NCBI GenBank assembly: GCA_029856365.1
Contig: JAHQWW010000031.1
Location: 1 to 30,559 of the forward strand
Origin: Candidatus Hodarchaeota archaeon
GTDB taxonomy: Archaea; Asgardarchaeota; Heimdallarchaeia; Hodarchaeales; Hodarchaeaceae
Length of the DNA stretch: 30,559 bases
Direction of reading: 5' to 3'
The notes beneath the pieces were generated by a model, which saw only the letters and a list, made by a program, of their open reading frames with translations, searched no databases and was not told where the DNA came from. The translations under genes were made by a program, and so were the position numbers. Shown here piece after piece: positions 1 to 30,559 of this stretch (positions are counted from its first letter, which is position 1; every line of letters begins with the position of its first letter).

Positions 1-964
1 AGATATGATAACTAGCTTATCTAAATATAAAACTCTTAGAATTATTTCGGTGTACGGGGGAGTTTCTATCAATCCTCAATTTCATGAGTTGAAAAGAGCT
101 GATGTCGTTATCGGAACTCCTGGGCGATTAATCGATCATATTGAGAGGGGAACAATAGAATTAGGACAGATAAAAATCTTGGTCCTTGATGAATGTGATC
201 GACTTCTTGATATGGGATTTCTACTAGACATTGAGAAAATCATCTACTCAATTCCGAGAAAACGTCAAACGCTCTTATATTCGGCCACAATATCTTATGA
301 CATAAGTCAGATTGCTCAAAAATATATGAATAATCCGATTGAGGTAGGTGCTCAATCTTATGTTGATCCACAAAAATTAAGTCAGTACTATTTTGGTCCT
401 GTCAGTAATTCGCTAAAATTCTCGTTACTAGTCCATCTATTAAATAAAAATAATGGGGGTGGTTTGTCAATGATCTTCTGCAACACCCGAAGAAATGCCG
501 ATCTTATCAACAAAAATCTGATTCGGTTAGGAATTAAGGCAACAGTCCTACATGGTGGATATACTCAACAAGAGCGATCAAAGAGCTTAAACAGCTTTCA
601 CACACGAAAAACGAAGATTTTGGTAGCCACGGATGTTGCTGCAAGAGGATTGGATATCCAGGGAGTTACATTTATTTATAATTATGATCTTCCATCCAAT
701 TTTAAACAATATATCCATAGAATCGGTAGAACAGCACGAGCAGGGAAGACAGGCAAGGCAATTACACTTGTATCACAAAGAGACGGTGAAGATTTCTTTC
801 ATTTATTTAGAGATAATCGGACGAAGATCCAAAAAGGAAGAGTCCCTTACATTGAAAAAATACCATTCAAAAGGGGGAGATCAACTTCTAATGGCCATAA
901 GAAAGAATTCAGGGGGAGAAAGAGAAACTATAATAATCCTCAATTTTCTCGATATTCATTTTAA
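1..964 (+). CDS. DEAD-box ATP-dependent RNA helicase (5'-truncated by window edge)
   Basis: Motifs GG, TPGR, DECD (DEAD variant), SAT, FCNT, HGG, ATDVAARGLDI, YIHRIGRTARAG and a basic C-tail. The Q motif and Walker A are missing because the frame runs off the window start. Confidence 0.95.
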   Translation, partial: DMITSLSKYKTLRIISVYGGVSINPQFHELKRADVVIGTPGRLIDHIERGTIELGQIKILVLDECDRLLDMGFLLDIEKIIYSIPRKRQTLLYSATISYDISQIAQKYMNNPIEVGAQSYVDPQKLSQYYFGPVSNSLKFSLLVHLLNKNNGGGLSMIFCNTRRNADLINKNLIRLGIKATVLHGGYTQQERSKSLNSFHTRKTKILVATDVAARGLDIQGVTFIYNYDLPSNFKQYIHRIGRTARAGKTGKAITLVSQRDGEDFFHLFRDNRTKIQKGRVPYIEKIPFKRGRSTSNGHKKEFRGRKRNYNNPQFSRYSF

Positions 965-1211
965 GATAATGATACCCAAGATCACTTAACTTTGTATATA
1001 CTAGGAAAAGAATATCCTCGAAACATACCAACCCAAGAAAATGCCACTAGATGAATTAGATTCATCAAGTGTCAGTGAAAGTTGATTATATTAGGAAATT
1101 TATATAAGCTTAAGATTGCCCCTTACTAAAACTTTGTGATACGATGGAGGACACAAGTTTGTAGCATTTTTCTGTCATTGTCAGTTCTTTCCATTATTAT
1201 CCATCCTTTAC

Positions 1212-1230
1212 AAAAAAAGAAAAAGAAGGA
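1212..1230 (-). terminator. Possible archaeal-type oligo(T) terminator downstream of the ABC exporter operon
   Basis: Minus strand reads TCCTTCTTTTTCTTTTTTT about 165 nt after the permease stop codon. Confidence 0.3.
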
Positions 1231-1393
1231 GAGATATTTATACTCTATTCTTATAGCTCAAAAAATTCAAATTATTAATACTATAACTTTGTATTTTTCA
1301 CTCCATTCGATCTAATCATAATATATCCTTTATCTAATCCAAGATCGCTAGACCGTGTTTCTTAATTTAATTGGTACGATGTACCATCAATGT

Positions 1394-2719
1394 TTAATCC
1401 TTTCTTCTTATTCGGAAAAGATGTTTATAGGATATTTCTAAGATACCTTCACTTTCAACTAACCTACTCGCTACCCATATACCAATGAGAATCCAAGCTA
1501 GTTGAGCTAGTAAACTTAACCAAGCACTAAACACTATCTCACCTGTTACTAACGAGATATGAATAGCAAATAGGTAGCCTAGTAGAGGTAAAAACATTAA
1601 TATTGTTTGAATGACACTATCAATCTCTTCAACGGGAAGAAAGGCCACTAATAATGTAAGAACAAGCGGAATTATAATCAACGCTGATATTACCATATTT
1701 GCTTCTCGTTCGTCCTTTGCCACAAGGCTGAAAAAGACTGCACCAGTAATAGTTAACAATGACACTAGTATAAGTCCTATGATAATATATAATAGAAATA
1801 TCCAGACTGAGAGCGGTGCATTTCTTATCATTGATTCCAGAATGGGAACAATTTCAATTTTAATGGAACTAGGAATAATAAAATACCCTAATGCAATAAG
1901 CGCAATGATAGTGACCACTGTGAACATTGTGTTAAAACACACAAGAATCGAACCATAGAGAAGTTTTCCCGCAATTATACTTCTCCGTCTAATTGGCTGA
2001 AGAATTAGGCTTTCTAGAGTTTTTTGTTCTCGTTCTATTGTTACAGATATTAGTACCAGTGAAAGAGAGGGAATAACTAATAACATTATTGCATAAAGAG
2101 GAATAAGAGTGATGAAGGACGCGGCAAATCCTTCTGCAGCTGTGATAGTTGAATCAACTGAATCAATTGATGTTCGCTTTAGTGTTGAATAAATTCTGTT
2201 GATATTCGTAATTCCATGATAATGAAAAAGAATTTGTTGGTTTAAAATCAGGGAGACTTCAATAATGTAGTTAACTACTCTTATATTGTCTATTTCTGTA
2301 TTATCATAATAAATAAAAAATTGTGTTGGAAGCGAACTATTGATAATTTCACTGAAATTAGCAGGGATATATAACAATATCGAAAAATTATTTGATTCGA
2401 GCAGTCTATCTAATTCAGTAACATTTTTATTGGTATAATGCAAATCTTTTGTTAAATTATTAGTTTTAAGTAATGTATAGAACTGTACTCCCCAGCTAGT
2501 GCCATTAATTTCTCCATCATCCTGTATAACAAATATTTCAATTGGTTTTTCAACTGGTTCCTCAATCGTAGAAATTACTGCAACTGCCATAATAATCGTT
2601 ATAGCAAAAACTAAAAATAGAATAAGTGGTGTAGTAAATAGAAGTAAAATTCTGCGAGTAGATTTGAATAACAATCTTATCTCTTTCTTTGCAATGATCC
2701 ATGCACTTTGGAGAATCAT
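1394..2719 (-). CDS. ABC-2 type transporter permease (NatB-like)
   Basis: N-terminal IAKKE motif plus TM helix, extracellular loop, EREQKTLESLILQPI motif, then several TM helices. Overlaps the ATPase stop by 4 nt (ATGA). Confidence 0.9.
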   Translation of the reverse strand: MILQSAWIIAKKEIRLLFKSTRRILLLFTTPLILFLVFAITIIMAVAVISTIEEPVEKPIEIFVIQDDGEINGTSWGVQFYTLLKTNNLTKDLHYTNKNVTELDRLLESNNFSILLYIPANFSEIINSSLPTQFFIYYDNTEIDNIRVVNYIIEVSLILNQQILFHYHGITNINRIYSTLKRTSIDSVDSTITAAEGFAASFITLIPLYAIMLLVIPSLSLVLISVTIEREQKTLESLILQPIRRRSIIAGKLLYGSILVCFNTMFTVVTIIALIALGYFIIPSSIKIEIVPILESMIRNAPLSVWIFLLYIIIGLILVSLLTITGAVFFSLVAKDEREANMVISALIIIPLVLTLLVAFLPVEEIDSVIQTILMFLPLLGYLFAIHISLVTGEIVFSAWLSLLAQLAWILIGIWVASRLVESEGILEISYKHLFRIRRKD

Positions 2720-3504
2720 GCACTCACCTCGTTTGCCTCACCTGTCCAACCAATCAAATTAACAACTGCATCCTCTAAGTCATTCAGGTCTCGCGCATAT
2801 TTCTGAATGATTCTTGATGGGGTATCTTCAGCAATGAGAACGCCTTTATGAAGAACACCTACTCTATCGGTGATTCTTTCAGCACTAATCATATCGTGTG
2901 TAGAAAGGAGTACAGTAATGTTCTTCTGCTTGGCAAGGTTCTTTATTATCTCTCTCACTCGTCTAGAAACCAGTACATCAATACCTGCTGTTGGTTCATC
3001 TAAGAATAATACTTGTGGTTCTCCAATCATTGCTCTAGCAATCATAAGCCTGCGTTTCATCCCACCAGAATAAGTTTCGACTCTATCATTTTTTCGATCT
3101 TCTAAACCAACCATTTCTATTAGAGCGGTTATTTGGGATTTCTTCTCTTCGTCATATAATCCTCGGAGCTCTGCAATAAAATTTAGATTTTCTACAGCTG
3201 AAAATTCTTCATAGAGTCCCGCATCTTGGGGTAAACATCCCACCAATTTCCTTACTGCACTAGAATCAGTCACAATATCATTGCCAAATATAGAAGCTGT
3301 TCCTGAAGTTGCTTTTATCATTGTAGTCAAAATTCTCACGGTAGTTGTTTTCCCAGCCCCATTCTCACCCAATAATCCATAGATCTCTCCTTTTTTAATA
3401 CGTAAATTTAGATCTTTTAGAGCTTGGACTTCATTTTTTCTATTTATATCATAAATTTTCGATAAACGATCAGTAGTAATCGCAATACTTCCCATTCTCA
3501 TCAC
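2716..3504 (-). CDS. ABC transporter ATP-binding protein
   Basis: Walker A GENGAGKTT, signature YSGGM, Walker B LFLDEPT, H-loop STH. Confidence 0.96.
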   Translation of the reverse strand: MMRMGSIAITTDRLSKIYDINRKNEVQALKDLNLRIKKGEIYGLLGENGAGKTTTVRILTTMIKATSGTASIFGNDIVTDSSAVRKLVGCLPQDAGLYEEFSAVENLNFIAELRGLYDEEKKSQITALIEMVGLEDRKNDRVETYSGGMKRRLMIARAMIGEPQVLFLDEPTAGIDVLVSRRVREIIKNLAKQKNITVLLSTHDMISAERITDRVGVLHKGVLIAEDTPSRIIQKYARDLNDLEDAVVNLIGWTGEANEVSA

Positions 3505-3560
3505 ATAGTTGATTTAGCTGAAATGTAGATTACAATTTTTTTAAGTTCTTACACTTTATA

Positions 3561-4747
3561 CTAAAAAAATCGAGTTTTTAGAAATTCTTCCACCGTGGAT
3601 AGATCATTACTTTGTTTTATAATAATTCCATGTTTATTGAGGAATTCAACCATTAAATGGTCAAATTTATCAACAGACTCTTTAATCTTATCAAAATTTC
3701 TGGTCGAAATGATTTTTACTAAGTTTGGAAAACCTTCTTCCTTATAACTGCTATCCATATCATAGAAGGACTCAAAATGATATTTATTATAGTAAATATC
3801 TTTTTTTACCTTTTCTAAAAAGCAGGCGACGGATACCTGTAATTCCACTGCCGCATAAGAAGCTGTTAATATATCATTTCGTTTTAACGCTGAAAGAATC
3901 TTATTCAAGTATTCTTTTGTATTGTAATAATCCCAATAAACATAATCCTGTTTTTTGGTGCTATTTTTTATTTCCATTTCACTTTTTAATATCGTTGATA
4001 GTTCTACCAATTTCTTCATTTTTATTGGATCGTTTGGACTTTTTAATACCATTGACAATTCTACTAATAGCTTTTTTCCATCTGAAATTAATTCATCGAA
4101 ATTCTCAGAGAGACTCAAAGTTGTGGATAATTCCTTTAAAGAAGAAGGTTTATATGGAAATTTATTAAGTTCTACTATGTTAGATCCCCAATTCTTCTTT
4201 AATGGTGTATTGTAATAATGAGATAAAATAATACTAGTTCCAATTAGCATCCCCCAAGCAGTCCAACGTCCTCTTACGATATCATCACGTTCCTAGCCTG
4301 TTGAATTCCATTGATATAACCTTTCAGGTTTTCATATTCAGAAAGTATTATTCTTATGTGCTCTTCCAAAGAAATTTTAATATTCTGCCTGATTCCTTCA
4401 AAGTGCTGTTTATCTTCTTCTGATCTAATATATAACAATTTGTTATTTAGAAAAATTGAGGCAGCAACAACCCATGGATTTTCCTTAATTTTTCCTCTGA
4501 CTATTTGTTCTGCTTTTTTCCAATCCATACTCCAGAAGGAGACTTGATTGTTTTGAAAAATAAACTTCCAGTCAATCTTACTTTCTGCATTTTCATCTAC
4601 AATTGCAAACATATCTAAATCTGAGGAATCAGTCTGCTTGTTGAGAGCAACAGAACCATAAACACCAATTATAGCAATCTGATCAGAATAGAACTCATAA
4701 GCTAGTTGACAAAGAATCTTTGCTAATTGACCAAGTTTTGACATCAA
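3561..4747 (-). pseudogene. Nucleotidyltransferase-domain protein (Pol-beta/KNTase-like), split by a single-base frameshift near 4274-4292 (pseudogene or assembly error)
   Basis: ORF 4274-4747 has GVYGS...SDLDM (GS + DxD). The -1 frame continues ...ERDDIVRGRWTAWGMLIG directly into ORF 3561-4250, which supplies the helical C-terminal part. Confidence 0.75.
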
Positions 4748-5145
4748 TCACACCATAAGAAGCCCCAATGTAACATAGTTCCTGGCAATGATTTAGCTTA
4801 AATTTTATCTATATCAGATTCTTTTTAATTAACTATAAATAAGCGTATATAGATACGCACAATGTCAGTTAATTAAAGTACAAGGAAAATAAATAAGCAT
4901 ATACCATATATCTATAATGAGAGGTAAATCAAATATTACGGGATTACTGAAAATACTGACGGATTTGAATCCATACTTCGATTCATAATTCAGAAATATA
5001 ATGCAACTCTTGCTAGCTCATAATTGCTTTCAAAAAAACTATAATTGATAGTCGTTTTAATTGCTTAAATTTAAAATATTAGTAACATTAATTTCTTCTG
5101 TTGAAAGGTTTCATTTCTTTAATATGTTCTAATAGAAAGCGATAA

Positions 5146-5871
5146 TCAAGGGATTAACTTCATCATTCTCATATAATATGGTCCTGTTAGTGTATAAAAC
5201 AAAAAAAACACGAAAACACCTAAACTTGTCCAGAAATTTGATAAAATGAGAAATATTACTATTGTGATATAACCTATTCCCCGAAGAATTTTGTAGAATG
5301 TAGAGTACGACACATGGGAGGGGTACTTTAAGTGTGTTATCATTAGGAGGCTTATACAAACTATAATAAAGCCAATATGGATTCCCTTGTTAAGAAGAAA
5401 TGTTAGTTCTGGAGGACTAGCTGCGATAAGAACACTCAAAGAACCTATAACCAACGCCGCAATAGAAGCTGGTAAACCTTCAAAATAAATGCCTGTTGGG
5501 TGCCTTACGAAGCGAATGAGCCTATAAATACCGCATACCAAATAAACAAAAGCAATTGGAATATATATTCCTAGTTGCTCATTTGGGTTAATAAAAATCA
5601 AAATAAATGATGGTACTAATACATAGGTGATCGTATCAGCAAAACTGTCAATATATACTCCTATGTTTGAGTGTTGTTTAGTTTTTCTAGCAAAGAATCC
5701 ATCGAAAAAGTCAAATCCAGCTCCAATAATTATCAACCTAAGTGGCCAAAAAATATCTCCGATAATCACGAAGTAGATACCCAGTAATCCCGCCAGACCA
5801 TTTAATCCAGTAAAGATGAAGGAGAGGCCCCTGAAAATCTTATCTTGGTCGCGATAAAGAAAAGAGATCAT
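5146..5871 (-). CDS. pssA: CDP-alcohol phosphatidyltransferase, PssA/archaetidylserine synthase-like
   Basis: DFFDGFFAR...G..IDSFAD signature, with PssA-type RLIRF, FEGLP and LMIT..KYP motifs; polytopic membrane protein. Confidence 0.8.
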   Translation of the reverse strand: MISFLYRDQDKIFRGLSFIFTGLNGLAGLLGIYFVIIGDIFWPLRLIIIGAGFDFFDGFFARKTKQHSNIGVYIDSFADTITYVLVPSFILIFINPNEQLGIYIPIAFVYLVCGIYRLIRFVRHPTGIYFEGLPASIAALVIGSLSVLIAASPPELTFLLNKGIHIGFIIVCISLLMITHLKYPSHVSYSTFYKILRGIGYITIVIFLILSNFWTSLGVFVFFLFYTLTGPYYMRMMKLIP

Positions 5872-6854
5872 GTTTCTTCTTGGTTCCTATAATTAAACTT
5901 AATAAATGAATTTTGGAAATCTAGATTCATATGGATCAATTTGGGATCTTTATTATTAGAATATAAGATAAATTTTTGCGATGGAATTAATAAGCGAGGG
6001 AAAGACAATAGTTTTGGTAAAAAGACAGGATTCAAAGTAGAAATTAATACATTGGTTTGAGGAAGGATACGGAATATTGAAGTGAATATAGATCGAGCTA
6101 TTGATGGATGAACCTTTAAAAGATGATTAAATATAGAAAAATACCGTATTTGACCAGTATGTAACAACAGTGGAAATTTGTTAATTTTTCTACCCTGTAC
6201 TGGATGAATTGGTTGCGTTACTTGAAGAATGCACATTAATCGGTTCCTAAAATAGAAAGAGAACCACACTGGGTAGTTGTCCCAAGAAAGTCGAGGTACC
6301 CAATACTTCTGCTCCTTAAAAACGAAATTCTTCCAGAACTTTGGAGGTGAATGTGATTTTATAATTTTCAGAGGGATAGCTTGTTTTGTTCTTGGGAAAA
6401 AAAAGTAGCGAAAGAGGATGGTTGCTGAAACACTCAGGATAGGATATAATTCTGTTTTTCTGGCAATATTTTGCATTTTAGTATTTTTTGCATTGATTAA
6501 AAAAAGGTTTTGGGCTTCATTAGAAACACATTCCTTCTTAAAATGGGCTGCTATTTGCTTGTAAATCCCTTTATTTTGCCAAGCTGGGTCAACCTTTATG
6601 TTATGAACCCAAAAAAATGGTAAATTGATTGGTTCATTGTTTCTGAAAATTTCTAAGGGATGTGCCCACAGTTGACCAATTATTTCTTTATTCTTACGAG
6701 CTACAACTGTGTGTACCCCTTTTGTTGAAAGCCATTGTTTATATTGGTTACTAGAGATAACAGGAGCAATTCTATTTCGGTAGAGGGAATAATCATTCTG
6801 TAAAAGAGAAGGAATGTCTTCGATTGAAATATTTGATGAAATTTTAACCGTCAT
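5868..6854 (-). CDS. GNAT family N-acetyltransferase
   Basis: Acetyl-CoA-binding motif A (IKVDPAWQNKGI) and a downstream N..M segment. Its stop overlaps the pssA start (ATGA). Confidence 0.7.
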   Translation of the reverse strand: MTVKISSNISIEDIPSLLQNDYSLYRNRIAPVISSNQYKQWLSTKGVHTVVARKNKEIIGQLWAHPLEIFRNNEPINLPFFWVHNIKVDPAWQNKGIYKQIAAHFKKECVSNEAQNLFLINAKNTKMQNIARKTELYPILSVSATILFRYFFFPRTKQAIPLKIIKSHSPPKFWKNFVFKEQKYWVPRLSWDNYPVWFSFYFRNRLMCILQVTQPIHPVQGRKINKFPLLLHTGQIRYFSIFNHLLKVHPSIARSIFTSIFRILPQTNVLISTLNPVFLPKLLSFPRLLIPSQKFILYSNNKDPKLIHMNLDFQNSFIKFNYRNQEET

Positions 6855-6988
6855 CGAGTTTTCACTTTAAATAATCCTTTAGATTCCATCATAATATCTT
6901 CTTTAGTTTTCTCTTTCACCTAAAATTAACTATTTAAGTGATTAATTCTAAATAAATGCATCCTGTTTAAAAATCAAGGAATTGAAAG

Positions 6989-7510
6989 ATGAAAGCACAA
7001 AAAAAGATAAGAATTAGTTTAATCCTTTTTTTCCTAATTTTATTATATTTCCTAGCAATAAATTTAATTTATTTCGCTCCCCTGCCATATTCAATAACGG
7101 AAGGAAGATTTTCATTAGCAGCGACCGAAGATCAAATCATTTATGAACAGTGGACTCGAAAAGTAACCGTGGAAATTGAGCTGGTTACAGGAGGGCCCCT
7201 ATTATTGATTCATACCATGATAAGTGATGATATTACAGACGAAATCACGAATGAAGGAACTTTTCAGGATCAATTTCAAACATGGAGGATCACTTTGAGC
7301 ACTTGGGGAACTAACGCTACAAATGCTACAGGTACATACAAAATTATTGACCACACATCCCCTCTTTTGCCAAAGCCAAAACATAATTACGTTTCGATAT
7401 TTGAGATTTATATCCAGTTTATGTTTTACGCAACAATCTTATTAATGGGATTAGGTTTTTTCATTTTCATTCTTATTGGTTTTTTTTACATAATAAAGGA
7501 CAGAAAATGA
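6989..7510 (+). CDS. Hypothetical membrane/surface protein (N-terminal TM, Thr-rich external domain, C-terminal TM + KDRK tail)
   Basis: 173-aa ORF with hydrophobic segments at both ends and NAT/NATG sequons. Confidence 0.7.
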   Translation: MKAQKKIRISLILFFLILLYFLAINLIYFAPLPYSITEGRFSLAATEDQIIYEQWTRKVTVEIELVTGGPLLLIHTMISDDITDEITNEGTFQDQFQTWRITLSTWGTNATNATGTYKIIDHTSPLLPKPKHNYVSIFEIYIQFMFYATILLMGLGFFIFILIGFFYIIKDRK

Positions 7511-7534
7511 ACTAGTTTTTTGGAGGGAGTCTAT

Positions 7535-7550
7535 TGAAAAGATTTTTAAA
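7535..7550 (+). promoter_or_regulatory. Putative archaeal BRE-TATA promoter for the DUF2178-Xre(-archaeosortase) genes
   Basis: Purine-rich GAAAAGA immediately followed by TTTTTAAA, upstream of the operator-like repeats. Confidence 0.4.
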
Positions 7551-7567
7551 TTCGAAAATTTCGAATT
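7549..7567. repeat. Perfect 9-bp inverted repeat AATTCGAAA-A-TTTCGAATT
   Basis: Read directly from the sequence; 1-nt spacer; abuts the 20-bp repeat array. Confidence 0.85.
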
Positions 7568-7627
7568 GCAAGTAAACTTTGCAAAAAGCAAGTGTACTTA
7601 GCATAAAGCAAGTGAGCTTAGCCAAGT
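7568..7627 (+). promoter_or_regulatory. Three tandem 20-bp-period repeats, each an imperfect dyad; likely Xre-regulator operators
   Basis: GCAAGTAAACTTTGCAAAAA / GCAAGTGTACTTAGCATAAA / GCAAGTGAGCTTAGCCAAGT start at 7568, 7588 and 7608, ending 35 nt before the DUF2178 start. The repeat is seen directly; the operator role is inferred. Confidence 0.7.
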
Positions 7628-7662
7628 GTTTTCTGAACTAATTAGCGATGAAGTGAATAATT

Positions 7663-8061
7663 ATGACCTTTACTAAAAGATGGAAGGCAGAATTAGGCGT
7701 TTCTATGCTTATCTTCATAGAATTCGGGATTGTCACACTTTGGGCTCTTCTTACTCAAAATGAAAGCATTATAATGTCTTCTGCCGTTCTTTCAGCAATT
7801 GGTTTTATTTTTATTGCTTTTAAACTGTATGAGACAAAATTTCAAAAAAAGAGACTTGATGATGAAAGAATTGAGAAGCTGACTGAACAAGCATACTTGA
7901 TTTCAGCCATCGCAGGAGTAATTATGCTTCCACAAATAGTATTACTTGAAATTTTCACTGGTAATACTATTAGTGCCCTAGACACTTTCGTTATTGTAGC
8001 AAATACATTTCTACTTGTTTTTCTTGTGGTTGAAGTACTTCAGCAATTCTTTTTATCGTAA
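7663..8061 (+). CDS. DUF2178-like membrane protein
   Basis: Four TM helices with a central DER...A motif (LDDERIEKLTEQA); adjacent to an Xre HTH gene, the usual pairing. Confidence 0.7.
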   Translation: MTFTKRWKAELGVSMLIFIEFGIVTLWALLTQNESIIMSSAVLSAIGFIFIAFKLYETKFQKKRLDDERIEKLTEQAYLISAIAGVIMLPQIVLLEIFTGNTISALDTFVIVANTFLLVFLVVEVLQQFFLS

Positions 8062-8069
8062 TAATTGCG

Positions 8070-8273
8070 GTGATGAGGATAAAAAACCGTTTGAAAGTGT
8101 TTCGGGCAGAAAACAATTGGACACAACAATATATCGCAAATAAATTAAACATAAGTAGACAGACTATTTCAGCAATCGAAAAAGGAAAATATAATCCTTC
8201 TCTTACTCTGGCATTTAAACTAGCACAAGTATTTAATTGCAAAATTGAAGATCTTTTCATATTTGAAGAATAA
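8070..8273 (+). CDS. Xre/Cro-like helix-turn-helix transcriptional regulator
   Basis: KNRLKVFR...TQQYIA...ISRQTISAIEKGKYNPSLTLAFKLA..F...IEDLF. Confidence 0.95.
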   Translation: MMRIKNRLKVFRAENNWTQQYIANKLNISRQTISAIEKGKYNPSLTLAFKLAQVFNCKIEDLFIFEE

Positions 8274-8299
8274 ATGGATTTAATCTCGAGGATAAGTCA

Positions 8300-9079
8300 A
8301 TGATTGAAGCTCAAGATACTCAAATTAGAAATAAAGAACCTAAGGTCGAAAACTCACCTAAATCGAATGAATATACTACAAAAGAATTGAATCCTTCTAA
8401 TAAGAGATTTCATAATGATAGACTCATGATTACGACTCTCTTCCTAGCTTCAGTGATAACATTACTCTTCTATACTGTTCCTGATTGGGTTTTCATAGAG
8501 ATACCCACTCGTGATATTATTCACAATTTGCTGAACCTCCTAGGAATAGAAAACATCCTCATCCCCACTATGGACCCCAACACTGTAGTCCCTGAAGCTT
8601 TACGAGGGGGATCCTTTCCTTTCCTAGAAGCTACAGTCCACACTCCAGGCGTTAGAATTCCATACCCAGACCCCATTCCAAACGGAGATTACTGGATTGT
8701 CAAAGCGTGTACGGGAATGCAAGCAGGAGGATTACTAACTGCTATCATTATTGTAACAGAGGCCCCAAAGATTGCTAAAATTCGGGCTAGTCTTGCATTT
8801 CTTTCTGTACTCTTTATTGGTAATGCTCTAAGGATCACATTCCATTTATGGTGTGTTTATGTTTTAATTATGCAGTTTCAAATGGATCCCAATGAAGCAT
8901 TTTACTGGGCTCATGATGTTTCTACTAAAATTATTGGTTTTTTTGGGACAATTTTGTTTGCCTTCATTATTGAGAGAATCGGGGGTGTTCCAATCATCGA
9001 TCAATTTGCAGATTGGTTAGATTGGATGTGGTGGCGATTGAACTGTATTAAATCAAAATTACAGAGTTTCTTAGGCTAG
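8300..9079 (+). CDS. Exosortase/archaeosortase family membrane transpeptidase
   Basis: Catalytic Cys in IVKACTG, Arg in GNALRI, His in AHD; multiple TM helices; GAGG RBS upstream. Confidence 0.85.
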   Translation: MIEAQDTQIRNKEPKVENSPKSNEYTTKELNPSNKRFHNDRLMITTLFLASVITLLFYTVPDWVFIEIPTRDIIHNLLNLLGIENILIPTMDPNTVVPEALRGGSFPFLEATVHTPGVRIPYPDPIPNGDYWIVKACTGMQAGGLLTAIIIVTEAPKIAKIRASLAFLSVLFIGNALRITFHLWCVYVLIMQFQMDPNEAFYWAHDVSTKIIGFFGTILFAFIIERIGGVPIIDQFADWLDWMWWRLNCIKSKLQSFLG

Positions 9080-9081
9080 AG

Positions 9082-9324
9082 ACGAAAAACAAATATATTG
9101 TCTCTGTAGCTGATCAGGTCGTTGGTATTGATAAGGAAATTATGAAGACAATTTTGGATCCATTTAAAAGACAAACTCAATCAAAAATTGATGTTAAAAG
9201 ATTGGGGCTGGGACTGTTCATTTCGAGGAATATCATTAAAGGACTTAATGGAAGAATCTGGGCAATAGCTGGGGGAAAAGGAAGTCAATTTTACTTTAGT
9301 CTTTCTAAAGTAACAATAACATAG
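9082..9324 (+). pseudogene. Degenerate C-terminal HATPase_c fragment of a sensor histidine kinase
   Basis: Frame reads KYIVSVADQVVGID...ILDPF...KRLGLGLFISRNII..LNGRIW...GKGSQFYFSL. The G1 box (DxGxG) and G2 box (GxGLGL) are mutated and there is no H or N box. Confidence 0.8.
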
Positions 9325-9349
9325 TAATTTGCTTTTATTACTTCCAAAA

Positions 9350-11425
9350 TTATAATTGATCATTCAAATATTGATCTATTTCTGTTCCAGTTTTCAAAGG
9401 AAGAGAACAAGTAAAGTTTCTACAGATGTATGTGGTACCATTAAACCAGTCTTGATTATCCTGTGAAATAAGCCTTTGTTTGAGGAGGGGAAGGTTCTTT
9501 AAGTCATTAATAGTATTTGCCTTTACTTGGAGAAAAACTGCTTGAGGTAGATATGTGGTACGTAGGTATTTCTCTGTAGAATCTGATTCTTCTTCTGTAC
9601 TAGCTGTGAAAGAAATAATTTCGGTAACTTTATTGTGAAACATATCCAAAGCGATAAGAGTATCACCACTTAAGTAACCATGTTCTTGGAACCAACCGAT
9701 TAAAAAATAAACCTGTTTCTCCGCTCTATCTAAATAAGTATCATTACCTGAATAATGATACAATCGAAGAAGATTCTCAAGGCTTACTGCGTTTGCACTA
9801 GGAAGTGAAAAAGATATTACTGGTTTTTCTTGGACAGATAAATCCTTTTGCCAGCTCCCACTAAAGAAATACCCTTTATTTTCTGAATCCCAGAATTCCT
9901 TGTCATAAATGGCTTGCAGCTGGATTGCTTCATCTAGGTAGATTTTCTTTCCAGATCTTGAGAATAGCTCTAATAGTGCATATATCAATAGAGCATAATC
10001 TTCAGCAAAAGCCAAAGACTTTACTTTATCCCGAAAATTGCGATATAATTTTCCTGAATCTTCTCGCAACCGATTAAGAATGAAATTGGTGGCTTTTTCG
10101 GCTAGAACTAAATACATGGGTTCATTTAATATGAAGGAGGCTCTGGTTAACGCATGTATGGTCAATGCATTCCAAGCAACGATCATGTTGTCATTCAACA
10201 TTGGTTTTTTACGTTTTTCCCGATGTAAAAACAGCCTATGCTTCAGTTGTTTGACTTCATTCCAGGTTATTTCCTTTCCAATAGCAGAAGTTAGCTCAGA
10301 TGTTTCATGGAGAACAGAATATCCACCTTCAAAGTTACCATCTCTCGTTACTCCATAATATTCAGCAAATTTATCTCCCATATCACCCAGAATATTATTG
10401 ATTTCATGTGGCGTCCAAACAAAAAAACTCCCCTCAACTCCCTCTGAATCAGCATCTTGAGACGAATAAAACCCTCCATACAGCGGATGAACCATTTCAC
10501 GAGTAAGATATTCAATGATTTCTCGAGCTATTTCAGCATAACCTTGATTTTGTGTCGCTTGATAAGCTTCTAAATATAGTAGAATCAGTTGTGCATTATC
10601 ATAGAGCATTTTCTCGAAATGAGGAATTAACCATTTCCGATCAACTGAATACCTGTGAAAACCGTAACCTAAGTGGTCATAAATCCCTCCAGCTGCCATA
10701 TTATTAAGAGTTAAGGTAACAGGTTTAAGGAACTCGCGATTTTTTTGGCGACGATAATAGGAAAGAAGTAAGAAACGAAGATCACTAACCTGAGGAAATT
10801 TCGGTTGGAAACCAAATCCCCCAAAGATTTCATCGACTTCATCTATTAATCGGATCATTGATGAATCAAGGATGTCACTTAACATTGAAGTATCGTTAGT
10901 ACCTTGCACAGAAGATTGAGTGTTTAGATTTGAGAGAACATGTTGAGTTACTTCTTGAATCTGTCGAGGGTTCTTGTGATATTCACTTGAAACATATTGA
11001 ATGACTTGTTTAAAACTTGGAAGACCATAAGTGGCATTTTTAGGAAAATAAGTTCCTCCTGCAAAAGCTTCCCCTGTAGGAGTAGCAAAAACGGTTAAAG
11101 GCCAGCCAGCTCTCCCCGATAAAAGAGAAACTGCTTTCTGGTAAAATGAGTCTAGATCAGGTCGTTCTTCTCTATCTATTTTGATATTAATGAATAATTC
11201 ATTCATTAACGCTGCGGTCTCTGAATCTTCGAATGATTCCTTTTCCATAACATGACACCAATGACATGCCGCGTATCCTATTGAAAGTAGTAATGGTTTT
11301 TTTTCTTGTTTTGCTTTAACCAATCCCTTTTTCCAAGGATACCACTCCACTGGATTATGCATGTGCTGCAGCAGGTACGGACTGGTTTCATTTACTAAAT
11401 GATTGGTGCGTTTTTTATTCCCCAT
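9350..11425 (-). CDS. Thioredoxin-domain protein, YyaL/SPATA20 family
   Basis: [67 protein letters not shown] and C.NFTCSLP. Confidence 0.95.
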
Positions 11426-11539
11426 AGAGAACCCAACTGACTTGATCGATCATTTCTAGTTGGGAATAAAAAGGTGAACGTTCTCAATCTCGAAAAATAA
11501 GCTAAAGAGAAGGCATTCGTATCTTAAGTCATGATTCTT

Positions 11540-12643
11540 TCATTTAATAGGACATTCTAGAGTATCTGTACCACGTATGGTTTTATAACAAGAGTTGCAG
11601 CTCACACATAAGGCTGGAGAGAGATCACCACTCTTCCATCGGTTAGGAAGATCAGGCTCGAAAATTAACGGCCTACTTAACGATATAAAATTAGCTATCC
11701 CCTCTTGGATAAACCTCTCTGCTGATAATGGATTTCTGATCCCCCCCATAAGGATAATTGTACAATCATTTGTAATCTCTCGTATTTCTTCCGCAGCGGG
11801 TAGAAAATAGTTTTCATCTTCAGGGGATTCGATTACAACGCTAGGAAAGAATTTATCAGTATCTACAAGATCACCACACCCACCACTAGGTTCGATAGCA
11901 TCAAAACCAGTTTCTGATACAACCTTAGCAATTTCTTTCCCTTCATCCAAAGCTAAACCACCAGCTAAATCCCCATCATGTGTTTGCAATTTAATAGTTA
12001 TCGGAAAATCTTTCCCTACTTCGTCCTTCAGGCCATCAAAAATGTCTACTAAAATTTTTGTACGATTTGGAATACTTCCACCAAATTCATCAGTCCGCTT
12101 ATTAATAAAAGGAGTTAAAAAACTACCCAACAAATATCCGTGAGCAGCGTGTAATTGTACCATATCATATCCACTCTCAAAAGCTCTCCGACCACAATCT
12201 ACAAATAGTTTGATGATATCTATTTTAATTTCTTCCGTAGTCAATGCCCGGGGAACTCGTCCCGTTATAGGATATGGAATTGATGATGGTGCGACTGCTT
12301 CAAGCCTTCTATTCCCGCTTTGACGGCCTGTGTGAACAATTTGAGCAGATATTTTCACATTATAATCATGGACTGCCTCAACTAACTTTTTATGACTTAC
12401 AATGAATTCATCATTGTAGAGACAGGTAGCATTCTTCGTTAGGGTGCTCGAAGGATCAACTGCAATCCCCCCTGTGATAATCAGTCCGACTCCACCTTCG
12501 GATAGGCCAGTATAGAGGTTAATAAGCTGCTCACTCGGATGTCCATCCTCCGCCATATTCTCAGCTGTTGCTGATCTTATAATTCGATTTTTGATTAAGA
12601 CATTTCCAATTTTTTGGGGACTAAAAAGAGTCTTTAATTCCAT
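11540..12643 (-). CDS. NADH:flavin oxidoreductase (Old Yellow Enzyme-like)
   Basis: KNRIIRSAT, GGVGLIITG, HAAHGYL, NKRTDEFGGS..NR, SRPLIFEPDL and C-terminal CVSCNSC. Confidence 0.93.
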   Translation of the reverse strand: MELKTLFSPQKIGNVLIKNRIIRSATAENMAEDGHPSEQLINLYTGLSEGGVGLIITGGIAVDPSSTLTKNATCLYNDEFIVSHKKLVEAVHDYNVKISAQIVHTGRQSGNRRLEAVAPSSIPYPITGRVPRALTTEEIKIDIIKLFVDCGRRAFESGYDMVQLHAAHGYLLGSFLTPFINKRTDEFGGSIPNRTKILVDIFDGLKDEVGKDFPITIKLQTHDGDLAGGLALDEGKEIAKVVSETGFDAIEPSGGCGDLVDTDKFFPSVVIESPEDENYFLPAAEEIREITNDCTIILMGGIRNPLSAERFIQEGIANFISLSRPLIFEPDLPNRWKSGDLSPALCVSCNSCYKTIRGTDTLECPIK

Positions 12644-12797
12644 TTTTCTATCTCTTCTTAATTAATAGATATTTTTCGATAAATTCATAAGTAAAATATA
12701 TGTTTTCAGAGTACTGAGTAACAAGAAAGAAAAATTTATCCAAAACAATAATATTTATTGGAGTAGATAATAAGGATAAACAACTACGGTGGTTTGA

Positions 12798-13973
12798 ATG
12801 GGAAAAGTAGATGATATTGTCATCGTTGGTGTTGGAGCAATGGGAAAAGGCATTGCTCAAGTTTGTTTATTGGCAGGGTACAACGTCACCTTGATGGATA
12901 TTGAAGCTAAAATCATTGAAAATGCTATCTCCTATATCGAGAAAGGATTGAATAAGCTCGAAAAAAAAGGAAAATTACCTGAAGAAATGAAATCTGCAGA
13001 CATATTGGCGAAAATGAAAAAAACTACTAATCTTATTGAAGCTGTTCAAGACGCTGATTTTGTTATTGAAGCTATAATTGAAAAATTAGATGCCAAACGG
13101 AAAGTCTGTAGTGATATTATTGATAATTCTCCTGATCACTGTATCTTCGCTTCCAATACGTCAAGCATTCGGATTACAGATATTGCTGAGGGGTGTGGTA
13201 AACCAGAAAATGTCATTGGAATGCATTTCTTCAACCCTGCGCCTTTAATGCGTTTGATTGAGATAATCGCTGGAGAAAAAAGCTCAAAAAAGGCTATGAA
13301 CATCGGTGTTGAAGTAGGAGAGAGTTTGCCGTGCTTGAGAGGAGATCGTTATGTTCCACGAGTACTGAAAGACAATCCAGGATTTATTGTTAATCGTGTG
13401 TTAGCTCCTGGAAGGATCTATTCAGACTACATTTACGATCTCGCAGACGAGAAAGGCATACCGTGGGAGCAAGTAGATGCTGATATATCAGATCCTGCAG
13501 CACCAATGAGCACATTGGTTCTAGCAGATTTTGTAGGACGTGATGTTTCACTTCATACGGCAGAATATTATAGAGAAACTCTATCCTCTGATTTTAAACC
13601 TGGTAAAGTGCTCAAAAGACAGGTTGTAGAAGGAAAATTAGGTAAAAAAACAGGTCAGGGCTTCTATAATTGGTCAAAAGGCAGACCGGAACCAGATCTT
13701 TCAAAAAAAGCAGGAATTGTTAACCAATTGGTCTTTAAAGCAATTCAAGCCAATGAAGGTTGTCGAATTTTAGAAGAAGGGGTTTGTAAAAGTTGGAAAG
13801 TGATCGATGAAGCAATATTAGCAGGAATGAATTTCCCAGGCCCGATGAAATCTGCTACAAAAAATTATAGACAAATGGCTGAACTCCTAGAGGAATATTC
13901 AGAAAAACTTGGTAAATCTTATTTAAAACCTGTTGAACTGCTGAAATCTGGAAAATTTATTGACATGGAATAA
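12798..13973 (+). CDS. 3-hydroxyacyl-CoA dehydrogenase
   Basis: GVGAMGKGIA Rossmann motif, IEAIIE, ASNTSS, GMHFFNPA, PGFIVNRV, GKLGKKTGQGFY, plus a second C-terminal helical domain. Confidence 0.93.
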   Translation: MGKVDDIVIVGVGAMGKGIAQVCLLAGYNVTLMDIEAKIIENAISYIEKGLNKLEKKGKLPEEMKSADILAKMKKTTNLIEAVQDADFVIEAIIEKLDAKRKVCSDIIDNSPDHCIFASNTSSIRITDIAEGCGKPENVIGMHFFNPAPLMRLIEIIAGEKSSKKAMNIGVEVGESLPCLRGDRYVPRVLKDNPGFIVNRVLAPGRIYSDYIYDLADEKGIPWEQVDADISDPAAPMSTLVLADFVGRDVSLHTAEYYRETLSSDFKPGKVLKRQVVEGKLGKKTGQGFYNWSKGRPEPDLSKKAGIVNQLVFKAIQANEGCRILEEGVCKSWKVIDEAILAGMNFPGPMKSATKNYRQMAELLEEYSEKLGKSYLKPVELLKSGKFIDME

Positions 13974-13990
13974 AATCCATTAACATCTGA

Positions 13991-14566
13991 CTACACTATT
14001 TTAATCAAATCGCTTCTTGTTAATGTCACACTTCTTCTTGTTCCAGGAGAATTCGCTAAGTGCCATATGGTGTACTGCTCAGCATAAACTTCACTCGCAG
14101 ATATACCATCAATTGGTACAATGACTTCTAGCTGTCTCTGTGCTGCCCCTGTAGCAGTATGTAACACAGCTCCGTGGGCTGACGTCCCTACGATTATAAC
14201 CTTCGAAATATTTTTTGTTATTAAAATCTTCTCTAAATCTGTCTTGTAGAATTTATCTACTCCTGCTTTTACAATGGGCTCATTTCCTTGAGGTTTGACT
14301 TCTTTTCGAATATCTTCAGGAGTTGAAGATCTTATTAAAGCGTAAACAACAAAAAGATCCTTTTCTCTTGCCTTTAAGAGTAATTTCTGTACCTTTGGGA
14401 GGCTAGAGACGCATCTGGGTCTTCTTTGTTGATTACAGTTCAAGTTCTGAAAATCCAGTACGAGTAATGCTGCTGATTTTGCATCAACAGTCACCTCTTC
14501 TAGTTTTGGTGGTATTGGGGTTTCTATATTGTTCCATTCTTCAATTATTGTCTGGTTATGTACCAT
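13991..14566 (-). CDS. Isochorismatase/cysteine-hydrolase family protein lacking the catalytic Cys
   Basis: ALLVLDFQ (Asp), VK...DKFYKTDLE (Lys) and GTSAHGAVLHTA, where Ala occupies the usual Cys position. Confidence 0.85.
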   Translation of the reverse strand: MVHNQTIIEEWNNIETPIPPKLEEVTVDAKSAALLVLDFQNLNCNQQRRPRCVSSLPKVQKLLLKAREKDLFVVYALIRSSTPEDIRKEVKPQGNEPIVKAGVDKFYKTDLEKILITKNISKVIIVGTSAHGAVLHTATGAAQRQLEVIVPIDGISASEVYAEQYTIWHLANSPGTRRSVTLTRSDLIKIV

Positions 14567-14773
14567 ATACGAAGTCTCACATAGTCTCTATAAAATTCTT
14601 TCCTAAAGAAAACCAGTCTGATATAAAATCAGCTAGTAAAAAACATGGAGTACTCCTATGCATCCCAAATCATAGTCTTTTTAAAAATATTAAACAGAGT
14701 TTGTGACTATTACAAGCATAATTTTCCAGTTTCTGATATCAATGTCGTTTTATTTCCATGTTTTAAGGTGAAA

Positions 14774-15742
14774 ATGATGAGTGATGAAGCATATGTTAGA
14801 AAGTTTGGTTTTCGCTCCTTTGAGGGCACTCTTCGAGGAAGAGTATGGCGTGTATGGGCAGTAGCTTGGTTCAACATGACCCATCAATGGCATCGTTCAC
14901 GAGTTTTTAAAATACTCATTTTTTTCACTATTTTTATCTTAATCATTCCCAATATGTTTCTTTTTGTTGGAATAGACGAGTTATTAAATACAAGGACAGC
15001 AAATGAGATTTTAGAGGATCATTTATGGAATACCGTCCGTGATTTCGCCCGATTCCAAGTTATGATAACCTCTCCCGATGAAACAGACCCTACATTTGAT
15101 ACTGGGTACTCAATTATCATGTTAATAGGCGTTATCATGATGGGAGCGGGATTACTCTCAGATGATTTGAAATACAAAGTTTCTGAGATCTATGACTCAA
15201 AAATAGATAGATCTGAATATTTGTTAGGAAAATATAGCTCGCTCCTTATTTTTGGAAATCTTTTCTATACTTTTCCATGTGCTTTAGAATGGAGTTTGTT
15301 AGTTGTAGGAATTAGTGGTGCTGTTGACATTGTTGCAGCTCTTCCAGTACTTTGTGGAGTAATTATATTTACTGAGATTTTATCGTTGGTTCTCTCAAGT
15401 ATTATTCTTGTATTTTCTTCTCTTACCCAACGACGATTATATGCAGGACTTCTCGCATTTATGTTTTTCCTATCCAGTACAATTGTTGTTCAATCACTTA
15501 CTGGACAAACAGAAGTTTTTGAGCCAATTATGTATTTAGATTTCTTCACCGTTCTCTCTGTTTTTTCTTACATATTAGCTGGAAAAACTAGCGTTATCTA
15601 TTACTCTTCTGGACCAGAAGGAATAGTTCTTGATCTCAATGGAATAGCTGGAACGTTTGTTATCCCTGCAATCATATTATTTATTGTGGGAGGGCTTCTG
15701 ATATGCAGTTATCAAGTAATATGGCGAAATTCCCACATATGA
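14774..15742 (+). CDS. ABC-2-type transporter permease-like membrane protein (no ATPase adjacent)
   Basis: GAGLLSDDL...IYDSKIDRSEYLLGK motif and about 6 TM helices. Start placed at ATGATG 14774, after AGGTGA, rather than 14645. Confidence 0.75.
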   Translation: MMSDEAYVRKFGFRSFEGTLRGRVWRVWAVAWFNMTHQWHRSRVFKILIFFTIFILIIPNMFLFVGIDELLNTRTANEILEDHLWNTVRDFARFQVMITSPDETDPTFDTGYSIIMLIGVIMMGAGLLSDDLKYKVSEIYDSKIDRSEYLLGKYSSLLIFGNLFYTFPCALEWSLLVVGISGAVDIVAALPVLCGVIIFTEILSLVLSSIILVFSSLTQRRLYAGLLAFMFFLSSTIVVQSLTGQTEVFEPIMYLDFFTVLSVFSYILAGKTSVIYYSSGPEGIVLDLNGIAGTFVIPAIILFIVGGLLICSYQVIWRNSHI

Positions 15743-15766
15743 TTGTCTATGTTCAATTATTGCTTA

Positions 15767-16222
15767 TTATTCTGTAATCTTGGAAAGGATACTCTTCTCT
15801 TCAATAAACCTTTGAAGAGAAATCTTCAAAGGAGGATCTTCTATTAAGGATAAAGCTTCCTCTGGGAACACCCACCGATAATCATCATGTTCAGTAGAGA
15901 GAATAATTTTATCAGATGTGGTTTTACACCAGTAAGTAATAACAATCATTTCGTTATCGGCAATTTTAACTCCTCGAAAGTAATATGACGCATCTATTGG
16001 CTTAACAATTTTTACATTATTTATTCCAGTTTCTTCTTGCACCTCCCTCCGTAAGGTCTCCTCAGGAGTTTCAAACTGGCGCATCCGCCCACCAACATCA
16101 TCCCACTGGTCACTTGCAAAATCTATTGATGGATTTCTATGTAGAAGAAGGATCTTTCCAGATCTAGAATGTTCAATAATAGCCCCGATACCAATCGAAA
16201 ATTTTCCTTCTTTAACAGACAT
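15767..16222 (-). CDS. Nudix hydrolase
   Basis: Nudix box GGRMRQFETPEETLRREVQEETGI; LSTEHDDYRWV. Confidence 0.93.
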   Translation of the reverse strand: MSVKEGKFSIGIGAIIEHSRSGKILLLHRNPSIDFASDQWDDVGGRMRQFETPEETLRREVQEETGINNVKIVKPIDASYYFRGVKIADNEMIVITYWCKTTSDKIILSTEHDDYRWVFPEEALSLIEDPPLKISLQRFIEEKSILSKITE

Positions 16223-16227
16223 GACAC

Positions 16228-17388
16228 TTACCTTTTGTTAAGCTCTTCAGATGAACCTTGCTTAAGTTTTTCAGTATAATCTAAAAATTCCATTAAATAA
16301 TAATCTTTGAATTCAGCGTTCTTTATTCTGTTATGAATTTGTTGAACATTGTTTTCTAATATCTCACTTACAATGTAGTTCCTTCCACATTCAATTGCAG
16401 CTTTGGCAACTGTACCTGTTCCTGCTAGTGGGTCATAAACACAACCTGGAGATGAACTATCAGATTCTAAAGCTGTACCACAAGCACAAAGGATTTTAAG
16501 TGTGAGTTTTGGGTAATAGTTCTCCACTAAAGGATCAAATATAGGTTTCCCACATTTTTTACACACTTTCCTTGGGCAAGTAGCAGTCAAAATACGTAGT
16601 ACAAGTTTTGTGGGAAAGGGAGCAAAATGCTTCCCAGAGTATCCTGTAGTATTAATTGTCCAAATTGTTGGGTAAATAACAAAAGGTATTTCCTCTGGTT
16701 GTATATTTATAGGCCAAACACTCCGCATTAACTTCCCCAAGGGATGATACCTTTTTGTCCTTTGTTTTCCTCGTAAGCTTAATGCTTCATGCATTCCTAC
16801 GCTTTTTTTACTGTTTAAATCTAACAAATCAGCCTTACTTGACTTACCTATTAAAGAAAGGTTATCTTTCTCAATCCATTCATGAGGAAGACGTTGAGTA
16901 ACAAAATAATATTGTGGATCCTTCACAAACCATAGAAGCCGTTCATAATCGACTCCAAAGCGACTTGAAACCCCACCACTAGGTCTAGCGTTTGGTTTAT
17001 ACCATATAATGTCATTTCGACAAATCCATTGGTATTTGTAAATCATAGTTGTTTTGAAAAGCTCAGGAATGGCTGCTAAACTCAAAGGATCTAATTGGGG
17101 CTGTTTTGATATTCTTTTCATTTTATTACTAATGAAATTATCTGCAACGTTGACCCAGAGTGATCCATAATCCTTAAGCTTAAGTTTTAGCTTGTTGAAG
17201 AGAAGACAGATTTTCTCAATATATTCCTGTGGAGTACTTTCCTGTCCTAATTCATTTTCAGATTCACTATATCGTAATTGACGCCAATAAGGTGGACTTG
17301 TGATCACGGTATCAATGGAGCTATTAGGAAGTTTGTTTATGAGTTCGAACGCATCTCCATGAAGAACTTTATTATGAACTTTAAAAAT
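16228..17388 (-). CDS. Orphan DNA methyltransferase (N4-cytosine/N6-adenine, beta-class order) with a Cys-rich insertion
   Basis: HGDA...SIDTVITSPPYW near the N-terminus, IIWYKPN, HFAPFP and YDPLAGTGT near the C-terminus; CPRKVCKKC...CAC insert. The conserved N-terminus extends upstream of the GTG at 17307, so the start is uncertain. Confidence 0.88.
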   Translation of the reverse strand: MFKVHNKVLHGDAFELINKLPNSSIDTVITSPPYWRQLRYSESENELGQESTPQEYIEKICLLFNKLKLKLKDYGSLWVNVADNFISNKMKRISKQPQLDPLSLAAIPELFKTTMIYKYQWICRNDIIWYKPNARPSGGVSSRFGVDYERLLWFVKDPQYYFVTQRLPHEWIEKDNLSLIGKSSKADLLDLNSKKSVGMHEALSLRGKQRTKRYHPLGKLMRSVWPINIQPEEIPFVIYPTIWTINTTGYSGKHFAPFPTKLVLRILTATCPRKVCKKCGKPIFDPLVENYYPKLTLKILCACGTALESDSSSPGCVYDPLAGTGTVAKAAIECGRNYIVSEILENNVQQIHNRIKNAEFKDYYLMEFLDYTEKLKQGSSEELNKR

Positions 17389-17400
17389 AGCGAAACACCT

Positions 17401-17811
17401 CTATCTGAGGAAACCTTGTTTTAATTTTGATACTAATGTAGAATCTTCCTTAAGACGTTCTCGTTGCGCTCCAAACACAATGTTGTCATTAAACCATCGT
17501 GGTAAGACATGAAAATGTGTATGGAAGATCTCTTGGAGTGCAGCTCTTTCATTTCCCTGAAAAATATTGATCCCATCACAATGAAGTACTTGTTTGAGAA
17601 CCTTTGCCACGCGACTAACTGAAATCCCAACTGCTGACATATCATCAGGGTGAATGTCAAACAGATTCTTTGAATGATTTTTGGGTATTACAAGGGTGTG
17701 CCCTGTAGCTATAGGATAAATATCTAGAATAGCAATGGTCTTTTCATCCTCAAAAATACGAATCCCAGGTTTTTTGCCATTGATAATGTCACAGAAAATG
17801 CAGTCTGTCAT
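17401..17811 (-). CDS. HIT family nucleotide hydrolase
   Basis: MTDCIFCDI, LDIYP...GHTLVIPKNH, FHTHFHVLPR. Start moved to ATG 17811 to avoid overlap with the J-domain gene. Confidence 0.93.
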   Translation of the reverse strand: MTDCIFCDIINGKKPGIRIFEDEKTIAILDIYPIATGHTLVIPKNHSKNLFDIHPDDMSAVGISVSRVAKVLKQVLHCDGINIFQGNERAALQEIFHTHFHVLPRWFNDNIVFGAQRERLKEDSTLVSKLKQGFLR

Positions 17812-17831
17812 TAGTAATCCCATCTGAACGG

Positions 17832-18208
17832 TTATTGACTCTTTTTTTTCATTTTTTGTTTTTTCAAGTTTTCTAACATTTTTGCTATCTTTGACATCCA
17901 ATAATGCTCATATTTTACTTCAAATGGATCCATATCTGCTTTAATACGTCCATCCCTTTGCCATTCATAGAACCAATTTAACTCATCCGCGAATTCTGAT
18001 TCAAAGGTTTTTGGTGTTTCTCCCAATGATTCCAAAATAATTTCATAGGCCGAATAAATTTCTTGGAATTGATGAGTAGCATTTTCGTCATCATTAACAT
18101 CTGGGTGAAATTTCTTAGCTATCATCGAAACTGAATTTTTATACTTTGTACATCTGTTGGGTAAGTCAACTCCAATAAATCATATGCTTCGTGGATTGAC
18201 ATCTTCAT
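17832..18208 (-). pseudogene. Small J-domain (DnaJ-type) protein split by a single-base frameshift near 18125
   Basis: 18122-18208 encodes MKMSIHEAYDLLEL...IKIQFR*; the -1 frame continues MIAKKFHPDVN...FQEIYSAYEIL. Together they form one J-domain with its HPD motif. Confidence 0.8.
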
Positions 18209-18236
18209 GAAATAAGAGTCCTTTTAGATGTTTCAA

Positions 18237-20279
18237 CTACAATTCGATTTCTGCCCAAAGGGCAGGGTGATCTGACTCTTTACTCACAATATAATAACAA
18301 TCGGATATTATTATTCCAGGTGATACAAAAATGTGATCTATCCTTTCATTCACATTATATTGTATGTCATCTATGTATTCTACATCTGTAGATTCAGCAA
18401 TAAGCCAAGAGTCATTTAGAGTACCGATTGTTAGATTATATTGGGGCTCACTTGGATCGAAATTGAAGTCTCCCATTAATATCACCTTATTTTTGCTATT
18501 CACCTCTCCAATTATGGCCTCTTGTTGCACAAGGGGCCCACCGTTGCCAAGATGTGTCACAAATACATTAAATAGAGTTGTACCAAATTGGATCTGTGCT
18601 TCAATAGTAGCTGTCTGCTCCCCTTTACTATACATGAAAAAAGTTCTCGGATTTTGAATAGGGTATTTAGAAAGCAACGCGATCCCGAAAGTTCCTGTAC
18701 CTGTTTTTGGGCCATAATAGGAAAGCATTTTCAGGTTATTTGCGAAATACCTAACGACATCCATATTTCCATTAGCAATCCTGGTTGTATCACATTCCTG
18801 TAATCCAATAATATCAGGATTAATTGTTCTTATTATATTTAATTGCCCATCAAGGTTTTTGATACCATCTTCACTATATCCTTGCTGAATATTATAAGTC
18901 ATAACTGTTATAGAAGTTGTTGTTTCAGGAGTTGTAGGTATGGGGGTAGTTATAAATACACTCAAGATCGTTCCTATCGCAATAACTACTATTACTATCG
19001 AGATTACTCTAGATTGTAATCCGATCACGGGCTTTTTGAACATAAATACACTCTTTTTCACTAGCAATACAGGTAAGGCAACACTCAATCCTACTATTAA
19101 GTACACAAACCAAAACATATCTCTGAAAAGAGGGCCAATAATGTCAATATAATCGTATACTGTAGTAAACACATGTGCAAAAATCATTATTAGGAAAAAT
19201 AATGATGCGAGAGTAAAACCTCCTGATAACTTACCCATTGTAGGTTTACCATTGATTAATTCTCGGGAAATGAGGGTAAAATCAATTAAGATTATTGGAA
19301 AAAGGACTATCATTAATATTAATGGTATATAATGCAGTATCGTTGTCGGAGGAGCGTCAATTGGATAACTATTGGCAGACAATGGAAATTGTATCTGATT
19401 AAGAATAATTGTCAATACTAAAGTAATGATGAATAGCGCATTCCCAAGCCAAATCATCCAAGGCTCCAATTTCATCAATAAATCACGTTTGAATGTCATA
19501 AAAAGGACAAAAAGGGTAATTATAAGGATGACTAAAAGAATAATAAAGAAATAATCTCCCTCGGTCCATCTAGAAATAACAGTGGGGCTTGCAAAGGAAA
19601 AATAAATCATCATTAAAATGCCAATCAATCCAAAAGTGAGACAAATTGTTTTCAAAGTGTTGTTGGATCGCTCTAGACTTGTTGAGACGTCAATATCTGT
19701 TTTCTGCTCTGTTGTAACCATACCAATAATCAAGATAGCTGCGATTACTGCCAAAATCCAACCAATCAATTGAAACCAGCTGTAGGTGGAAATATCAATT
19801 GTCGAACCCAACGTTCTGAAAAGGATTGACAATGCAAGAGCAATCGCTAATCCTAATCCTAATGTTAGTCCACTATTCTCCTCATTATGCTTGGATTTGT
19901 GGTGAAGAAACATTGGAAGAAATATTAAAAAACATCCAACACCAATACCAGATATAATCATCTTAATTTGAGGAATACCAACTAACAGCGCTTCCAGTAC
20001 TCTACAAACAATCAATAATTCTCCGACAACGACCAGTAGTTTATCAGGGGAATTCTTTCGAAAAAAAACTAGAATAATAGGAGATAGCAAAAAAAGAACA
20101 CTAAGAACATTTTCATTCAAAGACAAGGTGAGAAGACAAAGCGCGTATATTGCCTCTATAAAATCGGAGATTAGTTCAAAGAAAAATAAGAAGATTATAC
20201 TCAATAATATTAATTCTGAATAATATTGTTTCACTTTTTTTTTCAGCGATTGGGCGTTTAACATGACATTCACAAGCAT
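18237..20279 (-). CDS. Polytopic membrane protein with C-terminal endonuclease/exonuclease/phosphatase domain (Cwh43/PGAP2IP-like), paralogue 1
   Basis: About 450 aa of TM helices, then MTYNI, GLQECD, LLSKYPI, THL, GDFN, RIDHIF and SDHPAL. Confidence 0.88.
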   Translation of the reverse strand: MLVNVMLNAQSLKKKVKQYYSELILLSIIFLFFFELISDFIEAIYALCLLTLSLNENVLSVLFLLSPIILVFFRKNSPDKLLVVVGELLIVCRVLEALLVGIPQIKMIISGIGVGCFLIFLPMFLHHKSKHNEENSGLTLGLGLAIALALSILFRTLGSTIDISTYSWFQLIGWILAVIAAILIIGMVTTEQKTDIDVSTSLERSNNTLKTICLTFGLIGILMMIYFSFASPTVISRWTEGDYFFIILLVILIITLFVLFMTFKRDLLMKLEPWMIWLGNALFIITLVLTIILNQIQFPLSANSYPIDAPPTTILHYIPLILMIVLFPIILIDFTLISRELINGKPTMGKLSGGFTLASLFFLIMIFAHVFTTVYDYIDIIGPLFRDMFWFVYLIVGLSVALPVLLVKKSVFMFKKPVIGLQSRVISIVIVVIAIGTILSVFITTPIPTTPETTTSITVMTYNIQQGYSEDGIKNLDGQLNIIRTINPDIIGLQECDTTRIANGNMDVVRYFANNLKMLSYYGPKTGTGTFGIALLSKYPIQNPRTFFMYSKGEQTATIEAQIQFGTTLFNVFVTHLGNGGPLVQQEAIIGEVNSKNKVILMGDFNFDPSEPQYNLTIGTLNDSWLIAESTDVEYIDDIQYNVNERIDHIFVSPGIIISDCYYIVSKESDHPALWAEIEL

Positions 20280-20370
20280 TTTTTGGGTTTAAAAAAGTTT
20301 TCATGAAAAATATCGGGAATATAAAGCCTATAGAAGCCCAATCAATTTCAGGGAGACTACTATTGGGAGT

Positions 20371-21237
20371 TTATTTGCTAATCCAGGAGATAACATATTG
20401 TAAATGTCCTGGGGTGGTAATTTCGGGCCGGATAAATTGCCAGCTTCCTTTAAGACCTCGTTCTAGAGCAGTTAAGTTAAAGTGACAGACAGCAATTCCT
20501 AGATCTAATCTGGGAAAGTCAGGCCATGAGAGAAGGCTACTATACCAACTTCTTTTCCGAAAAATGAAAAAATGGAAGTTTTTACTATCTTTTATTACCC
20601 GCCAAGGTTGGCGATTAGACGCTGAGGGGGCAATTCGAATCATTTCTAGCGGTATATCGTATCTACCTGCCCTCTCTCGAGTAAGTGGGTACTTACAATC
20701 TCCTTCAAAGAAAAGGTTCTCCCATGGGTGACGTTTTTTAGAACGAGCTGCCCAACGCGCAAGTCTATCAACTTTGCTACGATTTTCTGCTGCGTATCCT
20801 ACAGGAGTAATGGCTGGAACGGCTTCATTATCTGTAATGTTGTTAATTTGAGCTGCAAATTTGCTGCGCTTGAAAGTGCCCCCTACCCAACAAGTCCCTA
20901 AACCTAAATCGGTCGCAAATAAAATCAGCTCCTCCATAACGTAACCAAAATTTTCCAGATCATATTTAGATTTCTTTGTTGCTCCAACAATGAAATTTTT
21001 GGCCCCTTGGATGAAACCGTAAGTTCCAAGTTGCCTCTTCACTTTTGGATCTAATTCCTGGATTTGTAACAATTCAAACCGTGTTCCACAATTGAAAGGG
21101 CTTTTATGGTCTGCTTGGAGAAATTTAATCAAATTCCTCTTAGTATTATCATGAAGTGATTCTGTCTTATATGTTCGACACGAATATCGTCGTTGAATGA
21201 TTTCTATAATTGAAGTGGAGAACTTTAATCTATTCAT
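20371..21237 (-). CDS. Nitroreductase family protein (two-domain)
   Basis: RRYSCRTY, LGLGTCWVGG, APSASNRQPWR, DLGIAVCHF. Start placed at ATG 21237. Confidence 0.9.
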   Translation of the reverse strand: MNRLKFSTSIIEIIQRRYSCRTYKTESLHDNTKRNLIKFLQADHKSPFNCGTRFELLQIQELDPKVKRQLGTYGFIQGAKNFIVGATKKSKYDLENFGYVMEELILFATDLGLGTCWVGGTFKRSKFAAQINNITDNEAVPAITPVGYAAENRSKVDRLARWAARSKKRHPWENLFFEGDCKYPLTRERAGRYDIPLEMIRIAPSASNRQPWRVIKDSKNFHFFIFRKRSWYSSLLSWPDFPRLDLGIAVCHFNLTALERGLKGSWQFIRPEITTPGHLQYVISWISK

Positions 21238-21265
21238 CCTACAAATCTTCTTTCTTAGAGTTTTT

Positions 21266-23194
21266 CTATCCAACAACTAGTTCAGCATAAACTGCGCGAT
21301 GATCAGAGGTTCTTGTTGATCCAAAAGTTACACATTTAAGTACAATCCACGACCCTTTCAACCAAATGTAATCTATTCTGTTTGTGGCAATCCCAGAACT
21401 TGAATAAGAAGTACCACCATTGGAAGCATTTCCAGCCAGTATCCAAGCGTCTGAAAAAGTAGAGTTTAAAAGCTCGAATGTTGGATCTGTGATTTCTTGA
21501 TGAGTGTTAAAATCACCCAGAATGACTGTGCTAGTATAATCTTTTGTAATATCGATAATTTTAACTGCTTGATTATACCGATCAAAATTATATCTATTCG
21601 TTTGAAAATGAGTTGTAATAATAGGTAATTTTCCTGCGATCTTGCCAGTATCAATTTCTACAACAATTACTACCCGTTCGATTGATTGTTCCGCTGGTAA
21701 GTCTTCATAATGAGCATTTAAAATAGGAAATCTGGATATAAGAGAGACACCATAAATTTGAGCAGAGGTTGGTGGACCGTAATAGTAATTCATTCCTGTC
21801 TGATGAGCAAGCCATTGCACACCATTCATATTTGATGATGTTATTCTGGCACCTTCTGATTCTTGCAATCCAATTACATCTACTCCAGATTCTAATATAA
21901 CATCCCGTACCTGTTCGAGGTTGTAGAGTCCTGTTTGTCCAATTGAAAAGTACTGATGAATATTGAAAGTCATTATCCTGAGTTTACTTGAGTCAGGGCT
22001 CTTTCTTACCATAAGAAGATCATTAGTTATGACTCCTACCGTCGAAACTACAACTACAACCAAAAAGATTATTCGAACGGTATTTAAGACATTTTGAAGT
22101 TTTCTAGTCGTAATTGTGGGCATATCAAGCTTCAAACTAGTTAAGGGGAGAAATAATCCTGCTATAAATATTATTGTTGCAGCATGACCGCGAGTAAAGG
22201 CTAAAAATGAAGGCATAAAAGCCCAATTACCCGCACTGACGTTTAAGAGCAGGATGAATACCATTAAAAATTGGATAACAGTCATTCGGAGTCCGATAAC
22301 CCTAGGCGATTTTATCGTGATCTTACTTAAACCAGCATAAAGGATGACGCATACTGAAACCTGTGCAGAGAAATAAGTAATAATAGGAAGAAGATTAATC
22401 CAGAGAAGATCTATTAAAGACAATAGATAAAGAAACATCCATCCTAGTACAAGCTTATCCTTGAGGATCTGTTTCCCTCTTTCAAAAGATAAACACGCGC
22501 CAAATGATAGACCAATGATTCCAGTAAAAGAAATAAGTAAGTAATCCCTTAGGAACCATGTCGATACAACATTGGGAAAACCCAAAAATAATAACTGAAT
22601 AAGAAGGAAACTAATAACTGGGGATACATCAGTAAACGTTGTTTGAGAGGAATCTATTAATCTAGCATCATTTTTGACTCTTGTAAACCAAAGTAGAATA
22701 CCTAGACCTATCCAGAGAAGGAATAATATTGATCCAATCAATGTAGCATAATAAGAAGCTGTATCAAGCCACGAGCGTGTAATTACCAGAATGAATATCG
22801 CTAGTATCACACTGATAGTAAATTCTTCATTTTCAATCTGAATTCTATTTACCAGCATTGGAGTAATGAACATCATAGCTAGAATAGTTGCAAGTGTAGC
22901 TATCATTGTGATTGGAATAAAGCTCATAAGAACCATGATTGTTGCACTGACGAGACTTATTGACAGCGCTCTTACTGAATGGGGCGAAGGTAATATCACT
23001 TCAACTAAACCTGTCAGTAACAATACAATTAATAGAATAGATTCATTTGGTCCAGCAGTAGAAAAGTTTAGCACAAAGATCATTGTTAAAAAGCGTTCTA
23101 ACTGACTAAAAAATAAAAAAACTACTAGTGCTCCAAAAACTAGTCGGTTGATGTAGTTAAAATAATCTTGAGGGGGAGTGATATTATTTTCCAC
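21266..23194 (-). CDS. Polytopic membrane protein with C-terminal EEP domain (Cwh43/PGAP2IP-like), paralogue 2
   Basis: About 400 aa TM region, then MTFNI, GLQESE, LISRFPI, THF, GDFN, RIDYIW and SDHRAV. Confidence 0.88.
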   Translation of the reverse strand: MENNITPPQDYFNYINRLVFGALVVFLFFSQLERFLTMIFVLNFSTAGPNESILLIVLLLTGLVEVILPSPHSVRALSISLVSATIMVLMSFIPITMIATLATILAMMFITPMLVNRIQIENEEFTISVILAIFILVITRSWLDTASYYATLIGSILFLLWIGLGILLWFTRVKNDARLIDSSQTTFTDVSPVISFLLIQLLFLGFPNVVSTWFLRDYLLISFTGIIGLSFGACLSFERGKQILKDKLVLGWMFLYLLSLIDLLWINLLPIITYFSAQVSVCVILYAGLSKITIKSPRVIGLRMTVIQFLMVFILLLNVSAGNWAFMPSFLAFTRGHAATIIFIAGLFLPLTSLKLDMPTITTRKLQNVLNTVRIIFLVVVVVSTVGVITNDLLMVRKSPDSSKLRIMTFNIHQYFSIGQTGLYNLEQVRDVILESGVDVIGLQESEGARITSSNMNGVQWLAHQTGMNYYYGPPTSAQIYGVSLISRFPILNAHYEDLPAEQSIERVVIVVEIDTGKIAGKLPIITTHFQTNRYNFDRYNQAVKIIDITKDYTSTVILGDFNTHQEITDPTFELLNSTFSDAWILAGNASNGGTSYSSSGIATNRIDYIWLKGSWIVLKCVTFGSTRTSDHRAVYAELVVG

Positions 23195-23339
23195 TTATAT
23201 CAACTCAAAAAGATTTTAGTATAAAGAATCAAGATTGAAACTGAACTGAAGAGAGCTTTTAATAAATTCATTGCTATTGATGATAAAAATAGAAGACTAT
23301 AAACATGCTATTGTCTATTACAGACTGTGGTAATAGAAA

Positions 23340-24197
23340 ATGCCCGAAGGTCCTGAAGTAGAAAGTGTGAGACTTGAACTAAGACAGCTCATTTCAAAAA
23401 CAGTAGAAACAATTCAGCTGACTCCATTATCTCAAAAATATTCTAAATATAAAGGTAAACAACCTCTTTTTGACCAATTTAGAAAAAAAAGAATTCTTGA
23501 TATTGTTCGTTTTGGTAAATTTCTTGTTTGGCGTTTTGATGGTATAGAAGCAGTTATTTTAAACCACCTTGGCATGTCTGGTAAGTGGTGTCTCTTTATG
23601 GACATAGAAAATCTACCAACTAATGCTAGCCATATAAAGGTGATTGTAAAACTGAAAGATCCACCTAATGCCGTTTTCGATGATACACGGAATTTTGGAC
23701 AATTCAAAGTGTTTCATTCTCTTGAGGAAGTTAAACAATACAATCCTATTCGGTATCTAGGAGTTGATGGGCTGGCTTCTCCATTCCCCCTGAAAGAATT
23801 TTTAACACGACTAGCAAAAAGAAATTTTGAAAATAAACCAGTGGGAGAAGTGCTATTGAATCAACGACTTGTAGCAGGAGTTGGAAATATCTATAAAACA
23901 GAATCATTATTTCATGCAAAGATCAATCCACTGCGAAAAGTGGGGACACTCTCAGACGCTGAAAGAGAGGAGTTAGGTCTTGCTATAGGTGAGATTTTAC
24001 AAAAAGCGTTACAAGATAAAGGGAGTACGATGGCTTTTCAGCCATATGAGCTGCCATCAGGTACAACAGGAAACGCACAACAATGGCACAAGGTTTATAA
24101 TCGTGAAGGAGAACCATGTTATGTTTGCAATACTGAAATTACTCGAATAGTCCAGAAAAACCGAAGTACCTTTTATTGCCCCCAATGTCAACAGTAG
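23340..24197 (+). CDS. mutM: Formamidopyrimidine-DNA glycosylase (Fpg/MutM)
   Basis: N-terminal PEGPEV, RFGKFL, HLGMSG, DTRNFG, H2TH GVGNIY and zinc finger CYVC...RSTFYCPQCQ. Confidence 0.92.
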   Translation: MPEGPEVESVRLELRQLISKTVETIQLTPLSQKYSKYKGKQPLFDQFRKKRILDIVRFGKFLVWRFDGIEAVILNHLGMSGKWCLFMDIENLPTNASHIKVIVKLKDPPNAVFDDTRNFGQFKVFHSLEEVKQYNPIRYLGVDGLASPFPLKEFLTRLAKRNFENKPVGEVLLNQRLVAGVGNIYKTESLFHAKINPLRKVGTLSDAEREELGLAIGEILQKALQDKGSTMAFQPYELPSGTTGNAQQWHKVYNREGEPCYVCNTEITRIVQKNRSTFYCPQCQQ

Positions 24198-24215
24198 CGA
24201 TTTAGATATTTAGAA

Positions 24216-24749
24216 TTAAGTTTTCATTGTAGTCTCTGTTGAATCTGAGCTCCCATCTGAAGTTAGATCTTCAAATAAATCTCTTATTCTAACTATCCGA
24301 CCACAGATAGTTCCAGAATATGCTGGAAGAGAGAATAGAAAATAAAAGAAGACAAAAACAATGTCAAAATGATTGTAAAGACGCCAGCAAAGAATGAAGA
24401 TAATAATAAACGAACCAAAGAAAAAAATTTGAAAAAATGTTCTAATAACACCTAGATATAACCAATGTCGTTTTAGGAAAGGTTCGTGGAACTGGTAATA
24501 AAGATATTCACCCATCGTAAAGAAAAATATAGTGAGACCAGATATACAGCTCCCGATAAAAATACGAAAAGAAAGCCATAGTAAATCATTGGGATATTCT
24601 AAGATGAAACCAAAACTCCAATAAACTACTCCAATGATCATGCAGCAGAATCCTACTAGAGTTATTTGCTTAGCGACGTGAGTTTCAGCACGATCACCTT
24701 TCTTCTCTTGTAGAATCCTTTTGATATCTTCTTTTGTCATAAAATCCAT
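24216..24749 (-). CDS. Hypothetical membrane protein (about 4 TM helices)
   Basis: 177-aa ORF with four hydrophobic stretches; no recognised motif. Confidence 0.65.
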   Translation of the reverse strand: MDFMTKEDIKRILQEKKGDRAETHVAKQITLVGFCCMIIGVVYWSFGFILEYPNDLLWLSFRIFIGSCISGLTIFFFTMGEYLYYQFHEPFLKRHWLYLGVIRTFFQIFFFGSFIIIFILCWRLYNHFDIVFVFFYFLFSLPAYSGTICGRIVRIRDLFEDLTSDGSSDSTETTMKT

Positions 24750-25111
24750 TAATTATGACCTATTTGACCTTTTTATCCATGGAACTCAAAAAAATCTACT
24801 ATGAATAGAAATATTAACACCAAACAGACTTGGAAGTAATATGTCACGATTCGTTTTAATAGTACACTTTTGATGAAAGATCTTAGTGGGCATGAAGATC
24901 AAATATCTGCTTTTCCAGACCTATTGAACTTAATCGTAACCCATCATATTGATAAAACGACAGTTAATCTCTCCAAAGGATCATGGAATAGATTGTACCT
25001 TTCTGAAACTAGTGTTCTTAAAGAAAATCAAGAAAAAAAGCGAACTAGCTATTTTAGAAGCCCTAAAACTGACGGCGATTCTACAACTGAGGCTAATAAA
25101 AATAGTGAAAT

Positions 25112-26812
25112 TTAATAAGTTCCCTGTGTATAATCGCTCCGGAGTTGGGTAAGCATGGGAACATACAATATCGGTACCCAGTCTTTCGGAGCGGGTCGCC
25201 AACGGCCGATTACAGCCTTAACTTCTTCTCCTTCAGCAAAATTACAGATTTTAGGGTTGTAATTAAAGCCCCTGACCCACTTTTGATCAAACATAACCCA
25301 GTAGGGGTTCTCAGGATGACCAGAGGACTTCTTTGAAGGTGCAAAGAAGTGTACTTCTTTGATTCGGGCTCGTTTAGGGATCTTTACCGTTTTTAATTTC
25401 GTTCCACAAATTCTTTTGGCATCCCCAGCTGCCTTCTGTATTCCACGTAAACAACGCCCTTCTAATTCACTAAATTTCTCTGGTGGGGAAAAATCTGGAA
25501 AGTTACTTTTGGTCCAACTGTCCCCAAAGTACACAGCACCACATTCTGGACAACCTTCAACTTGATAATATTCTTTTGATAGGGGATTAACATCTAACAA
25601 TGCGATATGTTTAGCAACTTGATCTGGAGTATCACGAAAACGGAAATAATCTTCTACGGAAATTTGCTGCTTATAATCAATCTGTTCTTGAACAGTTGGA
25701 ACTGCATTGTTTGCTACCTGAGACCCATTTGCCTTCAATTTAATACTGAAGACATCTGAACCCGCACCTGAACCGTAAAGAACTGCCAAAATCTCCTCAC
25801 CGCGTTTTGCAGTTTCCATTGCAGCGCACAACGCAGTTGGAACGGTTGCGGAATAGCCATTAGCGATGATAGGTGCTAAATTCGACACTTTAACTCTAGG
25901 CTCAATACCGAGTATATTTCCATCTTTATCAAACATTTTTTCAGCTAAAGTAACCCCAAAATAATTACCAATATCTAATAATGCTTCATTAGGAAAACTA
26001 CCATTGGGAGAATGAATCACCCAGGTCTTTCCTGGAAGACATTCAGCATTCATTTCAGGATAACGCTCTATATGCTTCTTTAATGTTGAAAGGATCATCC
26101 CTCGGAAAGCTAATGATGTCCCTTGACCCTCATGCTCAGGAAATTCTTCCCCCTCTTTCCTAATGAAATCTGAAAAATCATAATTGATTGACGTACGTCC
26201 AACAATCTTCGCAATCCCCTTTTCTTTACCTAAAATTATGCTAGTCGAGTAAAAAGAGGCAGAAAACTCAAGATCATCTCCAGGAGCACCTTGACTGGCA
26301 TCTGTTGCTGTTACTGCAACATACCGACATCTCCCAGAATCAATAAGTGCAGCTCCAATATCAAGAAATTCACCGAAGGGTTTACAGGCGAATTCACCAC
26401 GAACACCATATTTAAGGTCTGTTAAACCTGCTTTTCCAGCAATAGCTGTGCTTGATTTCACAGCATAGGGGTATGACTCTGAAACAACAAATAAGGCATC
26501 AATCTGATTAGGTTTGATACCTGCACGCCGTATAGCATAAATTAGTGATTGAGTCCCTGCAGTCAATGCATCCTCATTAGGACCAGGAACAACCTTTTCT
26601 ATAAGCTGTAAACGCTGACTGTACACCCAGCGGACACTACGTAAAGTTTTTCCCCGAAAACGGCTGACAGCTCTTTTAAGTTGTCGTAAGGCGACTTTAT
26701 AATTGAGAGTGGACATAGAATGATAGCTATCTACGAGGTCTTGGATCGTGAGCCTATTTTGGGGAATGAACGAAGCTATCGCCTTTATGTCCGCCAATTT
26801 TTCAAACAACAC
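25112..26812 (-). CDS. Archaeal-type HMG-CoA synthase-like protein fused to a C-terminal DUF35 (Zn-ribbon/OB-fold) domain
   Basis: EDALT, SESYPYAVK (Glu), EFACK (Cys), QGAPGDDLEF, HSPNGSFP (His), NGYSA and YGSGAGSD; C-terminus GCPECGAVYF...C...CG...PY...GEEVKAV..R...ILY. Confidence 0.85.
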   Translation of the reverse strand: MLFEKLADIKAIASFIPQNRLTIQDLVDSYHSMSTLNYKVALRQLKRAVSRFRGKTLRSVRWVYSQRLQLIEKVVPGPNEDALTAGTQSLIYAIRRAGIKPNQIDALFVVSESYPYAVKSSTAIAGKAGLTDLKYGVRGEFACKPFGEFLDIGAALIDSGRCRYVAVTATDASQGAPGDDLEFSASFYSTSIILGKEKGIAKIVGRTSINYDFSDFIRKEGEEFPEHEGQGTSLAFRGMILSTLKKHIERYPEMNAECLPGKTWVIHSPNGSFPNEALLDIGNYFGVTLAEKMFDKDGNILGIEPRVKVSNLAPIIANGYSATVPTALCAAMETAKRGEEILAVLYGSGAGSDVFSIKLKANGSQVANNAVPTVQEQIDYKQQISVEDYFRFRDTPDQVAKHIALLDVNPLSKEYYQVEGCPECGAVYFGDSWTKSNFPDFSPPEKFSELEGRCLRGIQKAAGDAKRICGTKLKTVKIPKRARIKEVHFFAPSKKSSGHPENPYWVMFDQKWVRGFNYNPKICNFAEGEEVKAVIGRWRPAPKDWVPILYVPMLTQLRSDYTQGTY

Positions 26813-27362
26813 TCATTATTTTGCTCTTCTTTTCTTAATGATGAATGCGGAGTCCTATCTAGATGAGGGAATGAAAGATTTTATTGCACTAAGATTCATA
26901 TTTCTTTTTGTAAAATAGCATGATTGCTTTTTCTCTAGGAAAGGAAACAGCTAGTGATGGCTAAATAAAGGTTTGCTCATACATTTCAAGCATATGGGTT
27001 AGAAAACTTTCAACCTGTATTCATCATATGGGTGGGAACTATTCTAGGTTTTCCTTGTCGTTTATTTGAAAATAACAATCTTTTTTGTAGTTTTGACTAT
27101 ATAATATAAGTAATTTGGATTATTCCTTATTTTAAACTTGTACCTCTGCTTAATAATAGTATACTGGTTTTATCTTGACATTTATTTTAGGGGGAACTGT
27201 TGGTAAGCACTTAATTTCGTAACTCCTCACATAGGGTACATAAATTTGTAATTGATTATTTAAAATCTAAAATAATATTCTATATTTGAAGGATTAATTC
27301 CTTTTGAGAAAAAGCCTAAAAAATTATTAAGTAGAAAAATTCTGATATTAATTATAAAGTAG

Positions 27363-27977
27363 ATGATTTTAATGAAATCAAATGTAAGACTATATGGACC
27401 ACGAATTCCGCAAGCTATTGAACGGTTATCAAACCTAGCTGATTCCCTCAAAGACGACCTTCCTATTTCTGGAGGGGAAGTAACGTTTGGAAAATTTGAT
27501 TTTGTGTTTAATTGGCTAGAGGATCCTAAACCACAGCCACTATTGCTATTATTAAAGAAAATTGATGATACTTTAGCTGGTTTACCAACAAAGTATTCTA
27601 TCACTACTGAAAGTCGTCACACTAGCCGTTTAACCGCAGAGATAGGTAAAAAAGCGCGTCATACTATTTTCTCATTCATTCGTATTTATGGGCCTAGTAT
27701 TTCAAAAGCCGTTCGTGCAATTGAACAGGTAATCCAAGATATGGAACCCACTAGTACTCTGGACACTTTGAAATCTTCGATTCTTATCGGTGATTATGAT
27801 TATGCATTCGAATGGGACCATTTGCCAAGTAGTAACGAAATAGCTGACGTCTTAAAAGCGATTGATGAAAAAGTGGAGTCAACAGGAGCTCTTTACACTG
27901 TAACTACGAAGAAAGTTTACCGTACAGAGAAATTCATTGATGATCATGCTAGCGAACAATTAATGGCTTTTCTTTGA
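27363..27977 (+). CDS. Hypothetical protein built from two tandem copies of an ~80-aa domain
   Basis: RLYGP.I..A...GKFDFVFNW...KKIDD.L...YSITT is repeated as RIYGP.I..A...GDYDYAFEW...KAIDE.V...YTVTT. Confidence 0.85.
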   Translation: MILMKSNVRLYGPRIPQAIERLSNLADSLKDDLPISGGEVTFGKFDFVFNWLEDPKPQPLLLLLKKIDDTLAGLPTKYSITTESRHTSRLTAEIGKKARHTIFSFIRIYGPSISKAVRAIEQVIQDMEPTSTLDTLKSSILIGDYDYAFEWDHLPSSNEIADVLKAIDEKVESTGALYTVTTKKVYRTEKFIDDHASEQLMAFL

Positions 27978-28042
27978 ACCTCTGCTTTTTTCTTCGTGCA
28001 CTAATTTCTTCTGATTAGATTTCTCCCCTCGAATAAACTTCC

Positions 28043-29059
28043 TTACGGGATAGGAAACAGTATCATAAGTATGAGAAGCTCTAACGGTAATATTAGTAGG
28101 GCTAAAATTGTCAAGCTAGTGATCAATAAGCTAATCTCATCCTCCTTTAGATGAAAAAATTTCCCATACATGATATTAATAACCGCTGGGGGTGCCATTC
28201 CTTGAATTAACAGTGTTATTGCGACAATGGGTTCACGAACCTGAAACAAGACCAGACACACCAATATAACGAGAGGAGCGATGAGGAAGCGCACAAAGCT
28301 TACACGGAATACTTCTTTTGAAAAAAGATTTCTTGGATGAAGTTGATCTAACGCTCGAAATGAGACTCCCACCAGGATTAAAGCTCCATAAAGAGAAATT
28401 GACTTAACGATTTCCAATACAGGCTGCAAAGTTGGATAGTCGGATAACCCGATAGCTTTAGGCCCTACTAGTAAATAGAGGATAAAACCAGCAATTACAG
28501 CTAAGAAGGGGGGAAACTTCAGAAGATTAATCATTATCCTTTGCACATCCATAAAGGGGGATTTTTCATCCTTGGATGAAATATTCGCCTTATCAGGGTT
28601 ATACCAAATTCCTAATAGTACTCCAAGGCTATTACGCAATATCATGGCAATGAATACGAAAATAGCTGCATAAATCAAAGCAAAAGAACCTAAAATCGCT
28701 AAAATTATTGGAAATGGGTATAACAGGGAATTAGGAAATGTACTACATAAAACTCGTGCACCTACTTCTTCTGGTGGTTTCTTCCTGGATATTAGATGAA
28801 TAGATAGGAAACTTGCAAGATGTACGATAACAGCAATCATTGATACAATAATTATTGTTGTACCTGCAAAAGACTCAATTTCAGCGAAAGATGAGATGAT
28901 ATTTATAGGAAAAAAAAACCAGATTGTAATTATAGTGATCCATTTTCCATACTTAGGTTTATAATACTTTGAAAACCGCCAAATGACCCCTACACTAATC
29001 ATTATATAAACGATCAAAAGTCGTGAGAGAAGTTCAAAAAATCCTTCAATGAATGCCAC
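28043..29059 (-). CDS. AEC (auxin efflux carrier)/malate permease family transporter
   Basis: About 10 TM helices, FPN...YPFP, PPFLA, RFLIAP and MAPPA motifs. Start placed at GTG 29059, after GGTGA. Confidence 0.85.
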   Translation of the reverse strand: MAFIEGFFELLSRLLIVYIMISVGVIWRFSKYYKPKYGKWITIITIWFFFPINIISSFAEIESFAGTTIIIVSMIAVIVHLASFLSIHLISRKKPPEEVGARVLCSTFPNSLLYPFPIILAILGSFALIYAAIFVFIAMILRNSLGVLLGIWYNPDKANISSKDEKSPFMDVQRIMINLLKFPPFLAVIAGFILYLLVGPKAIGLSDYPTLQPVLEIVKSISLYGALILVGVSFRALDQLHPRNLFSKEVFRVSFVRFLIAPLVILVCLVLFQVREPIVAITLLIQGMAPPAVINIMYGKFFHLKEDEISLLITSLTILALLILPLELLILMILFPIP

Positions 29060-29118
29060 ACGATCACCGTGAATGATTAGGTTGACTCTGTCTTTACACA
29101 TTAGATGATGTTTTATTG

Positions 29119-30096
29119 TTATTCAATTAAAATGAATTTTTCTTGGGGAGGGACAAGAAACTGACATCCAGCCTTTGTAATAACAATATTTTCCTCTAAA
29201 GAAACTGTACCGTAATTTTTTGTTGTGACATGTAATTCTAACGTAAATACATTACCTTCCTCCACTTGACCTTTAGGCGTGTCTCCATATCGTTCCCAGA
29301 GGGGGCCTAATAGGATCCCACCATCATGAGCTTTTGTTCCCACTTGATGGCCCAATGCGTGAGCAAACTCTTTGTAACCTCTTGATTTTACAAACTCTCG
29401 GGCTATTTTATCCACAGAAAACCCTGTGACACCAGGCTTAATGAAATCAGCAGCTTTAATGATAGCTTCTCGTACCGTTTCAAAAGCGTGTTCTAATTCT
29501 GCTGGTATCTCCGTACCAAAAAACCACATTCTTTGGAGATCAGAGCAGTATCCTTGCAATTTGATGCCAAAATCATTATGTAAACTGTGTCCTCTCTTTG
29601 TAAAGTGTTTGGGAGATGGACCGACATGACCTATTTCTTTATCTGGTCCGGCATCAATAGCAGGACAAGACACTCTTTGCCATGCTTCAACCGCACCGAA
29701 ATGATCCATTTCTTGATGATATAATTTTTGTATCTCTGTTTCGGACATTCCAGGCTTTAACAGCGAAGTTATGGTGTGATTAATCTCTTCAGTTAATCTA
29801 CAGGCCTTAGTAATCAATTTAATTTCGGTCTTAGTTTTTTTTCCTCTGACTACTTGAATAATTGGTGCAGCTGAAATAAATCGTTCTTTTTTATCCTTCA
29901 AAATGCTTGAAACTTTTAAAAACATGCCATGAGAAAGACCATCGGAAACTACATCATCTTCAGAATAATTAAGGGCTATTTTTTGAGGATTAATATTATT
30001 TAAATAATTTCTTAGAGATTCTGCGATCCCTTCCTTGTATGCAATAACATCGTCCCAGATTTCTTTTTTCTTCTCTGATGAGGACATCTTAATCAT
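29119..30096 (-). CDS. Xaa-Pro peptidase (M24 family), probably N-terminally truncated
   Basis: DFG...GYCSDLQR, HALGHQVG..AHD, FTLE and LEE metal ligands; the N-terminal domain appears to begin midway. Confidence 0.88.
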   Translation of the reverse strand: MIKMSSSEKKKEIWDDVIAYKEGIAESLRNYLNNINPQKIALNYSEDDVVSDGLSHGMFLKVSSILKDKKERFISAAPIIQVVRGKKTKTEIKLITKACRLTEEINHTITSLLKPGMSETEIQKLYHQEMDHFGAVEAWQRVSCPAIDAGPDKEIGHVGPSPKHFTKRGHSLHNDFGIKLQGYCSDLQRMWFFGTEIPAELEHAFETVREAIIKAADFIKPGVTGFSVDKIAREFVKSRGYKEFAHALGHQVGTKAHDGGILLGPLWERYGDTPKGQVEEGNVFTLELHVTTKNYGTVSLEENIVITKAGCQFLVPPQEKFILIE

Positions 30097-30180
30097 TTTA
30101 GCTATGAATCTATCATAAATATTATTTAATATTGTTTCAATGCTTATTAAGGATTTAGGCTAAAGAGATAGTATTTAGAA

Positions 30181-30559
30181 TTAGAGATTAAGTAATTGGG
30201 GATCTCCTAACAATTCTTTTAAAATATGATATTTCTTTCTAATAGTAGTACTTGAAAATTTACTTGTTGTTTCAATTAAATTTTGAGTAAATATTTTTCT
30301 ATTATCGAGGGTTTGACCAATATAATAAATCAAACCTGCTGTAAATGCTTTATAATTTATGTTTTGAATCTCTTTATATGAAATTTTATTTAAAATCTTA
30401 TCAACCAATAATAACATTTCCATTTTAATCTTTTCATATTCCACTTTATCAGAAAAATGCTCTTGGATTTTTTGATAAGGTATATGATTTAAATCTTTTT
30501 GAAATACAATTTTTATACGGCTTTTGATTTCCTTCTCTAAATCCAACGGAGTTTTCTTA
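30181..30559 (-). CDS. C-terminal part of a TFIIB/cyclin-fold-like protein (runs off window edge)
   Basis: AFTAGLIYYIG...FTQNLI......STTIRKKYHIL resembles the last cyclin repeat/HTH of TFB (AA..Y...TQ.EIA....TIR.RY.EL). Confidence 0.55.
   Translation of the reverse strand, partial: KKTPLDLEKEIKSRIKIVFQKDLNHIPYQKIQEHFSDKVEYEKIKMEMLLLVDKILNKISYKEIQNINYKAFTAGLIYYIGQTLDNRKIFTQNLIETTSKFSSTTIRKKYHILKELLGDPQLLNL

What the first reader, a model, noticed from the sequence alone, without database searches (positions are those of the whole stretch)
18237..23194. Two Cwh43/PGAP2IP-like membrane EEP paralogues (GPI lipid-remodeller-like) flanking a nitroreductase
Seen: two co-oriented genes, each with a long multi-TM region and an EEP domain retaining intact N, E, GDFN, D and SDH catalytic residues. 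Knowledge, from recall: the segments GLQECDTTRIANGNMDVVRYFANNLKMLSYYGPKTGTGTFGIALLSKYPI and GLQESEGARITSSNMNGVQWLAHQTGMNYYYGPPTSAQIYGVSLISRFPI match the pattern GL.E.D..RI..GN.D....LA..L.M....GP......WG...LSKFPI of fungal Cwh43, which exchanges the lipid moiety of GPI anchors. The TM+EEP architecture is also shared. Inference: these are membrane phospholipid or lipid-anchor phosphodiesterases/transferases, possibly prokaryotic relatives of the eukaryotic remodeller. Similar proteins also occur in bacteria, so an archaeal-eukaryotic sister relationship is not established.
Basis: partly seen in the sequence, partly recalled or inferred. Interest (0 to 1): 0.75.

Follow-up and report, generated by a model that had tools for sequence, protein, structure and literature searches.

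The report
Two Asgard PGAP2IP-like membrane phosphodiesterases
Two neighbouring genes of an Asgard archaeon each encode a transporter-shaped 13-helix membrane protein with an outward-facing, apparently active phosphodiesterase; they are true whole-length but side-branch relatives of the eukaryotic GPI-anchor lipid remodeller PGAP2IP/Cwh43, and their substrate is unknown.

Summary
Genes at 18237-20279 (680 aa) and 21266-23194 (642 aa), both on the minus strand, flank a TM1586-type nitroreductase. Each has a long membrane region plus a C-terminal EEP domain with the full canonical catalytic set.

The link to Cwh43/PGAP2IP is real and spans the whole length.
- Both EEP domains pass Pfam's PGAP2IP-specific model.
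- Both membrane regions align to eukaryotic PGAP2IP/Cwh43 by profile-profile comparison (98.4% and 95.6% probability). Shuffled controls score far lower.

New here: the 12-helix membrane domain has the major-facilitator (MFS) fold (Z 19.2). A 13th helix places the EEP domain outside the cell.

The window's proteins are not the closest archaeal relatives of the eukaryotic enzyme.
- A well-supported split, backed by an AU test, puts them in a prokaryotic half shared with Chloroflexota and Halobacteria.
- A different Heimdallarchaeia subgroup, not found in this genome, matches all three PGAP2IP Pfam models and lies on the eukaryotic side.
- Main-clade eukaryotic proteins have lost four canonical catalytic residues; all prokaryotic ones keep them.
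- No GPI-pathway markers were found.

Most likely function: an outward-facing phosphodiesterase acting on a membrane-bound substrate. The scan has already reported this family on at least ten other genomes.

The parts
18237..20279 (-). P0001: 680-aa PGAP2IP-like membrane phosphodiesterase of the Asgard/Chloroflexota subfamily. Orthologues start at the second Met, residue 6.
   Evidence: ORF. Best relatives are Hodarchaeota/Heimdallarchaeota proteins at 70-82% identity and Anaerolineales at about 48%, full length. AF2 model pLDDT 91.6, pTM 0.92.
19062..20222 (-). P0001 residues 20-406: 12-helix (6+6) MFS-fold membrane domain. Conserved residues on the outer face are R155, R237-W238, Y377 and R386.
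   Evidence: VIA-align wide search of the TM-only model: the top 50 hits are all MFS transporters, Z 19.2 to 13.2, with 313-377 residues aligned. Foldseek top hits are also all MFS, E 2e-4. hhalign against the eukaryotic PGAP2IP/Cwh43 membrane region gives 98.4%, E 4.6e-15. The best genome-wide PF23021 hit lies at 19062-19223.
18948..19019 (-). P0001 residues 421-444: 13th transmembrane helix, which carries the chain back to the outside.
   Evidence: AF2 helix 421-444. K+R count is 16 in the inside loops against 2 in the outside loops.
18240..18914 (-). P0001 residues 456-680: extracytoplasmic EEP phosphodiesterase domain with the full catalytic set.
   Evidence: PF23226 83 bits, PF03372 73.6 bits. 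Foldseek matches EEP structures 3teb and 4ruw, human neutral sphingomyelinase 8j2f and mannosyl-6-phosphatase 4c1r at E about 1e-8. Catalytic columns are intact.
20371..21276 (-). TM1586-type nitroreductase between the two genes. Its real start is probably the ATG at residue 14. It is probably not a functional partner.
   Evidence: PF14512 2e-36. Present in relative L015, but reduced to a 97-aa C-terminal remnant in L014.
21266..23194 (-). P0002: 642-aa PGAP2IP-like membrane phosphodiesterase of a narrow Hodarchaeales/Halobacteria subfamily.
   Evidence: ORF. Only 25 relatives were found, mostly Hodarchaeales, with Halorarius at 29% identity. Full-length BLASTP to the Heimdallarchaeia bridging protein P0160 gives 26% identity, 4e-31.
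22004..23152 (-). P0002 residues about 15-397: membrane domain homologous to that of P0001 and of PGAP2IP.
   Evidence: hhalign against the eukaryotic alignment: 95.6%, E 1.3e-8, 330 columns. Against the P0001-type: 97.3%, E 1.6e-11. Controls.
21269..21985 (-). P0002 residues about 404-642: EEP domain with the full catalytic set.
   Evidence: PF23226 64.6 bits, PF03372 55.8 bits. Catalytic columns are intact.

Best explanation
P0001 and P0002 are two deeply diverged paralogues of the prokaryotic branch of the PGAP2IP/Cwh43 superfamily.

Architecture (shown):
- a cytoplasmic N-terminus;
- a 12-helix domain with the major-facilitator fold (6+6);
- a 13th helix;
- an extracytoplasmic EEP domain that keeps every canonical residue of a metal-dependent phosphodiesterase.

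Mechanism (inferred):
- The transporter-shaped domain does not work as an ordinary solute carrier. It holds a membrane-embedded, phosphate-bearing amphiphile from the outer leaflet, such as a polar lipid head group or a lipid-linked glycan.
- It does so through the conserved outer-face residues R155, R237-W238 and R386, and presents the substrate's phosphodiester to the EEP site docked above it.
- The EEP site then cleaves the bond hydrolytically. This would be either sphingomyelinase/phospholipase-C-like or removal of a phospho-alcohol substituent.

The two tandem genes probably handle different substrates or act together.

They are relatives of the eukaryotic GPI lipid remodeller, not its orthologues. 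Nothing indicates that they act on GPI.
For: Whole-length homology to PGAP2IP/Cwh43:
- PF23226 over its cut-off in both proteins.
- TM-only profiles against eukaryotic PGAP2IP/Cwh43: 98.4% (E 4.6e-15, 344 columns) and 95.6% (E 1.3e-8). Column-shuffled controls score 10-19 and reversed 20-27, against real scores of 110 and 66.
- Direct BLASTP to chytrid Cwh43 starts inside the membrane region: 2e-19 from residue 357 of P0001, 2e-13 from residue 301 of P0002.
- End-to-end BLASTP to Heimdallarchaeia proteins that themselves pass all three PGAP2IP Pfam models.
- Across 61 genomes of the class, sub-threshold PF23021 hits fall repeatedly inside the PF23226 gene, just upstream of the EEP domain.

Fold and topology:
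- AF2 pLDDT 91.6, pTM 0.92, 13 helices plus EEP.
- The TM-only model matches only MFS transporters among the top 50 hits (Z 19.2-13.2). Foldseek agrees.
- K+R is 16 inside against 2 outside.

Active site:
- N463, E495, H576, D604, N606, D648, D670 and H671 are invariant or nearly so in all prokaryotic members.
- The EEP model resembles neutral sphingomyelinases and a mannosyl-6-phosphatase.
- The published EEP cluster that contains an 'Asgard/Chloroflexus group' also contains characterised metal-dependent GlcNAc-6-phosphodiesterases (PMC10704324).

Conservation:
- R155, R237, W238 and R386 are kept in both eukaryotes and prokaryotes, and lie in outer loops or at outer helix ends.
Against: - No substrate, activity or bound ligand is known for any prokaryotic member.
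The proximity of the conserved outer-face residues to the EEP site is inferred from topology, not measured.
- Gene neighbourhoods give no functional clue: neighbours differ in the Chloroflexota, Helarchaeota and Halorarius relatives.
- An MFS fold is also compatible with genuine transport.
- The P0001-type is shared at about 48% identity between archaea (ether lipids) and Chloroflexota (ester lipids). Any lipid substrate would therefore have to be recognised by its head group, or be a polyprenyl-phosphate-linked molecule.
Confidence: 0.6

Rival explanations
1. Coupled scavenging machine. The outward EEP domain hydrolyses a soluble extracellular phosphodiester, such as a glycerophosphodiester, a nucleic acid end or a phospho-sugar. 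The MFS domain is a true transporter that imports the product.
For: The membrane domain has a clear MFS fold. Organophosphate carriers are MFS members (established knowledge). One metagenomic relative, P0175, is annotated by JGI as 'EEP hydrolase/MFS family permease'.
Against: No Pfam MFS model matches the membrane region, even at E 10. The TM2-TM3 and TM8-TM9 loops, read directly, lack MFS motif A. Conserved residues cluster on the outer face next to the EEP domain rather than mid-membrane. The same membrane domain is conserved in eukaryotic PGAP2IP/Cwh43, which act on a lipid anchor in the ER (established knowledge).
Confidence: 0.15
2. Glycan-editing phosphodiesterase. Like the characterised GlcNAc-6-phosphodiesterases of the same EEP cluster, the enzyme removes phosphoethanolamine, phosphocholine or a similar group from surface or lipid-linked glycans. 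The membrane domain would serve mainly as anchor and substrate guide.
For: The published CLANS analysis places an 'Asgard/Chloroflexus group' in the GlcNAc-PDase cluster. Characterised cluster members are metal-dependent and sugar-specific (PMC10704324). Structural similarity to mannosyl-6-phosphatase Bt3783.
Against: The characterised enzymes are short, soluble and secreted. The authors themselves note that the Asgard/Chloroflexus group differs in size and organisation, and they did not test it. A strongly conserved 12-helix domain with invariant arginines is more than an anchor needs.
Confidence: 0.15
3. True functional equivalent of Cwh43. The proteins would exchange the lipid moiety of a GPI-like protein or glycan anchor by transphosphatidylation.
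For: Whole-length homology to Cwh43/PGAP2IP. Three PIG-L-family deacetylases are present in the genome. A CDP-alcohol phosphatidyltransferase lies in the window at 5146-5871.
Against: GWT1, PIG-M and the C13 (GPI8-type) peptidase were not found, and Frag1/PGAP2 gave no convincing hit, in a genome that is 83.6% complete. PIG-L family members are common in prokaryotes without GPI (controls). The proteins sit on the non-eukaryotic side of the tree. Their active site is the hydrolase type, while main-clade eukaryotic proteins changed four catalytic residues.
Confidence: 0.07
4. Membrane-anchored extracellular nuclease or AP-endonuclease-like enzyme.
For: Weak NCBIfam hits to exodeoxyribonuclease III (about 20-24 bits, far below the cut-offs). 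Tdp2 and LINE-1 endonuclease appear among the Foldseek hits.
Against: The hits lie far below the family thresholds. The best Pfam match is the PGAP2IP-specific model. The top structural neighbours include lipid and sugar phosphodiesterases. A conserved MFS-like domain has no obvious role for a nuclease.
Confidence: 0.03

Closest known systems
Mammalian PGAP2-interacting protein (PGAP2IP, gene CWH43) and the C-terminal two-thirds of fungal Cwh43. Pfam architecture: PF23022 6TM_1st, PF23021 6TM_2nd, PF23226 EEP.
   Same: Same overall length (about 640-700 aa) and the same order of parts: 12 helices, a linker helix, then the EEP domain. Homology spans the whole length. The membrane-domain residues R155, R237, W238 and R386 are conserved, as are the EEP residues E495, H576 and D670.
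   Different: The window proteins do not reach Pfam's cut-offs for the two membrane models: 14.8 bits for P0001, none for P0002. They keep the canonical N, D-x-N and His that main-clade eukaryotes have replaced (N to T/A/P, with a few members keeping N; GDFN to GYxT; SDH to SDT/SDS). They lie in the other half of the family tree. They have no fused or separate Frag1/PGAP2 partner and no GPI pathway around them.
Heimdallarchaeia PGAP2IP-type subgroup (P0158, P0159, P0161-P0166), found here in other genomes of the same class.
   Same: Archaeal, same architecture, canonical catalytic residues. BLASTP aligns end to end with P0001 (25% identity, 1e-34).
   Different: P0158 and P0159 pass all three PGAP2IP Pfam models (42, 83-107 and 109-111 bits). 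The subgroup's members score higher against eukaryotic proteins than against P0001 and sit on the eukaryotic side of the 97-supported split. No member was found in the window's genome.
'Asgard/Chloroflexus group' of the GlcNAc-6-phosphodiesterase EEP cluster (J Biol Chem 2023, PMC10704324).
   Same: By its taxon make-up, and by its linkage to Cwh43p and PGAP2IP in the same cluster, this is most likely the P0001-type subfamily. The characterised neighbours are metal-dependent phosphodiesterases.
   Different: The paper did not test this group and did not analyse its membrane domain. I could not compare sequences directly, so the identity of the group is inferred.
Major facilitator superfamily lipid handlers (LtaA flippase, Spns1, LplT-type lysolipid transporters).
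   Same: 12-helix 6+6 fold. LtaA (Z 13.8) and Spns1 with bound lysolipid (Z 16.6) are among the matches. Both are MFS proteins that accommodate amphiphiles.
   Different: No sequence-level MFS membership and no motif A. Here the domain is fused to an enzyme through an extra helix. Transport is not shown.
Neutral sphingomyelinases and bacterial sphingomyelinase C (EEP lipid phosphodiesterases).
   Same: Same catalytic fold and residue set. Foldseek E 1e-8 to 1e-6 against 8j2f, 5uvg and 2ddt.
   Different: These enzymes are soluble or peripherally anchored and have no MFS-like domain. Similarity is at superfamily level only.

Membership tests
PGAP2IP/Cwh43 C-terminal family (Pfam PF23022 + PF23021 + PF23226) | C-terminal EEP domain matching PF23226 above the gathering score | tested here: met
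   83 bits (P0001) and 64.6 bits (P0002) against a cut-off of 27. Both score better than on the generic PF03372 model.
PGAP2IP/Cwh43 C-terminal family (Pfam PF23022 + PF23021 + PF23226) | Second 6-TM domain (PF23021) above the gathering score | tested here: not met
   P0001 scores 14.8 bits (cut-off 27), although this is colinear and the best hit in the genome. P0002 gives no hit. Homology of the region is nevertheless shown by hhalign (control in 109).
PGAP2IP/Cwh43 C-terminal family (Pfam PF23022 + PF23021 + PF23226) | First 6-TM domain (PF23022) above the gathering score | tested here: not met
   No hit in the genome at E 10. The hhalign alignment does cover this region, from query residue 20 to template residue 5 onward.
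PGAP2IP/Cwh43 C-terminal family (Pfam PF23022 + PF23021 + PF23226) | Placement with the eukaryotic proteins in a family tree | tested here: not met
   A split with SH-aLRT 97 separates the P0001-, P0160- and P0002-types from the eukaryotes plus the Heimdallarchaeia P0158-type. The AU test rejects P0001-type plus eukaryotes as one clade (delta lnL 132.9, p 3e-14, LG+F+G4).
PGAP2IP/Cwh43 C-terminal family (Pfam PF23022 + PF23021 + PF23226) | Eukaryote-type modified EEP site (GYxT and SDT in place of GDFN and SDH) | tested here: not met
   P0001 and P0002 have D604, N606 and H671. All 23 main-clade eukaryotic sequences have Y, T/V/S and T/S at these columns.
PGAP2IP/Cwh43 C-terminal family (Pfam PF23022 + PF23021 + PF23226) | Works within a GPI-anchor pathway, with a PGAP2/Frag1 partner | tested here: not met
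   GWT1, PIG-M and C13 peptidase gave no hit; for GWT1 and PIG-M the tool's control genomes also gave no hit, so these two searches are weak evidence of absence. The best Frag1 hit is 11.2 bits, on another contig. The genome is 83.6% complete, so absence is not proven.
PGAP2IP/Cwh43 C-terminal family (Pfam PF23022 + PF23021 + PF23226) | GPI lipid (ceramide) remodelling activity | not testable with these tools
   Needs biochemistry or yeast complementation.
Endonuclease/exonuclease/phosphatase superfamily (PF03372) | EEP fold with the catalytic N, E, H, D-x-N, D and D-H residues | tested here: met
   PF03372 at 73.6 and 55.8 bits. Foldseek probability 1.00 to many EEP structures. All catalytic columns are intact.
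Major facilitator superfamily | 12-helix 6+6 MFS fold | tested here: met
   Z 19.2 (355 residues aligned, rmsd 4.6) down to 13.2, with all 50 top entries being MFS. Foldseek top hits are all MFS, E 2e-4 to 4e-3.
Major facilitator superfamily | Sequence membership (Pfam MFS models, motif A) | tested here: not met
   No MFS family at E up to 10. The TM2-TM3 and TM8-TM9 loops show no G-x-x-x-D-R/K-x-G-R-R/K motif when read directly.
GlcNAc-6-phosphodiesterase group (PMC10704324) | Soluble secreted EEP enzyme that removes PC/PE from GlcNAc-6-P | not tested
   No reference sequence was available to compare. The paper places an Asgard/Chloroflexus group in the same cluster but calls it divergent and did not assay it.

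The most novel reading that the evidence does not exclude
The conserved tandem pair is an outward-facing lipid-exchange system. One or both enzymes would use the MFS-like cavity to swap or trim the lipid or head group of a membrane-anchored glycan or protein anchor that is not GPI. This would be the ancestral activity from which eukaryotes derived Cwh43-type anchor remodelling, after modifying the hydrolase site into a transferase-like one.
Probability: 0.1. Interest if true: 0.85.

Novelty: new variant of a known kind. Interest (0 to 1): 0.5.

Why it matters
PGAP2IP/Cwh43 is a poorly understood eukaryotic membrane protein. It is needed for ceramide remodelling of GPI anchors in yeast, and the human gene is linked to hydrocephalus. 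The role of its EEP domain is described as 'still vague' (PMC10704324).

The prokaryotic relatives could help in several ways:
- They show that the membrane part has the major-facilitator fold.
- They show that the ancestral enzyme was an ordinary metal-dependent phosphodiesterase facing the outside.
- They show that the main eukaryotic lineage rewired four catalytic residues.

These enzymes are intron-free and keep the canonical catalytic residues, so they are tractable models for the family's chemistry. A haloarchaeal relative of the second gene may be open to genetics.

For eukaryogenesis, the relevant Asgard proteins are a different subgroup, not the two in this window. That limits the weight of this particular locus.

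Tried and rejected
- Pfam scan of the membrane regions alone at E up to 10 gave nothing useful.
- The PDB sequence search gave only weak EEP hits, E 0.05-0.07.
- A 'longer proteins' search meant to catch fungal Cwh43 returned only prokaryotic fusions. Eukaryotic sequences were reached instead through the Heimdallarchaeia bridging protein P0158.
- My first hydropathy script produced overlapping segments and was discarded in favour of the AF2 helices.
- The treekit AU test under the mixture model did not finish in three runs. I ran the AU test on its two saved trees under LG+F+G4 instead, so that result rests on a simpler model.
- Gene neighbourhoods of relatives in Chloroflexota, Helarchaeota and Halorarius showed no shared partner.
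- I considered the nitroreductase as a partner and rejected it, because it is a decayed fragment in one relative.
- The wider 'lipid-anchoring neighbourhood' idea was not pursued. The CDP-alcohol transferase at 5146-5871 is real. The putative archaeosortase at 8300-9079 gave no Pfam hit. Both are more than 7 kb away, behind unrelated genes, and were not seen next to the pair in the stretches of L014 and L015 that I examined.
- No complex prediction was run. The two full proteins exceed the size limit, and I make no binding claim.

Full report
**What is there.** The window comes from an Asgard archaeon. The best relatives of the first protein are Hodarchaeota/Heimdallarchaeota MAG proteins at 70-82% identity. 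The assembly has 204 contigs and is 83.6% complete.

Three genes lie head to tail on the minus strand:
- P0002, 21266-23194, 642 aa, GTG start;
- a nitroreductase, 20371-21276, PF14512 at 2e-36;
- P0001, 18237-20279, 680 aa.

Both C-termini match Pfam's PGAP2IP-specific EEP model PF23226 (83 and 64.6 bits, cut-off 27), slightly better than the generic EEP model. The surrounding genes are unrelated housekeeping genes: HIT, a DNA methylase and NUDIX on one side, and Fpg on the other.

**Are the two genes paralogues?** BLASTP aligns only the EEP domains (28% identity, 7e-25). Profile-profile comparison of the two membrane regions gives 97.3% probability (E 1.6e-11, 357 columns). So they are paralogues, but the duplication is old.

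- P0001 belongs to a large subfamily: more than 688 clusters, spread across Asgard lineages and, at about 48% identity over the full length, Anaerolineales bacteria.
- P0002 belongs to a narrow subfamily of Hodarchaeales plus a few others, including the haloarchaeon Halorarius at 29% identity.

The tandem arrangement is kept in relatives at about 60% identity (L014, L015). In L014 the nitroreductase is reduced to a 97-aa remnant, 58% identical to its C-terminal end. The nitroreductase is therefore dispensable, while the pair persists.

Directly, Pfam's two membrane models do not reach threshold. PF23022 gives nothing. PF23021 gives 14.8 bits in P0001, although this is the best hit in the genome and sits colinearly just before the EEP domain.

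I then searched 61 genomes of the same class.
- Two genomes carry proteins that pass all three PGAP2IP models in the right order. These are P0158 (663 aa) and P0159 (630 aa), at 42, 83-107 and 109-111 bits.
- A third protein, P0160, is intermediate.
- About ten further sub-threshold PF23021 hits all fall inside the PF23226 gene, immediately upstream of the EEP domain.

These genes sit among ordinary prokaryotic or Asgard neighbours, such as NadA, an AMP-phosphorylase-like gene and an Arf/Ras-type GTPase. They are intron-free, so they are not eukaryotic contamination.

BLASTP links everything end to end:
- P0001 to P0160: 29% identity, 8e-55;
- P0001 to P0158: 25%, 1e-34, from residue 6;
- P0002 to P0160: 26%, 4e-31;
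- P0158 to P0160: 29%, 4e-56.

Using P0158 as query, I recovered named eukaryotic proteins: rabbit/hare PGAP2IP, chytrid Cwh43, and sequences from Chlorokybus, an amoebozoan, Cyanophora and Achlya. P0001 and P0002 align directly to the chytrid Cwh43 from inside the membrane region through the EEP domain (2e-19 and 2e-13).

TM-only profiles of the two window subfamilies align to the eukaryotic alignment over 344 and 330 columns, at 98.4% (E 4.6e-15) and 95.6% (E 1.3e-8). With the eukaryotic columns shuffled (15 trials) or reversed, scores fall from 110 and 66 to 10-27. Composition therefore does not explain the match. The membrane domains are homologous.

**Fold and topology.** AlphaFold2 with an 81-sequence alignment gives a confident model of P0001: pLDDT 91.6, pTM 0.92. 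It has thirteen transmembrane helices followed by the EEP domain at residues 456-680.

A separate model of residues 1-452 (pLDDT 86.2) was compared with about 48,000 PDB representatives. All 50 top entries are major-facilitator transporters, from Z 19.2 (VAChT, 355 residues aligned) down to 13.2. They include the lipid handlers Spns1 and LtaA. Foldseek independently lists only MFS proteins at the top (E 2e-4). Pfam's '6TM_1st' and '6TM_2nd' therefore correspond to the two lobes of an MFS fold. I found no paper in the held library that links PGAP2IP to MFS.

There is no sequence-level MFS membership and no motif A.

Loops assigned to the inside hold 16 Lys+Arg, against 2 in the outside loops. 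The N-terminus is therefore cytoplasmic, and the odd 13th helix puts the EEP domain outside. This matches the luminal orientation accepted for Cwh43 (established knowledge). Most conserved membrane-domain residues lie in outer loops or at outer helix ends, on the same side as the EEP domain. Examples are the SRW motif at 236-238, the YDYI...FRD motif at 375-387, and R155.

**Active site.** The EEP model resembles uncharacterised bacterial EEPs, human neutral sphingomyelinase, a Bacteroides mannosyl-6-phosphatase and Tdp2.

In an alignment of 68 family members, every prokaryotic sequence with a complete domain keeps N463, E495, H576, D604, N606, D648, D670 and H671. This includes P0001, P0002 and the P0158-type. 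The only exceptions are a few metagenomic outliers.

All 23 sequences of the main eukaryotic clade differ:
- mostly T, A or P at 463 (four keep N);
- Y at 604;
- T, V or S at 606;
- T or S at 671.

They retain E495, H576 and D670. The BLASTP alignments and the eukaryotic consensus show the same changes.

The membrane-domain residues R155, R237, W238 and R386 are conserved on both sides. The prokaryotic proteins therefore look like working hydrolases, while the eukaryotic EEP site has been rewired. This fits the published remark that the role of the Cwh43/PGAP2IP EEP domain is unclear (PMC10704324).

**Phylogeny.** A FastTree of 159 sequences and an IQ-TREE 'quick' tree of 68 (LG+C20+F+G4 PMSF, 642 columns) agree. 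A branch with SH-aLRT 97 separates two groups:
- the P0001-type (Asgard plus Chloroflexota), the P0160-type and the P0002-type (Hodarchaeales plus Halobacteria);
- the main eukaryotic clade (support 100), the Heimdallarchaeia P0158-type (support 90), and a mixed set that includes Cyanophora and Achlya.

Forcing P0001-type plus eukaryotes into one clade costs 132.9 log-likelihood units and is rejected (p-AU 3e-14). That test used LG+F+G4, because the mixture-model test did not finish.

The relationship between the P0158-type and eukaryotes is not resolved (support 82, open), and the tree is unrooted. Several branches are long, so the finer placements should be read with care.

The window's genome has only the two PF23226 genes and no P0158-type.

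**Function.** The genome gives no sign of a GPI pathway. GWT1, PIG-M and the C13 (GPI8-type) peptidase gave no hit, and Frag1 gave only 11 bits elsewhere. For GWT1 and PIG-M nothing rang in the control genomes either, so those two absences are weak. The three PIG-L-family genes are uninformative, because that family is common in prokaryotes. Relatives in other phyla have no shared neighbours.

My preferred reading is an outward-facing, metal-dependent phosphodiesterase whose MFS-like domain binds a membrane-embedded, phosphate-bearing substrate and presents it to the EEP site. Archaea and Chloroflexota share the P0001-type at about 48% identity. The substrate is therefore probably recognised by its head group, or is a polyprenyl-phosphate-linked molecule.

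- Shown: the architecture, fold, topology, intact catalytic residues and homology.
- Inferred: the substrate class and the cooperation of the two domains.

The rivals are a coupled hydrolase-transporter, a glycan phospho-substituent remover like the characterised GlcNAc-6-phosphodiesterases of the same EEP cluster, a true GPI-like remodeller, and a nuclease.

**Novelty.** Three things limit it:
- NCBI annotates these proteins only as generic EEP family proteins, and the precomputed Pfam lists already carry PF23226.
- A 2023 paper noticed an 'Asgard/Chloroflexus group' clustering with Cwh43p and PGAP2IP, but did not analyse or assay it.
- This scan has already reported the family on at least ten other genomes, with follow-ups that reached the same conclusions: MFS-like fold, outward EEP, side branch, no GPI pathway, and a rarer Asgard subgroup closer to eukaryotes. 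I reached these conclusions before that look-up, but they are not independent discoveries.

What this locus adds is the conserved tandem of two deeply diverged subfamily members in Hodarchaeales. I rate it a new variant of a known kind, of moderate interest.

Noticed in passing
L006:2757-4748 (-) and L007:2416-4308 (+), genomes G050 and G037 of the same class: Heimdallarchaeia proteins of 663 and 630 aa pass all three PGAP2IP Pfam models. They are the closest prokaryotic relatives of eukaryotic PGAP2IP/Cwh43 seen here. None is present in the window's genome.
   Followed up: yes
Alignment columns of P0001 residues 463, 604, 606 and 671: Main-clade eukaryotic PGAP2IP/Cwh43 (23 sequences) have replaced four canonical EEP catalytic residues (GDFN to GYxT, SDH to SDT/SDS, and the first Asn mostly to T/A/P). 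Cyanophora and Achlya homologues outside that clade keep most of them.
   Followed up: partly
L014:8929-9222: In a relative, the nitroreductase between the two EEP genes is reduced to a 97-aa C-terminal remnant, 58% identical to residues 213-301 of the window's protein.
   Followed up: yes
window 20265-20279: P0001's annotated ATG lies five codons upstream of the Met at which close orthologues begin. The real start may be residue 6.
   Followed up: no
window 21237-21276: The nitroreductase ORF as listed starts at a TTG that overlaps the end of P0002 by 11 nt. An ATG 13 codons downstream, before the Pfam match begins, is a more likely start.
   Followed up: no
proteins P0151-P0153: Longer fused forms exist elsewhere: a 926-aa protein carrying PF16491 (CAAX protease N-terminal helices) with the EEP domain, and Clostridia proteins of about 1,550-1,600 aa combining PASTA and SLH domains with a PF23226-type EEP.
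   Followed up: no
window 5146-5871 (-) and 5868-6854 (-): A CDP-alcohol phosphatidyltransferase (PF01066, 51 bits) overlaps by 4 nt a GNAT-family gene with an unassigned C-terminal half. The ORF at 8300-9079, read elsewhere as an archaeosortase, gave no Pfam hit at 1e-3.
   Followed up: partly
window 14645-15742 (+), 24216-24749 (-), 25112-26812 (-): Three ORFs of 365, 177 and 566 aa have no Pfam match at 1e-3.
   Followed up: no
window 9350-11425 (-): A 691-aa protein with an N-terminal DUF255/thioredoxin-like domain (224 bits) and weak six-hairpin glycosidase/epimerase-like matches.
   Followed up: no
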